NCBI GenBank assembly: GCA_016182875.1
Contig: JACPFQ010000004.1
Coordinates: 183,556 to 247,555, forward strand
DNA: 64,000 nt
Reading direction: 5' to 3'
From: Candidatus Doudnabacteria bacterium
GTDB taxonomy: Bacteria; Patescibacteriota; Doudnabacteria; UBA920; O2-02-FULL-48-8
Positions 1 through 64,000 of the stretch are shown here, piece by piece. Every line of letters begins with the position of its first letter. Position 1 is the first letter of the stretch. The notes beneath the pieces were generated by a model. It made no database searches. It saw only the letters and a list, made by a program, of their open reading frames with translations, and was not told the DNA's origin. Position numbers and translations under genes: made by a program.

Positions 1-2
1 TG

Positions 3-1073
3 TATGAAAAAGTCGTCGCCACACTTGCGACGACTTTCGTTCGGAGCGAGTCGCTGGCGCGTATTCTAGCGCTGGCATTCGAGTCGGGCAAGAACGTGCT
101 CCTCTGGGGACCAGGAGGACACGGGAAGTCGGAGATGGTTCAGGCGGCGCTCGCATGCGTCGCCGAAGAAGCGAACATTTTCGTCCAGTCCTTTGGCGAG
201 GGCATGGACGAGGCGACGCTTTGGGGTGGGTTGGACTTTGCCGCGCTGGAACGTGATAAGCGCCTAGTCTATCACCCCGAGAACAGCTTCCTCAACCGGC
301 CGTACGCCGTGTTCGAGGAAATGTTCGACGCGCCGGCCTCCGTGCTCTTGGGGTTGAAAGACACCCTGACGGCGAGGAAGCTCCGGAAGGGTTCTCAGGT
401 TTTTGCAATGAAGACCAACGTGATCATCGCGATCACGAACAAGAACCCCGACGAGTTGTCGGACATTGGTCCGGCAGCGGCCGCGCTCGTCGAGCGGTTT
501 CCGCTTCAGCTCAAGGTGGATTGGCCGTCTTATAAGTCGGCCGACTACCTGGAGTTATTCCATAAGGTCGCGCCTCGGTTGACGGGCGCTGATCTCAACG
601 GAACAACCGGCGTTCTGGCCGAGGTTATGGCCAAGGCGTCGGAGGGCGGCGAGGTCGTCTCACCGCGTACCGCGGTGCACGCGCTGGGGATCGTCAAAAC
701 CGCGGCCGCGCTGCGCGGCTCGAGCAAGGTCGAGAAATCTGATTTGCTCGACTTGACGTTTCTGCCCGGGATGGAGGCTTTCGCGGCCAACCTCCGGGCG
801 GAATTGGACGCGGCCTACGAGCGATCGCAGGCCGAAGGACGGTTAGTGGAGGCGGAGCGCAAGTTCCAGTCCCTGCTGGCCACGTTCAATGAGGCCGGCG
901 GATCGCCGGTCAAGCTGCTGCAGGTCGCGAAACGTCTGCGCAGTTTTGAGGACGAGGTAGCCGGTCTGAAAGTGACCGACAATCTCGCTGACCGGCGGAA
1001 AAAGTTGCGCGAGGTTACAGCCGAGCGCGCTGGAGCCGCCCAGCAGGCGGCATTCGACAATACCCGCATCTAG
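3..1073 (+). CDS. MoxR-like AAA+ ATPase, 5' end truncated by window edge
   Basis: Frame open from nt 3 with no stop; Walker A-like GPGGHGKS; GC-rich; followed by a vWA-domain gene, the classic MoxR-vWA pairing. Confidence 0.7.
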   Translation, partial: YEKVVATLATTFVRSESLARILALAFESGKNVLLWGPGGHGKSEMVQAALACVAEEANIFVQSFGEGMDEATLWGGLDFAALERDKRLVYHPENSFLNRPYAVFEEMFDAPASVLLGLKDTLTARKLRKGSQVFAMKTNVIIAITNKNPDELSDIGPAAAALVERFPLQLKVDWPSYKSADYLELFHKVAPRLTGADLNGTTGVLAEVMAKASEGGEVVSPRTAVHALGIVKTAAALRGSSKVEKSDLLDLTFLPGMEAFAANLRAELDAAYERSQAEGRLVEAERKFQSLLATFNEAGGSPVKLLQVAKRLRSFEDEVAGLKVTDNLADRRKKLREVTAERAGAAQQAAFDNTRI

Positions 1074-1090
1074 GCGGGAGGAGGCGTACG

Positions 1091-1744
1091 ATGTCGTACT
1101 CGTTTCGGACGTCGCCGCCTCCCACCTATCTTCCGCCGCAAGCGGAGGAGATGCGGGAAGCGGCCAGTAAGGTCGGCCTCAAGTCTTTTAGTCGGGATTT
1201 AGTGGCTGACCTCTGTAACCTGGCGGCTGGTGGGCAAGTAACTCCACCGTCAGGCTACCGCGACACGGTGCGTAGCCGTGTCGAGGAAACGCTCCCACCT
1301 AGGGATGCGAGTGGTCTCTGGTCTATTCCCGCCCGAACGGGTGGGAAGAAGTTCGGAACCATTCGTAGCAAAGACCGCCGCGAGGTGGTCGAAGTCCTGA
1401 CCGAGGAACAGATGAGGTACCACCGCAATGTCTGCGATTTCTTGCAGACGGTGGACCTTCAAAAATTCCCCGGCAATAGTCCGCTGGAGCAGGCGATGAG
1501 TTTGCTCAAATTGTTGTCGAAACAGCAGGGCGGACAGGGCGGCGGTGAAGCTGGGGAACCCCTCCCCATCTTTGCCGAAAATGAAAGACCAGAGGGGACG
1601 GCTGAAGCCCTCCATGATGTCATGGATCAGGTGGATTCGCTCTCCGAGGAAGAGCAGGACATGCTTGATCCCTCCGGCGCGAACCACCCGGTGATCCAGG
1701 ACTCACCGGAGGGCGACGGTCAGCGGACCGGGCACCATCTCCCG
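1091..1744 (+). CDS. Hypothetical protein, probably the N-terminal segment of the downstream vWA protein split by a +1 frameshift
   Basis: GGAGG RBS 5-10 nt before ATG 1091; this frame stays open to 2071 but its translation after ~1745 looks like off-frame GC-rich noise; the vWA frame opens at 1695. Confidence 0.35.
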
Positions 1745-1748
1745 CAAA

Positions 1749-2438
1749 TTGGATCAATTCACCAAGATGCAGGTTCGTCGCCAGTGTCTGGTGGAACCGG
1801 ATCCCACTGGCGAAGAAGTTCGCCAGCGTCCGATCCGGCACTTGGGAGAACTGTCTCGGGTGGCCAAACAGGAATGGGCGACGCGCCAGCAAGCGCCGAC
1901 CTACTTTTTGTACAAAGCCATCTCGGGGCAGCTCCCTGTGCGCGAGCGCGTGACGAGGGTGGAGCGCAAGCAGGCAATCTTCATCCTCGTCGATGGATCC
2001 GGCTCGATGTCGGGCAAGAAGCACTGGAAGGCAACTGGGGTCGTGATGAACCGGTTGAAGTCCGTGCTTGATGGAGACTCGGAAGTTTGGTTGTCGGTTT
2101 TTGACACCAAACTAACCAAAGTCTTCCATGCCACCAACCCGGTGGAGGCCCGCGAACTGATCAAGAAGTTCGCCGCGGGCAACTTCACCGGGGGTGGCAC
2201 TGACATCGCGGCCGCGACTAAGGCCGCGCATGACTATGTTGAGGACCAGATCCAAAAGGGTGCGGCATTATGGCGCCCGGAGGTTGTGGTCCTCACGGAT
2301 GAAGATACTTCCGTGGCCAGTCTCCGCAAGGAGATGATCCCGGGCACGCGTGTGCACGGGTTTGCCATGGAAGTGAAGAACCCCTCGCTCGTCGCGTTCG
2401 CGAAGAGCACGGGCGGGGTCGGCATGGATCAGTTTTAG
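1749..2438 (+). CDS. von Willebrand factor A (vWA) domain protein
   Basis: MIDAS motif ILVDGSGSMSG...TDG-like; TTG or downstream ATG start; partner of the upstream AAA+ ATPase. Confidence 0.7.
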   Translation: MDQFTKMQVRRQCLVEPDPTGEEVRQRPIRHLGELSRVAKQEWATRQQAPTYFLYKAISGQLPVRERVTRVERKQAIFILVDGSGSMSGKKHWKATGVVMNRLKSVLDGDSEVWLSVFDTKLTKVFHATNPVEARELIKKFAAGNFTGGGTDIAAATKAAHDYVEDQIQKGAALWRPEVVVLTDEDTSVASLRKEMIPGTRVHGFAMEVKNPSLVAFAKSTGGVGMDQF

Positions 2439-2878
2439 GAAGGAGACTGAAATGATCCGTGGTCCGCCGAAAATAACAAAGCTTTACCGGTTTTTGCTCA
2501 AAGCTCCTGCGGGAGAAACCGGTCGTGGTTACTCACGTACAAGCCCAACTCTTCGTACCAGGTAAAAGGTAATAAGCGAAGAGAGCTGACATCTCCACTG
2601 TCCCGGAGTCGGCGTTGTCGATCAATAGAAATTCGATCGACGCGTGGTTACGGCTCAGGGAGTGGCGGCCCCAATCAACCGCCGAACTTTACGCGAGTTT
2701 CTGCTTGCAGCGTAAAGAACGAGGAGTAAAATTCTCCTCTAAAGCAGGCACTTGGATTAGGAGAGAATTGGACCGCACATCCAGTTTTCTCCCTTCCTCC
2801 TAAGGTCATGAATCACGTATCACGCAACACGTATCATGGCTTTGGATGGGAGAGAATTCCAAATTGGAGGAGTTAAAC

Positions 2879-3112
2879 ATGGCGAGAGAAGTGGATTTGG
2901 ATGAACTTTTGCTGTCGCCGCGGGCCGTATTCGGATGGCTAGCCAAGGTCCGGGAATCGGCAGTCGCGCTGGAAGGTGTGAATCCGCAGTTGATTCCGGA
3001 TGAACGCGCCCGGATCAATGACGACGGCACGCTCACTATCTTCGTGGAAATCCCGGGGATAATAACCATAAGCATGGAGGTGCCGCGCGGCGATTGGGCG
3101 TATCGCCAGTGA
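2879..3112 (+). CDS. hypothetical small protein
   Basis: ORF with AGGAG RBS before ATG 2879; no recognisable motifs. Confidence 0.4.
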   Translation: MAREVDLDELLLSPRAVFGWLAKVRESAVALEGVNPQLIPDERARINDDGTLTIFVEIPGIITISMEVPRGDWAYRQ

Positions 3113-3263
3113 TAGTTAATGGTTTAGGGTTATCCATTAGATAAAACCCTTACTCTTTCTTATTTTTCTTTCCGGATCTGCCGGGGATACTCTCTCCTTC
3201 AGCCCCAGTTTTTTATAAAACCGGAGCTGAATCCCCGTCAGTTTTGGGAAGGAAATTTGAATT

Positions 3264-3295
3264 TAAAAAAACCGCCTAAATCGAGGCGGTTTTTG
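3264..3295. terminator. bidirectional rho-independent terminator hairpin (ccgcc-N-ggcgg, flanked by A-run and T-run)
   Basis: aaaaaaaccgcctaaatcgaggcggtttttgg. Confidence 0.6.
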
Positions 3296-3518
3296 GTTCG
3301 CTGACGGGCTTGAGCCCTAATTTGTTTTCTATGCGCTTCACCCGGACTTCAAGACTTACATATTCCACGTGCAAGGCTTTGTCTACTTCGGATTCAATAC
3401 GGCTAATGTCAGTTTTGAGTTCATCTTTTAAATCAACCAGATCTTGCCTAGAAGCAGCATTATCAAAGCCGTTTTTGATCATAACAGCCAAATCTTCATT
3501 TGTGACTTGTTTTGTCAT
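3276..3518 (-). CDS. hypothetical 80-aa protein
   Basis: ORF only; charged helical composition. Confidence 0.4.
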   Translation of the reverse strand: MTKQVTNEDLAVMIKNGFDNAASRQDLVDLKDELKTDISRIESEVDKALHVEYVSLEVRVKRIENKLGLKPVSEPKTASI

Positions 3519-3627
3519 ATTTTTCCTTTCTGCCGCGGGTTAAATTCGGTAACTTTTATTTTAATCCCGGAAAATAATCCTGTCAAAAGTTGATAGTTGT
3601 TAGTTAATAGTTTATAATTTTTAAGCT

Positions 3628-3789
3628 ATGCCAGGTACTGAGAATTTGACCCGCGATTATGTTTTTATGAAAAAATCCTCAATCAAAACATATCGCGATA
3701 TAATTTTCGACCAGTCCATCACCGCCGCCGGCATGGGCTGCATGGCGGCCATGGACGCCGAAAAGTATCTGGAAATGGACCACGGCTAG
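3628..3789 (+). pseudogene. thioredoxin reductase C-terminal fragment (53 codons) carried on a repeated sequence
   Basis: Translates to ...YRDIIFDQSITAAGMGCMAAMDAEKYLEMDHG*, matching the conserved TrxB C-terminus (YRQAITAAGxGCxAAxDAEKYL); no upstream TrxB body; first ~87 bp repeated at 32429..32519. Confidence 0.5.
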
Positions 3790-3848
3790 TCGTTGCAAGA
3801 AAAAATAGCTTGTGTTAAATTATGAATAATTAAAATAAACTATGTCTT

Positions 3849-4241
3849 ATGTATACGGAGCGCGAAGGTCCAACACCCGAAGAGCTTGGTCAGACTCCCG
3901 AGGTTAGAAATCCAGTATTGGAACGATACGGACGTGAAATCAGCGGTTTGTTAATTAGGGCCAGAGAAAGATTAGATTATCTTAACAATTTTAATCTAAG
4001 CGACAAGGCAGCTAGAATTCAGGCCGCAGGCAGACTTGCTGATGAGTCGGAAGTTGCAAGCTATCAGAATATTAAACGAGGATCGGCTGTACTCACTAGG
4101 ATGATCGAAGACTTAGAATTGGCTCAGTCAGCGGTGTCTGAGGGAAGAAGTAACGTGAATCCACTAAAACATGTCGAAGATGTTATTAGAAGTGCCAGAG
4201 AAACCTGGAAACGGGAATTTGAACCACCGGATTCAAGGTAG
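3849..4241 (+). CDS. hypothetical protein
   Basis: ORF only. Confidence 0.45.
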   Translation: MYTEREGPTPEELGQTPEVRNPVLERYGREISGLLIRARERLDYLNNFNLSDKAARIQAAGRLADESEVASYQNIKRGSAVLTRMIEDLELAQSAVSEGRSNVNPLKHVEDVIRSARETWKREFEPPDSR

Positions 4242-4311
4242 CTGAAGAAAAAATTGACCGGCGCAAGCCGGTTTTGATTATGCCCCCTTCTTTGCTATAA
4301 TTTTTAAGCTT

Positions 4312-4818
4312 ATGAAAACCGTTATTGTCATCGTCATTGTCATGGTTGCTTTTTTGGGCTTAGGCTTTTTATTGTTTAAGCAATCAAACAAGCCTGAATC
4401 GCCCAAGGATTTGCCAGGCCAAGCCATTGAACTGCAGGGAGCACAACATATCCCAGAAGGTTCCACTGACCATCCACCATATAATTCCAATCCGCCGACT
4501 TCGGGCTGGCACTGGCCGCAGCCAGCAAGCTGGGGCGCTTATAATGAATCCCAGCCGGACGAGCGTCTGATTCATAATTTGGAACATGGCGGCATTTGGA
4601 TTTCATATAAGTCCAGTTTGGATTCCACAACCGTTGAGCTGCTTAAGGACTTTGCCCGCCGATATCGCAAAGTTATTGTCGCTCCCCGGGATGCCAATGA
4701 TAGCCTGATTGCTGTTGTCGCGTGGGGGAGATTGATGAAGTTGGATGGTTTTGACGAAAACCAAATCCTGAAGTTTATCGAAGCGTATTATGACGAGGGC
4801 CCAGAGAAAGCTCCATAG
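4312..4818 (+). CDS. membrane-anchored DUF3105-like protein
   Basis: N-terminal TM; conserved HNLEHGGIWISY block. Confidence 0.55.
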   Translation: MKTVIVIVIVMVAFLGLGFLLFKQSNKPESPKDLPGQAIELQGAQHIPEGSTDHPPYNSNPPTSGWHWPQPASWGAYNESQPDERLIHNLEHGGIWISYKSSLDSTTVELLKDFARRYRKVIVAPRDANDSLIAVVAWGRLMKLDGFDENQILKFIEAYYDEGPEKAP

Positions 4819-4822
4819 CAAT

Positions 4823-6067
4823 ATGCCAAGCAAAATGAATCCATTTAAATCCGCCATGCAGCAGCTGACTGAAGCGGCGGCGGTCATGAAGCTGGATAAG
4901 GAAATCCTATCAGCACTTCGCGAACCAGACCGCACCATAAACGTCAGCCTGCCCGTTCGCATGGATGATGGCCGAATAAAAGTTTTTCAAGGCTACAGAA
5001 TCCAGTACAATGACGCCCGCGGGCCTTATAAAGGCGGAATGCGCTACCATCCGCAGGTAAATATGGATGAAATAAAAGCCTTGGGTTTTTTGCAGACCAT
5101 CAAAAACGCCGTGGTCAATTTGTTTTATGGCGGCGCCAAAGGCGGGATTAGCGTTGACCCCAAAAAATTGTCCAAAGCCGAGCTTGAGCGGCTGTCTCGA
5201 ATGTTCATCCAAAGAATCGCTAAGGACATTGGTCCAGAAACTGACGTTCCGGCCCCGGACGTCAATACCGACTCGGAAATTATGGGCTGGATGGTTGACG
5301 AGTATTCAAAAATCGTGGGTAAATTTACGCCGGCCGCGATAACCGGAAAACCCTTGAGCCTCGGCGGCTCGCAAGGCCGGGAAGAGGCGACTGGCTACGG
5401 CGGCATGGTCGTTTTGAAGCAAATTCTAAAAGAGCAAAAAATCAAAAAGCTGCCGACAGTCGCCGTTCAGGGATTTGGCAATGTTGGCTACTTTTTTGCC
5501 TTATTCGCCCAGTCTTCCAACTTCAAAGTCGTCGCGGTTTCCGACTCGAAGGGCGGAATTTACTCGGCTAAAGGACTGGATGTCAGGAAGGTTCACGAGT
5601 GGAAGAAGCAAATGGGGCAGCTGAAGGGCTACCCGGGAAGCACCACCCTTTCGAACGAGCAGCTGCTTGAGCTGCCGGTTGACGTTTTGGTTCCAGCGGC
5701 CTTGGAAAATCAAATTCACAAAGACAACGCGAAAAAAATTCAGGCCAGGATTATCGTGGAAATGGGCAACGGTCCGGTAACCGCGGAAGCCGACCCGATC
5801 TTGATAAAAAGAAAAATTTTGGTCGTCCCGGACGTTTTGGCCAACTCCGGAGGCGTGGCCACTTCTTATCTTGAATGGTCCCAAAATCGAAGCGGCGTTT
5901 ACTGGTCGGAGCAGGAGGTATTGCAGAAGCTAGAAGCATACATGATTGCCGCAACCCGCAACGTTTTGTCGACTGTTCGCGAATACAAGGTCGCCGATTT
6001 GCGCACTGCGGCCTTTATTTTGGCGCTTAGGCGCATTGCTGATGCAATGCAGGCCAGAGGGCTGTAG
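4823..6067 (+). CDS. gdhA: glutamate dehydrogenase (Glu/Leu/Phe/Val dehydrogenase family)
   Basis: GGxxxGGAKGG-type motifs (FYGGAKGGISVDP), QGFGNVG NAD(P)-binding Rossmann motif. Confidence 0.9.
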   Translation: MPSKMNPFKSAMQQLTEAAAVMKLDKEILSALREPDRTINVSLPVRMDDGRIKVFQGYRIQYNDARGPYKGGMRYHPQVNMDEIKALGFLQTIKNAVVNLFYGGAKGGISVDPKKLSKAELERLSRMFIQRIAKDIGPETDVPAPDVNTDSEIMGWMVDEYSKIVGKFTPAAITGKPLSLGGSQGREEATGYGGMVVLKQILKEQKIKKLPTVAVQGFGNVGYFFALFAQSSNFKVVAVSDSKGGIYSAKGLDVRKVHEWKKQMGQLKGYPGSTTLSNEQLLELPVDVLVPAALENQIHKDNAKKIQARIIVEMGNGPVTAEADPILIKRKILVVPDVLANSGGVATSYLEWSQNRSGVYWSEQEVLQKLEAYMIAATRNVLSTVREYKVADLRTAAFILALRRIADAMQARGL

Positions 6068-6093
6068 TATAATTATTACCAGAAAGGAAAAAC

Positions 6094-6489
6094 ATGAAAT
6101 TTAAATTATTGTTAGTCTTGGCAGTTTTGGTCTTCGGAGCTGCCGCGTGCAATAAAAAAACGGAAAATCCCGCTGCCTCACTGCCTCCCATTAAAGCAAC
6201 CCCAACAGAAGTTGCTCAACAGGAAGTTATCGTTTCGGAAAATGGTTTTTCGCCTTCAGAGATCACAATCAAGAAAGGCAGTGTGGTCACTTTTATAAAT
6301 AAAAGCAGCAAAGCGGTCTGGCCAGCCTCGGATCCCCACCCCACGCACACTGATTATTCCGGTTTTGATCCAAAAAAAGCTGTTGAATCCGGAGCCAGCT
6401 GGAGCTTTACCTTCGATCAGATTGGCGAATGGGGGTATCATGACCACTTATCGCCATTTCGGAAAGGAACGATCAAAGTTACGGATTAA
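6094..6489 (+). CDS. cupredoxin-like lipoprotein
   Basis: Signal peptide plus lipobox AAC; plastocyanin-like segment GSVVTFINKSS...H..H. Confidence 0.5.
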   Translation: MKFKLLLVLAVLVFGAAACNKKTENPAASLPPIKATPTEVAQQEVIVSENGFSPSEITIKKGSVVTFINKSSKAVWPASDPHPTHTDYSGFDPKKAVESGASWSFTFDQIGEWGYHDHLSPFRKGTIKVTD

Positions 6490-7058
6490 GAATTGGCTCT
6501 CTCCACGTATTCACCGCTTCTCGTATCCACCCGGACAATATCGCCTTCTTTGATAAAGAGCGGGACATTTACCGTAATCCCGGTTTCCAGTTTGGCCGGC
6601 TTAGAGCCGCCGGTTGCAGTATCACCTTTGATGCCTGGGGCGGCTTCTACCACCTTCAATTCGATTTTTATGGGCAGTTCCAGCCCGATGGGGCGATCTT
6701 CAAAAAAAATAACAGTTGTCTCACTGCCTTCCTTAAGAAAGCCTTTTTGCTCGGCAATGACGTCCTCCGGCAGCAAAATGGTTTCAAAAGTTTGAGGATC
6801 CATGAAGTTGGCGCCCGACTGGTCGTTATACAAAAACTGCGCTTTTTTTTTGACGATATCCGCGCCCTCCACCTTTTCGCCGAATTTGAACGAATATTCC
6901 ATGACTTTGCCGGTAATCAGATTGCGCATCTTGGTTTGAATAACCGGCTTGCGCTGAGCGGTGCGCATAAAATTAGACCAGATGATTTGATAGGGCTGGT
7001 CTTGGTATTTGATGATTGTCCCGACAGATTTGAGGTCTGAGAAATCGAGAACTGACAT
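6486..7058 (-). CDS. efp: elongation factor P
   Basis: Full-length EF-P similarity (KPGKGxA-like region, three-domain length). Confidence 0.9.
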   Translation of the reverse strand: MSVLDFSDLKSVGTIIKYQDQPYQIIWSNFMRTAQRKPVIQTKMRNLITGKVMEYSFKFGEKVEGADIVKKKAQFLYNDQSGANFMDPQTFETILLPEDVIAEQKGFLKEGSETTVIFFEDRPIGLELPIKIELKVVEAAPGIKGDTATGGSKPAKLETGITVNVPLFIKEGDIVRVDTRSGEYVERANS

Positions 7059-7150
7059 GGAGAATTATAAATTTTAAGTTTTAAATTTGAAATAAAATAT
7101 TTAAATAATAAAATTATATTTAAAATTGCTAATTTATAATTTAAAATTAT

Positions 7151-7372
7151 TTAAGTGCTTACGAAGGGCAGCAGTGCCATATGCCGGGCGCGTTTTAAGG
7201 CTCGCACCACCATCCGCTGGTGGGAAGCGCAGTTGCCGGTGCGCGCGCGGGACAAGATTTTGGCATGCGGCGACATGAACCGCCTGAGAAACTGGGTGTC
7301 TTTATAGTCAGCGTATGAAATTTTTTCCTGGCAGAAGACGCAGGATTTTTTGATTTGCTGTGGTATACCCAT
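7151..7372 (-). CDS. rpsR: 30S ribosomal protein S18
   Basis: CxFCxxK...YKD...L..F motif; rpsF-ssb-rpsR operon context. Confidence 0.85.
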   Translation of the reverse strand: MGIPQQIKKSCVFCQEKISYADYKDTQFLRRFMSPHAKILSRARTGNCASHQRMVVRALKRARHMALLPFVST

Positions 7373-7375
7373 AGT

Positions 7376-7801
7376 TTAGAAAGGGATATCGCTATCCTCG
7401 ATTTGAATGACCGACTCCTCGGGCTGGGACGCTGGCTGTTGGGCCGGCTGTTCGGCTGCTGGGCTTCCGGGAGTAGTCCTGGGCCCAAGCTGAATTTTTT
7501 CAGCAATAATTTCGGTCCGGTTCTTTTTCTGGCCGTCATTGCCGTCCCAGGACCTCGTCTGGAGCCGGCCTTCGACGTAAACTATCGAGCCTTTTTTCAG
7601 GTATTGTTCTGCGATGTCGGCGAGTCTGCGCCAAACCACGACGTTATGGAATTCGACCTGCTCGTGCTTCTGTCCTTGCTGGTCGGTCCAGCGATAATTG
7701 GTGGCCACGCCGAAGGAAGCAACCTTAGCGCCGCTGGGAGTAGAGCGGACTTCCGGGTCGCGGGTCAAGCGCCCAATAATCATTGCTTTGTTTAAGTCCA
7801 T
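7376..7801 (-). CDS. ssb: single-stranded DNA-binding protein
   Basis: OB-fold SSB N-terminus; acidic C-terminal tail ending DIPF. Confidence 0.9.
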   Translation of the reverse strand: MDLNKAMIIGRLTRDPEVRSTPSGAKVASFGVATNYRWTDQQGQKHEQVEFHNVVVWRRLADIAEQYLKKGSIVYVEGRLQTRSWDGNDGQKKNRTEIIAEKIQLGPRTTPGSPAAEQPAQQPASQPEESVIQIEDSDIPF

Positions 7802-7821
7802 AGAATTATTTTTTAATGATT

Positions 7822-7879
7822 AATTTTGAATTTTGATTCAAATTCGAATTTAAGAAATTAGAATATTCATTCGAAATTC
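7822..7879. repeat. 58-bp intergenic repeat, copy 1 (second copy 59266..59323)
   Basis: Identical aattttgaattttgattcaaattcgaatttaagaaattagaatattcattcgaaattc in both rpsF-ssb and der-LCP intergenic regions; contains two short palindromes. Confidence 0.6.
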
Positions 7880-7920
7880 CCGCCGGAGGCGAGGCTCGCC
7901 CAAGGCGGCAAAACTCGAAA

Positions 7921-8370
7921 TTATTTAGTAAGATCCTCTGAGCCTAGTGCCTTGGCAATCTTCTGCTCCAGCTCGGTCTCGGTCAGCTTAATTTCAGGCC
8001 CCGCCGGTTTAACTTCAGGCTTTGGCCTTCTCAGCGGCTTCATTTTTTCTTTATAGGCGGCATCCTTGGCTTTTCTGCGTTCGAGTTCTTCGACATTAAC
8101 GACCAGGTAGCGGATAATCGAGTCCAGGCTTCGCAGCTTATTGTCCAGGGCCGCAAGCTTGGGAGAATCAAAGTTGAAGGTTTGTAAAATATAAAAACCG
8201 TTCCTGGTTTTCTTGATTGGGTAGGCTAGTTTTTTCTTTCCCAGCAACTCGGAAGTCAAGATTGTTCCGCCCTCGTCCTTGATAAATTTGTCTACTTCAG
8301 AATTGATTTGGGGGGCGTCGTTGTCGGAAACGGCTGAAGATAAAATATACATCAACTCATATTTTGGCAT
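7921..8370 (-). CDS. rpsF: 30S ribosomal protein S6 with C-terminal extension
   Basis: MxxYExxxIL S6 N-terminus; operon context. Confidence 0.85.
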   Translation of the reverse strand: MPKYELMYILSSAVSDNDAPQINSEVDKFIKDEGGTILTSELLGKKKLAYPIKKTRNGFYILQTFNFDSPKLAALDNKLRSLDSIIRYLVVNVEELERRKAKDAAYKEKMKPLRRPKPEVKPAGPEIKLTETELEQKIAKALGSEDLTK

Positions 8371-8484
8371 CTTGGGATTGCTCCTTGGGATCAGCCGCCG
8401 TATTTCAGGGGCCGAATATAAAGCTTAAATTGTAGCCCTGCTATTTTAGCAAAAACCACGAGCCTTGGTCAAGGATAGAATGTG

Positions 8485-9549
8485 CTACGGGTTGAACCGG
8501 AAATGGACCACGTCGCCGTCCTCAACTACGTAATCTTTTCCTTCGAGGCGGAGCCAGCCCTTATCGCGCGCGCCTGCATAGCCGCCAGCTTCGAGTAGTT
8601 TATCCCAGGCTATCACCTCGGCCTTGATAAATCCCTTTTCGAAGTCAGTATGGATGACTCCGGCAGCTTGCGGAGCTTTTGTACCCTTCACGATAGTCCA
8701 TGCCTTAGTTTCTTTTGGTCCAGCCGTGAAAAAAGTTATTAGATTTAAAAGTTTATAAGCTGCTCGAGCCAAACGGTCCAAGCCGGATTCGGTTATTCCT
8801 AGTTCTTTCATGTATTCCGCGCGCTCTTCGTCTTTGAGCTCTGCCAGTTCTGATTCGAGCTTGACGTCGATTGGAATAACCGGGCTTGACATAAAAATAT
8901 CGACCGATATTTTTATGTCATTGCTAGCATTAGCTATATAAAGTGTAGGCTTCATGGTCAGAAGCTGCAATTGCTTCACAAGACGCAGTTCTTCCTCGGC
9001 TAAAACCACTGTACGGGCAAGTTTTCCGGCTTCCAAAGAACTCTTGATTTTCTCCAAAGCATTTTTGAGTGCTATAGCCTCTTTGTCGCCGGATTTAACC
9101 TCGCGCACCAAACCTTCAAGCCGCTTGTTGATAGTAGATAAGTCCGCCAGCATCAGCTCCAGGTTGACGACCTCGATATCCCTTTCCGGATTAACCGAGC
9201 CGTCGACATGAATAATGTCCTTGTTTTCAAAAAACCGCACGACCTGAACTATCGCGTCGACTTCGCGGATATGGGATAAAAATTTGTTACCCAAACCATT
9301 ACCTTCCGCCGCCCCTTTGACCAAGCCCGCGATGTCGACAAATTCAATCGAGGTAGGAACCAGCTTTTCGGACTTCTCGAGTTTCGCAAGCTTCTCTATC
9401 CTTTCGTCAGGCACGGCAATCACCCCCACGTTCGGCTCGATGGTGGTAAAGGGAAAATTCGAGGCCGCCGCGGCCTGTTTGGTTAGAGCGTTAAATAAAG
9501 TCGACTTCCCAACGTTGGGAAGTCCAACGATGCCGACAGAGAATGACAT
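8485..9549 (-). CDS. ychF: ribosome-binding ATPase YchF (Obg family)
   Basis: GLPNVGKST P-loop, TGS-like C-terminus. Confidence 0.9.
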   Translation of the reverse strand: MSFSVGIVGLPNVGKSTLFNALTKQAAAASNFPFTTIEPNVGVIAVPDERIEKLAKLEKSEKLVPTSIEFVDIAGLVKGAAEGNGLGNKFLSHIREVDAIVQVVRFFENKDIIHVDGSVNPERDIEVVNLELMLADLSTINKRLEGLVREVKSGDKEAIALKNALEKIKSSLEAGKLARTVVLAEEELRLVKQLQLLTMKPTLYIANASNDIKISVDIFMSSPVIPIDVKLESELAELKDEERAEYMKELGITESGLDRLARAAYKLLNLITFFTAGPKETKAWTIVKGTKAPQAAGVIHTDFEKGFIKAEVIAWDKLLEAGGYAGARDKGWLRLEGKDYVVEDGDVVHFRFNP

Positions 9550-9817
9550 AATTGCTGGATTATTGTATCATTTTAACGAAAGGAAATAAATCAATGGCAG
9601 AAACAGAGTCAAGGCCGCCGATGGAAGCAAAACCGCAGCAGTCGCCTCCCCCTCCTACGCGGGAGCAGAGGAGGGAGTGGGACCGTCCAAAGCCAGGCGA
9701 GCTTGCAGATAACCCCGAACATTGGCGGGAAAAAGACTAAAATTTTGAATCAGTGCTGCGAAAGTCAAAAAGGAGCATCAGGCTCCTCCAGTTTCAGATA
9801 CTTTACAAAAAAAGGAT

Positions 9818-11314
9818 ATGACCAAACTTTATCCCTACATGTTCCGCGATTACGACGTCCGCGGAGTCGCCGGCAAAGATGCCCAGAGTTTTGACCAGAA
9901 AATAGTCGATGAGTATGAACGATGGTATGGCCCCTTTCCGGGCGTGACCCTGACCCTGGATGCCGCAGGGCTCATAGGGCAAGCGTTCGGAACCATCATC
10001 AGGAGAGAGGGTGGAAAGGAAGTGGTGGTCGGGCACGAGCTTCGGCCTTTTGCCGAAGAGCTGACCAATGCCTTCATTGCCGGTGTCCGGAAGTCAGGAG
10101 TTGCCGTGACTGACCTTGGCGTTTCGCTTACTCCGGTTGTTTATTTTGCCACGGCTTATCTCAAATTTGACGGCGGAGTGAACGTCACCGGCAGCCACAA
10201 CGTTTATTTTTTCAACGGCTTCAAGCTTATGAAAAAAGACGTTTATCCGCTGTTTGGCGAAGAACTGCAGAAGTTAAGAAAAATGATTGAAGATAAAGAC
10301 TTGATTACTGACGAGCAGGGCGATTACAAAAAGACCGACGGTTATAAAATATACAGAGAATATTTTTTGAGCCACATTAAACTCAAGAGAAAACTGAAAG
10401 TTGTTTTGGATACTGGCAACGGCAGCGCCGGCATGTTTGCCCCTGAGCTTTTAAAAGAATTGGGATGCGAGGTTATCGGATTATATACCGATGTCGACAC
10501 GAGCTTTCCCAATCACATTCCGGACCCGGAAGTCCGGCAGAGTTATGGTGAGCTTCAGAAAAAAATTGTTGAACACAAAGCCGATCTTGGGATAGCCATC
10601 GATGCAGACGGCGACCGCGTCGGATTTTTCACGGAAAAAGGAGAGTACGTCGACACCGATATGCCGCTCCTGCTTCTGGCCAAGGACGTTTTGACCCGTT
10701 ATCCGGGAAAAAAGATATTGTTTGACGTCAAATGCAGCCAACTTCTTTCCGAGTTAGTGCCTCAATATGGCGGCGTGCCTTTGATGCACCGAACCGGGCA
10801 CGCGCCAATAAAAGCCACCATGCGCAACGACCGCGAGGTGATTTTTGCCGGCGAAGTCTCGGGCCATTTATTTTTCGTGGAAGACTACTTTAAAATCGAC
10901 GACGCCTTGTTTGGCGCGGGCAAAATGCTGGAGCTGCTTTCTAAGTCCAACCAGCCATTTTCCAAACTGTTTGCGGAGTTCCCTCAAAGAGTCCGAACGC
11001 CGGAAATCAAATTGCCGTGCAGTGACGAATCGAAATTCAAGGTTGTCGAGCAAATCCAAAAAACTTTCCAAATTCGCTACCAAATTGTTACTTTGGACGG
11101 AGCCCGGATTCAATTCAGCGAGAAAGGCTGGGGACTGGTGCGGGCCTCAAACACTTCGCCTTATTTGACTATCAGGGTTGAAGCCGAAAAGGAACAGGAA
11201 GTTTTGAAAATAAAAAATATTTTGGCCGATGAACTGGAAAAATTTCCGGAAGTTGCCGATAAGCTGGATCGCTTTAACGTTGCCAGCTTAACGGGCAAGC
11301 TCGGCTGGCTTTAA
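9818..11314 (+). CDS. phosphoglucomutase/phosphomannomutase (alpha-D-phosphohexomutase family)
   Basis: Active-site TGSHN motif, GDGDR Mg-binding loop (DADGDR). Confidence 0.85.
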   Translation: MTKLYPYMFRDYDVRGVAGKDAQSFDQKIVDEYERWYGPFPGVTLTLDAAGLIGQAFGTIIRREGGKEVVVGHELRPFAEELTNAFIAGVRKSGVAVTDLGVSLTPVVYFATAYLKFDGGVNVTGSHNVYFFNGFKLMKKDVYPLFGEELQKLRKMIEDKDLITDEQGDYKKTDGYKIYREYFLSHIKLKRKLKVVLDTGNGSAGMFAPELLKELGCEVIGLYTDVDTSFPNHIPDPEVRQSYGELQKKIVEHKADLGIAIDADGDRVGFFTEKGEYVDTDMPLLLLAKDVLTRYPGKKILFDVKCSQLLSELVPQYGGVPLMHRTGHAPIKATMRNDREVIFAGEVSGHLFFVEDYFKIDDALFGAGKMLELLSKSNQPFSKLFAEFPQRVRTPEIKLPCSDESKFKVVEQIQKTFQIRYQIVTLDGARIQFSEKGWGLVRASNTSPYLTIRVEAEKEQEVLKIKNILADELEKFPEVADKLDRFNVASLTGKLGWL

Positions 11315-11345
11315 AAAAACAGACCCGGGGCAGGAGAACCGGGCC
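11313..11345 (-). terminator. rho-independent terminator for GC-rich ORF 11371..11691
   Basis: cccgg...ccggg hairpin followed by T7 on minus strand. Confidence 0.5.
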
Positions 11346-11370
11346 AGGAAGAAGCCGTGAAGCCGCACGC

Positions 11371-11691
11371 TTAGGCGGCGGCTGCGCGCTCTGCGGCGTA
11401 GTAGGCGCGACGGGCCTCGCGCGGATCAGGAAGCTGAATGCCTGCCTCAAACGTCCCGGCTTCCAGGACACCAGGAAGGGCACGAAGCAGGACCAAATCT
11501 TCTTCTCCACGGAAGTCCGGGAACTCGATGTTCAGCGAAAGCGGATTCTGGTCGCTGGCCTCAGCGGGAAGAATGTCCATACGGCCTGCTCGATCGCGGG
11601 CATCTCCACGGACTCCGATGTAGCACTGACGATAGTACTCCACAGTTTTCCTATCAGTGCAGCGCATGTAAACGAGCTGGCGCCAAGCCAT
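11371..11691 (-). CDS. GC-rich orphan hypothetical protein (106 aa)
   Basis: AGGAGG RBS 5 nt before ATG 11691; own terminator; ~62% GC versus ~43% flanks. Confidence 0.45.
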   Translation of the reverse strand: MAWRQLVYMRCTDRKTVEYYRQCYIGVRGDARDRAGRMDILPAEASDQNPLSLNIEFPDFRGEEDLVLLRALPGVLEAGTFEAGIQLPDPREARRAYYAAERAAAA

Positions 11692-11836
11692 GGGATCCTC
11701 CTTCTCATGCAAAACGAGCCACTCTAAAAGAGTGACTCAGATGTTCGGAAACGGGTCGATATATAATTGCTGTTTGTTTTTGCTGAAGTAAGAAGCATTA
11801 AACGCTCCTTACTTTAAGTATATACCCCTTATATTA

Positions 11837-11972
11837 GCGGTCAAGACCTATCACTGCTTCGCCAAGGCTTCGCAGTGCTAGCACTGCTTAGTTTCAACGG
11901 CGTAGTGCAAGCAGTGTCCTGCGTAGCTTTCTTGTTCTTCGTAGCTTCAGCGAAGAAGAAAGCGAAGCAGGG
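11837..11972. repeat. MITE-like palindromic element flanked by 9-bp direct repeat cttatatta (11828..11836 and 11973..11981)
   Basis: Shares cactgcttcgccaaggcttcgcagtgctagca...gcagtgtcctgcgtagcttt...gcgaagcagg with 60920..60980; internal inverted repeats. Confidence 0.55.
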
Positions 11973-11973
11973 C

Positions 11974-12990
11974 TTATATTAGGCCAATTTTTTCTTTGAC
12001 CTCTGCCAGAGTTTTGCCGGCGATTTTTTGAGCTTTTGAGGCACCTTCCGCCAGAATTTGTGTCAGTTGTTTTTTGTTAGCCATTATTTTTGTTTTTTTG
12101 TTTCGAAATTCCGCGAAGTGTTCGGCGATTTTTTTTGCGAGAGATTCCTTAAGTTCGTTGTATTTAGTAAAATCTTTTACTCGACTGGTGCCCCCGAATT
12201 GTTCGAGCAAGAATTTCAGGTTCTCGACTCCGGGCGAACCTTTTTTGGTATCAGTGGCAGTCACCGCTTTCTTGAGCTTGCGTAAAATTTCTTGGGGGGA
12301 GTCGTCCAGCATCAGCGCTTCATCGCCAGTCTTGCTCATTTTCTTGGTCGGGTCTGACAAGCTCATGATACGCAGCGGCTTTTGTAAGTAGGTCTTGGGT
12401 ATTGGAAATGTTTCGCCGAATCTGTTGTTAAATAATTTAGCTGTGTGTTTTGTTAAATCAATATGAGCTACTTGATCCTCTCCCACGGGTACCAGCGTTG
12501 GTTTGTAAAGTAATATATCGGCCGCCATTAAAGAGGGATAATTCAACAGTCCAGCATTAACATGAAATTTCATGTCGTTCATTGCATTAACTATAAATTG
12601 TCTTCTCGCCGTGACGTTATTTTCTATTTTATATTCTGACAATTTAGCTTTTTCAGTAAATTGAGGCATCCTTAATAATTCACCTAAGGATGTTAAGCAA
12701 TTAAAAATCCAGGCGAGTTCCGTGTGTTCCAAAACTTGGCTCTGCAAGAAGAAAACTGATTTATCTGGGTCAATGCCAGCAGCCAAATATTCCGCAGCGA
12801 CTTCCAAAGTATTTTGAGAAAGCTCTTTGGGTTCAAATGGCGTGGTTAAGGCATGGAGGTCGGCAATAAAAAAGAAGCACTCGTGGCCGCCTGAATTCTG
12901 CAGTTCCACAAATTGCTTCAACGCGCCCAGATAGTTGCCGACGTGAAGTTTGCCCGACGCTCGGATGCCTGAGAGAATTCGTTCTTTCAT
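11974..12990 (-). CDS. trpS: tryptophanyl-tRNA synthetase
   Basis: HVGNYLG (HIGH) and KMSKT (KMSKS) class I motifs. Confidence 0.9.
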   Translation of the reverse strand: MKERILSGIRASGKLHVGNYLGALKQFVELQNSGGHECFFFIADLHALTTPFEPKELSQNTLEVAAEYLAAGIDPDKSVFFLQSQVLEHTELAWIFNCLTSLGELLRMPQFTEKAKLSEYKIENNVTARRQFIVNAMNDMKFHVNAGLLNYPSLMAADILLYKPTLVPVGEDQVAHIDLTKHTAKLFNNRFGETFPIPKTYLQKPLRIMSLSDPTKKMSKTGDEALMLDDSPQEILRKLKKAVTATDTKKGSPGVENLKFLLEQFGGTSRVKDFTKYNELKESLAKKIAEHFAEFRNKKTKIMANKKQLTQILAEGASKAQKIAGKTLAEVKEKIGLI

Positions 12991-13020
12991 GAGAGTATTA
13001 TAGCTTAATTTTATAACCCC

Positions 13021-13099
13021 TCCCAGCCTCCCCTTATATTAAGGGGAGGAGTAATAAATTCCCCCTCTTAAAATAAGAGGGGGCTAGGGGGAGTTATTA
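13021..13099. repeat. C-rich/G-rich twin-hairpin element (cccagccYcccc...ccccctcttaaaataagaggggg...gggggagttat)
   Basis: Related copy 18972..19039 inside uvrC; similar short cccctc/gagggg hairpins at 53798..53822 and 54046..54070. Confidence 0.5.
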
Positions 13100-14845
13100 T
13101 ACCTCAATCACTACCGGTAATATCATGGGCCGGCGTTCGGTGCGCTGATAGAGGAATTCCCCGATTTGGTCGCGGACTTCGGAGCGGATGTAGGCCCAGC
13201 TGGGTTCAGCCTGCTTCATTTTGCTTTTAGTCTCCACGATTTTACGCACTTCGTGCTTGACTTCCTTGAGCAAATCCTCCGAGCCCTTCATATAAATGAA
13301 TCCGCGGGAGATAATGTCTGGCGGTTGGGCCAGCTTTCCGGTGGCGCGCTCCAAGGACATGATAATGACGAACATACCGTCCGTGCTCATAACCTGGCGG
13401 TCACGTAGCACGACCTCGCCGACGTCGCCCACACCCAAGCCGTCCACGAATACATAACCGGTTGGGATTTTGGCTTCTGACACTCGGACTTTGCCGGAAG
13501 GATCGAGTTCCAGCATCTGCCCGTTATCCAGGGTAAAGATGTTTTCTTCCGGCACTCCGACATTGCGGGCTAGATTGGCGTGGGCCACCAACATGTGGTA
13601 TTCGCCGTGAATGGGCATGAAATATTTCGGCCTGGTCAAGCCGATCATGAGTTTCAAGTCTTCCTGGTAAGCGTGGCCAGAAGTGTGGATGTCAAGAATC
13701 TTCATGTAAAGAACCTTGGCCCCTTGTCGGGCTAGGTTGGACAGGGTCGATGAAATCGACCGCTCGTTGCCGGGGATCGGAGAAGCGGAAACAATGACCG
13801 TATCGCCCTTTTTGATTTCAATGGTTTTATGCTCCCCGCGGGCAATGCGGGCCAAGGCCGAAAATTCTTCGCCTTGAGAGCCCGTAGTCAGAATAACGAC
13901 CTGGTTGTCCGGCAGTTTGCGGGCCTGCTCCATTTTGATAATCATGTTTTTGGCCGGCAGTTTGAGGTATCCCGTAGCCAGACAAATTTCAACGCTGTTG
14001 ACTAACGACCGGCCGGTGACGACCACTTTCCGGTTGCTTTTGTCGGCGGCGTCGAATAATTGCTGGACGCGGCCGATAAGCGTTGAGAAGGTTGTGAAGA
14101 TCACGCGGCCCTTGGCATCCATAAGCAGGCGGTCAATGGTTTCGCCCAGCGTTTTTTCGGACATCGAGTAGCCCGGCTTTTCGGCGTTAGTCGAATCAGA
14201 CATGAGCAAGGCCACGCCCTCGCCCCCGAATTTGGCCAATTTATCAAACTCCGTCGGCTTGCCGTCCACCGGCGTGTGGTCGAATTTCCAGTCCGTGGCA
14301 TATACAATCAGTCCGGCCGGGGAATTGATGGCCAGGCCGATGCTGTCCGGAATATTGTGGTTGAGCCGGAAGAATCTGATTCGGAAGTTGCCCAAGGTTA
14401 AAATATCGTCCTTATTGAGTTCGAAAATTTTAGAGCGACCGAGCAGATGAAATTCATCCAGGCGCTTCTTAATGAATTCACCGGTCAGCTTCATGGTATA
14501 GATGGGCGGGTCGCCGATTTTGGGCAGGATATAGGGAATGGCTCCGATATGGTCCAAGTGGCCGTGAGTGACAATCACTCCTTTAATGCGTTTTTTATTT
14601 TCTTCCAGATACTTGGTGTTGGGAATGATGTAGTCGATGCCAGGCATGGTTTCATCCGGGAAACCAAGTCCCATATCGATGACCAAAATATCGTCGCCGT
14701 ATTCCATGATGGTCATGTTTTCGCCGACTTCTTCGATTCCGCCCAAAGGAATGACCTTTAGTGTTTGTTTGGCGTCGAGTTTGACTGCTTGAGCCTGTTG
14801 AGCAGGACGGTTGAGGACCGCAGTTTGCGTTCTACGCATAATCAT
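13097..14845 (-). CDS. rnj: ribonuclease J (metallo-beta-lactamase/beta-CASP)
   Basis: HGHLDHIG motif, beta-CASP and C-terminal domain length. Confidence 0.9.
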   Translation of the reverse strand: MIMRRTQTAVLNRPAQQAQAVKLDAKQTLKVIPLGGIEEVGENMTIMEYGDDILVIDMGLGFPDETMPGIDYIIPNTKYLEENKKRIKGVIVTHGHLDHIGAIPYILPKIGDPPIYTMKLTGEFIKKRLDEFHLLGRSKIFELNKDDILTLGNFRIRFFRLNHNIPDSIGLAINSPAGLIVYATDWKFDHTPVDGKPTEFDKLAKFGGEGVALLMSDSTNAEKPGYSMSEKTLGETIDRLLMDAKGRVIFTTFSTLIGRVQQLFDAADKSNRKVVVTGRSLVNSVEICLATGYLKLPAKNMIIKMEQARKLPDNQVVILTTGSQGEEFSALARIARGEHKTIEIKKGDTVIVSASPIPGNERSISSTLSNLARQGAKVLYMKILDIHTSGHAYQEDLKLMIGLTRPKYFMPIHGEYHMLVAHANLARNVGVPEENIFTLDNGQMLELDPSGKVRVSEAKIPTGYVFVDGLGVGDVGEVVLRDRQVMSTDGMFVIIMSLERATGKLAQPPDIISRGFIYMKGSEDLLKEVKHEVRKIVETKSKMKQAEPSWAYIRSEVRDQIGEFLYQRTERRPMILPVVIEV

Positions 14846-15076
14846 AAGCGCACAAAAACCTTTCTCCCGCTGTGTTAACGGGGATTTAATTTAAAGAAAT
14901 TGGAGCTGTCAGCCAGGGCTGAACCGCTGGGCTTATTGCTCAATTTAACACAACACAAGCTAAAATCTCTCGATTTTGGACTGTATGGTATCAACTTTGG
15001 ATTCATTCCCGCCTAAAGCGGCACGAAAAAAGCTTATATATAGTATAGCTGAGAATTTCAGCGCTGTCAATCGTTT

Positions 15077-15163
15077 TGGTGGGCACGGTGGGAGTTGAAC
15101 CCACACGGACGTAAGTCCACACGCTCCTGAAGCGTGCGCGTATGCCAGTTCCGCCACGTGCCC
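15077..15163 (-). tRNA. tRNA-Leu (anticodon CAG), CCA encoded
   Basis: Cloverleaf with long variable arm; anticodon loop TTCAGGA. Confidence 0.85.
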
Positions 15164-15198
15164 TCGTCGCAGTATTTTATCAATTTTACTGCCTTATT

Positions 15199-16971
15199 TC
15201 AACGGGTTTCGATATACCACTTATTGACGTCAGAAAATCTTTCGGAAGGATGAATAATGGTTGTCTGCTCAAAACCTTTGATTTTTTTCGGAAGGTTGTA
15301 GACAAACACCGCGCTGTCCACGAAAACCGCCGGTATCGCGTCGAGAACGATCGTTTGGAACTGCTGATAGTTGGCGGCCCTGACATTGACGTCATTGGTT
15401 TGGCGCGCGGCCAGAAGCAGTTTGTCCACGTCCGCATTGGCAAAGCCGGAAAGATTCAAGCCTGGATCCCTCGCCTGGGAGGAATGCCAGAACGGAAACG
15501 GGTCAGGGTCAGCGCCGGTGTTTTCGGCAAACAGCAGGGCATCGAAATTTCTTGTTCGGATGTAGTTGGTTTGGAGCTCCGCGGCCGAGACAATCACCAG
15601 ATGGACATTGGCGCCCAAAGCCGACCACTGGCTCTGGAGCATCTGCGCCGTTTTCACGTTGAGCACAAAGTCATTCGTGACCAAGTTGAACTCGAACGGC
15701 CGCTTGTTTTTTATGCGGAGGCCGGCGGCCGGGTCCATGACCCACCCTCCTTTATCAAGAATCGCCGCCGCTTCGCTTAAGTTGTTATGCGTTGCTTCTT
15801 TGACCTTCGGGCTGTAGCCGAGGTTGCCTTCCAGTATCGGGCCGTAGGCTTCTTTGGCGTATCCGGAATAGACTTGTTCAATTATGCTCTTGCGGTCTGA
15901 CGCAAGCCAAAGCGCTTGCCGGACAGCCTTATCGGCGAGCACTGGGTTTTTCGGCAAGTTAAAGAATACCGCCTGGTACTGCGGCAGGCCCAATTGATAT
16001 TGGTTATGCTTTTCGGAGTCTTCGAGAAACAGTTTTTTATCAAACGGCAGATATCCAATGCCTTGAATTTCCTTTGATTGGTAAGCGTTAAGCAAGCCGT
16101 CGTAATCCGGATAGAATTTAAATGTTATGCGTTCGATCCACGCCCGGCCGAAATGATAGTTGCCGCTGGCTTTAAAGACTATTGATTTAATCGTGCCGTC
16201 GGCGGTTTTTTTTATCTCGCGCACGCTGAAGGGCCCGGAGCCGACTGCCTTGAGGTTTTGGTCCGCGAGGCGGAAGTTGGTGGGCGGCAAACCCTCCCAA
16301 ATGTGTTTGGGCAGAATCCCTAAAGTAAAGTTGGTGATGAACGAAGCTGAAACTTCTCTGAGAGTGAAAGTTACGGTCAAATCATCGACTTTTTCCGCTT
16401 TCACGCGGCTGAAATTCCCCCGCAAAGGCGATTCATATTCGGAATTTTGGATTGTTTCAATCGTGAAAATTATGTCGTCGGCCAAAAGCGGCTTTTTGTC
16501 CTGCCATTTTAGGTTCGGCTTGAGCTTGATGGTATAAACTTTTTGGTCCGGCGAGACGGTGGGCAGACTTTCTGCCAGGTCAGGAACCAGCTTTAAGTCT
16601 TTATCGAATTTCAGCAGCTGCGCGTAGGCAATCCTGCTCAAATCCGAATCGACGCTGGACGCGGGAGCGAGAATCGGGTTAATAAATCGCGGCTGGCCGA
16701 CGATGCCCTCTACATATTCGCCGCCGTAATCAGGGGCGTTGTCACCTGGGCTATTCATGCTGTCCGATGCGAGAAGCAGCCCGCTGCTTAGCGTCAAGAC
16801 GAGCAAGATGATTATGGCCATCAAATCTCGTTTTTTGAAGGTTTCCAAATATTTTGGCAGGATTCGCGAATTAAATCTCGGCAGAAACCTAAGCCCGCCG
16901 CCCGCCCTGCGCAGAATTGAAAAAAGACCTTGCAGGGTCTTAGGCAGATTTATTTTGAATTTTAAATTCAT
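15199..16971 (-). CDS. ABC transporter substrate-binding protein, family 5 (Opp/Dpp-like)
   Basis: SBP_bac_5-like length and motifs; N-terminal TM/signal (true start may be the internal Met ~16819). Confidence 0.8.
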   Translation of the reverse strand: MNLKFKINLPKTLQGLFSILRRAGGGLRFLPRFNSRILPKYLETFKKRDLMAIIILLVLTLSSGLLLASDSMNSPGDNAPDYGGEYVEGIVGQPRFINPILAPASSVDSDLSRIAYAQLLKFDKDLKLVPDLAESLPTVSPDQKVYTIKLKPNLKWQDKKPLLADDIIFTIETIQNSEYESPLRGNFSRVKAEKVDDLTVTFTLREVSASFITNFTLGILPKHIWEGLPPTNFRLADQNLKAVGSGPFSVREIKKTADGTIKSIVFKASGNYHFGRAWIERITFKFYPDYDGLLNAYQSKEIQGIGYLPFDKKLFLEDSEKHNQYQLGLPQYQAVFFNLPKNPVLADKAVRQALWLASDRKSIIEQVYSGYAKEAYGPILEGNLGYSPKVKEATHNNLSEAAAILDKGGWVMDPAAGLRIKNKRPFEFNLVTNDFVLNVKTAQMLQSQWSALGANVHLVIVSAAELQTNYIRTRNFDALLFAENTGADPDPFPFWHSSQARDPGLNLSGFANADVDKLLLAARQTNDVNVRAANYQQFQTIVLDAIPAVFVDSAVFVYNLPKKIKGFEQTTIIHPSERFSDVNKWYIETR

Positions 16972-16977
16972 AAGGCT

Positions 16978-17202
16978 TCATTGGATAAACAAAACCACCA
17001 CGCTTAGCGCTACAAAAACAACGGCTAAGATAATCGTGAAGTAATGCAACCCCCAAGCCAACCCCCGCTTCGAGCGGTAAACAGTACCCTCTCCGCCGAA
17101 AACCGTAGAAAGGCCCCCTTCTTTCTGCTGAAGGAGAATGGAGATGGTGAGCATGACGTTGATCCCAATAAGGGCAAAGACTAAAATATCTTTTATTTGC
17201 AT
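16978..17202 (-). CDS. secG: preprotein translocase subunit SecG
   Basis: Two TM helices with LLQQ.KGGGL...FGG motif. Confidence 0.7.
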   Translation of the reverse strand: MQIKDILVFALIGINVMLTISILLQQKEGGLSTVFGGEGTVYRSKRGLAWGLHYFTIILAVVFVALSVVVLFIQ

Positions 17203-17254
17203 GGTAATTTTATGGCCTAGGTAGTTTGCCAGAAAGCTGCCAATTGGTCAAGAT

Positions 17255-19174
17255 TTAAAGACTGGCCTTTATTTTTTCAGCCGCGGAGTTCCCGACAACG
17301 CGCGCCAGCTCTCCCAATGTCGCTTTGCGAATTTGAGCGACAGACCCAAAGGTTGTCAGCAGCATTTTTTTCTTGGCCGGTCCAATGCCTGCGATTTCAT
17401 CCAAAGTCGAGAGGCGCGAGGCTTTGGATCTGAGCTTTCGGTGATAGGTGATGGCAAAACGATGAGCCTCGTCGCGAATGCGTTGCAGCAAAAAAAGCGC
17501 TATGGAGTTAGGTTGTAAGATTAAGGATTTAGGTTGACCAGGCACAAAGATTTCTTCGAGCTTTTTGGCCAGTCCGATGGTTGCTATATTCAGGTTATAC
17601 ATATGTATAACCTTTTTAGCGACAGAGAGCTGACCCTTACCGCCATCGATGAGGATCAAATCGGGAAGGGGCCAGGTCTTGTCATTGCGAGGAGCCGCAG
17701 GCGACGCGGCAATCTCTTTCTGAGATTGCTTCGCTTCGCTCGCAATGACAGAGCGCATAAATCTACGAGTAAGCATTTCCCTCATCATGGCATAATCATC
17801 CGGCGTGTCTTGGAACTTAATCTTAAACCGCCGATAGTCTTCCTTTTTCGGCCGCCCGAAATCAAACACAATCATTGACCCAACCGCGTTTTTCCCCTGG
17901 ATATTGGAAATATCATACGCTTCGATTCTTCCGGGCAGGGTTTTCAAATTGAGGACGCGCTGAAGTTCTTTGAGCGCGCTCATGAGTCTTGCCTCCTCCA
18001 AAAGCTTCTTGTCTGACTGAGATTCCAGATATTGCTTGGCGTTTTCCTGGCCAAGTTTAATAAGCTTAAGCTTTTGGCCTTTTTTAGGCACTGAGATAAA
18101 GGGCACCTTTTTGGTAGAGAACCCTGACAGTAAAGGTGCCCTTTGTTTTACCGGCGCCAAAATTTCTTTCGGCCAGCTCGAAGCCTCCAAATAATACCTC
18201 GGCAGAAATTCGCTAAGGATTTCGGCAATGCTTGCTCCTTTAGTATTTTCAAGAATAAAATTTTCCTGGCGGATGAGCTTGCCTTCGCGGACTACAAAAA
18301 GGTTCACAGCAGCCGCTGTGGCTTCTATGTAAACGCTGAACACGTCCTGGTCAATTTTTTTTGGATAGACAAGTTTCTGCCTTTCGAGCACGCGGTTAAG
18401 CGCATAAATTTGGTCGCGGACTCTTGCCGCTTTTTCAAACAATTTGGCTCGGGCGTAGCCCTGCATCCGCAATTTTAGGTGTTTAAGAATTTCTGACTGC
18501 CGGCCCTGCAGAAATTCCATGATTTTATTTATGTAGTTTTTTCGGTACTCTTCCAAGGAGATTTTGCCTATACATACTCCCGGGCATTTGCCGATATGGT
18601 AGTAAAAACACGGATGGTTGCTGATTTTTTTGTTGCCGCAGTAAGGGAAAATTTTTCTTAGTAGCCGTAGCGTGTCTTTGATGGAAGCGCTGGAAGTATA
18701 GGGTCCGAAGTAGCGCGCCGATTTATCGGCAGATTTTCTCTCATAGCTAATCGTGGGAATTTCGTCGGCCAAATTGATTTTGACGAATAGGTAATTTTTG
18801 TCATCCCGCAGTAAAATGTTGTACTTGGGTTTGAGCTGTTTGATGAAATTGTTTTCCAGAAGCAGGCTCTCCAGCTCATTGTCGGTAACGGTGTAATCGA
18901 AATCTTTGATCTGCGTGATCATGAGCTGGATTCTCGGCGATAACTCCCCCGCTTTGCCAAGGGCTTTGTCACCCAGCCCCCGGCGGGTAGTGAGGGAGGG
19001 AGTTTCTCTTAATTTAAGAGGGGGTTGGGGGGAGTTATAAAAATGCGAACGCACGCGATTCTTAAGATTAATCGCTTTGCCGACATAAAGAACCAGCCCC
19101 TTGGCGTCTTTGAATGTATAGACACCCGGCTTGCTGGGAAGTTCTTTGATTTTGTCAGCTAGAGCTTTTTGCAT
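17255..19174 (-). CDS. uvrC: excinuclease ABC subunit C
   Basis: GIY-YIG (PGVYxFKD...LYVGKA), UvrC homology, RNase H-like/HhH C-terminus; start set at Met 19174 (the upstream 15 codons lie in a repeat). Confidence 0.9.
   Translation of the reverse strand: MQKALADKIKELPSKPGVYTFKDAKGLVLYVGKAINLKNRVRSHFYNSPQPPLKLRETPSLTTRRGLGDKALGKAGELSPRIQLMITQIKDFDYTVTDNELESLLLENNFIKQLKPKYNILLRDDKNYLFVKINLADEIPTISYERKSADKSARYFGPYTSSASIKDTLRLLRKIFPYCGNKKISNHPCFYYHIGKCPGVCIGKISLEEYRKNYINKIMEFLQGRQSEILKHLKLRMQGYARAKLFEKAARVRDQIYALNRVLERQKLVYPKKIDQDVFSVYIEATAAAVNLFVVREGKLIRQENFILENTKGASIAEILSEFLPRYYLEASSWPKEILAPVKQRAPLLSGFSTKKVPFISVPKKGQKLKLIKLGQENAKQYLESQSDKKLLEEARLMSALKELQRVLNLKTLPGRIEAYDISNIQGKNAVGSMIVFDFGRPKKEDYRRFKIKFQDTPDDYAMMREMLTRRFMRSVIASEAKQSQKEIAASPAAPRNDKTWPLPDLILIDGGKGQLSVAKKVIHMYNLNIATIGLAKKLEEIFVPGQPKSLILQPNSIALFLLQRIRDEAHRFAITYHRKLRSKASRLSTLDEIAGIGPAKKKMLLTTFGSVAQIRKATLGELARVVGNSAAEKIKASL
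17682..17750. repeat. ~69-bp palindromic element (GCGAGCGAAGCGAAGCAATCTC core) lying in frame inside uvrC
   Basis: tcattgcgag...gcaatctctttctgagattgc...ctcgcaatga; encodes ...SVIASEAKQSQKEIAAS...; same core at 30043, 57501, 28989, 32062. Confidence 0.55.
18972..19039. repeat. C-rich hairpin element (family of 13021..13099) lying in frame in the uvrC GIY-YIG region
   Basis: cccagcccccgg...ctcttaatttaagaggggg ttggggggagttat; adds ~25-30 residues (SPQPPLKLRETPSLTTRRGLGDKALGKAGE) between RVRSHF and IQLMITQI. Confidence 0.5.
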
Positions 19175-19179
19175 GGAGA

Positions 19180-19240
19180 TAGATTGCTTCGTCGGCTTCG
19201 CCTCCTCGCAAATGCGCATTCGCGAGCGGACGAAGTCCGC
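19180..19240. repeat. ~60-bp repeat, copy A (inverted copy at 23337..23400)
   Basis: tagattgcttcgtcggcttcgcctcctcgcaaatg(g)cgcat... present in opposite orientation 4.1 kb away. Confidence 0.55.
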
Positions 19241-19359
19241 GTGGCGATCTAATCATTGACGCAACTGATTATATCATAGTAAACTTAGCTGTTCTGCGGA
19301 ATGGTTCCGCGGCACCTTACCAGGGCCTGTATTGGCTCAAAGAACCGGAGGGTTCAGGT

Positions 19360-19854
19360 ATGACATTTCAACATTTGTTCGCGATCTTGGGCGGCGAAGA
19401 AGGGTTTGGATGGTTGACGGCCATCCAGAGACCGGACATGGAAGACGGAACGGTTCATTTTGAGTGGTCGACAGATTGGCCGGTCAAGATTGTTCGCGTC
19501 CGTTCCCTCACAAACGATTCGCTCAACCTTCCGAAAGGAAAGAAGTTCAACCTTTTCATCTACGGCTCAACCGTGGCGAAGCGAAGGCCGTGGGGAGTCG
19601 TGCTCGTCAAAGAATTGCCCGTCAATGACGACGGCACGAACGTGTTAAAGGTATTGCAGGCGGAAGTGAAACGACAGCGTTCGCTTTGTGCACTTTGTGC
19701 TGGCGACCAGGAGTTCCGGCTGCATCAAATCGCTGTGGGGGTTTGCCCCGAGAGGTTCGTGCCGGAGCATCTACTTTATCAGCACACCATTGTCTACTTA
19801 CCCCGTAACAAGCGAGTGCGGCTCGACACTCTGCTCGACGAAGCTGCAACTTAG
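19360..19854 (+). CDS. GC-rich orphan hypothetical protein (164 aa)
   Basis: GGAGGG RBS, own terminator; ~60% GC island between uvrC and uvrA. Confidence 0.5.
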   Translation: MTFQHLFAILGGEEGFGWLTAIQRPDMEDGTVHFEWSTDWPVKIVRVRSLTNDSLNLPKGKKFNLFIYGSTVAKRRPWGVVLVKELPVNDDGTNVLKVLQAEVKRQRSLCALCAGDQEFRLHQIAVGVCPERFVPEHLLYQHTIVYLPRNKRVRLDTLLDEAAT

Positions 19855-19867
19855 CTTCGACAAACGC

Positions 19868-19916
19868 CCTCCCTGGCAATTGATCTTTGTCGGTCTTGCC
19901 AGGGCGGTTTTTTTTC
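19868..19916 (+). terminator. rho-independent terminator
   Basis: ccctggcaa...ttgccaggg hairpin followed by T9. Confidence 0.7.
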
Positions 19917-20096
19917 CCGACGCGCAAGCGGTCGGGATCCCGACCTCGATGCAATCGAGCGTCGGGATTTTTTCTGTCTGCCTAAGGCTCTTGCATAGGG
20001 GATAATTTCCGTATATACTGTCCAGGCAATTTTGAACCCTCGAAAACGAGGGTTATCTGACCATCTTTGATTTTCAGACTTAAGAGTGGATACTAT

Positions 20097-22958
20097 ATGA
20101 CAGAAAAGATCACCGTCCGCGGCGCCCGGGTCCATAATCTCAAGAACATCAACGTCGATATCCCCAGGAACAAACTCGTGGTCATCACGGGTCTTTCGGG
20201 CAGCGGCAAATCCTCGCTGGCATTCGATACTATATATGCCGAAGGCCAGAGACGCTACGTGGAGTCCCTCTCTGCGTATGCCAGGCAGTTTTTGGGCTTG
20301 ATGGATAAGCCGGACGTGGACAAAATCGAAGGTTTGTCGCCAGCCATCTCCATTGACCAAAAATCCGCTTCGCATAACCCCCGCTCCACGGTCGGCACGG
20401 TTACGGAAATTTATGATTATTTAAGATTGCTGTTTGCCCGGGCAGGCACTCCTCACTGCGCTGTTTGCGGCAAGCAGATCATCGGCCAGTCCGTAACGCA
20501 AATGGTCGACCAGATTGTATCCTGGCCGCAATCAACAAAAATCGTCATTTTGGCGCCAATGGTTAAGGATCAGAAAGGCGAGCACAAGCATTTGTTGGAG
20601 GAGCTTAAGAAGACCGGCTACCAGAGGGTCCGAGTGGACAGTACGATTATGGATATTTCCGAGGCTCTGAATTTGAACATCGATAAGAAAAAGAAGCACA
20701 CCATCGATGTCGTCGTGGACAGGCTCGCTTTGGATTCCGAAGACCGCGCCCGCATTGCCGATTCGCTCGAAACCGCGCTTGATTTGGGCAATGATGCGGT
20801 CATCGTGCAGAAAGGGGGTAATGGGGATAATGGGAGTAAAGGGCAAGAAATATTGTTTTCTGCCAACTTCACTTGCCCCGATGGCCACATGAGTTTACCT
20901 GAGCTTAATCCCAGGAATTTTTCGTTTAATTCTCCGCACGGCGCCTGCCCTGACTGTACGGGACTTGGCACTAGGCTGGAAATCGATCCCGAATTGGTCA
21001 TCCCAAATCAGAAGCTGACTCTGGCTGAAGGAGCGGTCCGGCCGTGGAGCAAGACGACTTCGCGTTTGAGCTGGTATTCGGAAATCTTGGAGGAACTGGC
21101 TGAGCGGTTTGGCAGTTCGGTGCATACGCCGGTGAAGGATTTGCCCAAAAAATTCGTGGACGCGGTGCTGTACGGCTCAGGTTCATTCGAAGGCGTGATC
21201 AACAACCTCATGCGCCGGTACAAGGAAACCGACTCCGATTACATGCGGTCGGAAATTGAGCAGTATATGAGAATTAAAACCTGTCCGACCTGCAAAGGCA
21301 AAAGACTCAAACCCGAATTTTTGGCCGTAACCGTGTTTAATCGCTCCATTGTCGATTTGGCGAATTTGCACATCGACGACGCGCTGGAGTTCTTCGAAAC
21401 GCTCCCCAAAAAACTTTCGGAAAAGGAACAAAAAATCGCCCATCAGATTCTCAAGGAGATTTCCCTTCGGCTTAAATTTTTGCAGGACGTCGGCTTAAAT
21501 TACCTGACCCTCGACCGCTCAGCCGACACGCTTTCCGGGGGCGAAGCGCAAAGAATCCGGCTGGCGACCCAGATTGGTTCCGGCCTGACCGGGGTTTTAT
21601 ACATTCTAGACGAGCCGTCAATCGGGCTTCACCAGCGGGACAACGCCCGGCTGCTCAGAACGCTTAAAAGTTTGCGTGATTTGGGCAATACCGTAATCGT
21701 GGTTGAGCACGACGAGGAAACGATTAATGCTTCGGATTGGGTGGTGGATATCGGTCCCGGAGCCGGCAAGCACGGCGGGCATGTGGTGGCCGAAGGAACC
21801 CCGAAAGAGATTAGCCGGAACAAATCCTCCTTGACCGGCAAGTACTTGGCCGGAATAGAATCAATTCCACTGCCAGAAGCAAGGCGGCCGGGCAGCAGCC
21901 GGACCCTGAAAATTGTCGGCGCGTCCGAGTTTAATTTGAAAGATATAGACGTCGAAGTGCCCCTGGGCAAGTTTGTTTGCTTAACCGGAGTTTCCGGCAG
22001 CGGTAAATCAACTCTGCTCAACGAAATTTTGGCCAAAGCCTTGTCAGCTTATTTTTACAACGCCAAAGAGTCGCCCGGGGCGCATAAGAAAATTCTGGGA
22101 ATCGAAAACATTGATAAAATCATAAATATCGACCAGTCTCCGATTGGACGCACGCCGCGCTCCAACCCCGCCACCTATACCGGCGTCTTTACCTATATCC
22201 GGGATTTGTTTGCCGCCACGCCGGAAGCCAGAATGCGCGGGTACAAAGCAGGGAGGTTCAGCTTCAACGTCAAAGGCGGGCGGTGCGAAGTCTGCGGCGG
22301 TGACGGCGTAATCAAGATTGAAATGCATTTTTTGCCGGATGTCTATGTGGCCTGCGAGGAGTGCAAAGGCAAGCGCTACAACAAAGAGGCGCTGGACATC
22401 CACTATAAAGGCAAAAATATCTCCGATGTTTTGGAGATGACCGTGGATGAAGCGCATGTGTTCTTCCGCAACGTGCCGCTGATTGCCCGCAAGCTGGAAA
22501 CCTTGTCTCTGGTGGGGCTGGGTTATATGCACCTCGGTCAGCAGGCGACCACGCTTTCCGGCGGTGAGGCGCAAAGAATCAAGCTCGCTACCGAACTTTC
22601 CCGCGCCTCGACCGGCAAGACTTTGTATATTTTGGATGAGCCGACCACTGGCTTGCATTTTGAGGATGTAAAAAGGCTTTTGGGGGTACTTAATCGTTTA
22701 GTCGAAAAAGGCAATACAGTTCTTGTGATTGAACACAACCTCGACGTAATCAAGAATGCGGACTGGGTAATTGATTTGGGACCTGAAGGCGGCGACAAGG
22801 GCGGGGAAGTGGTGGCTATCGGCACTCCCGAGGATGTGGCCAAGGTCAAGCGGAGCTACACCGGCCAATACTTAGTAAGGGTTTTGTCCGCCAAAGGCGG
22901 ATCCGCCTCCGGCGGAAAAGAAAAAGAGAAGGTAAAGGAAAAAGTGAGAGTGAAATAG
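20097..22958 (+). CDS. uvrA: excinuclease ABC subunit A
   Basis: Two ABC ATPase modules ([20 protein letters not shown]), zinc-finger CxxC pairs. Confidence 0.95.
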
Positions 22959-23027
22959 TAAAACCCCCGCCGTCGGCGGGGGTTTTTGTTCTTGACAATC
23001 CTTGTCTTATTGATATATCATACTAGC

Positions 23028-23333
23028 ATGTTAGCATACAGCAGTAAAGACAATAGTTGGAAGAATAAGGATACTGATAAGCTATTTGAGGCTATTTTGA
23101 AGCTCAAGACAGTGGCTGAATGCGAAGATTTTTTTCGCGACTTGCTGACTTTGGCCGAACTCAAAGAGTTTGCCAACCGGTTCAAGATGGCTCGCATGCT
23201 TGCTTATACAAGGAAGCCTTATTGGCGTATTGCTAAGGATGCTCATACTACTACGGCAACCGTAACTCGGGTGGCGCATTGGTTAAAACATGGTATGGGA
23301 GGTTACCGTTTGATCTTAAATAGACTTAGGTAA
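23028..23333 (+). CDS. YerC/YecD-like TrpR-family DNA-binding protein
   Basis: ~100 aa; TrpR-like helix-turn-helix (RIAKDAHTTTATVTRVAHWL). Confidence 0.55.
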   Translation: MLAYSSKDNSWKNKDTDKLFEAILKLKTVAECEDFFRDLLTLAELKEFANRFKMARMLAYTRKPYWRIAKDAHTTTATVTRVAHWLKHGMGGYRLILNRLR

Positions 23334-23336
23334 TAG

Positions 23337-23400
23337 ACTGCTTCGCTAATCGCTCGCAGATGCGCCATTTGCGAGGAGGCGAAGCCGACGAAGCAATCTA
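23337..23400. repeat. ~60-bp repeat, inverted copy of 19180..19240
   Basis: Reverse complement of gtgtttagattgcttcgtcggcttcgcctcctcgcaaatggcgcat... Confidence 0.55.
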
Positions 23401-23544
23401 AACACATGCAAAACATTTTTTCTAAACTTAGCCATCATACCAACCCTTTCCCGCTTGGAGAGGTTGGTTAGGTATGCTTTAAGAAAAATTTTTCTTCCCA
23501 ACCCCTGCAAGCCTGCCGGGGTTTTTAATTAAGCTTGATATTTT

Positions 23545-24807
23545 ATGAGAAAAATTCAAATAGGTGTTATGGGATCAATGGCTGATCTAAACTATTCCAA
23601 AGCTACTGAAAAGCTAGCAGAAGAAGTCGGGTTTTGGATTGCTAAAAATGGAGCGGCACTGATTTTTGGGGCGGAAAAAGATGGCGATAGTCTTTCAACA
23701 GCCGCTTGTCGCGGTGCTAAAAAAACTAAAGGCATAACGATCGGTGTAACCTACGCTAAAGGATTGGATGTTTTTGAAAAAAATAATATTGATGTGGTAA
23801 TTGCAACGGGCTTAGAAAGAGGTGGTGGCCGAGAATTGCCACTTGTCTTAAGTTGCGATGCAGTTATTACTTTAAATGGCGGATCAGGAACTCTTACAGA
23901 AGTTGCAATTGCATATCAAGCTAATATTCCCATAGTTGTCCTAAAAGCAACCGGTGGGTGGAGCGGCAGGTTAGCCGGGCAGTATTTAGATGATAGAAAA
24001 CGTATCAAAGCGGAAATTGCTAACAGTCCCAAAGAGGCTGTTCTAAAAGCGTTAGATTTAATTGCACTAAAGCAAGCAAAACAAAAAGATATTTTGGTAC
24101 TGACTGCTGTCCACGGGGACGAATCGATTGGCGTCAGAGCTATGAGAATAATTGATAAGCGAATTCCTGATAACCGTTTTGCTTGGACAATCGCTAACGA
24201 AAAAGCTTTATCTAAAAATCAAAGATTTGTAGATGCCGACCTGAATCGAGCTGCACCAGGCAATAAAAATTCCAAGCAGTATGAAGTTCGCAGAGCATCG
24301 GAACTGTTGAAGTTAGCAAATAATTATCGCTATGTGTTTGATATCCACGGAACAAGTGCCAACTCGGGGATCTTTACGATTGTCACAAATCCGACCCTGG
24401 AAAATTTAGCGTTGGCTTCAATTCTCCCCATAGATAATATTGTTATTTGGATTTCCCAACCCCGAAAAAAATCAGGGCCAATTACCCAGTTTGTTAAGTG
24501 CGGATTGGAAATTGAATGCGGCTTAAAAAATTCACCAAAAACCTTGAAGCAACTAGCTAAAATTTTGGAGGAGATAAACGGTAAGAGTATCGATTATTCG
24601 AATCTTAACCTGAAAGGAAAAAACTTATTCCAAGTTTATGGGAAGCTGATGAAGTCTGAAATTAATAACAAAAATTATAAAAAACTTAAGGACTTCAAAA
24701 AGACTAAAATCAATACAGAGATTTTCTTCCCTCTTTTAGTAGGTCGGTACCTAGGATTAGCCTGTTATAAAATGCGGAAATTGAACCATCGCGACCACCC
24801 TTTATAA
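23545..24807 (+). CDS. fusion protein: N-terminal LOG/SLOG-like Rossmann domain (TIGR00725-like) + C-terminal AstE/AspA (succinylglutamate desuccinylase/aspartoacylase) zinc deacylase domain
   Basis: N-terminus GVMGS...IATGLERGGGRE...NGGSGTLTE; C-terminus HGDESIG, DADLNRAAPG, DIHGT motifs; low GC like backbone. Confidence 0.55.
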   Translation: MRKIQIGVMGSMADLNYSKATEKLAEEVGFWIAKNGAALIFGAEKDGDSLSTAACRGAKKTKGITIGVTYAKGLDVFEKNNIDVVIATGLERGGGRELPLVLSCDAVITLNGGSGTLTEVAIAYQANIPIVVLKATGGWSGRLAGQYLDDRKRIKAEIANSPKEAVLKALDLIALKQAKQKDILVLTAVHGDESIGVRAMRIIDKRIPDNRFAWTIANEKALSKNQRFVDADLNRAAPGNKNSKQYEVRRASELLKLANNYRYVFDIHGTSANSGIFTIVTNPTLENLALASILPIDNIVIWISQPRKKSGPITQFVKCGLEIECGLKNSPKTLKQLAKILEEINGKSIDYSNLNLKGKNLFQVYGKLMKSEINNKNYKKLKDFKKTKINTEIFFPLLVGRYLGLACYKMRKLNHRDHPL

Positions 24808-24847
24808 GAAGAGATTGGTTGTGTTTGGCTTGGTTACTTAACACCTT

Positions 24848-24873
24848 CAATCCCTTCTTAGAAGGGATTTTTT
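24848..24873 (+). terminator. rho-independent terminator
   Basis: aatcccttc tta gaagggatt + T-run. Confidence 0.6.
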
Positions 24874-24907
24874 ATTCTAAGAAATTTATCAAGATTGAGG
24901 AGGAATT

Positions 24908-25618
24908 ATGAAGCGACTCACAGCAGTGTCGACGTTCGTGGATGATGTCCTGCTTAATGAACAGGAACAAGTGCTCGAAGTTCGCGTAGGCGGCCCGGCA
25001 GAATTCTTCCGGCGGGTGTTTGAAAAAACATCACAACCAGTTCAACTGATTACAGGCCGCCGAATGCAAGTCAGGATCAAGGTAGTTCTAGGCATGCCGC
25101 AAGTTGGGAGGGTTGTTGATGCTGGAGACATGCAATCACTACCCCAAATCAACTCACCGAACTTGCTGCTTTCCAGCTTGGCTCGGGAATGGAATGTTCT
25201 GCCCCTGAAGGATTATCTCGGCAGAGTGTTTCTGGATGTCCAAGGTTTCGTTAGGAATCCCAGCGCTGGATTTGGTCGGAAGCAAGTGTGGAGTGAAATC
25301 GAACTAATCGCTTCGAACTTGTTTTGCATCAAGGCCACCGAACTAGAACTTAGATTTCTGCCGCCGTCGTTCGTGCAAGATCAGATCGAGAACCGTTGTC
25401 TTCTGTTGACCAAGGGTCCGCAAGGGTCAGAGATCTTTTTCCGCGGACAGGCCCAGGTCTACGAACCCGAAGAATCACTTAATCCTCCAGATACCTTGGG
25501 GGCCGGTGATACATACCTGGCGACGTTCACCAAGGAATTCATCCAGCACGAAGACTGGCGAGCCGCAGGTTTGGCCGCCAGTCAAGCAGCGTTCCGTTTC
25601 CTCAAAGCGAAAGGATGA
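24908..25618 (+). CDS. PfkB/ribokinase-family carbohydrate or nucleoside kinase (short form)
   Basis: DTLGAGDTYLATF PfkB signature-2-like motif; GGAGG RBS; GC-rich. Confidence 0.55.
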   Translation: MKRLTAVSTFVDDVLLNEQEQVLEVRVGGPAEFFRRVFEKTSQPVQLITGRRMQVRIKVVLGMPQVGRVVDAGDMQSLPQINSPNLLLSSLAREWNVLPLKDYLGRVFLDVQGFVRNPSAGFGRKQVWSEIELIASNLFCIKATELELRFLPPSFVQDQIENRCLLLTKGPQGSEIFFRGQAQVYEPEESLNPPDTLGAGDTYLATFTKEFIQHEDWRAAGLAASQAAFRFLKAKG

Positions 25619-26151
25619 CAGACATGAAAATCAGAGATCTGACAGCAGCCGATCTTATCGGCGTCCGACAGATTTACCGAGAAGCGTTTGCCGGATTTCC
25701 TTGGTTCGAAACGGTGACAGACGCTGAAATCGATTCGAGGTTTAACAGTGTGATGTCAGGGTTGGTCGCGGTCCAGGACAATTCGGTCGTTGGGGCGACC
25801 TGGTGGGAGGTTATAACGATCGAAAAACTCAGACAAGAACGCGGCGAGGAACTGGTCCGATTCGCCAACACGTTTCGAGAAGAACATCTCAAATATGTCT
25901 GGGTAAGGGAAACCATAGTCTTACCGTCGCATCAAGGTCAAGGAATCGGCTTGATGCTCAAACAGGACTCCATCAAGCGCCTTCACGAGGTCTACAAGCC
26001 AGTAATGATTCTGACACGGATGAGAGATGACAACCTGCCTATCATTCGGATTGCAGAACGATGTGGATTCGCTAGGACCGGAATCAAGGTCCCCGATAGC
26101 CAAGTGCTTGTCAATCATGAGTACTGGTATTACAAGGAGGTAAGTCGATGA
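25615..26151 (+). CDS. GNAT-family N-acetyltransferase
   Basis: HQGQGIG acetyl-CoA binding motif; ATGA overlap with upstream gene. Confidence 0.6.
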   Translation: MTDMKIRDLTAADLIGVRQIYREAFAGFPWFETVTDAEIDSRFNSVMSGLVAVQDNSVVGATWWEVITIEKLRQERGEELVRFANTFREEHLKYVWVRETIVLPSHQGQGIGLMLKQDSIKRLHEVYKPVMILTRMRDDNLPIIRIAERCGFARTGIKVPDSQVLVNHEYWYYKEVSR

Positions 26152-27005
26152 AGCCTTTCGTCATTTCTGAAGACGCTGAAACCCTTCTGCATAAGTGGGC
26201 GGAAGTCCGGGGATTCCAGTTACCGAGTCGAGCATTCTTCGCAGGGCTGCTGGATGAGATGGTGGGAATGCTTGAGAAAATCTTTAGCGAGGTGATTCTT
26301 GCTGAAGAGGCAGCCATCAGCAGCCAGCTTGTCCAATGGGTACATGCAAGCGGATTACCAGCGGTTTCGATGGACGGCGTCTATTTTCAATCCGAACACA
26401 CGATTCAAGTCAACCGCGCTGTAGACCAGTTCGGCAACGATATTGGTTTGTTCCCCAGGCCTGGCGCACCATCGCTTTGTGAGCAGTGTCAAGTCATCAA
26501 GGACCGAGAACTGACTGAGATAGTACTCGTCGACGACGTAGTTTTCAGTGGCCACCAAATCGTCTTGGTAATTGAGGGACTTGCCGATCTGAACGTGCGC
26601 GTAGTCAAAGTGCTTGCCGGGATTTCAATTGGGATGGGAGAAACTCTCCTCGCCGAAAAAGGCGTGGACTACGTATCCGTCTACCCTATCCCTGAAGTTG
26701 TAGACGAAATCTGTCAGCGAGACTTTCTGCCTGGAACACCTCGTTGCGGTCGCTACTTGGCAGGCAGTAAGAATACTGGGCTACCGTATTTACTGCCGTT
26801 CGGCAATCCAGGCAAGTGGGCATCTATTCCAGAGAATTGGCAGTTGCCATTTTCTCAATTCTGTATTGATCGCGCGATTCGGGTTTTCGAAGCGATCGAA
26901 AAAGAGTCTGGGAGGGTGGTTCATTGTTTGGATCTGGATAGAAAAGTATTTTCGTTGCCCAAGGACGGTACACGCTTCGTGGATGCACTGCGGCGTTTGC
27001 TCTGA
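26148..27005 (+). CDS. phosphoribosyltransferase (PRTase type I)-like domain protein
   Basis: PRPP-binding-like motif EIVLVDDVVFSGHQI; ATGA overlap with GNAT gene. Confidence 0.45.
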   Translation: MKPFVISEDAETLLHKWAEVRGFQLPSRAFFAGLLDEMVGMLEKIFSEVILAEEAAISSQLVQWVHASGLPAVSMDGVYFQSEHTIQVNRAVDQFGNDIGLFPRPGAPSLCEQCQVIKDRELTEIVLVDDVVFSGHQIVLVIEGLADLNVRVVKVLAGISIGMGETLLAEKGVDYVSVYPIPEVVDEICQRDFLPGTPRCGRYLAGSKNTGLPYLLPFGNPGKWASIPENWQLPFSQFCIDRAIRVFEAIEKESGRVVHCLDLDRKVFSLPKDGTRFVDALRRLL

Positions 27006-27221
27006 TGGGTGAGGCCATGATTCGGCAACGAGTCCTCTGGCCCTTTTTATTTGCTTAGGCCTTGACCCCGTTAGAAATAAGACGCCAACGGTGTCTGCCG
27101 ATACGCAAGTATTGGATTTCTAACGGGGTTGACATTTTAGTTTTTCTGGTATCTCAAATGAGCGTACCATAAAAGTATACAGAAATTCGTGGTTTAGGTT
27201 CCCAAAAAGGAGGGTAAAGCC

Positions 27222-27923
27222 GTGCCACGAGAGGATCGCATGTTCGGTGATTTCTACGTTGCGCCAGCCAGGAGCGTTCGGCGCGTGACCATTCGAGTGC
27301 TTGTCGGCAGTTTCTGGCTTCTGCTGTTCGTTGCATTTGGTTATAGTCGGGCAGTGGCGATTGACAGTCTGCCAAGGGTGGACACGATGATGAAGATCGT
27401 GCTGCCATCCGCGCCCCCGCCCCCGCCACCAGCTCCGGTCCCGCCCAAGAATCAGCCGGAGCGGCCAGTGGTCAGCAAGCCGGACTTTCCGGTAGAGCCG
27501 CCGACCGGCATTCCGCCCGAGCCGCCGTTCGATGTTCCAAGCGTTCGGAACATTCCCGGTGTCATCGACGGAGTTCCTCCCGGCGAGATTCCGGACTTCG
27601 TTCCTCCGCCACCGCCTCCGCCGCCCAAGCCGGTAGAACCCGTACCGGTCGGAGGCAACATCAGGCCGCCACAGCGGCTTGAGCACGTTCCTCCTGAGTA
27701 CCCGGCTATCGCTCGGACGGCACGGGTGCAGGGAATCGTGATCATCCAAGCCACGATCAACGAGACGGGTCGGGTAGTAGAGGTCGAGGTCCTTCGGTCG
27801 ATCCCGCTTCTTGATCAGGCAGCACTTGACGCGGTACGGCAATGGCGCTATACACCAACGCTACTCAACGGTAAACCGGTGCCCGTCATCACGACGGTCA
27901 CGGTGCAGTTCACCCTGCAGTAG
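27222..27923 (+). CDS. TonB C-terminal domain protein (proline-rich periplasmic spanner + TonB_C)
   Basis: N-terminal TM, PPPPPP linker, C-terminus ...VQGIVIIQATINETGRV...RYTPTLLNGKPV; GTG start after AAGGAGGG RBS; ~62% GC. Confidence 0.7.
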   Translation: MPREDRMFGDFYVAPARSVRRVTIRVLVGSFWLLLFVAFGYSRAVAIDSLPRVDTMMKIVLPSAPPPPPPAPVPPKNQPERPVVSKPDFPVEPPTGIPPEPPFDVPSVRNIPGVIDGVPPGEIPDFVPPPPPPPPKPVEPVPVGGNIRPPQRLEHVPPEYPAIARTARVQGIVIIQATINETGRVVEVEVLRSIPLLDQAALDAVRQWRYTPTLLNGKPVPVITTVTVQFTLQ

Positions 27924-28032
27924 TTTGGTGGACAGTCGTTAAAATTAAATAGGGGTGTTTCCGGCCGGCAGTGCCGACAAACAAAAAACAAACGGCACGC
28001 AAGTAGCCTGGGTAGGAAAACCCCACGACGCC

Positions 28033-28068
28033 CAGCCAGGACTTTCACAAGCCCTGGCCGGTTTTTTT
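28033..28068 (+). terminator. rho-independent terminator after TonB-like gene
   Basis: gccagg...cctggc hairpin + T7. Confidence 0.55.
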
Positions 28069-28146
28069 ATTTCTCAAGCCACCTCTCTGTCCGGTCGACG
28101 ACCGGACATCTCTCCTGGGAGGAGAGAAATAATTTGAAAGTTACAC

Positions 28147-28191
28147 TGGCACTTGACAGGGTTGAGTGCTAGGGTTAAAATATTGGCACTC
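28147..28191. promoter_or_regulatory. CIRCE-like HrcA operator (TGGCACTT-N9-GAGTGCTAG followed by a third half-site TGGCACTC)
   Basis: Resembles the TTAGCACTC-N9-GAGTGCTAA consensus; directly upstream of hrcA. Confidence 0.45.
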
Positions 28192-28211
28192 CTAATGTTT
28201 AAGTGCTAACT

Positions 28212-28943
28212 ATGGATACTCGCAAACAGAGGATTTTAGCAGCAATCGTCAAAGAATACTCCGAAACGGCAAATCCTGTGGGCTCCAAGGAACTGGTAGA
28301 CAGGTATAATTTCACGGAAAGCCCTGCCACCATCCGCAACGAAATGGCTGATTTGGAGAAAGATGGCTATATCTTTCAGCCGCATAAATCCGCCGGCCGC
28401 GTCCCCACAGACAAAGGCTATCGGTTTTTCGTCAACGAATTAATGCGCCGGTTTGAATTATCAGAAAAAGAACGCCGGATGCTTAAACACGAACTCCTGA
28501 AATTGCAGGTTCAACAGGAACAGCTGGGACGTTCCATCTCGAATTTACTGTCCCAGGTTTCAGGCCAAGCCGCGTTCGCGCTTCTGCCCAATCAATCCTC
28601 GGCCACCGGGCTTTCGCAAATTATAGGCGAGCCGGAGTTTGCGGATTCCAAGCAAATGAAGCAAGTAGCCCAGTTGCTTGAGCATATTGATGAGCACGCC
28701 AGCAAATTAATTAAAAAATCAGAGATAACAGCAGAAGCGTTTATCGGGAGCGAAGCCAAGTTCCCGGTGCCCAAGAATTTAAGTCTGGTGGTTTCCAATG
28801 TCAAAATGAAAGACGGCAAGAAAGGCGTCATCGGCATCATCGGCCCCAAGCGCATGGCCTATGCCAAGAATTTGTCCATCATTAATTATTTAGCGAAATT
28901 AATAAGCGGCGCTGCAGTGATAATTTTGATAATTAAAATATAA
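28212..28943 (+). CDS. hrcA: heat-inducible transcriptional repressor HrcA (short form)
   Basis: N-terminal winged-HTH region (RQRxIL..IV..Y..T..PVGSK.L) and operon with grpE-dnaK. Confidence 0.8.
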   Translation: MDTRKQRILAAIVKEYSETANPVGSKELVDRYNFTESPATIRNEMADLEKDGYIFQPHKSAGRVPTDKGYRFFVNELMRRFELSEKERRMLKHELLKLQVQQEQLGRSISNLLSQVSGQAAFALLPNQSSATGLSQIIGEPEFADSKQMKQVAQLLEHIDEHASKLIKKSEITAEAFIGSEAKFPVPKNLSLVVSNVKMKDGKKGVIGIIGPKRMAYAKNLSIINYLAKLISGAAVIILIIKI

Positions 28944-28988
28944 AAATTATGAGCAGACTGCCAATTAATATTGTTGGATTACAGTAAT

Positions 28989-29046
28989 TGTCATCCTGAG
29001 CGAAGCGAAGGATCTCATGAGATTCTTCACTGCGTTCAGAATGACA
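28989..29046. repeat. palindromic element (tgtcatcctgagcgaagcgaaggatctc / gagattc...gcgttcagaatgaca)
   Basis: Variant of the GCGAAGCGAAG palindromic family; supplies the spurious N-terminal codons of the grpE ORF. Confidence 0.55.
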
Positions 29047-29550
29047 AACACGAATATGTCAGACGAGAATAATCAAACCCAGGAAGCTACAGTTGAGGAA
29101 CTGCAGGCTAAGAACGAAGAATTTTTGAATAACTGGAAGCGCGTAGCGGCGGACTTGGAAAACTTCCGCAAACGCCGCGAAGCGGAGAATAAGGAATTGC
29201 TGGAATTCGCCAAGGAAATGGCGGCAATCAAGCTTCTGCCTTCCCTGCAAAGTCTGGAACAGGTCTTGAAGTTCGCGCCGAATGATGAGAAGTACAAAGG
29301 CTGGCTCGACGGCCTCAAAGCTACGATCTTGCAGCTCGAGAAGGCCATGGAAGAGCTGGGCTTGAAAAAAATCAACACGGTCGGCGAGAATTTCGACCAC
29401 GAACTGCACGAAGCCGTGGAAGAAGCGGAAGGAGAAGACGGTAAAGTTTTAAAAGAATTGCAACCGGGTTTTATGCTGCATAACAAAGTAATCATCCCGG
29501 CCAAGGTCGTGGTCGGAAAAAAGTTAAGCGATTCGAATATAGCGAATTGA
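29041..29550 (+). CDS. grpE: nucleotide exchange factor GrpE
   Basis: GrpE coiled-coil plus C-terminal beta domain similarity; start uncertain (29041 or 29056). Confidence 0.85.
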   Translation: MTNTNMSDENNQTQEATVEELQAKNEEFLNNWKRVAADLENFRKRREAENKELLEFAKEMAAIKLLPSLQSLEQVLKFAPNDEKYKGWLDGLKATILQLEKAMEELGLKKINTVGENFDHELHEAVEEAEGEDGKVLKELQPGFMLHNKVIIPAKVVVGKKLSDSNIAN

Positions 29551-29624
29551 CATGCGAAAGATGCGAATCGATTCGTGTCATTCGAATGTCCAATTCGTGG
29601 CTTCGTATCGCTGAAGGAGTAATT

Positions 29625-30035
29625 ATGACACATTTAGTAAGATGGACACCTTTTCGAGAGCTTGAGAAAGCCTTTGAAGATGACTTCTTCTCAATTGCTA
29701 CTCGAATTCATTCGCCTGCGGTTAATCTCTACGAAACGGAGAACGAAGTCGTGGCTGAGGTTTCCATTCCCGGGATCGATCCAAAAAAGGTAAGTGTGGA
29801 AATCGAGAATAACGTGCTTCATATCCGCGGCGAGGAGTCGTCGGAGCAAGAGGATAAAGGCAGAGACTATTACCGGAAAGAAATAAGGTCTGGAATGTTC
29901 GGCCGCTCGATCGGACTGCCGACTGAAGTCGACGCCGATAAGGTTAAGGCGACCTCGCAAAACGGGATCCTAAAGATCGTCATGCCCAAGAGCGAAAAGT
30001 CAAAGCCCAAGCGGGTGGATGTCGAGGTAAAGTAA
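29625..30035 (+). CDS. Hsp20/alpha-crystallin family small heat-shock protein
   Basis: Alpha-crystallin domain (...AEVSIPGIDPKKVSVE...GILKIVMPK); AAGGAG RBS. Confidence 0.8.
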   Translation: MTHLVRWTPFRELEKAFEDDFFSIATRIHSPAVNLYETENEVVAEVSIPGIDPKKVSVEIENNVLHIRGEESSEQEDKGRDYYRKEIRSGMFGRSIGLPTEVDADKVKATSQNGILKIVMPKSEKSKPKRVDVEVK

Positions 30036-30042
30036 GAATTAT

Positions 30043-30131
30043 TGTCTTTGCGAGCGAAGCGAAGCAATCTCATCCCGAGAAAAGAGATTGCTTCGTCGAC
30101 CGGCAATTCGCCGGTCTCCTCGCAAAGACAG
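30043..30131. repeat. 89-bp nested palindromic element in the dnaK 5' region
   Basis: tgtctttgcgag|cgaagcgaagcaatctc...gagattgcttcg|tcgaccggcaattcgccggtc|tcctcgcaaagacag, three nested stems. Confidence 0.6.
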
Positions 30132-30199
30132 CTTGATGAGTCTACGAAAAAGGTTCGCAGATTCGTTTAGCTAAATAATCACGAAAGGACAAAACAAGC

Positions 30200-32053
30200 A
30201 TGGCAAATAAAATAATCGGCATTGATTTGGGAACATCAAACAGTGCAGCGTCGGTAATGGAAGCAGGCAGCGCGGTGATCATCCCTTCTGCCGAAGGGCA
30301 AACCGCATCGGGCAAGGCGTTCCCGTCTTACGTGGCCTTCTCCAAAGACGGCCAGCTTCTGGTTGGCGAACCGGCGAGGAGACAGGCAGTGACCAACCCC
30401 GAAGGCACGGCGTTTGAATTCAAGCGCAAGATGGGCACCACTCAAAAGTTCACTTTGCAGGGGAAAGAATACACACCGGAACAGCTTTCGGCTTTCTTGC
30501 TTCAAAAAATCAAGAAGGACGCCGAGGCTTATTTGGGGCAGCCAGTGGCCAAAGCCGTGATTACGGTGCCGGCTTACTTTGATGATAGCCAGAGGCTGGC
30601 CACCAAGAACGCCGGGGAAATCGCGGGACTGGAAGTGGTGCGCGTGATAAACGAGCCGACAGCCGCGGCGTTTGCCTATGGCATCGACAAAAGCCACCAG
30701 GAGCAGAAAATTCTGGTGTTTGATTTGGGCGGCGGCACGCTTGATGTGACGATCATGGACTTTGGCGAGGAAAAAGGCCAGGCGACATTTGAGGTGCTTT
30801 CGACCTCAGGCGATACGCAGCTTGGCGGCAAAGACATGGATGCGGCTCTAATCAACTTCGTAGCGGAAGAGTTTAAACGGGAAACTGGAATTGATTTGAA
30901 TTCCGACAAAATGGCCATGAATCGCGTGCGCGAAGCCGTGGAAAAAGCCAAAATCGAGCTTTCGACTGTTTTGGAAACTGATCTTAACTTGCCGTTTATT
31001 TCGGCTGACGCGGCTGGTCCCAAGCATCTGAACATGAAAATCACCCGCGCCAAGCTTGAGGAGCTGGTCAAACCCATCATCGAGCGCATGAAGCAGCCGG
31101 TATCGACAGCACTTTCTGACGCCAAGCTGACTCCTCCGCAGATTGGCAAGATTATTTTGGTCGGCGGTCCCACCAGGATGCCGATTGTCCAGAAATTCGT
31201 GGAAGAGTTCATTGGCAAGCAGGTGGAGCGCGGGGTCGACCCCATGGAAGCCGTGGCCAAAGGAGCGGCTATTCAGGCGGGGGTTTTGTCAGGCGATGTT
31301 TCTGGAAAAGAAATTTTATTGCTTGACGTCACTCCATTGACCTTGGGCCTGGAAACTCTGGGCAGTGTGGCTACGCCGTTGATTGACCGCAACACCACCA
31401 TTCCCACTTCCAAATCGCAAGTTTTTTCCACTGCGGCGGACAACCAGACCTCGGTTGAGATTCATGTGGTCCAGGGCGAGCGGCCTATGGCGGCGGACAA
31501 CAAATCTCTGGGCAGATTTCATCTTGACGGCATTCCGCCGGCGCCAAGGGGGGTGCCGCAGGTCGAAGTCACGTTCGATATTGACGCCAACGGCATTCTG
31601 CATGTGACGGCAAAAGACAAGGCGACGAGCAAGTCGCAGAAGATCAGCATCACCGGCTCAAGCAATCTTTCCAAAGATGAAATCGAAAAGATGAAGAAGG
31701 AAGCCGAGATGCACGCCGAAGAGGATCGCAAGCGCAAAGAGACTATAGATATGAGAAATCAGGCTGACACGTTGATTGCGGTTTCCGAACGGACGCTCAA
31801 AGACGCCGGTGATAAGGTAATAGAAGCTGACCGCAAGGCCGTGAATGAAAAAATCGACGCGCTTAAAGCCGCAAAGGGTGAAGACGATGTCGCGGCCATA
31901 AGGAAAGGGATGGACGAACTTTCGGCTGCCATTCAAAAAGTAGGGGCGGCTATGTACCAGAGTCAGAAAACAGATAACAGCAAGCAGGAAACAGGTAAGA
32001 GCCAACAAGGGCCGGTGGATGCTGAATTCAAAGACGTGAGTGATAAAAAGTGA
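30200..32053 (+). CDS. dnaK: molecular chaperone DnaK (Hsp70)
   Basis: [18 protein letters not shown], full Hsp70 length. Confidence 0.95.
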
Positions 32054-32061
32054 CACGAAAG

Positions 32062-32119
32062 TGTCATCCTGAACGCAGTGAAGGATCCCATGAGATTCAC
32101 AGCGAAGCTCAGAATGACA
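32062..32119. repeat. palindromic element (tgtcatcctgaacgcagtgaaggatccc / gagattcacagcgaagctcagaatgaca)
   Basis: Same family as 28989..29046; just 3' of dnaK. Confidence 0.55.
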
Positions 32120-32130
32120 GAAAGGCTTAA

Positions 32131-32427
32131 ATGCAAAATAACCAACCGCAAAACGTCAATATCAAAATCTCAGACGAGATTCTTAAGGGCCAGTATGCGA
32201 ACATGATGATGATTACGCATACCAAAGAGGAATTTGTGCTCGACTTCATGAACGTCCTCCCGCCGCAGGGGATGGTCGTCAGCCGGGTTATCACGAGCCC
32301 CGGGCATATAAAAAGAATTGTCGCCGCACTTTCGGAAAATCTTAAAAAATACGAGGACCAGTTCGGCCAAATCGTGGAAGCGCCAACACCGTCAAATGCG
32401 GAAATAGGGTTCAAGACCCAGGGCTAA
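32131..32427 (+). CDS. DUF3467 family protein
   Basis: ~100 aa; conserved YANMMMITHTKEEFVLDF...PEHAKRLxxAL-like core. Confidence 0.55.
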   Translation: MQNNQPQNVNIKISDEILKGQYANMMMITHTKEEFVLDFMNVLPPQGMVVSRVITSPGHIKRIVAALSENLKKYEDQFGQIVEAPTPSNAEIGFKTQG

Positions 32428-32579
32428 TATGCCAGGTACTGAAATTTTGACCCGCGATTATGTTTTTCAGGTAAAGAACCCTCAATCAAAAACATATCGC
32501 GATATTAATTTTCGACCAGGCATAAGAACAGGCCTTAAGTGGTCGAATAATTAAGTCAAATTTCTAGTACCTGGTATGC
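32427..32579. mobile_element. MITE-like element with ~25-bp terminal inverted repeats; internal copy of the trxB-3'-like repeat
   Basis: Left arm atatgccaggtactgaaattttgacc (32427..32452), right arm gtcaaatttctagtacctggtatgc (32555..32579); interior 32429..32519 ~90% identical to 3628..3714. Confidence 0.5.
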
Positions 32580-33469
32580 AAAAAATTAAGATTTACTCTC
32601 TCGGCGCTGTCTGCCTGCTCTCGCTCTTGTTCGACTGGTGGCTCATCAACCTGGCTTTGTACAGCGGCAGGCCGTTGACTTTTTGGCTCTGGCCAATTCT
32701 ACTAAGCTTGGTTTGGGCCGCGGTTTTGAGTTTATTTTCCCTGGCCAACTACCAGAAGTGGCTGTTCCAAGCCTTGATTGCCGGAGGATTAATCGCCTAT
32801 CTGGCAGTCTTTCCTTCGGATAAATTTGTCTGGTTGGGCGGAATGCTGTTTTTTATCCTAGTTTACCTTTTTGAACATCGAATCAAATCGTTGGGAAAAA
32901 ACCAATCGCATTTTTCCATCAGGCACTTGGTTGGAAGCAGCATCATAATTTTGAGTTACGCGTTTTTGCTTTTATTGGGCTTCAATATTTACCATAATAC
33001 TTCGGAAGACTTCAAGCGGAATCCGGAACAGTTTTATAATCGTCTCGGAGAATCCACCGCCAAAAGCTTCCGGGCATCAGGGCGATTGGGCGAGCAGTTT
33101 AATTTCAACCAGTCACTTGACGAGTTTTTGGTCAAACAGGCAGCAGAGGAAGATCGAGGCAATTTTGATTTAACGGCTACTCGTGAGGAATTATTAAGGC
33201 GATTTGGGATTAATGCTTCCGGTTCAGAAACCCTGGCGGAAATTTTTGCTCGCGCCGCCACTGACCAAGTCAAGGATATTGCCTCCAAATACGAACGCGT
33301 CTTTCCGTTAATCTTTACGGTCGTGGTCATGGCCTTATTGCGAACGTTTGCATTTTTATTTAATTGGCTGGCGATTTTTGTAAGCTGGCTTTTGTTTAAA
33401 ATTTTGCTGGCAGTTAAGTTTTTTAGAATCAGTAAGGTGACGGTCGAAGTCGACAAGCTTGAGATTTAA
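32576..33469 (+). CDS. polytopic membrane protein, unknown function
   Basis: 6+ predicted TM helices; start codon supplied by the right TIR of the upstream element. Confidence 0.5.
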   Translation: MQKIKIYSLGAVCLLSLLFDWWLINLALYSGRPLTFWLWPILLSLVWAAVLSLFSLANYQKWLFQALIAGGLIAYLAVFPSDKFVWLGGMLFFILVYLFEHRIKSLGKNQSHFSIRHLVGSSIIILSYAFLLLLGFNIYHNTSEDFKRNPEQFYNRLGESTAKSFRASGRLGEQFNFNQSLDEFLVKQAAEEDRGNFDLTATREELLRRFGINASGSETLAEIFARAATDQVKDIASKYERVFPLIFTVVVMALLRTFAFLFNWLAIFVSWLLFKILLAVKFFRISKVTVEVDKLEI

Positions 33470-33508
33470 GATTTAAGATTAAGGATTTAGGATTAAGGTT
33501 AACTTACT

Positions 33509-34639
33509 ATGGCCAAGGACTATTATTCAACTTTAGGGGTTTCGAAGACCGCGAGTCCGGAAGAAATCAAACGGGCGTATCGCCGTTTGGCGCATGAGCA
33601 TCATCCGGACAAAGGCAACGGCAATGAGGAGAAGTTTAAAGAAATAAATGAGGCGTACCAGGTGCTTTCGAATCCGGAAAAGAGACAGCAGTACGACCAG
33701 TTCGGGACTGCCTTTGACAGCCGGGCTGGGGCGCAGGGATTTAGCGGTTTCGACCCCAATGACTTCATGCGAGGGTTTGGTTTTTCGGGCTCTGCGGATT
33801 TTGAGGACGCATTCGATATTTTTTCGGACATGTTTGGAAGGCCTGCCAGAACCAGGGTCCGGCGCGAACGAGGCGTCGATTTGGAGATGGAAATCAATTT
33901 GTCTTTCGAGGAAGCCGTTTTTGGAACCGAAAAGGATATTTCCCTGGAAAAGCGGGATGTTTGCCAAAGATGCAAAGGAAGCGGGGCCGAAGTTGGAAGC
34001 AAAGTCAGCACCTGCCCCAAGTGCCACGGAACCGGGCAAATCAGGACTTCCCGAAGAACGATTTTTGGGCAGATTGCGCAGGTTGCCGCCTGCGACGAAT
34101 GTGAAGGAAGCGGCAAAGTCGCGGAAATCGTCTGTTCAGAATGTCAGGGCAGCGGGATAGCAAGGCGAACCAAGCGTTTGAAGGTAAAAATTCCAGCCGG
34201 GGTGGATGACGACTCGAGGCTTCGAATTCCTGGTGAGGGCGAAGCTGGGTACAAAGGTTCAAACTTTGGCGACCTTTACCTGCGAATTAATGTCGCGCCC
34301 CATTCTACCCTGCAGAGAGAAGGGTTCAACATTTTATCCGAGCTGCCTTTGAGTTTTTATCAGGCCGCACTCGGGACTCAAGTGGAAGTGGAAACAGTCG
34401 ACGGCAGAGTCAATCTGAAAATCCCAGCAGGCACTCAGTCGGAGAAGACCTTTAGGTTAAAAGGCAAGGGTGTGCCGATCATGGGCCGGTCCGGCCGAGG
34501 CGACCATTTGGTTACAGTGCACGTAATAACGCCCACGAAACTCACGAAAAAAGAAAAAGAATTGTTCAAAAAGCTGGCGGGAGAAAACGGCGAGTCCGTG
34601 GACGTGGACGAAAGCTTTTGGGGTAAGTTTAAGTCTTAA
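33509..34639 (+). CDS. dnaJ: molecular chaperone DnaJ
   Basis: J domain HPD motif, G/F region, four CxxCxGxG zinc-finger repeats. Confidence 0.9.
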   Translation: MAKDYYSTLGVSKTASPEEIKRAYRRLAHEHHPDKGNGNEEKFKEINEAYQVLSNPEKRQQYDQFGTAFDSRAGAQGFSGFDPNDFMRGFGFSGSADFEDAFDIFSDMFGRPARTRVRRERGVDLEMEINLSFEEAVFGTEKDISLEKRDVCQRCKGSGAEVGSKVSTCPKCHGTGQIRTSRRTIFGQIAQVAACDECEGSGKVAEIVCSECQGSGIARRTKRLKVKIPAGVDDDSRLRIPGEGEAGYKGSNFGDLYLRINVAPHSTLQREGFNILSELPLSFYQAALGTQVEVETVDGRVNLKIPAGTQSEKTFRLKGKGVPIMGRSGRGDHLVTVHVITPTKLTKKEKELFKKLAGENGESVDVDESFWGKFKS

Positions 34640-34692
34640 ATCAATTCACTCTAGAAAAAAACCCGCAAAACGCAGGGTCATGCGGGGTAACT

Positions 34693-35355
34693 TTATTGTT
34701 TCAGAACATCGCGCATTGAATACCATCCGGTCTTGCCGGCTACCCAATTTGCTGCCAACAGCGCTCCTTGTGCGAAGGCTTTACGATCCTTGGCGGTGTG
34801 GGTCAGCTCGATGGTGTCCGACGGACTGTCGAACCCCACCGTGTGGATGCCGGAGATTGAGCCAGCTCGCGTGAATGAGACGTCGATGGCGCGATTGAAG
34901 CCAGCCTGTGTCATGGTGTTGCGAAGCATCAAGGCGGTGCCTGAGGGCGCGTCTCGCTTGGCCGCGTGGTGCGCTTCATATATCCATGCGCCGTATTGCG
35001 GCTGAGCCTGGAGCAGCCTCGCGGCCTCTGCCACGACCATCTGAAAGAGGTTGACGCCAATGGAGAAGTTCGGGGCAGCCACTACGCCCAGCCCGGCATG
35101 TTCTGCCTCGGTGCGCAGTCGGCTTTCATGCTCGGACCATCCCGTCGTCCCGATGACGACGTGCAGTTTCCGTTCCGCGTACTGTCCAAAATTGGCAATC
35201 AGCGCTTCAGCAGTGGAGAAGTCGATTGCCACGTCCGCCCGGTTCCACTCATTCCGTTCTCGGTTGACGCGGCCTACTACTTCGAAACCCTGTTCCGTAG
35301 CCAGCTGATCTATTAGCCGGCCCATCTTGCCGTATCCGACAATCAGGATTTTCAT
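34693..35355 (-). CDS. dapB: 4-hydroxy-tetrahydrodipicolinate reductase
   Basis: MKILIVGYGKMG N-terminal Rossmann, DapB C-terminal domain; GC-rich. Confidence 0.85.
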   Translation of the reverse strand: MKILIVGYGKMGRLIDQLATEQGFEVVGRVNRERNEWNRADVAIDFSTAEALIANFGQYAERKLHVVIGTTGWSEHESRLRTEAEHAGLGVVAAPNFSIGVNLFQMVVAEAARLLQAQPQYGAWIYEAHHAAKRDAPSGTALMLRNTMTQAGFNRAIDVSFTRAGSISGIHTVGFDSPSDTIELTHTAKDRKAFAQGALLAANWVAGKTGWYSMRDVLKQ

Positions 35356-36197
35356 CTTTTGCTCCAGAAAAACGGGGCGCACAGAGGCGGCCGATACACG
35401 GGCTCCATCAGACCCCGCATGCTCATTACCACTTTCACCGGGATGGGGTTGGTCTCCACGAACAGCGCCTGAACGAGCGGGAACAGTTGGTAGTTGATTC
35501 GCCGCGCCGTCGCCCAGTTGCCGTCGAGCGCCGCATACACCATGTCCACGGTTTCGCGAGGCATGGGGTTTGAGATCACGGAGATCACCCCGTGTCCGCC
35601 GATGCTGATGAGCGGCAGCGTGAGCGCGTCGTCGCCGGACAGATACGTCAGGCGGTCGCCGCAGAGCTGGATGTCAGTCATCATCTGATCGAGCTTGCCG
35701 GTCGCTTCCTTGACGCCCACGATGTACGGATGTTCCGACAGCTCGGCCAGGGTCGGCGGCAGCAGGTCCACGCCCGTACGCGACGGGATATTGTACACGA
35801 TCACGGGCAGGCCGACATCGGCAATTGCGCGGAAATGGGCCAGGAGGCCAGCCTGGGTAGGCCGATTGTAGTACGGTGTCACCACCAGGCAGCCGTCAGC
35901 ACCCGCCTCCTTCGCGTGCTGGGTCAGGCTGACTGCCTCGGCCGTGGCGTTTGAGCCAGTGCCGGCGATGACCGGCACGCGACCCGCGGCTTCTTCGATT
36001 ACGATTTCGGTAACCCGCCGCTGCTCGTCGTGAGAAAGCGTCGGGCTTTCGCCGGTCGTCCCGCAAGGGACGAGGAAATCGATACCCTGCGCGATCTGCC
36101 AGTTCACCATGCGCCGCAGGACTGTCTCATCCACCGAAAGATCCGGGTCGAACGGCGTGACCATGGCGGTCCCGCAACCCTTAAATGTGCGCTTCAT
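35352..36197 (-). CDS. dapA: 4-hydroxy-tetrahydrodipicolinate synthase
   Basis: DapA family (GTTGES, active-site Lys region); GC-rich; start set at MKRTFKG. Confidence 0.85.
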   Translation of the reverse strand: MKRTFKGCGTAMVTPFDPDLSVDETVLRRMVNWQIAQGIDFLVPCGTTGESPTLSHDEQRRVTEIVIEEAAGRVPVIAGTGSNATAEAVSLTQHAKEAGADGCLVVTPYYNRPTQAGLLAHFRAIADVGLPVIVYNIPSRTGVDLLPPTLAELSEHPYIVGVKEATGKLDQMMTDIQLCGDRLTYLSGDDALTLPLISIGGHGVISVISNPMPRETVDMVYAALDGNWATARRINYQLFPLVQALFVETNPIPVKVVMSMRGLMEPVYRPPLCAPFFWSKR

Positions 36198-36604
36198 GTT
36201 CTTCCTCCGATTATGGCTCTGCTCTTCGGCAGCGGAGCTGGTGTCCAGAACTCTCAAGCACAAGCTTTATTACTACTTGCGCCGAAGAGACTTTACACCA
36301 AGAAAGCCGCCTTCTTTCGAAGGCGGCTTTAGGTGATTTGATTAGGCTAGAACTGATTAATCAAGACTCACCAAAAAGCTACCTTCAGAGGAAGGCTTCT
36401 TACCGTACTTTTTGCTTGAGAAAGTCTGATTAGTCATCGTTAGCTAATACTAAATTAAAATTCCGTTGTTGTCAATTTGGTGTGGCTTTACAATCACGCT
36501 CGAACGTATTTTAGCAAAAATTTGTAAAAAATGACAGAGAGCCGCGCTATGCGCGGCACAATAGCTGTAATGCGCTCGGGCGCGGCGGAATCCCCCTAAA
36601 TTCC

Positions 36605-36648
36605 AAAAATAAAAACCAGCAACATTTTCTCCTTTCGAGTGTTGCTGG
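36605..36648 (-). terminator. rho-independent terminator for the minus-strand operon 37902->36684
   Basis: ccagcaaca-N15-tgttgctgg hairpin followed on the minus strand by T-run. Confidence 0.6.
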
Positions 36649-36683
36649 CCTTGTGGGAGTTGATTAGGAACGAAACCTCTTCG

Positions 36684-37226
36684 CTATTTACTCGCCTCGG
36701 GCATCCCGAAACGAAGCGCCGGACGGACATAGTTTAGGTTGTCGTCGAGACAGTGCCAGTGCTCACCTAGGGAGCCCCGGTACACACCGAGGTATGGAAC
36801 GAACAGGCGACCGTTGTAGTGCTCGACGACCCAGCGCCATCCGAAGACAGCCTTTCCCAGGAAGTATCTCTCGTAAAATTCTTTTCCCCGAGGCCGAATG
36901 ATTTGGAGTTCGAAGAGACCGGCACAGCCGGCGAGGAGGTCGCCTGCCTTGAGCGCTTCGTACACGGCATGGCCGGTAACCCCAGCGTCAGTGTCTTGGC
37001 CTGGCGCAAGCCAAAGTTCGAACCGGGCTGTATAGAACTTTTTCGGACTGGTTTCTTCCAACTCTCGATGCACCCTCTTTCGTACCCAGCTTGGATAGGC
37101 TGGTCGGAGTACTGGCCTGCGGGATTCAATCACAAGCTCGGCACGATCCTCGCAACTCACCTTGATTTCGACTTCTCGTCGGTGAGGATAGTCGTAATCT
37201 GGAGAAAACGTTGGGTCGATATTCAT
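36684..37226 (-). CDS. GC-rich hypothetical protein (180 aa)
   Basis: ORF, coding-like composition, no recognisable motifs. Confidence 0.45.
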   Translation of the reverse strand: MNIDPTFSPDYDYPHRREVEIKVSCEDRAELVIESRRPVLRPAYPSWVRKRVHRELEETSPKKFYTARFELWLAPGQDTDAGVTGHAVYEALKAGDLLAGCAGLFELQIIRPRGKEFYERYFLGKAVFGWRWVVEHYNGRLFVPYLGVYRGSLGEHWHCLDDNLNYVRPALRFGMPEASK

Positions 37227-37248
37227 GATAATCCTCCTGTCGAAGAGC

Positions 37249-37902
37249 TTACTCGTCCCGCGAGTCCTTGTTGCGTCCGGCTTCCTCTCCGGGCGCGAAG
37301 AGATCGAGAAGCCCGCGCCCGCGAGCGCTTGCTTCCATCACTCTACGCTCCAGCCTTGCGTCCATTTTGTCCAGAGAAGTGGACGAGTTTGCAACTGGTG
37401 CAAGATCATGCGTTTCGAGCACCTCGCATCTTTCAAGCCAGACTAGCGCCGCATTTCGAGGGTCACTCACCCTCGTTAAATCATGTCGCGCTATAATCTT
37501 GGCTGCGTTCCGTTCCTCTCGTGGGAGCGGATAGGCTGTAGAGAGTTCCAGTGGTCGACCACCCGACTCGCAGCGAACGAACCATCCTCCTTCGTGTTTT
37601 CTCAACTCCGTTTTTTTCGTTAACGAGCGATCCTGCCGCTTGCCAACGGACCTGATTGTGTACATCCGTTTAGGCCAGTCTTCCAGACTTTTTCGGAGAT
37701 CCTGCACCTCCTGTTCTGTTGCGCTGAAGCGAAGAGTACTGTCCTCAATGGGTGGCTTTTCCGTCCCCATTTGATCGAGTATGTTCTGAGCCAGAACGAG
37801 GACTTCGTAGAAGGCAAATGGCTCTAGCCGGAGTATGTATTTTCTCCTCGTTGGCTTAAAAACGCCGACCGCGTGGTCGGTGTTTCGTTTGCGATTTGGC
37901 AA
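37249..37902 (-). CDS. GC-rich hypothetical protein (217 aa)
   Basis: ORF; first gene of two-gene operon with consensus promoter upstream. Confidence 0.45.
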   Translation of the reverse strand: MPNRKRNTDHAVGVFKPTRRKYILRLEPFAFYEVLVLAQNILDQMGTEKPPIEDSTLRFSATEQEVQDLRKSLEDWPKRMYTIRSVGKRQDRSLTKKTELRKHEGGWFVRCESGGRPLELSTAYPLPREERNAAKIIARHDLTRVSDPRNAALVWLERCEVLETHDLAPVANSSTSLDKMDARLERRVMEASARGRGLLDLFAPGEEAGRNKDSRDE

Positions 37903-37974
37903 TACGAATTTAGCCGACCACTGGCCGGCTCTTCTTGGTAGAAGATTGCATTTGCAATAAATTCATATGTTGAA

Positions 37975-38003
37975 AGTATAATCAAATGACTTTACACTGT
38001 CAA
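37975..38003 (-). promoter_or_regulatory. consensus sigma70-like promoter (TTGACA-N17-TATACT) reading into 37902
   Basis: Minus-strand ccTTGACAgtgtaaagtcatttgatTATACTttc. Confidence 0.5.
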
Positions 38004-38006
38004 GGC

Positions 38007-38034
38007 TTGAATATTATTGTTAAATCAGTATAAT
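38007..38034 (+). promoter_or_regulatory. putative promoter of tRNA-Lys (TTGAAT-N16-TATAAT)
   Basis: -10 ends 11 nt before tRNA 5' end. Confidence 0.45.
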
Positions 38035-38045
38035 ATCTAAGCACT

Positions 38046-38122
38046 GGGTGCATAGCTCAGCCTGGTAGAGCACCTGCCTTTTAAGCAGAGGGTCGCAGGT
38101 TCGAATCCTGCTGCACCCACCA
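38046..38122 (+). tRNA. tRNA-Lys (anticodon UUU), CCA encoded
   Basis: Cloverleaf; anticodon loop CTTTTAA; T-arm GGTTCGAATCC. Confidence 0.9.
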
Positions 38123-38342
38123 AGTATCTCTTATTCGAATGACAGGGTTATTTGCGATCTTGTTTCGACAAATATAATCAAGCGGTTCGTTTAATTCCGC
38201 TTGTGTAATTCTGCCATCTCGCATGTAAAGTTTTTTGAATATAGTTTTAGCCAAGAGAGCCTTCAATTCTGGTTCTTTTCTGGTGGGGCTGCTGCCGATA
38301 TGTCCACGGCTGCACCTACATGGAAAAGGTGTAAAATCAAAG

Positions 38343-38370
38343 AGCGGATTAAATTCCGCTCTTTTTTTCT
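38343..38370 (+). terminator. rho-independent terminator
   Basis: agagcgga ttaaa ttccgctct + T7; a related hairpin caagcgg..ttaattccgcttg at ~38180..38205. Confidence 0.55.
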
Positions 38371-38610
38371 AATCTGACGGGAATAGCAAGCGAGAGGAAA
38401 ACCCTCTTCGCCTTTCAGCCCTCAATTTTGCTCCAGTTATACTCGGCTGAACTCTTGGTGGATCCGTAAGCCTGGAATTGCTTTTTACCGCACAAGGCGG
38501 ATTTATTGCACAATACTATTTCCAGCCAATAGGCCGAAAAACACCAACTCTCGCCATTCCAAGGGGATTATAACAGGTTTTATAAGCTAGAATATGTGGG
38601 CCAATTTAAT

Positions 38611-39987
38611 CTAGCTAATTGTGAGACATGTCGCAACAGCCTCGTCGCTTCCTTGCCTTAATAATCGCAATCTGGAACCTTGAATTTCTTTTTGCTGTTC
38701 CAAGCTGGTTATTTGCACATTAATCTTAGTTATCATAGTATCCTTCTTATTTCCAAAATTTCTATCCAAATGCTCCAATTCAGACTTATGGGTCGCAAGT
38801 TTTGTATTCAGTTCAGTTGTGTTCTTAGCCAATGTCAGTTCCTGCAAAGTATCAGCCCGTCTTGGCTTTTGACTACGAAAAAGTCCTATTACAAAATGTA
38901 AGATTAACTCTGCAACCATGAGTATGCCGAACACTATCATGGCCAAGGGTAGAAGGACTATCTTAAATGGCGTGAATATGAAATTGAAGCGATGCTCCGT
39001 ACGTATTTTATGTAAGATCAAGCCCACAGCGAATACCAAAGGCACGAACAGAATACGCAACAAGGCATCAATAACAACGCTTTCGTGCCCTTTCATTACA
39101 GGTACCAGAATCACAAGCACATAAGCTAACAACAACAGAAAACCTATACCCAAAATCGCATATAAGGTAAGTTGGTTAATCACATGCACAGAATTCCTGT
39201 AGCGCTTCTCAACGTAATTAATGAGAAAATCAACTAAGGTTACAAACACCAAAGCAATGATGGCGCTAAAAATATAGGCGGACTTTACTGCTATAAAACC
39301 AATCGTAATAGTGCTGCCCACCTGAACTTTCAATACGTCACTGAATATCGCATAGGTTATGAAAAAGTCTCCAATGAATAACAGGACAGCCAGGCCTAGA
39401 TAGAAGTAGTATAGGATGTCCATTTCAACATTCGCTAGTGCAGAGCTTAACTGATTTTTCGCCGCAGTTATAAGCGTGCCCCAACGATTCAAAGTCTTCG
39501 GCTGTTTATCAGGTTGTGCAATTGGGGCCTTATTATCTTGCTCCTGCTGTAATTTACGATATTCTTCCTGCCTTCGTGCCAGTTCCTTTTCGAGATCACT
39601 AATCTCACTAAGCAAATTCCTTTTATCTTCCTGGTGCTGATTCTCTAAGTTTGTCGTTAAAGCACTAATGTCCTGTTTGAGTTCCTTAATTTTTTGGTCA
39701 ATCGTCTCAATTTTAATTTCGCAGTCCTTAGTTTCATTGGAAAAACCTAAATCAAAGATTTTAGCCTGGACTTTTTTTATAACATCTTCCAAAGGTTCGG
39801 TTTCCGTTGCCTTCGCCATCTGTTTTTTCCAGTGATTCTGATTCTTTTTTACTATCTTCTTACCGACTCTGTAGCCAGTCTTGTAAGGATCAGTAGACCT
39901 GCCTGAAAGCCTGTAAAGTAAATACACGGTCACAGGGGCAACTGCTCCAACTAGAATAAGAATTAGGTTATTGCTCCAAGTTCCCAT
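38611..39987 (-). CDS. membrane protein with N-terminal TM, central coiled coil, polytopic core and C-terminal coiled coil; unknown function
   Basis: Hydrophobicity and heptad patterns only; AT-rich. Confidence 0.5.
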   Translation of the reverse strand: MGTWSNNLILILVGAVAPVTVYLLYRLSGRSTDPYKTGYRVGKKIVKKNQNHWKKQMAKATETEPLEDVIKKVQAKIFDLGFSNETKDCEIKIETIDQKIKELKQDISALTTNLENQHQEDKRNLLSEISDLEKELARRQEEYRKLQQEQDNKAPIAQPDKQPKTLNRWGTLITAAKNQLSSALANVEMDILYYFYLGLAVLLFIGDFFITYAIFSDVLKVQVGSTITIGFIAVKSAYIFSAIIALVFVTLVDFLINYVEKRYRNSVHVINQLTLYAILGIGFLLLLAYVLVILVPVMKGHESVVIDALLRILFVPLVFAVGLILHKIRTEHRFNFIFTPFKIVLLPLAMIVFGILMVAELILHFVIGLFRSQKPRRADTLQELTLAKNTTELNTKLATHKSELEHLDRNFGNKKDTMITKINVQITSLEQQKEIQGSRLRLLRQGSDEAVATCLTIS

Positions 39988-40005
39988 AAATTTTAAAGGG
40001 ATTAA

Positions 40006-41238
40006 TTATAAGTTCTTGAACACCACCGTACACGGATTCAGGATTTTTTTATAAAATTTTTCTAAAGCATTTCTGTAGCTAAGATCACCCTTAAAATCTA
40101 CGCCGATAACAGCGAAAGTGTCCTTCTCACTTTTACAAAGGGCATTTTCCGTGATGAATGAACGGGAGCCGTTATTGTAATTTTCTAAAGCCCTATAGTC
40201 GGAGGGCCAAACAAAGGAACTGCCAAACGAAAACGCCCCGTCGTTAACCAACACATAATGATTATTATTATATTTATCCAAGCTGTTATCAAGCACCCTG
40301 GTTAAAAGTTGGTCCAAGAAAGTATCAGTATGGCAGTATCGGCTTGGATTCCCCAAACCTTTGCTATAAAATTCTTGTATTGCCTTGAAGACAACATCGG
40401 CATCGTTCGTAGTTACAACCGAACCATTTTGTGAAATGGCTGGCGGCATTCTTTCGCCTATTTGCACCAGTGCAGTTTTGTCCCTATTGGAATAGACAAA
40501 CTTCGCCTTGTATTCAGGATCGGTGTAATTAACGGTGAGCGTTTCTTTGCACGGATTATCTTGCTGCGCGGGGCCATATAGCCTCACAGTGATTACATCG
40601 CCAGGGGAGAGTGGCTCGTCCTCGGTCAAATATTCCTGCATTTTATTAAAAACAACATCGCTATATTTGATCTGAGCGCCGCGTTCCAGGTCTTGTCGGT
40701 CGAGTGAAGTTACCGAACCTGAAATATCCAAGGATAAGTCAAAATGCCTATTACGTTTATTTTCATTGAAGAGTGTTAGTGGAGTATCGTCCTTGCCATC
40801 GAACCTTTTTGCAAGGTCAACTATATGTTTCCTCAGACTGTTAGGCTCCTCTGTAAGTTTGGCCAGTGGATAAGTTTCATTACCGATCTTTATATACTTA
40901 CAATTCTCATCGCGACAATTTTCTACATTACTTTGATCATCTAGCGCTTCAATCTGAATCGCAACCTCTGCACGCACCCCCTTACCAATTCCTTGAATAA
41001 TTAAAATCAGAATCGGGGATACCATGATCAAAAGCAGAATGATAAAACCTCCTAATAATTTAGGGTTGAATTTGGCTTGAGCAGTATCTCGCTTGTTGGA
41101 TTTTTTCCTCGAACTACTTTCTGATAGCGGATCGAATAAGGATTGGCTAACATGGCTGTTCTTGAAACCGCAAGAATAGCAAAAAGTGTCAGATTTTTTT
41201 ATTTCCACCCCACAATTGAAGCAAAACATAAAGGTCAA
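40006..41238 (-). CDS. Zn-ribbon / TM / extracellular vWA-like domain protein
   Basis: CFNCG...CYSCG zinc ribbon, one TM, MIDAS-like FDLSLDISGSVTS...VLVNDGAFS. Confidence 0.5.
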   Translation of the reverse strand: MTFMFCFNCGVEIKKSDTFCYSCGFKNSHVSQSLFDPLSESSSRKKSNKRDTAQAKFNPKLLGGFIILLLIMVSPILILIIQGIGKGVRAEVAIQIEALDDQSNVENCRDENCKYIKIGNETYPLAKLTEEPNSLRKHIVDLAKRFDGKDDTPLTLFNENKRNRHFDLSLDISGSVTSLDRQDLERGAQIKYSDVVFNKMQEYLTEDEPLSPGDVITVRLYGPAQQDNPCKETLTVNYTDPEYKAKFVYSNRDKTALVQIGERMPPAISQNGSVVTTNDADVVFKAIQEFYSKGLGNPSRYCHTDTFLDQLLTRVLDNSLDKYNNNHYVLVNDGAFSFGSSFVWPSDYRALENYNNGSRSFITENALCKSEKDTFAVIGVDFKGDLSYRNALEKFYKKILNPCTVVFKNL

Positions 41239-41481
41239 TATTATTTTAAACTAAGCTTACCAGTGACAACGTAATAGAACGCCCTTCTAACGCCTTCAAA
41301 AATTACGAATATGATCATGCCACCGACAACGAAACTAAAAACCCTTTGGTTTGAGTCTATAGTCGCAATTAGTAAATTGAATGTCCAGGCAATTATAAGA
41401 CATAAAATATATAGAACTTTCGCAAACTATACCAGGGCTTTTGTTCTAAATCTTCCTTAGTTAAATTCATAACTTGATTTT

Positions 41482-42357
41482 TTAAGGCAAGCTTTCGCAA
41501 GCGACACCGTCATGATCGCCATCTAATCTGTCAAAATTATAACTTGGACTACCTCCACCCGCTTTAAAGTATGCCTGGGCTTCTGCCTGAGTCTTGAAAT
41601 CTCCGCAATCTCTGTCTTGACCAGTAATCGGAGGGGTTAAAACAGGCGCAGAACTGCCAGTTTGTGTACCTGAATCGCAAGCCTCATCTGCCCACATGCC
41701 GCGTTCTGCCGCTATAGCTTCCGCCTCCGCTTGCTTAAACTCACCTTGGTATTTGTAAGGCTTGTTGTAAGTGTATTCTTCGGCATAGCCAAGCCTGATC
41801 ATTTCCTTGCTAACATTCAGGTCGCCTACAAATACATATCGAAGCAAACGATTATATTTGTCCAGGTTGTCCTGGGATGAATCAGCTTCCAACTTAACCT
41901 TTTTGCCACTCATCAACTCCTTGGCTTTATTTGAAGCTTCGGGGCCAAAGCACTCTACAAGGGAATCGGAGTCAACTATTTCTGGCGTATCAAGACCAAT
42001 GAGCCTAACCCTCTGGATTTTATTGTCCAAGCTAATGTCAATGGTGTCGCCATCAACGACTTTGACTACTGAGTATAACTGACTTTCAGAGGTTTGAATT
42101 TTGTCTGGCATTGTCGACTCAGCTTGGGATTGTGAATCTTTTTGCTGTGAGTCGGATACAACTCCCTGAACCGATCCTTTTGGAGAAGCATTGGCGATTA
42201 AGATTACAAAAAATATAGAAGCAATGCCGAATGCTGCAGCTAACCTTTTACGCGACCATTCGAGCTTCAAAAGTCTATGAAGCAACTGCGGCCTAATCAG
42301 GCTCAACCCTAACCCAGCCAAAGAAGCTAACAGGAGTAAAACAAATAATACTTGCAT
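41482..42357 (-). CDS. secreted/membrane-anchored thermonuclease (SNase-like) with C-terminal Excalibur calcium-binding domain
   Basis: SNase core VVKVVDGDTIDIS...RVRLIGLDTPE...YNRLLRYVFV; Excalibur DRLDGDHDGVACE. Confidence 0.75.
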   Translation of the reverse strand: MQVLFVLLLLASLAGLGLSLIRPQLLHRLLKLEWSRKRLAAAFGIASIFFVILIANASPKGSVQGVVSDSQQKDSQSQAESTMPDKIQTSESQLYSVVKVVDGDTIDISLDNKIQRVRLIGLDTPEIVDSDSLVECFGPEASNKAKELMSGKKVKLEADSSQDNLDKYNRLLRYVFVGDLNVSKEMIRLGYAEEYTYNKPYKYQGEFKQAEAEAIAAERGMWADEACDSGTQTGSSAPVLTPPITGQDRDCGDFKTQAEAQAYFKAGGGSPSYNFDRLDGDHDGVACESLP

Positions 42358-42640
42358 ATAGTGAGTAAATTATATTCTCTTTTGCTTGGGCTGTAAATGT
42401 TATCGGCACATGAAAAATGCGTCATAAGTCAACACAAACCCCTTGCCCTGAAGAGAAATAAAAAGGCCCTACCTTCGAAAATCGGCGCAAAACAAGGGTC
42501 AGCGAAAAACCAATCATCCTGCTTGGATTTATGGATACCAATTGCTTATAGCAATTCTCGAAATTTAACACTTAGACAGGTTTAAGTCATTGTGCTAAAT
42601 TGTGGAATGTTCAAATACTGGGCTGTTTAGTCCACCAAGT

Positions 42641-42663
42641 AAAAATCCCTGAAAGGGATTTTT
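42641..42663. terminator. perfect hairpin terminator (aaaaatccct gaa agggattttt)
   Basis: Overlaps stop of 42662..43144. Confidence 0.5.
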
Positions 42664-43144
42664 ACTTATGTAATTGAGTTCTTATCTCAGTAGCTAATCG
42701 TTTCGAAGTATCCCAAATCACGGGCAGTTCCAGGTAGTCAATCAATATCGCCACCCAAGCCGCGATTAGGGGCCAGTGGAACAATTCAATGTGTGTCGCA
42801 AAGCGCTCAATCACCACCTCGTCTGTTATCCAAAGAATGTGAATCCACTGAACATTGAGGAACAAAAGGTAGAGGAAGTTTTTTGCGGTCCATCTTTCCC
42901 GGAGCAGGTGAATGTATAGGATCGAGGTAGAAATGATCGCCGGTATTTCTGAATAATCGATGAAAGTTGAGATTATCCCCCAAATATCAGACAGGCCAAA
43001 ATAGCTCTGCCCTGTGAGTTTTAATAGGACGACGTCGGTCAACATCCAATATAAGTGGAAAATTTGCAACAGGAATAACCCGGTTGCAACCGAGAGGTTG
43101 AGCAAGTAGTGGCGTTGATACCAAACCCAAAACTTGTTAAACAT
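42662..43144 (-). CDS. polytopic membrane protein, unknown
   Basis: 4-5 TM helices. Confidence 0.45.
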   Translation of the reverse strand: MFNKFWVWYQRHYLLNLSVATGLFLLQIFHLYWMLTDVVLLKLTGQSYFGLSDIWGIISTFIDYSEIPAIISTSILYIHLLRERWTAKNFLYLLFLNVQWIHILWITDEVVIERFATHIELFHWPLIAAWVAILIDYLELPVIWDTSKRLATEIRTQLHK

Positions 43145-43158
43145 AGTATAATCATAGC

Positions 43159-43845
43159 ATGCAAGAACGGCTTCAAAAATTTTTATCCTCGGCTGGCGTT
43201 GCCTCGCGGCGCGCGGCCGAAAAGTTGATAACTTCCGGCAAAGTTAAAGTTAACGGCGCAGTAATTACAAAGCTTGGAACAAAAGTTGATCCCGAAATCG
43301 ACCAAGTCTCGGTTAACGGCAAAAAAATCCAAAGTACGCAAAAATTGATTTACCTTGCCCTCAACAAACCCAAGCGGTACATGACCACGCGGTCTGACCC
43401 AGAACGCCGCCGCACCATTTATGATCTTCTGCCGCCTGATTTGAAAAATAAAGTCTGGCCGGTCGGTCGCCTGGACTTCAATACCGAAGGCTTGCTTTTG
43501 TTTACCAATGATGGCGAGCTGACCCAAAAGTTGACCCATCCTTCCAGTGAACATGAGAAGGAATACGAAGTAACCTTGGATAAAGAATTATCCGAGGGCA
43601 AAATGGAAAAAATCAGAAACGGAATGATTTTAGACGGCAAAAAGACCGCCCCTAGTCTAATTCGTACGAATGGTACCACAGTTTATCTCACCATTCATGA
43701 AGGCTGGAAGCGGCAAATCAGAAGAATGTTTTCATTACTTGGATTTACCGTGCGCAATCTCAAGCGGATTAGAGTCGGCAAACTGCGCCTGGGGGATTTA
43801 GAACTAGGAAAATACCGTTTGGTTAATTTGAAAGATATAATCTAA
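43159..43845 (+). CDS. rRNA pseudouridine synthase (RsuA/RluB family)
   Basis: S4 domain plus catalytic VGRLDxxxEGLLL motif. Confidence 0.8.
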   Translation: MQERLQKFLSSAGVASRRAAEKLITSGKVKVNGAVITKLGTKVDPEIDQVSVNGKKIQSTQKLIYLALNKPKRYMTTRSDPERRRTIYDLLPPDLKNKVWPVGRLDFNTEGLLLFTNDGELTQKLTHPSSEHEKEYEVTLDKELSEGKMEKIRNGMILDGKKTAPSLIRTNGTTVYLTIHEGWKRQIRRMFSLLGFTVRNLKRIRVGKLRLGDLELGKYRLVNLKDII

Positions 43846-43896
43846 TGTGCTATAATATATGAGTAAAAATCGCTATTTTAAGAAACAGAGGCCAAA

Positions 43897-44418
43897 ATGG
43901 ATTATCAGGCTTTAAGCGAAAGTCAGAAGAGGTTCCGAATATTCTTGGGAGCCTCTGCTTTTATTTTATTCCTCTCTAGCCAAGGCGCTTTCGCTCACGG
44001 TTTAGTTTATACTTTGGAGAAAGTGGAAGACGATTATCTTATTGATGTTGGCTTGAGCGGGGAAAATATTACAGCGGGCGACGCCGTCCGAATTAGTTTT
44101 GAGCTTTTTGATAATAAAACTAAAAATCCGGCTGAATTTGACGCGGTGTGGGTCAAGCTGGCGCAGGCGGACAAAGTGATGTTTATTGGCACTTTGCAAA
44201 ACGACTCTTCCGGCTTGCTGCGACCCATGACGTATCATTTTCCTTACGGCGGGGATTATGATTTGACTGTCCGCTATGAAAAAGACAACAAAAAATTGGC
44301 CGAAACAGTATTTAACCTCAAGGCGTCGGACGCAAACCAAAGCTCCAGGTTTGCACTTATGTCCGGCGTAGTTGGGCTCATTTTAGGATTTTTGTCAGCG
44401 TGGTTTGTAAAAAAATAA
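43897..44418 (+). CDS. secreted protein with C-terminal TM anchor, unknown
   Basis: Signal peptide, C-terminal hydrophobic helix. Confidence 0.45.
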   Translation: MDYQALSESQKRFRIFLGASAFILFLSSQGAFAHGLVYTLEKVEDDYLIDVGLSGENITAGDAVRISFELFDNKTKNPAEFDAVWVKLAQADKVMFIGTLQNDSSGLLRPMTYHFPYGGDYDLTVRYEKDNKKLAETVFNLKASDANQSSRFALMSGVVGLILGFLSAWFVKK

Positions 44419-44451
44419 AAGTAACGTAAAATTAATCGTATTGAACTAGTT

Positions 44452-45492
44452 ATGGAGAATCTTGACCAAAACCTGCCTTCGGCGGCCCCAGAAGCTTCAT
44501 TGCCCGAAAGCCAGATTCCTTCACCGCAGCCCAGTTCCAAGAAGAACTTGATTATCGGTTCTATTGCTTTGGCCCTGATTTTGTTGGCCGGCGGAGCGCT
44601 GGCTTATTTTTATTATCCGCCTTCTCCCGAGAAAGTCGCGGCTCGAATGGCGAAGATGGTGGCTGATGCCAAGTCCACGGACTTCAGCGTCAAAATGGAC
44701 ATGGAACTGAATGCCGCCCTGGCCCCTGAGTTGGGAGGCGAGAGCAGACAAGTCAAAATATCCGTGGAATTGGATGGAGCTTCGGATTCGTCTGACGCCA
44801 ATAATCCGAAGTTTTATGCGTTAACAAAAGTGTCTGGCGAAGCGCTAGTTATATCTGCAGATGTCAGGGTCATCGGAAAAGTTTTTTATATAAAGTTAAA
44901 TGAAGCTCCCTTCTTGGGCTTCATCGATCCGGGTCAGGTAAAAAACCAGTGGATAAAAGTTGATATTGAACAGCTGAATAAGGATTTGGGGTTGCCTGAG
45001 CAAAGCTACAAAAGCTTAACCGAAGAGCAAAAAAAACTGATTACCGCTCTATACGAGAATTCAAAAATCATCAAGCTAGCGCAGCGTCTAGGTTCGGAAA
45101 AGGTCAACGGGGCGGCTGCCAGCCACTATCGGTTCACTATCGATAAGCAGGAGCTTACGGCATTTATGCGCCGCACGATCGAGATAACCAACGAGGAGCT
45201 GACTGAAGAGATGAAAGCCGAATTCGAGAAAGCAATAGGCCAGCTTGAGTTTGAACCAGGCGAGATATGGATAGGCCGCAAAGATAATCTGCCGTATAAA
45301 ATCGTGATGGCAATGAACATGAACAGTTCTGACGAGAATCCCACGAGCGGCAAATGGACATTTATAATCAACTTCAAAAGCTTTAATCAACCCGTGGGCG
45401 TGGAAGCTCCTTCCAACAGCAAAAGTTTCAATGAGGTATTTGGTGACCTAATGGGGTCAATGAATGCGCAGCCGCCGATTCCGGTAAACTAA
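44452..45492 (+). CDS. membrane-anchored hypothetical protein
   Basis: N-terminal proline-rich region then a single TM. Confidence 0.5.
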   Translation: MENLDQNLPSAAPEASLPESQIPSPQPSSKKNLIIGSIALALILLAGGALAYFYYPPSPEKVAARMAKMVADAKSTDFSVKMDMELNAALAPELGGESRQVKISVELDGASDSSDANNPKFYALTKVSGEALVISADVRVIGKVFYIKLNEAPFLGFIDPGQVKNQWIKVDIEQLNKDLGLPEQSYKSLTEEQKKLITALYENSKIIKLAQRLGSEKVNGAAASHYRFTIDKQELTAFMRRTIEITNEELTEEMKAEFEKAIGQLEFEPGEIWIGRKDNLPYKIVMAMNMNSSDENPTSGKWTFIINFKSFNQPVGVEAPSNSKSFNEVFGDLMGSMNAQPPIPVN

Positions 45493-45515
45493 CGCGCGGC
45501 GGCATCAAGGGGAAA

Positions 45516-46727
45516 ATGAAACAAAATTCACAAGAAAAAAAACACATAGTCATTCTCGGCGGCGGCTTTGCCGGAGTTGCAGCTGCCTTGAATTTGTCAC
45601 AGTATTTGGAGATTGACGATGAGTATGAGATTATACTTGTCGATCGCAGAGATTATCAGCTTTATCACGCCGCGCTTTATGAAGCGGCGACGACCGAGCA
45701 CGGCTACGTCGAAGGAAAGAAGCTCAAGCGAACTTTAACTATCCCGCTTGCCGAGATTTTCGGCAAGACGAAAGTCAAGGTTTTCAAAGGCTACGTGGAA
45801 CGGATTGAGCTTAATGACGGCAAGGTCGTTACCGATTCCCGGATTATTTATTTTGATTATCTTTTGATTGCTTTGGGAAGTGTGGCGGATTTTTACGGCA
45901 TCGAGAGCATCGCACGTTTCGGATTCACTTTGAAAAGTTTGGAAGACGCGATAATGGTCCGCAATAGAATCGAGGATATAATCACCAAAAAAGATTCAGC
46001 ACTGATTGTCATCGGCGGCGGCGGGTTCGCGGGAGTGGAGTTCGCAGCCGAACTTCGCAATCTAATAAAAAAAGAATGCCGGCATCACGGGAAGCGCCTG
46101 GATAGCTTTAAAATTTTGATTATTGAGGGCGCGACGACATATTTGCCGGGTCTTCCCGAAAAAGTTTCTGCTCTAGTGGCCCGCCGCCTAGGCCAAATGG
46201 GGGTGGAAGCCCGATTTTCCACGTTGCTTACTGAAGCCGGCAAGGACTTTGTGCTGCTTAACAATAAGGAGAAACTGGAGTGCGATCTGCTAATCTGGAC
46301 CGGAGGCGTGCGGTCCTGCCGCCTGCCCGTGGACACGGATTTGGAGCGCGACAAAAAAGACCGAACCAACGTCACGGAATTTTTGAATCTCAAAAGTTTT
46401 CCGAATATTTTTTTGGCCGGAGATAATGGCTGCTTCATGGACCCAAAAACCAAAAAACCATTGCCCCAGACCGCGCAAGAGGCCGTTAATCAAGGAAAAC
46501 ACGCGGCCAAAAATATTTTCCGAACCATCAAAGGCAAACCTTTGTGGCCTTACCATTCCGCGTCTTCCCGATTTGTTATTCCGGTTACGGGCAAATGGGC
46601 GATTTTTTATACTCCGAATTTGGTCATTCCGGGCTTCCTGGGCTGGTTGATCAGACGACTGGCCGACTTGCGCTACTTTTTGTCTATTCTGCCCTGGCCG
46701 ACTGCCCTGAATTTTTGTCTTTTTTAA
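45516..46727 (+). CDS. type II NADH dehydrogenase-like FAD-dependent pyridine nucleotide-disulfide oxidoreductase
   Basis: Two GxGxxG dinucleotide folds (ILGGGFAG, VIGGGGFAG). Confidence 0.7.
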   Translation: MKQNSQEKKHIVILGGGFAGVAAALNLSQYLEIDDEYEIILVDRRDYQLYHAALYEAATTEHGYVEGKKLKRTLTIPLAEIFGKTKVKVFKGYVERIELNDGKVVTDSRIIYFDYLLIALGSVADFYGIESIARFGFTLKSLEDAIMVRNRIEDIITKKDSALIVIGGGGFAGVEFAAELRNLIKKECRHHGKRLDSFKILIIEGATTYLPGLPEKVSALVARRLGQMGVEARFSTLLTEAGKDFVLLNNKEKLECDLLIWTGGVRSCRLPVDTDLERDKKDRTNVTEFLNLKSFPNIFLAGDNGCFMDPKTKKPLPQTAQEAVNQGKHAAKNIFRTIKGKPLWPYHSASSRFVIPVTGKWAIFYTPNLVIPGFLGWLIRRLADLRYFLSILPWPTALNFCLF

Positions 46728-46765
46728 AACAACATCTTTACAAAAAATGATTAATAAACAAATGT

Positions 46766-47842
46766 ATGCCTAACACACCCTTGCCAACATTTGGCAACTT
46801 TGAGTTAGCGGGTATTGCAGTATTGGTTGCGGCCCTAGGTCTTTGGATTATTTATCGTTTTCTAGATAAGTTGCCGCGACCTAAGAGCAAACGGTTAACA
46901 GTGGGCCATGAACTTCGGCTGATTAAGCTCAATACGCTAATAATTTTTGCCGCACTTTTTTCGGCATCCTGGGACATTTGGTGGCATCGGGCGGTCGGGC
47001 GAGACTCACTATGGGAGCTTCCGCATATTTTTATGTATTCTCTGGCGACGATTGGAATTGCCCTAGGAATATACATTTGGCGTCATACTCGCGAAAAACT
47101 TTGGAAGAAAATGGTATTGGCATTGATGATAGTGCCACTGTCCGCTCCTTTTGATAACTTCTGGCATATCGTTTTTGGGGTAGAAGACTTATCGCGGCCG
47201 ATTAGTCTTTCGTGGAGCCCGCCTCATATGGCACTGGATATTGCGGTTATTCTGGTGTTAGCTTGTTTGCTGAAAGCCCTCTATCGCCACCACAAAGTTA
47301 AAGACCAAACTTTTTTTGGGACTTTGATTTTTGGAGCGCTTTACGTTCAAGCAACTTTCTTAGTTATGCCATTCCATCCGACCGAGGGATGGGGACAGGT
47401 TTGGGGATTTTGGGGAGCGGGACTGTTGGCATCTGTGTATATTTTTGTCCTTTTAATGGCTCAAAGATGGAGCAAAAGTGGAGTCGCGGCCATTATGACT
47501 TCGATTTTTGGGCTTCTGCTTATGATGACAGCGTATGGCAAAGAAACCGCGCCCCAGATTCTACTTATGCCGCATGACCGGGGCCCCAATTGGATTTATT
47601 TGTTTGCTTACATTGGAACCGCCGCGTTTTTGGATTATACGAGGTTTACGCACAACCTTTGGGCAAGGGGAGCTTTAGCCGGCGGCATTTGGTCGTTGAT
47701 TCTTTTCGGTTCATCATCAAGATTTTTTGCTCCCGAATTTCAATACGGCTGGCCAGAAATAATAATCGCAACTGTTTCGGGTTTAATCGGCGGTTGGCTG
47801 GCAGTAGTTTTGTACGATTATATAGAGAAAAGAAGAAGATAG
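46766..47842 (+). CDS. polytopic membrane protein, unknown
   Basis: ~10 TM helices. Confidence 0.5.
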   Translation: MPNTPLPTFGNFELAGIAVLVAALGLWIIYRFLDKLPRPKSKRLTVGHELRLIKLNTLIIFAALFSASWDIWWHRAVGRDSLWELPHIFMYSLATIGIALGIYIWRHTREKLWKKMVLALMIVPLSAPFDNFWHIVFGVEDLSRPISLSWSPPHMALDIAVILVLACLLKALYRHHKVKDQTFFGTLIFGALYVQATFLVMPFHPTEGWGQVWGFWGAGLLASVYIFVLLMAQRWSKSGVAAIMTSIFGLLLMMTAYGKETAPQILLMPHDRGPNWIYLFAYIGTAAFLDYTRFTHNLWARGALAGGIWSLILFGSSSRFFAPEFQYGWPEIIIATVSGLIGGWLAVVLYDYIEKRRR

Positions 47843-48204
47843 AAATAAAATGCAAAAAATCGTAAGAAATTATTACCTGATGATGTCACCGTTTGTCGTC
47901 GGATATTTAATTTATGCTTTTAAAATTCATTCGACCCAACCCTTAATCATATTCCTTGTTTTTGGGATAGATGGTGATTTAAAAAAACCGGCGGTTAGCC
48001 GATTTTTTTTATGCTGCTATATCCAAGTCTTCGTACTGCTTGTATTGCTCGAGTAATCTGTCACGTTCCGCAGTATTACCTGAAGCTTCAGCCGCCGCAA
48101 TCTTCTGTAGAAGCGCCTGAGCAGCGGATTGCTTTTCTACTCGATCGCTTGCATCACCAATTTGACGTTCAGTTGCCATAGATTAAAGATTAATTAACTG
48201 TATT

Positions 48205-50451
48205 CTATACCTTTTCAATTTCTTTTTCAAAATCGCATTCTTTGTTGGAGCATTTGATAACGCCGTCCTTGGCGTAAACTAAGAGGTCTCCTGACTTCGG
48301 GCATTTTTCGCCCGTGGGTTTTTGGTTGAGCAAAAATTTGCATTGGGGGTACTTGGAACAGGAGTAAAAAATCCCGCGCTTGCTTCGTCTCTCAACCAGC
48401 TCACCTTCGCCGCATTTGGGACACTCCACCCCTGTGCCTTTTTGGATTTTTTTGATGTTTTTGCATTCCGGGTAGCCGGTGCAGCCCAAGAAAGAGCCGA
48501 ATCGGCCGAACTTTACCGCCATGGGCCGGCCGCATTTTTCGCAAATCACGTCCTTGTGTTCGTCCATTAGTTTTTGCTCTTCCGGCATGGGACGGGTAAA
48601 TTTGCACTCCGGATAATTGGAGCAGGCAATGAACTTTCCGAACCTTCCGAATTTTATGACCAAAGGATGCCCCGATTCCGGACATTTTTCATCGAGCTCG
48701 ATTACATGCTTCTCGACTTCTTTTTCTTTGGTCTTAAGATTGCTGTGGAACGGCTCGTAGAATTCGCGTATCACAGGCACCCATGCTTTTTCCCCATTGG
48801 CAATTTCATCCAGTTCGTCTTCCATCTTGGCCGTGAACTGCAAATCAACCACTGCTGGAAAATGTTCAACTAAAATGTCGTTGACAATGAAGCCAATTTC
48901 GGTCGGGTGGAATTTTTTGTCTATCTTGTTGACGTAATCGCGCTCCTGAATCGTGGAAATAGTCGGGGCATAAGTTGAAGGCCGGCCAATGCCTTGTTCT
49001 TCCAAGGCTTTGATTAAGGTGGCGTCGGTGTAGCGCGCGGGTGGCTGGGTGAAATGCTGGTTGGGTATGATTTTTACCACCCTTGGTTCATCGCCTTTTT
49101 TCAACTCCGGCAGCAGCCCCTCACCTTCCCCATTTGCCTCTTCCTCGTCAGTGCCTTCCAGATAGACTTTCATGAAGCCGTCGAACTTGATGACTTGTCC
49201 GGTTGAGCGGAAAGTATATTTCTTTTTAACGCCGGCGATTTCGGTATCGATACTAGTGGCGTCAAACACGGCTTCCGGCATTTGGGTGGCTAGGGTCCGC
49301 TTCCATATTAAATCGTAAAGCCGGTATTGATTTCGATCCAGATGATCCTTGATGCTTTCCGGGTCGCGCATTAGGTCCGTTGGCCGGATGGCCTCGTGCG
49401 CTTCCTGGGCGTTTTTGGATTTAGAAGTATAGCGCCTTGGCTGGTCCAAAACATATTCTTTGCCATAGCGGTCCAGAATAGTTTGTTTGGCAGAATCCAA
49501 GGCAAAATCCGAAAGGTTGACTGAGTCAGTACGCATGTAAGTGATCAAACCAGTTGCTTCGTTTTCGCCAATTTCGACGCCTTCATACAGTTGCTGCGCA
49601 TACATCATGGTTTGTTTGGCGCTAAATCCTAACTTTCGGGCAGCTTCTTGTTGGAGCGTTGAGGTGATAAATGGAGCAGCCGGATTTCTTCTGACTTCCT
49701 TTTTCGTTACCTCAGCTACGACTGCCTGCCGGTTGCGCAAATCGGAAATTATCTTTTGAGCCTGCGTTTCGTTTTTGACTTCGAGTTTATCCAGACTCTT
49801 GCCATCTATTTTGGCGAGCTTGCCGGTGAAATTGGCGTCCTTATTGAAGGTCGCGATAATGCTCCAGTATTCCTGCGGCGCAAATTTCAGAATCTCGCGT
49901 TCGCGGTCGACTATGAGCCTTACTGCCACAGACTGCACCCGGCCGGCAGAAAGCCCGCGTTTGACTTTTTTCCAAAGAAAAGGAGAGAGTTCATAGCCCA
50001 CCAGCCGGTCAAGCACTCTTCGGGCCTGTTGCGCGTCCACGAGGTGCAGGTCAAGCTCTCTTGGATTTTTGAGCGCTTCATCTATGGCAGTTTTTGTTAT
50101 TTCATGAAAAGCTATTCTTTTGACTTTTGACTCTTGACTTTTGACTTTCCCCAGGCCTAAAGCATGCAACAGGTGCCACGCTATGGCTTCGCCTTCCCGG
50201 TCTTCGTCAGTAGCGAGGATTATTTCTTCCGCGTCTTTGGCCAGCTTTTTAAGTTCAGCCACGCGCTTCTTGGCTTTCGGCGGAATGACGTATGTTGGTT
50301 CAAAATTGTGCTCGATATCGACTCCCATTTTGCTTGTCGGCAAGTCGCGGATATGGCCAAAAGAGGCCTGAACTTCGTATTGGTTGTTCAGGAATCTAGA
50401 GATGGTCTTCGCTTTTGTGGGAGACTCTACTATTACTAGGGATTTGGGCAT
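48205..50451 (-). CDS. topA: DNA topoisomerase I with C-terminal zinc-ribbon repeats
   Basis: TOPRIM (VIVESPTKAK, ATDxDREGE), active-site Tyr region, multiple C4 zinc ribbons; start set at MPKSL. Confidence 0.9.
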   Translation of the reverse strand: MPKSLVIVESPTKAKTISRFLNNQYEVQASFGHIRDLPTSKMGVDIEHNFEPTYVIPPKAKKRVAELKKLAKDAEEIILATDEDREGEAIAWHLLHALGLGKVKSQESKVKRIAFHEITKTAIDEALKNPRELDLHLVDAQQARRVLDRLVGYELSPFLWKKVKRGLSAGRVQSVAVRLIVDREREILKFAPQEYWSIIATFNKDANFTGKLAKIDGKSLDKLEVKNETQAQKIISDLRNRQAVVAEVTKKEVRRNPAAPFITSTLQQEAARKLGFSAKQTMMYAQQLYEGVEIGENEATGLITYMRTDSVNLSDFALDSAKQTILDRYGKEYVLDQPRRYTSKSKNAQEAHEAIRPTDLMRDPESIKDHLDRNQYRLYDLIWKRTLATQMPEAVFDATSIDTEIAGVKKKYTFRSTGQVIKFDGFMKVYLEGTDEEEANGEGEGLLPELKKGDEPRVVKIIPNQHFTQPPARYTDATLIKALEEQGIGRPSTYAPTISTIQERDYVNKIDKKFHPTEIGFIVNDILVEHFPAVVDLQFTAKMEDELDEIANGEKAWVPVIREFYEPFHSNLKTKEKEVEKHVIELDEKCPESGHPLVIKFGRFGKFIACSNYPECKFTRPMPEEQKLMDEHKDVICEKCGRPMAVKFGRFGSFLGCTGYPECKNIKKIQKGTGVECPKCGEGELVERRSKRGIFYSCSKYPQCKFLLNQKPTGEKCPKSGDLLVYAKDGVIKCSNKECDFEKEIEKV

Positions 50452-50564
50452 AAGAAATTCAAAAGTCAAAATGCAAAATGCAAAATGACAAAGCAAAATT
50501 AAAAATTATTCTCTTTGCATTTTTAATTACATTTTGATTTTTGAGCTTTGATTTTTGCATTAAC

Positions 50565-51653
50565 CTAATCATTTTTATCTACCAGAATTGCATTTGTCAA
50601 GCCGATCTTCTTGAGGATCGCCAAACTTTCTTCCTCATTTGCCCATCGCGGACAGCAATAATCTTCAATGATTACCGGCTTAAGTTCGATTTTTTTAATT
50701 TTTTCTTTTTCAAAAGTTATTGTTACAGTCAAACCTTCTCTAGTTTCCTGGCTCCACATCTGATCGAACACAAAATTGCCCAAGGAATAAAATATCCATT
50801 TACCCTTATATTGTTCGATGGTTTGAATCCAATGCGGATGGTGGCCGACAAATAAGTCCGCACCCGCCTCAATCGCCTGGTGTACGCGTTCAACATTTAC
50901 GGCGTCGGGCTTTCTTTGGTATTCCGTACCCATATGCGCCGACACAATCACGAAATTAGCTTTTAGTTTAAGGCTTTGAATATCTTGCGCCACCGAGGCT
51001 GTGTCATTCCAATTACACACTAATGGGTTTGATTTTTCGCCCAGCCTCGACTCGCCGTCGAGGCGAGGCGGGCCGCCGTCGTTGAAAGCGGCGTAAGAAT
51101 AAGCCAGGAAACCAAATTTTGTCTCATCCTGAGTAATCAGCACGCCTTCATGACAATTTGCTCCTGTACCAACAGGCAGAATATCATGAGCCTTGAGTAA
51201 TGCATAAGTAAAGTTAAGCCCTTCCTGCCCCTGATCCAAACTATGATTATTGGCCGCGGCCAGAACATCAAAGCCGGCCGCAGTTAGCCCCGCAACGCTT
51301 TTGGGGTCAGCATTGAAAGCCAAGCTGTTCGGGACAAAATGCCGGCCTTCATCATTGAAAGGAGATTCCAAATTCGCAAAGCTTATGTCGGATTGCGAAA
51401 TCTGTTCCAGCACGTTTTTAAACGGCAAGGAAAAATCCCCAGCTTTATAAATTTTATCAGCGACGTTACGCGAAAGCATAATGTCGCCGGCAAAGAACAG
51501 GGTGATAGTTGATGGTTGATAGTTGATAGAGTCCGTAGCGTGCCCATTCATCGGCTCAGGAGAAACCGTGCTCTTAGGTTTGACCAAAATCGCCGCGACC
51601 AGAAGCGCTGCAGTGATGATCGCCGTATAAATTATTTTATCTCGTTTTAACAT
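50565..51653 (-). CDS. CapA/PGA_cap family metallophosphoesterase (poly-gamma-glutamate capsule biosynthesis-like)
   Basis: N-terminal TM; metallophosphatase motifs (GDIM, NLE, GHHPH). Confidence 0.7.
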   Translation of the reverse strand: MLKRDKIIYTAIITAALLVAAILVKPKSTVSPEPMNGHATDSINYQPSTITLFFAGDIMLSRNVADKIYKAGDFSLPFKNVLEQISQSDISFANLESPFNDEGRHFVPNSLAFNADPKSVAGLTAAGFDVLAAANNHSLDQGQEGLNFTYALLKAHDILPVGTGANCHEGVLITQDETKFGFLAYSYAAFNDGGPPRLDGESRLGEKSNPLVCNWNDTASVAQDIQSLKLKANFVIVSAHMGTEYQRKPDAVNVERVHQAIEAGADLFVGHHPHWIQTIEQYKGKWIFYSLGNFVFDQMWSQETREGLTVTITFEKEKIKKIELKPVIIEDYCCPRWANEEESLAILKKIGLTNAILVDKND

Positions 51654-52791
51654 AGTGTGAGCCGCCCAAATTCTTAACCCGGCCCTTCAATTCGAGCATG
51701 GTCAAAAGAGTGTTGACTTCGGCGGCCGGTTTTTTTATGCTGCGGACAAGCTCATCAATATGCGTGGGTTCCTTAGACAGAAGCTCAAGCAACACTTTTT
51801 CTTCGGGCGCAGTTGGTTCAAGGGGCACCGCTTGATTTAAATTCAAGTCGATATTTAGCTCTTGGATTATATCTCGGGCGGAAGTGACCAGCTTGGCGCC
51901 CCGCTTGATAAGCTCGTTGGTCCCCTGGCTGACTTCGGAAAAAATAGAGCCGGGGACCGCAAATACCTCCCGATTTTGCTCCAAGGCGTAGTTGGCGGTA
52001 ATCAAAGCGCCGCTCTCCAGGTCGGCTTCAATGACCAAGGTTCCCAGGCTTAAGCCGGAAATAATCCGGTTCCGAATGGGGAAATTTTGTTTCTGCACGA
52101 CCATCCCCAATGGATATTCGGAAACCAGGCACCCCTGTTGAATAATTTTTTGAGCCAGCAGAAAGTTGGCTCTTGGGGAGATGCTGCTGTTATCAAGGGA
52201 AGACGCGAGCACTGCTATCGGACTTCCGCCGGAGTTGAGAGTCGTGTTATGCGCTTCGGCATCCACGCCAAAAGCCAGGCCCGAAACGATGACCAGATTG
52301 CTTGCCGCCAGAGTTGCCACCAGTTCTTGGGTGATATGTTTTCCATATTGGGTCATTTTTCTCGTGCCCACTACTGCCAGTCCGGGCTGGCGCAGCAGTT
52401 GAACATTTCCCCGTATATAAAGGATGGGCGGCGGCTGGCTGATTTCGGACAGCAGCGGCGGATAATCTTCATCTCCGGTAAGGACGACCTCGATTCCCAA
52501 ACTTTGAAGTTTTTCCCACGATTGTTCTGGCTTGATTTCGTTTCTTTTTGATATAATGGCATCCACGCTCTTTTGGTTAAGCCCGGCCTGCCGCAAATCC
52601 GACCCCGAAGCCTGCCAGGCTGAAGCGTAATCTCCGAAGAAGGCCTGCAGTTTCATGAGGCTTATCGGGCCCAAATCCGGAATCAGGTTAAAAGCGTTGC
52701 CGTAAATTTTTTCCGCCTTCGCTAAAGCTTCGGCGGACAGGGTTTCTTCTTTGGTTTCTTGGTTGACTTTTTCTGGAATTTTTGCTACCAT
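51637..52791 (-). CDS. dprA: DNA processing protein DprA/Smf
   Basis: Rossmann-like DprA core (GxAxGVD..AH), C-terminal winged helix. Confidence 0.85.
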   Translation of the reverse strand: MVAKIPEKVNQETKEETLSAEALAKAEKIYGNAFNLIPDLGPISLMKLQAFFGDYASAWQASGSDLRQAGLNQKSVDAIISKRNEIKPEQSWEKLQSLGIEVVLTGDEDYPPLLSEISQPPPILYIRGNVQLLRQPGLAVVGTRKMTQYGKHITQELVATLAASNLVIVSGLAFGVDAEAHNTTLNSGGSPIAVLASSLDNSSISPRANFLLAQKIIQQGCLVSEYPLGMVVQKQNFPIRNRIISGLSLGTLVIEADLESGALITANYALEQNREVFAVPGSIFSEVSQGTNELIKRGAKLVTSARDIIQELNIDLNLNQAVPLEPTAPEEKVLLELLSKEPTHIDELVRSIKKPAAEVNTLLTMLELKGRVKNLGGSHYVKTR

Positions 52792-53246
52792 ATATTGTTT
52801 TCTATAGAATATACTAGTACTTTGAAAATTAAAAATCGCCCAGTCATTCGACCGGGCATTCTGGTGTTCTTGACCCTACTTCACGAGCGGCGAAAGGAAG
52901 CAGCATCCCTCCTATTGTTTCTGAGTAACCACAAGTTCAGGCTCAAATGGTCTTCCATTTCCGCCTGGCGCTCGTAAGTAGGGTTAAGCACATCACAACA
53001 CGTCCACGGAGGACAGGGGGTTAACATGATTCAGATCGTGATTTTCGGGTCCGCAGCACTGGCTCTTGCGGGCCTCGGTTACTTCGTCGTTCGCGACCTG
53101 ATCGCTCCAAGGCTGGAGCGGTTCGGGGACACCATCCTCAACATGCTCAGGGCAATCGGAAGCCTGCACTGATAGAGGCAGGCGTCAGTCCACCCCGCGG
53201 AAATTTCGCGGACCACCATCACGTGTTCGGATCTTCGGAGGCAACC

Positions 53247-53615
53247 ATGCTAGGTCGTTCACCAAGCAATTCCACCGCCCTGACCAAAGCCAGCGACCTT
53301 CCCGGGCCGCGATTGGTCAAAAACGGTATTGTGTTGGCCAGCCAACCCAAGCCGTCCTACCTTGCGAGAGTCGTCAATGTTGACCATCCCCCGCCGGGAG
53401 CTGAAGCGGTTCCCATGCTGGCTGGCGACATCGATGACGTCCTCAGGCGTATTTTTGGGAGCGATACCAGGCTCTATCACCGCCTCAGTTGCAATGACGA
53501 GGATGGGTCTGAATGCGACTTTCAAAGCGTACTCGCTGAATCCGGCGTGCACTCGAACGAGCCCTTGGCCGAGCGCTTCAGCGACACGATGCGCCGCGTC
53601 CGCTTCGAAAGCTAG
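53247..53615 (+). CDS. GC-rich orphan hypothetical protein
   Basis: GGAGG RBS; ~60% GC island 52990..53700; a 48-codon TM ORF (53026..53172) with GGAGG RBS lies just upstream. Confidence 0.4.
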   Translation: MLGRSPSNSTALTKASDLPGPRLVKNGIVLASQPKPSYLARVVNVDHPPPGAEAVPMLAGDIDDVLRRIFGSDTRLYHRLSCNDEDGSECDFQSVLAESGVHSNEPLAERFSDTMRRVRFES

Positions 53616-53796
53616 CCCGCAAGTCTCATCCCGCCTCGAAATCGGTCTGTTCCCAGCAGACCAAACCTTGCCCAATCCCGCCTGGGCCAGTGGCTACCAA
53701 GTCCACCGCGGTGAACAGGGAGGCCACAAAATTTCAACACTCGCCGGCGTTGCGCTATGCTCGCCGGCGCATTTTTTTATTTGGTTTATCTACAAA

Positions 53797-54039
53797 TTAA
53801 ATCTCCCCTCTCCTCCCAGGAGAGGGGTCGGGGGAGAGGTGGTTAGAGATTACTTGCAAAACACCTTCCAGGTTTTCGTCTATTTCGCTGTTCCAGAATC
53901 TAAGAATCTTAAAACCAGAGTCAGCTAAATATTTTGATCTTTTATGGTCTTTGATTTTGTTTATTCGTTCATTATGCTGACCGCCATCAATTTCGATGAT
54001 GAGTTTTTTCTCAAAGCAACAAAAATCTACTATTGCCAC
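53797..54039 (-). pseudogene. DUF559 (Vsr-like endonuclease domain) C-terminal fragment
   Basis: ...KKLIIEIDGGQH...GFKILRFWNSEI matches the DUF559 core, but the N-terminal half is missing and replaced by a C-rich hairpin repeat at 54046..54070. Confidence 0.5.
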
Positions 54040-54090
54040 CCCACCCTTAATCCCTCCCCTGAAAGGGGAGGGAAATTCTAAGATGTATAT

Positions 54091-54633
54091 TCATCCATTG
54101 AATTTGCTTTGTGCCATATCCAGTCCTTCGGTCATCAAAGTTTCGACCGCATCTTTTGCCCGCAGCAGAACTTCGTTCACAATTTTTTCTTCTTGTACCG
54201 TAAATTTTTGTAAGACATAGTCATCTCCCTGGAGTTGTCCTCGAGTTTCCGAGTTATCAATGCCCAGCCTGATTCGAATGAAATCTTTTGTGCCAAGTTC
54301 GGTGATAATCGAATCCACGCCATTGTGTCCGGCCGCAGAAACGTTTTTTTGTATTCTTATAGTGCCCAGTGGAAAATCCAAGTCGTCGTGGACCACAACC
54401 AGCTGTGCGGCTGGGTAGAATTTCAAAATCTGGTTGATGGATTTTCCCGACAGATTCATAAACAGCTGCGGTTTGGCCAAAATCACCTCGTCCGTTTTCA
54501 AAAACAAGCTGTCATATTTGTTTTCCCAACCTTCAGGGCCTGCCAATAAATCAAGCACTCGAAATCCGAGGTTGTGCCTGGTTTGTTCGTATTGTTTGCC
54601 TGGATTGCCCAGGCCGACGATGAGAAAGTGCAT
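54091..54633 (-). CDS. pth: peptidyl-tRNA hydrolase
   Basis: GLGNPG...HN.GF N-terminal motif. Confidence 0.85.
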   Translation of the reverse strand: MHFLIVGLGNPGKQYEQTRHNLGFRVLDLLAGPEGWENKYDSLFLKTDEVILAKPQLFMNLSGKSINQILKFYPAAQLVVVHDDLDFPLGTIRIQKNVSAAGHNGVDSIITELGTKDFIRIRLGIDNSETRGQLQGDDYVLQKFTVQEEKIVNEVLLRAKDAVETLMTEGLDMAQSKFNG

Positions 54634-54634
54634 C

Positions 54635-55057
54635 TTATTTTTTTCTATTAAATATTTGCAAAAACAGTGCTGGCCGGACAATAGGGATATTTCTAAATTG
54701 TTTTAACTGAGTTAAGTGCCTATCGCCTGAAATAATATATTCAGCCTGAGCAGCATATGCCGTTTCCAGCAGACGATTATCGCTAGGATCATCTTTGATA
54801 ATGTTAACATTGGTATCCGGGTAATAGATCGCAGAAGCGGCAAGTAATTTATCAAGCAGAGCGTCCGTGTTAATTTTTAATTTTTGGGCCTGCTTCTTCA
54901 TGTTGGAATAGTTTACTACGCGAATCAACTCATCAATCGTCTCCGGCGAGAAGCATAGAATTATTTGACGGCGGTTGACCAAAGTAAAAAGCTGCTCGAG
55001 AGATTTGCCCCAAAGCAGCATAGAAATTAGCACATTGGTATCAGCAGCTATCTTCAT
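54635..55057 (-). CDS. PIN-domain toxin (VapC-like)
   Basis: N-terminal D (IAADTNVLI), conserved acidic residues, ~140 aa. Confidence 0.7.
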   Translation of the reverse strand: MKIAADTNVLISMLLWGKSLEQLFTLVNRRQIILCFSPETIDELIRVVNYSNMKKQAQKLKINTDALLDKLLAASAIYYPDTNVNIIKDDPSDNRLLETAYAAQAEYIISGDRHLTQLKQFRNIPIVRPALFLQIFNRKK

Positions 55058-55278
55058 TTGGCCTGGGCTAGGGCTTTTTTTAGGGCAGATTTGGTTATAA
55101 CTCTGCCTAAACGCCGCCAGGTTCGAATTTCGGAAGGAGAATAAATCTTATCTGTTTTTTTTATCTTAGTGATAGTCGCAGTATTTCCAGTAATACGCAA
55201 GAATACCTTACTGCCCCGCCAGGTTTTGGGTAAAGTAATTGAATTAGATTTAATCTTGGTTATTGTAGCCTGAGTCAT
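55054..55278 (-). CDS. AbrB/MazE-fold antitoxin (VapB-like)
   Basis: 74 aa; 4-nt overlap with PIN gene; swapped-hairpin-like ITLPK motif. Confidence 0.55.
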   Translation of the reverse strand: MTQATITKIKSNSITLPKTWRGSKVFLRITGNTATITKIKKTDKIYSPSEIRTWRRLGRVITKSALKKALAQAK

Positions 55279-55297
55279 ATTTCAATTATACTCAGCC

Positions 55298-55326
55298 TTG
55301 ACAGAATCGTCAAAAAGGAGTATAAT
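55298..55326 (+). promoter_or_regulatory. consensus sigma70 promoter TTGACA-N17-TATAAT driving the DGR target gene
   Basis: ccTTGACAgaatcgtcaaaaaggagTATAATat; hairpin cccgtc-atcac-gacggg in the 5' UTR and AAGGAGG RBS follow. Confidence 0.55.
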
Positions 55327-55453
55327 ATATTGTTTCAAGATACGGTTCCGGGTATTGTTAATAATATCTAGAATCGTGTCTTGAGGCATCCCGTCATCAC
55401 GACGGGACAAGCCGAGTTCGGGCGGTCTCCCGGACAACAAGGAGGAACCCACC

Positions 55454-56113
55454 ATGCCAAGTCATGGAACCCCCCTCTCCGCAACGCATTTGGCGCCGTT
55501 TGTTAGTACGGCGACCAAAGCCCTGATCCTGGTCGCGAATGATCTGGGACAGGGAGTCCAGGAAAGCTGGGCGAACCGGAGCGAAGAAATGCAGTCGCTC
55601 TTCCGCCAGGCGTTTCTGCCGCCGCAACAGACGGGCCAGCCGCTCATGGCGCGCTATATCGTGCCGATCCCGAACATCGCGGTGAACTACGACCGCAAGT
55701 TCGTGGACGCGGCAATGGCCGGTGGTCCGCAGACCCCGTCCAACTACGATGTCCTCAAAGTCGGCGACCTCTACGTCGCCCGGCACAAGGGCATCGTCCG
55801 GCGCAACATCACGATCGTGAACTTCGGGCTGGACGTCAGCTCGGAACAGGCGCAGGAGTTCGGGCAGGCGCACAAACTCGGTCGCACGCTCGATCCATGG
55901 GAGTGCTTCTCCATCGGCGAGCACCGGCCCATGCTCAATCGCGAGCTCGGCTTCGACTACATGGCCGTTGTCTCGTTGGAGAAGTGCGAGTTCGGCGGTG
56001 AGTCGCGAGTCTGCAGCTGCTGGTGGGACGAGCGGGAGCGCGAGGCCGCTCTCAACTGGTTCACCGACGGCTGGCACGTCCGCTGCTGGTTCGGTTTCGT
56101 CCGCGAGTCCTAG
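55454..56113 (+). CDS. DGR variable (target) protein; C-terminal ~38 residues encoded by VR
   Basis: C-terminus ...CEFGGESRVCSCWWDEREREAALNWFTDGWHVRCWFGFVRES lies in the VR; GC-rich (~60%). Confidence 0.8.
   Translation: MPSHGTPLSATHLAPFVSTATKALILVANDLGQGVQESWANRSEEMQSLFRQAFLPPQQTGQPLMARYIVPIPNIAVNYDRKFVDAAMAGGPQTPSNYDVLKVGDLYVARHKGIVRRNITIVNFGLDVSSEQAQEFGQAHKLGRTLDPWECFSIGEHRPMLNRELGFDYMAVVSLEKCEFGGESRVCSCWWDEREREAALNWFTDGWHVRCWFGFVRES
55989..56104 (+). repeat. DGR variable repeat (VR), 116 bp
   Basis: Gap-free alignment to TR 56439..56554 with 17 mismatches, every one at a TR adenine. Confidence 0.85.
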
Positions 56114-56130
56114 GGCTCTGGGGATCTTTG

Positions 56131-56163
56131 GGTTTGAAACTCTGACACTTTGAGTTTCAGACC
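56131..56163 (+). other. GC-clamped hairpin immediately 3' of VR (DGR homing-associated stem-loop candidate)
   Basis: ggtttgaaactc-tgacacttt-gagtttcagacc. Confidence 0.5.
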
Positions 56164-56438
56164 CTGGGTCCCTTTTTCTTTTTTTAAAATTTTGATATCA
56201 TTTTTTCAGATATTAGATCAGTCCGCGGCCATGGTTTCGGACAATCGAATTCCGGAGTTTGATCAGCCAGAATGAGATCGGGCACGCTTGATCTTAGTGT
56301 GTTTTTCAAACTTCCCAAAAGATGAAGAAACTCGGTATAAGGCATTGGCGGATTAGTGTCGCTTAGCGAGATGCTATCCCAAATAAAATTCAACCCCAAG
56401 AGCATTTGAGGGGCGGTGGCATAGATGATGCTTTCTAC

Positions 56439-56554
56439 AATTCGGCGGTAAGTCGCAAGTCTGCAACTGCTGGTGGAACGAGCAGAAGCGCAAGGCCAAT
56501 CTCAACTGGTTCACCAACGACTGGAACGACAACTACTGGTTCGGTTTCGTCCGC
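56439..56554 (+). repeat. DGR template repeat (TR), 116 bp
   Basis: See VR; contains 30 A of which 17 differ in VR (13 A>G, 3 A>C, 1 A>T). Confidence 0.85.
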
Positions 56555-56568
56555 TACTTTCTTCGGCT

Positions 56569-56889
56569 TTATCCCGCCTTTGCGGCGGGATTTTCTTTGC
56601 TGGCTTGTCTATACCAGCCGCCAAGCATTTTGCCGATTTCATTCAGCGGTTCAGAAAGAGCGATGTATTTTTTGGTATCCAAGGCTTTAATCTCCCAGAG
56701 AATCTGCAAGAATAGTTTGAGCAAATCGAGCTTGATTATGGTTTTTTGCAAATATGCAGGTTTCTGCGGCTTCGATGAGTATCCAGCGATAAAACTTAAT
56801 TCAATTGTGCTTAGAAACAATATGTCAATTTTTGCGCCAAGAGTATATTTCGAAGATTTTAAAATGTGCGGCATGAAGCCATACCACAT
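56569..56889 (-). CDS. avd: Avd-like four-helix-bundle protein (23S rRNA IVS-protein family), antisense to the rest of the DGR
   Basis: C-terminal ...LNEIGKMLGGW... and FIAGYSS match the IVS-protein/Avd consensus (..NIAEG..R / ..EEIxKMLNGL..). Confidence 0.55.
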   Translation of the reverse strand: MWYGFMPHILKSSKYTLGAKIDILFLSTIELSFIAGYSSKPQKPAYLQKTIIKLDLLKLFLQILWEIKALDTKKYIALSEPLNEIGKMLGGWYRQASKENPAAKAG

Positions 56890-56966
56890 TTTGTAAGCAG
56901 AAATAAGATGTTGCAGAATCGGAAGATTCCGTTGGGGGGGGGGGCGTTAACAGAGGCAAAATTCAG

Positions 56967-58043
56967 TTGGCTCATGGTTTTGACGAGATTATTTCTGTTG
57001 AGAATCTGCTCTTGGCTTGGCAAGAGTTTATCCGCGGCAAGAGGAATAAGCCGGATGTCCAACTCTTTGCTCACGCTTTGATTGATAATATTTTACAGCT
57101 TCACAATGATTTAGCCAACAAGACTTATCGGCACGGCGGATATTACCAGTTTAAGATTTCCGATCCCAAGCCGCGGGATATCAGCAAAGCCTCGGTTCGC
57201 GATAGGCTTTTGCATCATGCGATATATCGAATCCTGTATCCATTCTTTGACCGGACATTTATCGCTGATTCTTTTTCCTGCCGGGTTGATAAAGGCACGC
57301 ACAAGGCGGTCAACCGATTGCTGGCAATGTTCAGAAAAGCAAGCAAGAACAATACCCGCACATGCTGGGTTCTCAAATGCGACATCAGGAAGTTCTTTGC
57401 CAGCATAGATCATGATGTTTTGAAAAATATTTTAGCTAGACATGTTCCTGACATAGATATGCTTTGGCTTCTAGGGAATATTATTGATAGCTTTGGGTCA
57501 GATTGCTTCGTCGGCCGCCAGACTAAACCCCGGCCAGAAAACCGGCCTCCTCGCAATGACATTAAATCTGTCTTTGCGAGCGAAGCGAAGCAATCTCATA
57601 ACCAGGGTCTTCCCTTAGGCAACCTAACCTCCCAGCTCTTCGTCAACATATATATGAACGAGTTTGACCAGTTTGTGAAGCATAAACTCAAGGTTAAGCA
57701 TTATATACGCTATGCCGATGATTTTATAATTCTATCTCCAAGCGAAGAGGAACTCACTGCAATACTGTCACGTATTGCAGTACTCCTCAAGCAAGAGCTT
57801 AAACTGCGGCTTCATCCACATAAAGTCACTCTTAAAACCTTTGCTTCAGGCATTGATTTTTTAGGGTGGGTTAATTTTCCCCATCATAGAGTGCTACGCA
57901 CAGCCACGAAAAAACGGATGCTTAAGCGTATCCGTGTAAATTCAACCAATGAAACCTTGCAATCTTATTTAGGACTTTTAAAGCACGGGAATACTTTTCA
58001 AAAAATTTTCGCCAGCCCGCAGCAATGGCCGCGGGGAAGTTGA
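56967..58043 (+). CDS. DGR-type reverse transcriptase
   Basis: RT motifs: KCDIRKFFASIDH (2), GLPLGNLTSQLFVNIYMNEFD (4, DGR-specific LGNLTSQ), YIRYADDFIIL (5, YADD), GIDFLGW (7); TTG start after AGAGG RBS. Confidence 0.85.
   Translation: MAHGFDEIISVENLLLAWQEFIRGKRNKPDVQLFAHALIDNILQLHNDLANKTYRHGGYYQFKISDPKPRDISKASVRDRLLHHAIYRILYPFFDRTFIADSFSCRVDKGTHKAVNRLLAMFRKASKNNTRTCWVLKCDIRKFFASIDHDVLKNILARHVPDIDMLWLLGNIIDSFGSDCFVGRQTKPRPENRPPRNDIKSVFASEAKQSHNQGLPLGNLTSQLFVNIYMNEFDQFVKHKLKVKHYIRYADDFIILSPSEEELTAILSRIAVLLKQELKLRLHPHKVTLKTFASGIDFLGWVNFPHHRVLRTATKKRMLKRIRVNSTNETLQSYLGLLKHGNTFQKIFASPQQWPRGS
57501..57597. repeat. ~97-bp palindromic element (GCGAAGCGAAG family) lying in frame within the RT gene between motifs 3 and 4
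   Basis: gattgcttcgtcggccgcc...ccggcctcctcgcaatgaca...tgtctttgcgagcgaagcgaagcaatctc; encodes ...GSDCFVGRQTKPRPENRPPRNDIKSVFASEAKQSH... Confidence 0.5.
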
Positions 58044-59247
58044 CCGTAAGCTTGAAGGTTGGCGGTTTGGTTCCTGTCTGCTTTAAATTATAGACTTTTG
58101 GCTCCCGTTGGTCGTCCATTTTGCCCGGCGGATGTTCTGAAAGAATATCATCCAAAAATTTATCGAGGCTTTCAACTCCAATTTCACGTGAGGTGCTTTG
58201 GAAGCTTTTGGCAGCCAAATCCAAAATCAGCTCGAGATTGAGTTTGGTCTTGGCCGAAGCAAAGACCACAGGCAAAAACCATGCCTGAGGGAAGTAATCA
58301 GGCAAGATATTTAAAAGTTTGTCCCGCTCGCCCTCCCCCACCAGGTCAATTTTATTGAGAACGATCACAGCAGGCTTGTTGTGTTCGGCAATTTGCTGGG
58401 CCACGACTTGGTCAGCGACCGTAATTTCGCCGGCAGCGTCCAGGACGAACAGCGCGACGTCGGTCTGCGAAAGAACTCGCAGGGACTGGAAGGCGCTGGC
58501 CGTTTCCACGTCCGAGTCCTGCTTCCATTTTTTTTTGATTCCGGCCGTATCGATCAGCGTGAATTTATTTTGCTCATAGTCAAATGGAATGTCCACTGAA
58601 GATCGGGTCGTGCCGGCCTTGTCATGGACCAGCAGGCGCTCCTGTTTGAGCAGGGCGTTGATGAGGGAGGACTTGCCGACGTTGGGTTTTCCGACGAAAG
58701 CAATTTTAATCCGTTCTTCCTCTTCTAACTGGCGCACCGGAAATTTATCATTTAGTATTTTAACTATTTCATCCAATAAGTCGCCGATCCCGGCGCCATT
58801 GATGGAGGAGATTAAAAACGGCTTGTTGAGCCCCAGTTTTAAATATTCAAAAGCCAAGGTTTCGGTTTTGACGTTTCTCGTTTCAATTTTATTTACGGCC
58901 AAGACCACAGGTTTTTTTTGCTGCGAAAGCCTGCCGGCCACGGTAAAGTCTTTACTTCCGGGAGAAGTTCTGCCGTCAACCATAAGCAGAATCAGGTCAG
59001 CTTCTTCTTGAGCGATCTCGGTTTGTTTTTGGACATCCCGCTCCAGATCCGAGCCGGGTCTGGCGACGCCCGCAGTGTCGATAAGATAAAAACTCCGTCC
59101 GCTCCAGGAAGTTAGGCCGAAATGCCGGTCTCGGGTGGTGCCCGCTTCCGGATAGATTAGAGCCTTTCGGACTCCCAGGATTTTATTAAAAAATGTCGAC
59201 TTGCCGACGTTGGGAAGGCCAATTATGGCAACGAGCGGAGTATTCAT
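57922..59247 (-). CDS. der: ribosome-associated GTPase Der/EngA
   Basis: Two tandem GTPase domains (GLPNVGKST, GKPNVGKSS) plus KH-like C-terminus; 3' end overlaps RT 3' end by ~120 bp. Confidence 0.9.
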   Translation of the reverse strand: MNTPLVAIIGLPNVGKSTFFNKILGVRKALIYPEAGTTRDRHFGLTSWSGRSFYLIDTAGVARPGSDLERDVQKQTEIAQEEADLILLMVDGRTSPGSKDFTVAGRLSQQKKPVVLAVNKIETRNVKTETLAFEYLKLGLNKPFLISSINGAGIGDLLDEIVKILNDKFPVRQLEEEERIKIAFVGKPNVGKSSLINALLKQERLLVHDKAGTTRSSVDIPFDYEQNKFTLIDTAGIKKKWKQDSDVETASAFQSLRVLSQTDVALFVLDAAGEITVADQVVAQQIAEHNKPAVIVLNKIDLVGEGERDKLLNILPDYFPQAWFLPVVFASAKTKLNLELILDLAAKSFQSTSREIGVESLDKFLDDILSEHPPGKMDDQREPKVYNLKQTGTKPPTFKLTVNFPAAIAAGWRKFFEKYSRALKVLNKIARFHWLNLHGYA

Positions 59248-59265
59248 TAGAAATTTAGAATTAAG

Positions 59266-59323
59266 AATTTTGAATTTTGATTCAAATTCGAATTTAAGAA
59301 ATTAGAATATTCATTCGAAATTC
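59266..59323. repeat. 58-bp intergenic repeat, copy 2 (copy 1 at 7822..7879)
   Basis: Identical sequence. Confidence 0.6.
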
Positions 59324-59344
59324 AAAACTCAGAATTTAAAATTA

Positions 59345-60700
59345 CTACAATGCATCCTTCCCCAGAATAATCACAAAATCTGCGGTTGAATTGGTATAGG
59401 GAACGTCGGCGATGTTGAAATTAAAACTATTTTTAAGATAGTCGGCCATGTTGGGAAATTTTCCGCCTGAATTATCATATAATATGGTCCGCTCGTAAGG
59501 GACCCGGCTTTTGAATGTGGTAACTTTCGTGTTGGGGACTACTTTTAGAAGCTGGCCGAGGCCATCGAGGGCATAGGCGTTGCCCGTAGAATTTTGAATT
59601 TCTATGGTCGCGTTTTCTTTTTTCAGCTTGGCAGCCGTAAAAATATTTTCCAGATGTTCATGTACGTCCTGGTAGGTAATGCCTTCGCATGGCTGAATAA
59701 CGTAAGCCCTGGCGGTATAATCCTCTATGATTCCCTGGCAGATTAAGTTTCCATCAGGCTCGAGGGAAAAGGAATATATTTTTTCCGATTTTATGCCTTT
59801 TCCGATTTCGGCCAGCCGCTTCATTTCGTACGGCTCGAGGTTGGTCCGAAAGTGATCTGTAAAGTCGTTAAGAAGGTTGCTGATTTTTTTAAGGTCAATC
59901 AGATTTAGCTTGATGACTTTTTGAGCAAAGGCCGAAATGATTTTTTTCTGCCGTTCACTGCGGGCAAAATCCGAGCCTTCGCCGCTGCTCCCGTGCCGGG
60001 AGCGCGCAAATTGCAGCGCCCGCTTCCCATCCATGTGGTCAAAGCCTTCTTTGAAGCTTACTTCCGGCAGATATCCGTATGTTTCGTCAGGGTAGGTGGA
60101 ATCAGTAAAGCTCCGCTCGACGTAGACATCTAAGCCCCCGACATGATCAACCGCTTTGACAAAGCCTTTGAAGTCCACGACCGCAAAATATGGAATCTCC
60201 CAGCCGGTCAATTTTTCAACGGCTTTTATGGTTGCCTCTCCGCCCGTGCCGCTTCCAGCCTGTTCCGCAAAGGCGTAAGCAGAGTTAATTTTCCGAAAGC
60301 CCGCCGAAGGAAGGCCGACTATGAAGTCCCTCGGGATTGAGAGCAACACTGCTTCTTGGCTTTCAGGGTCAATTTGAGCCGCAATAATCGTGTCAGTCAG
60401 CAGCGGCCCGTCGTGCCCCTCTCCTCCCATCCCCAGGAGCAGAATGTTGACGCGGCCCTCATCTTCGCCGGCCAGTTGCTTATCGCCTCCTATCAGAAGT
60501 TTTCCAAACCGCACGAAAGGATTTTCTTGCCTGCTGAAGATCTGGTTCGTCTTTGACAGCAATTTGGTGGTACCCCAGGTCGCCGCGACAAACAAAATTA
60601 AAAGAAGCAGTAAAAAGAATCGCAGTTTCCTGCGCGGGTGTTTTATTTGAGGAGGCAAACGCCGCACTCCTGGGGTTGAAATTGCGTCAAAAGACCTCAT
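59345..60700 (-). CDS. LytR-CpsA-Psr (LCP) family cell-envelope phosphotransferase
   Basis: N-terminal TM, LCP core (NILLLGMGG...DTIIAAQIDP...LSIPRD). Confidence 0.8.
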   Translation of the reverse strand: MRSFDAISTPGVRRLPPQIKHPRRKLRFFLLLLLILFVAATWGTTKLLSKTNQIFSRQENPFVRFGKLLIGGDKQLAGEDEGRVNILLLGMGGEGHDGPLLTDTIIAAQIDPESQEAVLLSIPRDFIVGLPSAGFRKINSAYAFAEQAGSGTGGEATIKAVEKLTGWEIPYFAVVDFKGFVKAVDHVGGLDVYVERSFTDSTYPDETYGYLPEVSFKEGFDHMDGKRALQFARSRHGSSGEGSDFARSERQKKIISAFAQKVIKLNLIDLKKISNLLNDFTDHFRTNLEPYEMKRLAEIGKGIKSEKIYSFSLEPDGNLICQGIIEDYTARAYVIQPCEGITYQDVHEHLENIFTAAKLKKENATIEIQNSTGNAYALDGLGQLLKVVPNTKVTTFKSRVPYERTILYDNSGGKFPNMADYLKNSFNFNIADVPYTNSTADFVIILGKDAL

Positions 60701-60844
60701 TGTTTAATAATTATAGCCTAAATAGGCATTTTTTGCTACGCCGACGCTGCGGTCGGCGCCCCGACCTTCGACGTTTCTGTCGGAGCGTCGGGGTTGAAAT
60801 GGCGTCGGCACTCTGGTAAACTAATAGGGCATTTTTAAATTTGA

Positions 60845-60921
60845 GGTCACTTAGCTCAGCTGGTTAGAGCGCGTCGTTCACATCGACGAGGCCGCTGGTT
60901 CGAGTCCAGCAGTGACCACCA
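60845..60921 (+). tRNA. tRNA-Val (anticodon CAC), CCA encoded
   Basis: Cloverleaf; anticodon loop TTCACAT; T-arm GGTTCGAGTCC. Confidence 0.9.
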
Positions 60922-60980
60922 CTGCTTCGCCAAGGCTTCGCAGTGCTAGCAGTGTCCTGCGTAGCTTTACGCGAAGCAGG
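60920..60980. repeat. short copy of the MITE-like element of 11837..11972, abutting the tRNA-Val 3' end
   Basis: cactgcttcgccaaggcttcgcagtgctagcagtgtcctgcgtagctttacgcgaagcagg begins within the tRNA CCA. Confidence 0.5.
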
Positions 60981-60991
60981 ACAGCATATTT

Positions 60992-61618
60992 ATGGACGAG
61001 TCTGAATCATCAAATAGCAATACAAGGAACTCTTCCGGCTTGAGCGGTATCTTTGTTTTCGTCTGGGACTTTTTGAAGGTGATTATCATCGCGCTCGCAA
61101 TCATTTTGCCGGTGCGTTATTTTTTATTCCAGCCTTTTATAGTTTCAGGTTCATCCATGGAGCCAAATTTTTCCCACGGCGAGTATTTAATCATTGACGA
61201 AATATCTTATCGGTTCCAAGATCCCACTCGCGGTGATGTGGTCGTGTTGCGCTTTCCCAAGGATCGCAAGCAATTTTTTATCAAACGGATTGTGGGCTTG
61301 CCAGGCGAAACAGTAACCATAGACAACGGCCGGGTGACAATCAAGAATAAGCAGCATCCTCAGGGTGAGGTTTTGGAAGAAAAGTATCTGCCAAACCAGG
61401 GGCTAACCTTCCCTCACAATACCTCACTGGTGGGCGGGAAAAAAAGCCTGACGCTGGGCGCGGATGAATATTTGGTTTTGGGAGACAACCGCTTGGCTTC
61501 TTCCGATTCGCGTGATTGGGGAATCCTGGAAAGAAAAGATATGATAGGGAAAGTTTTTATTCGCGTATTGCCGTTGACCGAGTTTGAGCATTTTAAGACC
61601 CCCGCTTATAGCTTTTAG
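60992..61618 (+). CDS. lepB: signal peptidase I
   Basis: Catalytic SM (GSSMEP), K in RFQDPTRGD region, GDNR...SxDSR box E. Confidence 0.85.
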   Translation: MDESESSNSNTRNSSGLSGIFVFVWDFLKVIIIALAIILPVRYFLFQPFIVSGSSMEPNFSHGEYLIIDEISYRFQDPTRGDVVVLRFPKDRKQFFIKRIVGLPGETVTIDNGRVTIKNKQHPQGEVLEEKYLPNQGLTFPHNTSLVGGKKSLTLGADEYLVLGDNRLASSDSRDWGILERKDMIGKVFIRVLPLTEFEHFKTPAYSF

Positions 61619-61714
61619 ATTAAAAACAGAAAAAAATAGGTGCGCAGTCCGGTCGAATGACCGGACGAGTACGATTTTTTTCTGAGAGGAGTAATAAGTC
61701 GACCGAAGCACATT

Positions 61715-63043
61715 TTGCGAAGCAAAATTGCACAGGTTCGACCAATTACGACGATGGGACGACCCAAAAAAGCCACACCGATTATTGAAAAAGCTCCGCC
61801 AAAAGTGGCCGGAGCCTTTGATGTATTGCCAGAGCAGCATCTGCCCTATGGCTTCTTTTTTGATAAGCTTAATAATTTGGCCCATACTTTCAGCTATTCA
61901 AAAATTGATACCCCGCTGATTGAAGACGCCCGCCTGTTTCGATTTTGGAAAAGCGCGTATCCCAAAGAAAATTTAATAGAAATCATGAGTGATGACGGCA
62001 AATCTTACCTGGCGGTTAAGCCCAGCAACTTGTTCAGTCTGGCCCGCGTTTACCTCGAGCATCATTATTTTGAAAAAGAACGAACCTGCAAATGGTTTTA
62101 TGCTTCACCCACGGCGCACTTTGGGGCAAACAAAGAGCTGCATCAAATCAACGAATGGGGGTTTCAGATTTTTGGCGAGACCTCAGCGATCGCCGATGTT
62201 CAGTTAATGAACCTGCTGCTGAAATTTTTTTCCGACCTCGGCCTGCCGCAGGTAGGCTTGGAAATCAATAATATCGGCTGCCTGGAATGCCTGCCCCCAT
62301 ATGCCGAAGTTTTGAAGAACTTTTTTAAAGATAAAAAATACGACCTTTGTGAAAATTGTCTTGAGGACTTGGAGCACAACCCGTTAAACATTCTGGCCTG
62401 CGACAACCTCTCCTGCACCACCGCCGCCACCGATGCGCCGGTGCTGGTCGATTATTTGTGCGAGGCCTGCCGCAAGCACTTCATCGGAGTGCTCGAGGGT
62501 CTGGATGAATTAAACATCGGATATAATCTCAATCAAAAGGTAATCGGCAAGCCATGGTCGAGAAGGACTGTATTTGAAATTCGCCACAAAACCCCTGACA
62601 ACCAGGAAATGGTTTTGGGATACGGCGGTCATGCGGACGATTTGATTCAAAGCCTCGGCGGCCCCCAGGTTTCCTCTTTAGGATTCGTTGGCTCACAAGA
62701 GCAGGCAATTTTGGCCCTGGAGCATACCAATAACAAATTCGCCACCAAAAGCAAAGTTGAAGTTTTCCTCGTGCCCTTGGGAGAGCTGGCCGCCAAGAAA
62801 TCTCTCAGATTATTCACGGAACTTTGGAACCATAATATCATCGCCTCCGAATTTATCGGCCCTGGTTCGATTAAAACCCAGCTGCGCCTGGCTGAATCAA
62901 ACAAGGTCAGCATCGCGTTAATCATCGGCCAGAAAGAAGCGCGCGAAGGAACGGTAATTTTGCGCGATGTGCCTTCCGGCATGCAGGAGCTGTTTACGGT
63001 GGAGAGGATCATTGAAGAAGTTAAGAAAAGGCTTGGAAAATAG
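61715..63043 (+). CDS. hisS: histidyl-tRNA synthetase (divergent class II aaRS with anticodon-binding domain)
   Basis: FDVLPEQ (RD.LP.E-like motif), class II core, C-terminal anticodon-binding domain (VFLVPLG...); true start may be Met 61754. Confidence 0.65.
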   Translation: MRSKIAQVRPITTMGRPKKATPIIEKAPPKVAGAFDVLPEQHLPYGFFFDKLNNLAHTFSYSKIDTPLIEDARLFRFWKSAYPKENLIEIMSDDGKSYLAVKPSNLFSLARVYLEHHYFEKERTCKWFYASPTAHFGANKELHQINEWGFQIFGETSAIADVQLMNLLLKFFSDLGLPQVGLEINNIGCLECLPPYAEVLKNFFKDKKYDLCENCLEDLEHNPLNILACDNLSCTTAATDAPVLVDYLCEACRKHFIGVLEGLDELNIGYNLNQKVIGKPWSRRTVFEIRHKTPDNQEMVLGYGGHADDLIQSLGGPQVSSLGFVGSQEQAILALEHTNNKFATKSKVEVFLVPLGELAAKKSLRLFTELWNHNIIASEFIGPGSIKTQLRLAESNKVSIALIIGQKEAREGTVILRDVPSGMQELFTVERIIEEVKKRLGK

Positions 63044-63056
63044 GCACGGAAACCAA

Positions 63057-63084
63057 ACACCCCAACCATGCCGGGGTGTTTTTA
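63057..63084 (+). terminator. rho-independent terminator
   Basis: cacccc-N9-ggggtg + T5. Confidence 0.6.
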
Positions 63085-63161
63085 AAATATTGTCACTTAT
63101 AGTATGTAGATGGATTTCGTTCAAAGATATATCATGTAGTCAATAAGTTACCAGACTTTAT

Positions 63162-63368
63162 ATGACCGACATCAAGAAACAACTAGGTCAGAGAATCAAA
63201 GAGCTCCGCCTGAAAGCACAATATTCTCAAGAAGAACTAGCGGCTAAAGCGGGCTTACACCGCACGTACATGAGCGATATAGAAAGAGGCGAGCGCAATG
63301 TCTCTGTTGAAAATATCGAAAAGATAGCTAAAGCACTGGGTGTTAAGTCTTCGGATTTACTGCCGTAA
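63162..63368 (+). CDS. XRE-family HTH protein, likely R-M controller (C) protein
   Basis: 68 aa HTH_XRE (QEELAAKAGLHRTYMSDIERGERNVS) immediately upstream of a restriction endonuclease gene. Confidence 0.65.
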   Translation: MTDIKKQLGQRIKELRLKAQYSQEELAAKAGLHRTYMSDIERGERNVSVENIEKIAKALGVKSSDLLP

Positions 63369-63375
63369 CAATCGT

Positions 63376-64000
63376 ATGAAAAGATTTGATATAAAAACCG
63401 TTCTTGAAGAAGAGATCAATAAGATTGGCCTCGGCTGGGATATAAAAGGCGTTATTGATTCGCAAAAGCGAATTTACACCATCAATAATGACACCAAACT
63501 TATTTCCAAAGTTTTTGAATTAGTTACTACGCCAATAGTTTTAGACATTGCGGAAAAAAACAAACTTAAGCTTGTCGAATCGGACAGGCAAACAGTGTAT
63601 CCAGATTTTACTTTCATAATGTCGGACAAAACAAAAATTGCATTGGATATTAAAAGCACTTACCGGCGAAATGGTGACAGAGTAGCGGGCTTTACGCTTG
63701 GTTCCTATACGGCATATTTGAGGAATCCGACGAAAAATATAATGTTCCCATACCACGAATACAAGGAACACTGGATTTTAGGGTTTATTTATTCGCGAGC
63801 GGCAAACGTTAAAGCCGACATCGTTCCTATCACAAAATTGGACGATATTGTTCCGGTCATCAAGGACATAGAAATAATCGTACAGCCAAAGTATAAAATC
63901 GCTTCTGAAAGACCTGGAAGCGGCAACACCGCAAACATCGGTTCAATATCGGAAATTAAAAAACTTCAAGAGGGTGAAGGACCGTTTGCGAAATATGGCG
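63376..64000 (+). CDS. EcoRV-family type II restriction endonuclease, 3' end truncated by window edge
   Basis: Strong identity to EcoRV: KRIYTINNDTKLISKVFEL, YPDFTF, KIALDIKSTY (PD...D/ExK), GSGNTANIGSI. Confidence 0.85.
   Translation, partial: MKRFDIKTVLEEEINKIGLGWDIKGVIDSQKRIYTINNDTKLISKVFELVTTPIVLDIAEKNKLKLVESDRQTVYPDFTFIMSDKTKIALDIKSTYRRNGDRVAGFTLGSYTAYLRNPTKNIMFPYHEYKEHWILGFIYSRAANVKADIVPITKLDDIVPVIKDIEIIVQPKYKIASERPGSGNTANIGSISEIKKLQEGEGPFAKYG

Follow-up and report, generated by a model that had tools for sequence, protein, structure and literature searches.

It has long been asked how a host is protected from its own restriction-modification (R-M) system when methylation falls behind. 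Known answers include controller (C) proteins, fusions of a methyltransferase to a repressor, antisense RNA and, in the case of type I systems, the proteolytic alleviation of restriction. In M.SsoII, M.Ecl18kI and M.EcoRII, for example, an N-terminal DNA-binding domain represses the promoter from which the methyltransferase is expressed, making expression dependent on the amount of enzyme present (PMC12707154). In the Esp1396I system the operon for C and the endonuclease (R) is convergent with the methyltransferase gene (M), and C operators are found on both the C/R and the M promoters. The EcoRV system of pLG13 has a small helix-turn-helix (HTH) regulator gene directly upstream of R, in the same orientation, together with a D12-class adenine methyltransferase.

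Here we analysed a 64-kb window of a Candidatus Doudnabacteria (Patescibacteria) genome, which stops inside an endonuclease gene. This gene belongs to a three-gene type II R-M cassette in which C and then R lie on the plus strand, convergent with a minus-strand gene for a LexA::methyltransferase fusion (LexA::M); the left two-thirds of the cassette are inside the window and LexA::M lies beyond its edge. Public contigs that match the window over 3,079 nt with 0 mismatches continue the sequence past the window end. On one of them, L001, the convergent LexA::D12 methyltransferase gene occupies positions 3203-4912 of the minus strand (window-equivalent 64124-65833, outside the window) and ends 1 nt after the endonuclease gene. 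A methyltransferase beyond the window had been predicted in a preliminary description of this DNA, and it does exist, since these window-identical contigs carry a convergent D12-class gene adjoining R. We consider it quite probable that the locus is a C-controlled EcoRV-type cassette with GATATC or a close variant as its probable recognition site, and that its LexA::M is repressed by both C and LexA and released by damage. The arrangement suggests that a defence system may tune its own protective methylation after DNA damage.

The left border of the cassette is marked by an intrinsic-terminator-like hairpin at 63055..63085 (plus strand; AAACACCCC / GGGGTGTTT and then a T run), which an inverted-repeat search returned as two perfectly matching 9-nt arms around a 9-nt loop and which closes an upstream HisRS-like gene (stop at 63043). 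The G+C content changes from ~0.48-0.52 before the hairpin to ~0.39 from the hairpin onward. Neither recA nor a free lexA was found within the 64-kb window.

The R gene begins with an ATG at 63376 on the plus strand, 7 nt after the C stop codon (63368), and the two genes are presumably co-transcribed. Codons 1-208 of 248 lie in the window (63376..64000), and the gene runs on to window-equivalent 64122 (L001 2455-3201) as an intact ORF of 248 aa. The window fragment matched Pfam Endonuc-EcoRV (PF09233) at 7.1e-63 (212.7 bits; cut-off 25) and the EcoRV crystal-structure sequences in the PDB at 1.9e-43, and the full-length protein matched PF09233 at 5.8e-73 (245.8 bits) across profile positions 8-244 of 244; R was also matched to the EcoRV family in PADLOC. 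By these scores the match to the EcoRV family is far above chance. Over its full length R shares 39% identity with EcoRV. The catalytic residues E45, D74, D90 and K92 (EcoRV numbering) are present and invariant across 65 aligned family members. The base-contacting residues of the recognition loop, G182-S183-G184-N185-T186 and N188, by which GAT/ATC is read, are identical to those of EcoRV, as they are in 62 of the 65, and the sole difference within the loop is at position 187 (GSGNTAN versus GSGNTTN in EcoRV). The preliminary description had called the ORF EcoRV-like on four peptide blocks, all of which are in the R translation, and the Pfam, PDB and PADLOC matches, invariant catalytic residues and recognition loop bear this assignment out. 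It had also allowed that the downstream sequence might lack a methyltransferase and that the R ORF might be disrupted; the methyltransferase is there and R is intact at 248 aa. Together these features identify R as an intact EcoRV-family PD-(D/E)XK endonuclease.

R could be a further GATATC isoschizomer, this one from a lineage not yet cultured. Its Q-loop departs from that of EcoRV (Q68R, N70T, H71V), and specificity could therefore differ. The avoidance of GATATC that had been expected was not seen in the 64-kb window, where 12 sites were counted compared with 10.3 expected from shuffling and 15.0 from a Markov estimate, a count that carries no information on the specificity in either direction.

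The C gene (63162..63368, plus strand) encodes a 68-aa protein with the XRE/HTH_3 fold of the PvuII/BclI/AhdI class; like R from 63376, it lies where the preliminary description had placed it, and no Shine-Dalgarno sequence is found upstream. The protein matched Pfam HTH_3 (3.4e-18) and the PADLOC Control_protein model (2.7e-28), its best solved relatives being C.BclI (2.6e-16), C.AhdI (2.4e-12) and C.Esp1396I (3.3e-9). With the HTH ORF that precedes ecoRVR on pLG13 it shares 38% identity over 56 residues. Homology to solved C proteins, the pLG13-like order of C then R and a conserved C-box identify the product, as had been proposed, as an R-M controller protein of the PvuII/BclI/AhdI class. 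A generic XRE regulator, an antitoxin or a phage repressor was rejected because the matches are specific to C proteins and the C-box is conserved. C and the EcoRV-like endonuclease inside the window add one more routine example to a kind of system that is well studied. Across loci with a LexA::D12 fusion, an HTH gene was found upstream of R in 8 of 11. No C gene could be recognised at three fusion loci (L090, L091 and L012), so the fusion design does not require C.

The strongest C-box lies distal to the C gene, at 63094..63110 on the plus strand (CACTTATAGTATGTAGA). Its core, ACTTATAGT at 63095-63103, has a single exact occurrence in the 64-kb window. The box agrees with the published C-box GACT(TAT)AGTC at 9 of 11 positions (PMC3488213), its TCACTT matches a C.BclI binding block (PMC2094064), and in an alignment of four orthologous loci it is invariant while the flanks diverge. 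The pattern ATAGT[AC]TGTAG occurs nine times in 746 kb, every time upstream of a C gene (9/9), and each of four related loci has one C-box copy 59-67 nt before the C start and another 26-46 nt before the M start. We propose the distal box as a putative high-affinity (activating, OL-like) operator for C. TGTAGA (63105-63110) could serve as a weak -35 element, and TATATC (63128..63133, plus strand), which lies 17 nt downstream and reads TATAGT or TATACT in orthologues, is the candidate -10 element that we infer for the C/R promoter; it sits within a near-EcoRV palindrome, GATATATC (63126-63133). A scan for consensus sigma-70 sites upstream of C found no strong promoter, as would be expected of a promoter that depends on an activator.

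Between the putative -10 element and the C start codon lies a conserved proximal block, ATGTAGTCAATAAGTTAC (63134..63151, plus strand), which is nearly invariant in the four orthologues. It contains an inverted half C-box, ATAAGT (the reverse complement of ACTTAT), and overlaps GTAGTC; together with the distal box it forms an inverted repeat (arms 63083-63100 and 63143-63160, 78% complementary). This block may be a low-affinity repressing site and/or an untranslated leader. The preliminary description had put C-box-like half-sites at 63133-63160, and GTAGTC (63136-63141) and AGACT (63153-63157) are indeed present there in a block conserved among orthologues, but that block is the proximal element with a half C-box only, and the strongest box is ~40 nt upstream. 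The distal and proximal sites are ~30-50 bp apart, unlike the canonical operator, in which OL+OR form one contiguous 35-bp unit; the distal box lies 58 nt from the ATG, where 17-18 nt is usual. Under the proposed mechanism the C/R operon promoter would be weak, and C would bind ACTTATAGT(A/C)TGTAG beside the -35 region and activate it, which would delay the endonuclease; the degenerate proximal box would then cap C/R expression when C is abundant.

M is a 569-aa protein encoded by a single ORF, with LexA at its N-terminus, a variable linker of ~35 residues that is predicted to be disordered and a methyltransferase part of 340 residues. It matched Pfam MethyltransfD12 (PF02086) at 1.8e-18 (67.6 bits; cut-off 22) and PADLOC MTase_II at 1.2e-76. 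Motif I (FGGTG) precedes motif IV, and neither varies across 37 sequences; motif IV is DTPY in place of the canonical DPPY tetrapeptide throughout this subfamily. An AlphaFold model of the entire fusion was poor (pLDDT 58) and was left out of the fold search. The model of the methyltransferase domain (pLDDT 84) had E. coli Dam as its best structural match, a weak one at TM 0.37-0.50, and a PDB-sequence profile search with this domain gave no match. Identity to M.EcoRV is 24% (E = 0.002). The profile matches and motifs place M as a D12-class (Dam-like) adenine methyltransferase. Its unfused relatives are the usual neighbours of EcoRV-family endonucleases, with an EcoRV-family ORF adjacent in 63 of 75 loci.

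The LexA module of M matched the NCBIfam lexA equivalog TIGR00498 at 191.3 bits over residues 2-196 (cut-off 110.95 bits) and Thermotoga LexA at 5e-48; both PF01726 and PF00717 were matched, giving a winged-helix DNA-binding domain and an S24 domain. Residues A82, G83, S118 and K156, which correspond to A84, G85, S119 and K156 of E. coli LexA, are invariant in 12/12 aligned fusions. Judged by its sequence, the LexA of M is complete, with the DNA-binding domain and a predicted self-cleaving S24 domain in which the Ala-Gly site and the Ser/Lys dyad are kept. The LexA::D12 fusion was found as a single ORF in five independent contigs and in ~40 protein clusters, mostly in Patescibacteria. A second, larger family of at least 120 clusters joins LexA to an N4-cytosine methyltransferase, and the three loci of this family that were examined have BcnI/MvaI-like endonucleases; a C protein is found in N4-cytosine fusion loci too. 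A scan of viral contigs returned unfused methyltransferase relatives only and no LexA fusions.

Both NCBI and JGI label the fusion proteins 'transcriptional repressor LexA'. Their LexA modules are 52-58% identical to free LexA and interleave with it in a neighbour-joining tree, which did not separate a single from a multiple origin of the fusion. These observations, together with an M operator that matches those of free lexA genes, would fit a housekeeping SOS repressor to which a methyltransferase was appended by chance, with C and R unrelated or decaying. The gene neighbourhoods make this highly improbable. A convergent endonuclease of the cognate type, here of the EcoRV family, was found in 11/11 D12 fusion loci having downstream sequence, and N4-cytosine fusion loci likewise have one. 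On one 2-Mb contig, two distinct LexA::methyltransferase fusions lie 2.6 kb from each other, both accompanied by C and R genes of their own. The Doudnabacteria R is intact and retains every catalytic residue, and the cassettes are situated in mobile islands of lower G+C.

In the M promoter on L001, TTCGAAATTGTTTCGA occupies the spacer of TTGACA-17-TACACT. Every fusion promoter examined had the direct repeat TTC[G/T]A-N6-TTC[G/T]A, either exactly or with one mismatch. Of 25 copies of the pattern in 746 kb, 14 are 26-64 nt before a LexA::methyltransferase start codon, a count in which the pattern was derived partly from promoters later counted and several promoters are related by descent. The same repeat was present just upstream of the start codon in 2/2 free-standing CPR lexA genes, which served as an independent test. 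Shuffle tests on single promoters were weak individually at several loci (P = 0.07-0.75), and the case for a LexA box rests on the common half-site, the common period and the free-lexA test. Direct-repeat LexA motifs have been reported from Patescibacteria (PMC7739468). The Gram-positive LexA box (CGAAC-N4-GTTCG or GAAC-N4-GTTC) was found neither in the window nor on L001. A palindrome, TCGAAA-N3-TTTCGA, was dropped as a description of the M-promoter element, as distant fusions have direct repeats only, with an 11-bp period.

We propose two inputs to M. The same C-box that would activate C/R is predicted to overlap both the -10 element of the M promoter and its transcription start, so that accumulating C would turn M down, as in Esp1396I. 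At the LexA box, between -35 and -10, the fusion protein would repress M, and host LexA would probably do so as well. After DNA damage, one source of which could be R breaks at unmethylated host sites, activated RecA would lead to LexA-type self-cleavage at Ala82-Gly83. Cleavage would free the DNA-binding domain, de-repress M and thereby restore protective methylation.

Autoregulating methyltransferase-repressor fusions are established (PMC12707154), and the locus could be an ordinary C-controlled EcoRV-like R-M system in which LexA is only a dimerising, DNA-binding autorepressor without a physiological damage response. An operator located in the M promoter spacer would suit such a system, as would the variable, predicted-disordered linker, which is seen in modular repressor fusions. 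We nevertheless think it unlikely, because the Ala-Gly site and the Ser/Lys dyad never vary in two independent fusion families whose modules share 49-60% identity, an invariance that would be unexpected if cleavage were dispensable. Free-standing lexA genes, moreover, share their operator with M, and this puts M in range of the host's SOS repressor.

Cleavage could also act in the opposite direction. Fragments of E. coli LexA are degraded by ClpXP and Lon; were the cleaved S24-methyltransferase fragment degraded too, damage would destroy protection, methylation would lapse and R would kill the damaged or infected cell, as in abortive infection or addiction. The coupling of an R-M 'antitoxin' to a damage-triggered protease switch speaks for this scenario, and the cassettes are found in defence islands adjoining CBASS, itself an abortive-infection system, and serine recombinases. 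We hold it to be improbable: cleavage would also de-repress the M promoter, so that net methyltransferase could rise, methylated DNA stays protected until it is replicated, and no sequence sign of an unstable C-terminal fragment was seen.

Literature searches found no paper on LexA-methyltransferase fusions; earlier Patescibacteria SOS work may mention them. The fusion appears to be undescribed. That the LexA::methyltransferases form an undescribed regulatory class widespread in Patescibacteria, in which M is wired to the SOS response, carries the host LexA box, represses itself and is released through RecA, with breaks from self-restriction raising methylation, is a more tentative proposal to which we give slightly less than an even chance. 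On this proposal the damage signal could also co-regulate a second defence system, since at two loci the 80-bp control region has a CBASS operon on its other side. A methyltransferase joined to a self-cleaving SOS repressor would provide direct feedback from damage to methylation. At least 160 protein clusters labelled 'transcriptional repressor LexA' in several public sources are R-M methyltransferases, and this mislabelling bears on reconstructions of the SOS regulon in the Candidate Phyla Radiation.

Compared with the described systems, the Doudnabacteria cassette shares with the EcoRV system of pLG13 the endonuclease family, its catalytic residues and the GSGNT-N loop, as well as the HTH gene directly upstream of R and the D12 class of the adenine methyltransferase. 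However, M of pLG13 is divergent from C-R whereas here it is convergent, C.EcoRV belongs to a palindromic motif class of its own (PMC2632904) whereas the Doudnabacteria C has a GACT-N3-AGTC-type box, and the Doudnabacteria M belongs to another D12 subfamily and is fused to LexA. With Esp1396I it shares the convergent C-R operon and M, the C operators, here putative, on both promoters, of which the one at M overlaps the transcription start, and a GACT(TAT)AGTC-type box (PMC3488213). The endonuclease and methyltransferase families of the two systems are unrelated, though; M of Esp1396I has no fused regulator, and the Doudnabacteria C/R operator is not a contiguous 35-bp OL+OR unit. M.SsoII, M.Ecl18kI and M.EcoRII resemble the fusion in their N-terminal DNA-binding domain, which represses their own promoter as is proposed for M, but they are C5-cytosine enzymes with a short HTH, without a protease domain and without a C protein, whereas the Doudnabacteria M has a complete LexA whose self-cleavage apparatus is intact by sequence, and is accompanied by a separate C protein. 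The SOS repressor LexA (TIGR00498) has the same full-length domains, cleavage site and dyad, and an operator at its own promoter as in free CPR lexA genes. That repressor is a free-standing protein of ~200 aa and a stand-alone chromosomal regulator, whereas the fusion, at 569 aa, is joined to a methyltransferase and encoded in a mobile R-M cassette.

A HisRS-like gene (61715-63043, plus strand, stop at 63043) leads into the last kilobase of the window and is followed by a terminator-like hairpin (63055-63081) and a T run; G+C falls from ~0.48-0.52 to ~0.39 at the left border of the restriction-modification (R-M) cassette (~63000). The part of the cassette inside the window comprises a 68-codon ORF for the controller protein C (63162-63368) and, starting 7 nt after it, the endonuclease gene R, which runs from the ATG at 63376 past the window edge, with 208 codons within the window. 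The HisRS-like protein has a weak tRNA-synt_His match (2e-11), several CxxC pairs within an insert and the NCBI name 'ATP phosphoribosyltransferase regulatory subunit' (HisZ). Further upstream, a tRNA gene (60845-60918, plus strand; Rfam RF00005, 69 bits) lies between LytR-family and signal peptidase genes, and the 3' end of a 358-aa reverse-transcriptase ORF (56967-58043, plus strand; Pfam RVT_1, 8e-25) overlaps that of the opposite-strand der/engA GTPase gene (57922-59247).

The four peptide blocks from which the preliminary description had called the last ORF EcoRV-like were all found in the R translation, and the assignment was borne out by matches of the window fragment to Pfam Endonuc-EcoRV (7.1e-63, 212.7 bits, cut-off 25) and of R to EcoRV crystal-structure sequences (1.9e-43). 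Equally, the XRE-HTH ORF before it proved to be an R-M controller, matching HTH_3 (3.4e-18) and the PADLOC model for R-M control proteins (2.7e-28), with C.BclI (2.6e-16), C.AhdI (2.4e-12) and C.Esp1396I (3.3e-9) as its best solved relatives. An exact-sequence look-up with C retrieved contigs from five independent assemblies (L001-L005), which share up to 3,079 nt with the end of the window, with 0 mismatches in four and one in L004, and extend beyond it (window position = L001 position + 60,921). There R is intact at 248 aa (Pfam match 5.8e-73 over profile positions 8-244 of 244), and the methyltransferase predicted to lie beyond the window is present as a convergent 569-codon gene, M, ending 1 nt after the R stop; neither a missing methyltransferase nor a disrupted R frame, both named beforehand as arguments against the system, was seen. 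As no terminator lies between the two stop codons (L001 3201-3203; window-equivalent 64122-64124), the convergent transcripts must enter each other's coding regions and antisense interference is possible. Public records place the R and M proteins on a 327-kb contig of a Candidatus Doudnabacteria MAG, where the 569-aa M goes by the name 'transcriptional repressor LexA' and R by 'restriction endonuclease'.

Residues E45, D74, D90 and K92 are invariant in an R-family alignment of 65 members. The loop G182-S183-G184-N185-T186 and N188, the base-contacting residues in EcoRV-DNA structures, are identical to EcoRV in this R and in 62/65 aligned members; the minor-groove Q-loop departs from EcoRV (Q68R, N70T, H71V). 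Avoidance of GATATC had been expected, but the window holds 12 sites against 10.3 (shuffling) or 15.0 (Markov estimate) expected. Given the Q-loop differences and this lack of avoidance, GATATC is only a best guess for the R recognition site.

M is a methyltransferase with a complete LexA at its N-terminus. A match to the D12-class adenine methyltransferase family spans residues 236-505 (1.8e-18), and one to the PADLOC type II methyltransferase model spans 225-560 (1.2e-76); motif I is FGGTG, and motif IV is DTPY, not DPPY, invariantly across the subfamily. Modelled alone with 37 homologues, the methyltransferase domain gave a pLDDT of 84 and came closest, though at a distance, to E. coli Dam structures (TM 0.37-0.50). 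The NCBIfam LexA equivalog covers residues 2-196 (191 bits, cut-off 111), both Pfam LexA domains also match the N-terminus, and the fusion-family profile matches Thermotoga LexA at 5e-48. The linker (~residues 197-230) varies both in sequence and in length, with predicted disorder. Fusion LexA modules share 52-58% identity with free LexA proteins and 49-60% among themselves. Aligned with E. coli LexA, the A82-G83 cleavage site, nucleophile S118 and general base K156 are invariant in 12/12 fusions, and all catalytic and cleavage residues of the cassette are intact.

The nearest unfused relatives of M (~355 aa, 58-84% identity) occur in many bacterial and archaeal phyla. An EcoRV-family ORF adjoins them in 63 of 75 genomic loci, usually on the same strand and usually with no C gene, so this D12 subfamily, though distant from M.EcoRV, is a habitual partner of EcoRV-type endonucleases. 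The D12 fusions form about 40 clusters (566-573 aa, 59-92% identity). R is convergent with the fusion gene in all 11 fusion loci with downstream sequence, and an HTH gene lies upstream of R in eight of them; no C gene was recognisable in three fusion loci.

Upstream of C, the sole exact copy of ACTTATAGT in the window (63095-63103) fits 9/11 positions of the published C-box consensus GACT(TAT)AGTC (PMC3488213), with atypical spacing. The block [C/T/A]ACTTATAGT[A/C]TGTAG is invariant in four orthologous loci while its flanks diverge, and these loci share a second block, ATGTAG[T/C]CAATAAGTTAC, just 5' of the C start codon; distant C genes carry CTAACTATAGTATGTAGA. The preliminary description had pointed to possible C-box-like half-sites, GTAGTC...AGACT: these fall within the proximal conserved block, where just an inverted half box (ATAAGT) is present and which could plausibly act as a leader or as a weak site of repression. 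In the 746 kb fetched, ATAGT[AC]TGTAG occurs nine times, each time upstream of a C gene, and ACT[TC]ATAGT gave 14 hits (13 once the window's copy of the L001 site is set aside), eight in promoters. Four related loci each carry exactly one such site 59-67 nt before the C start and one 26-46 nt before the start of the methyltransferase gene, where the box overlaps the predicted -10 (TACACT) and transcription start of M. A consensus promoter scan upstream of C detected none, in keeping with published accounts of C-operon promoters as weak and dependent on an activator (PMC2632904); a tentative C/R promoter combines TGTAGA (63105-63110), 17 nt and TATATC (63128-63133). Its putative -10 is overlapped by the palindrome GATATATC (63126-63133), an EcoRV site expanded by TA at its centre. 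Orthologues keep this as CATATATC, GGTATAGT or AATATACT, so it is probably part of the promoter and not a site for recognition.

The M promoter carries a second operator. In L001, TTCGAAATTGTTTCGA fills the TTGACA-TACACT spacer, and the direct repeat TTC[G/T]A-N6-TTC[G/T]A (11-bp period) is exact in 12/14 fusion promoters, the pattern being derived from these same promoters, several of which are related by descent; those of L089 and L094 have one mismatch each. The repeat sits between the promoter hexamers or overlaps them, also in the more distant D12 fusions and in the N4-cytosine fusions, and 14 of its 25 occurrences in 746 kb (both strands) sit 26-64 nt upstream of fusion start codons. Free-standing lexA genes are classically autoregulated, so those of the Candidate Phyla Radiation (CPR) were predicted, independently of the fusion-derived pattern, to carry the same repeat. 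Both fetched free-standing CPR lexA genes do, as AATCGAAAATAAATCGAAAA and CTTTCTATATATTTTCTATAAT, each ending 7 nt before the ATG; these variants recur at fusion promoters L092/L093 and L010/L012/L095. Direct-repeat LexA motifs are reported in several phyla including Patescibacteria (PMC7739468), and together with the free lexA genes this argues that the methyltransferase gene carries the lineage's SOS box. One operator, TTCTATTTATTTTCTA, is identical in one D12 and two N4-cytosine fusions (L012 3942, L095 3975, L097 3942), which suggests that LexA modules and operators were swapped between methyltransferase classes or that all follow the host SOS box.

Gene content and order, and the two conserved operator types with their positions, are read directly from the loci; the circuit they suggest is as follows. 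C would activate and then limit the C/R operon and would repress M, while the fusion protein and/or host LexA would repress M at the SOS box. Self-cleavage at A82-G83, stimulated by RecA, would then lift M repression, and such feedback from damage to methylation would work against self-restriction, a known inducer of SOS (PMC3874152; PMC12707154). Less probably, the LexA part would serve as a repressor only, DNA damage would trigger methyltransferase loss and thereby cell death, or, least probably, the fusion would be the housekeeping LexA.

The design recurs with unrelated enzymes. On a 2-Mb contig, 2.6 kb separate the EcoRV-type cassette from another with C, a BcnI/MvaI-family R and a 621-aa LexA + N6_N4 (N4-cytosine) methyltransferase. 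This N4-cytosine (PF01555) fusion family, likewise annotated as LexA, comprises at least 120 clusters (>=70% identity), mostly in Patescibacteria. Its loci show the C - R - LexA::M layout again: of the three examined (L006 12291-15077; L095 4001-6787; L097 4001-6210), two combine the fusion with a BcnI/MvaI-family endonuclease and its own C protein, and L097 has an endonuclease shortened to 115 aa and no recognisable HTH gene. A third C-controlled system has left remnants between the two LexA-fusion cassettes (L006 11069-11589; L007 3163-3674), with a BsoBI-family endonuclease fragment (71-98 aa) and an HTH gene with the same ATAGTATGTAG C-box upstream.

Divergent from the LexA::methyltransferase gene is a CBASS operon (L001 4993-7229, window-equivalent 65914-68150; also L089 3421-4910) encoding a 169-aa 1-TM effector, a SMODS/CD-NTase cyclase and an E2-like protein. 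Operon and fusion gene have an 80-bp control region in common, which contains the LexA box and C-box, and a predicted plus-strand promoter (TTGACT-17-TACTAT) would start CBASS transcription at the LexA box, so that both DNA damage and C may help to regulate CBASS. Cassettes lie next to large serine recombinases or directly adjoin tRNA gene ends (L089 8086-9657; L094 8011-9513; L095 7322-8824; L006 ~15090-15200; L091 ~4950-5100), which, with the G+C drop, points to mobile defence islands.

In the literature searched, no paper describing a LexA-methyltransferase fusion was found, though an earlier mention may exist, and a 270,000-character 2025 review of R-M biology does not mention LexA. The known methyltransferase-repressor fusions (SsoII, Ecl18kI, EcoRII) carry a short HTH on C5 enzymes, without a protease domain. 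The EcoRV plasmid pLG13 has the same layout, with a 99-aa HTH gene overlapping the ecoRVR start, and identities to its proteins are 38% for C, 39% for R and 24% for M; its methyltransferase is divergent, whereas M here is convergent with R. PMC2632904 lists C.EcoRV as a C protein whose binding site was identified experimentally. In Esp1396I, M likewise converges with C/R and is repressed by C through an operator that covers the M transcription start (PMC3488213), the same design as the M-promoter C-box over the -10 and transcription start here. The C-R pair belongs to a known kind and joins EcoRV-family enzymes to an Esp1396I-like circuit.
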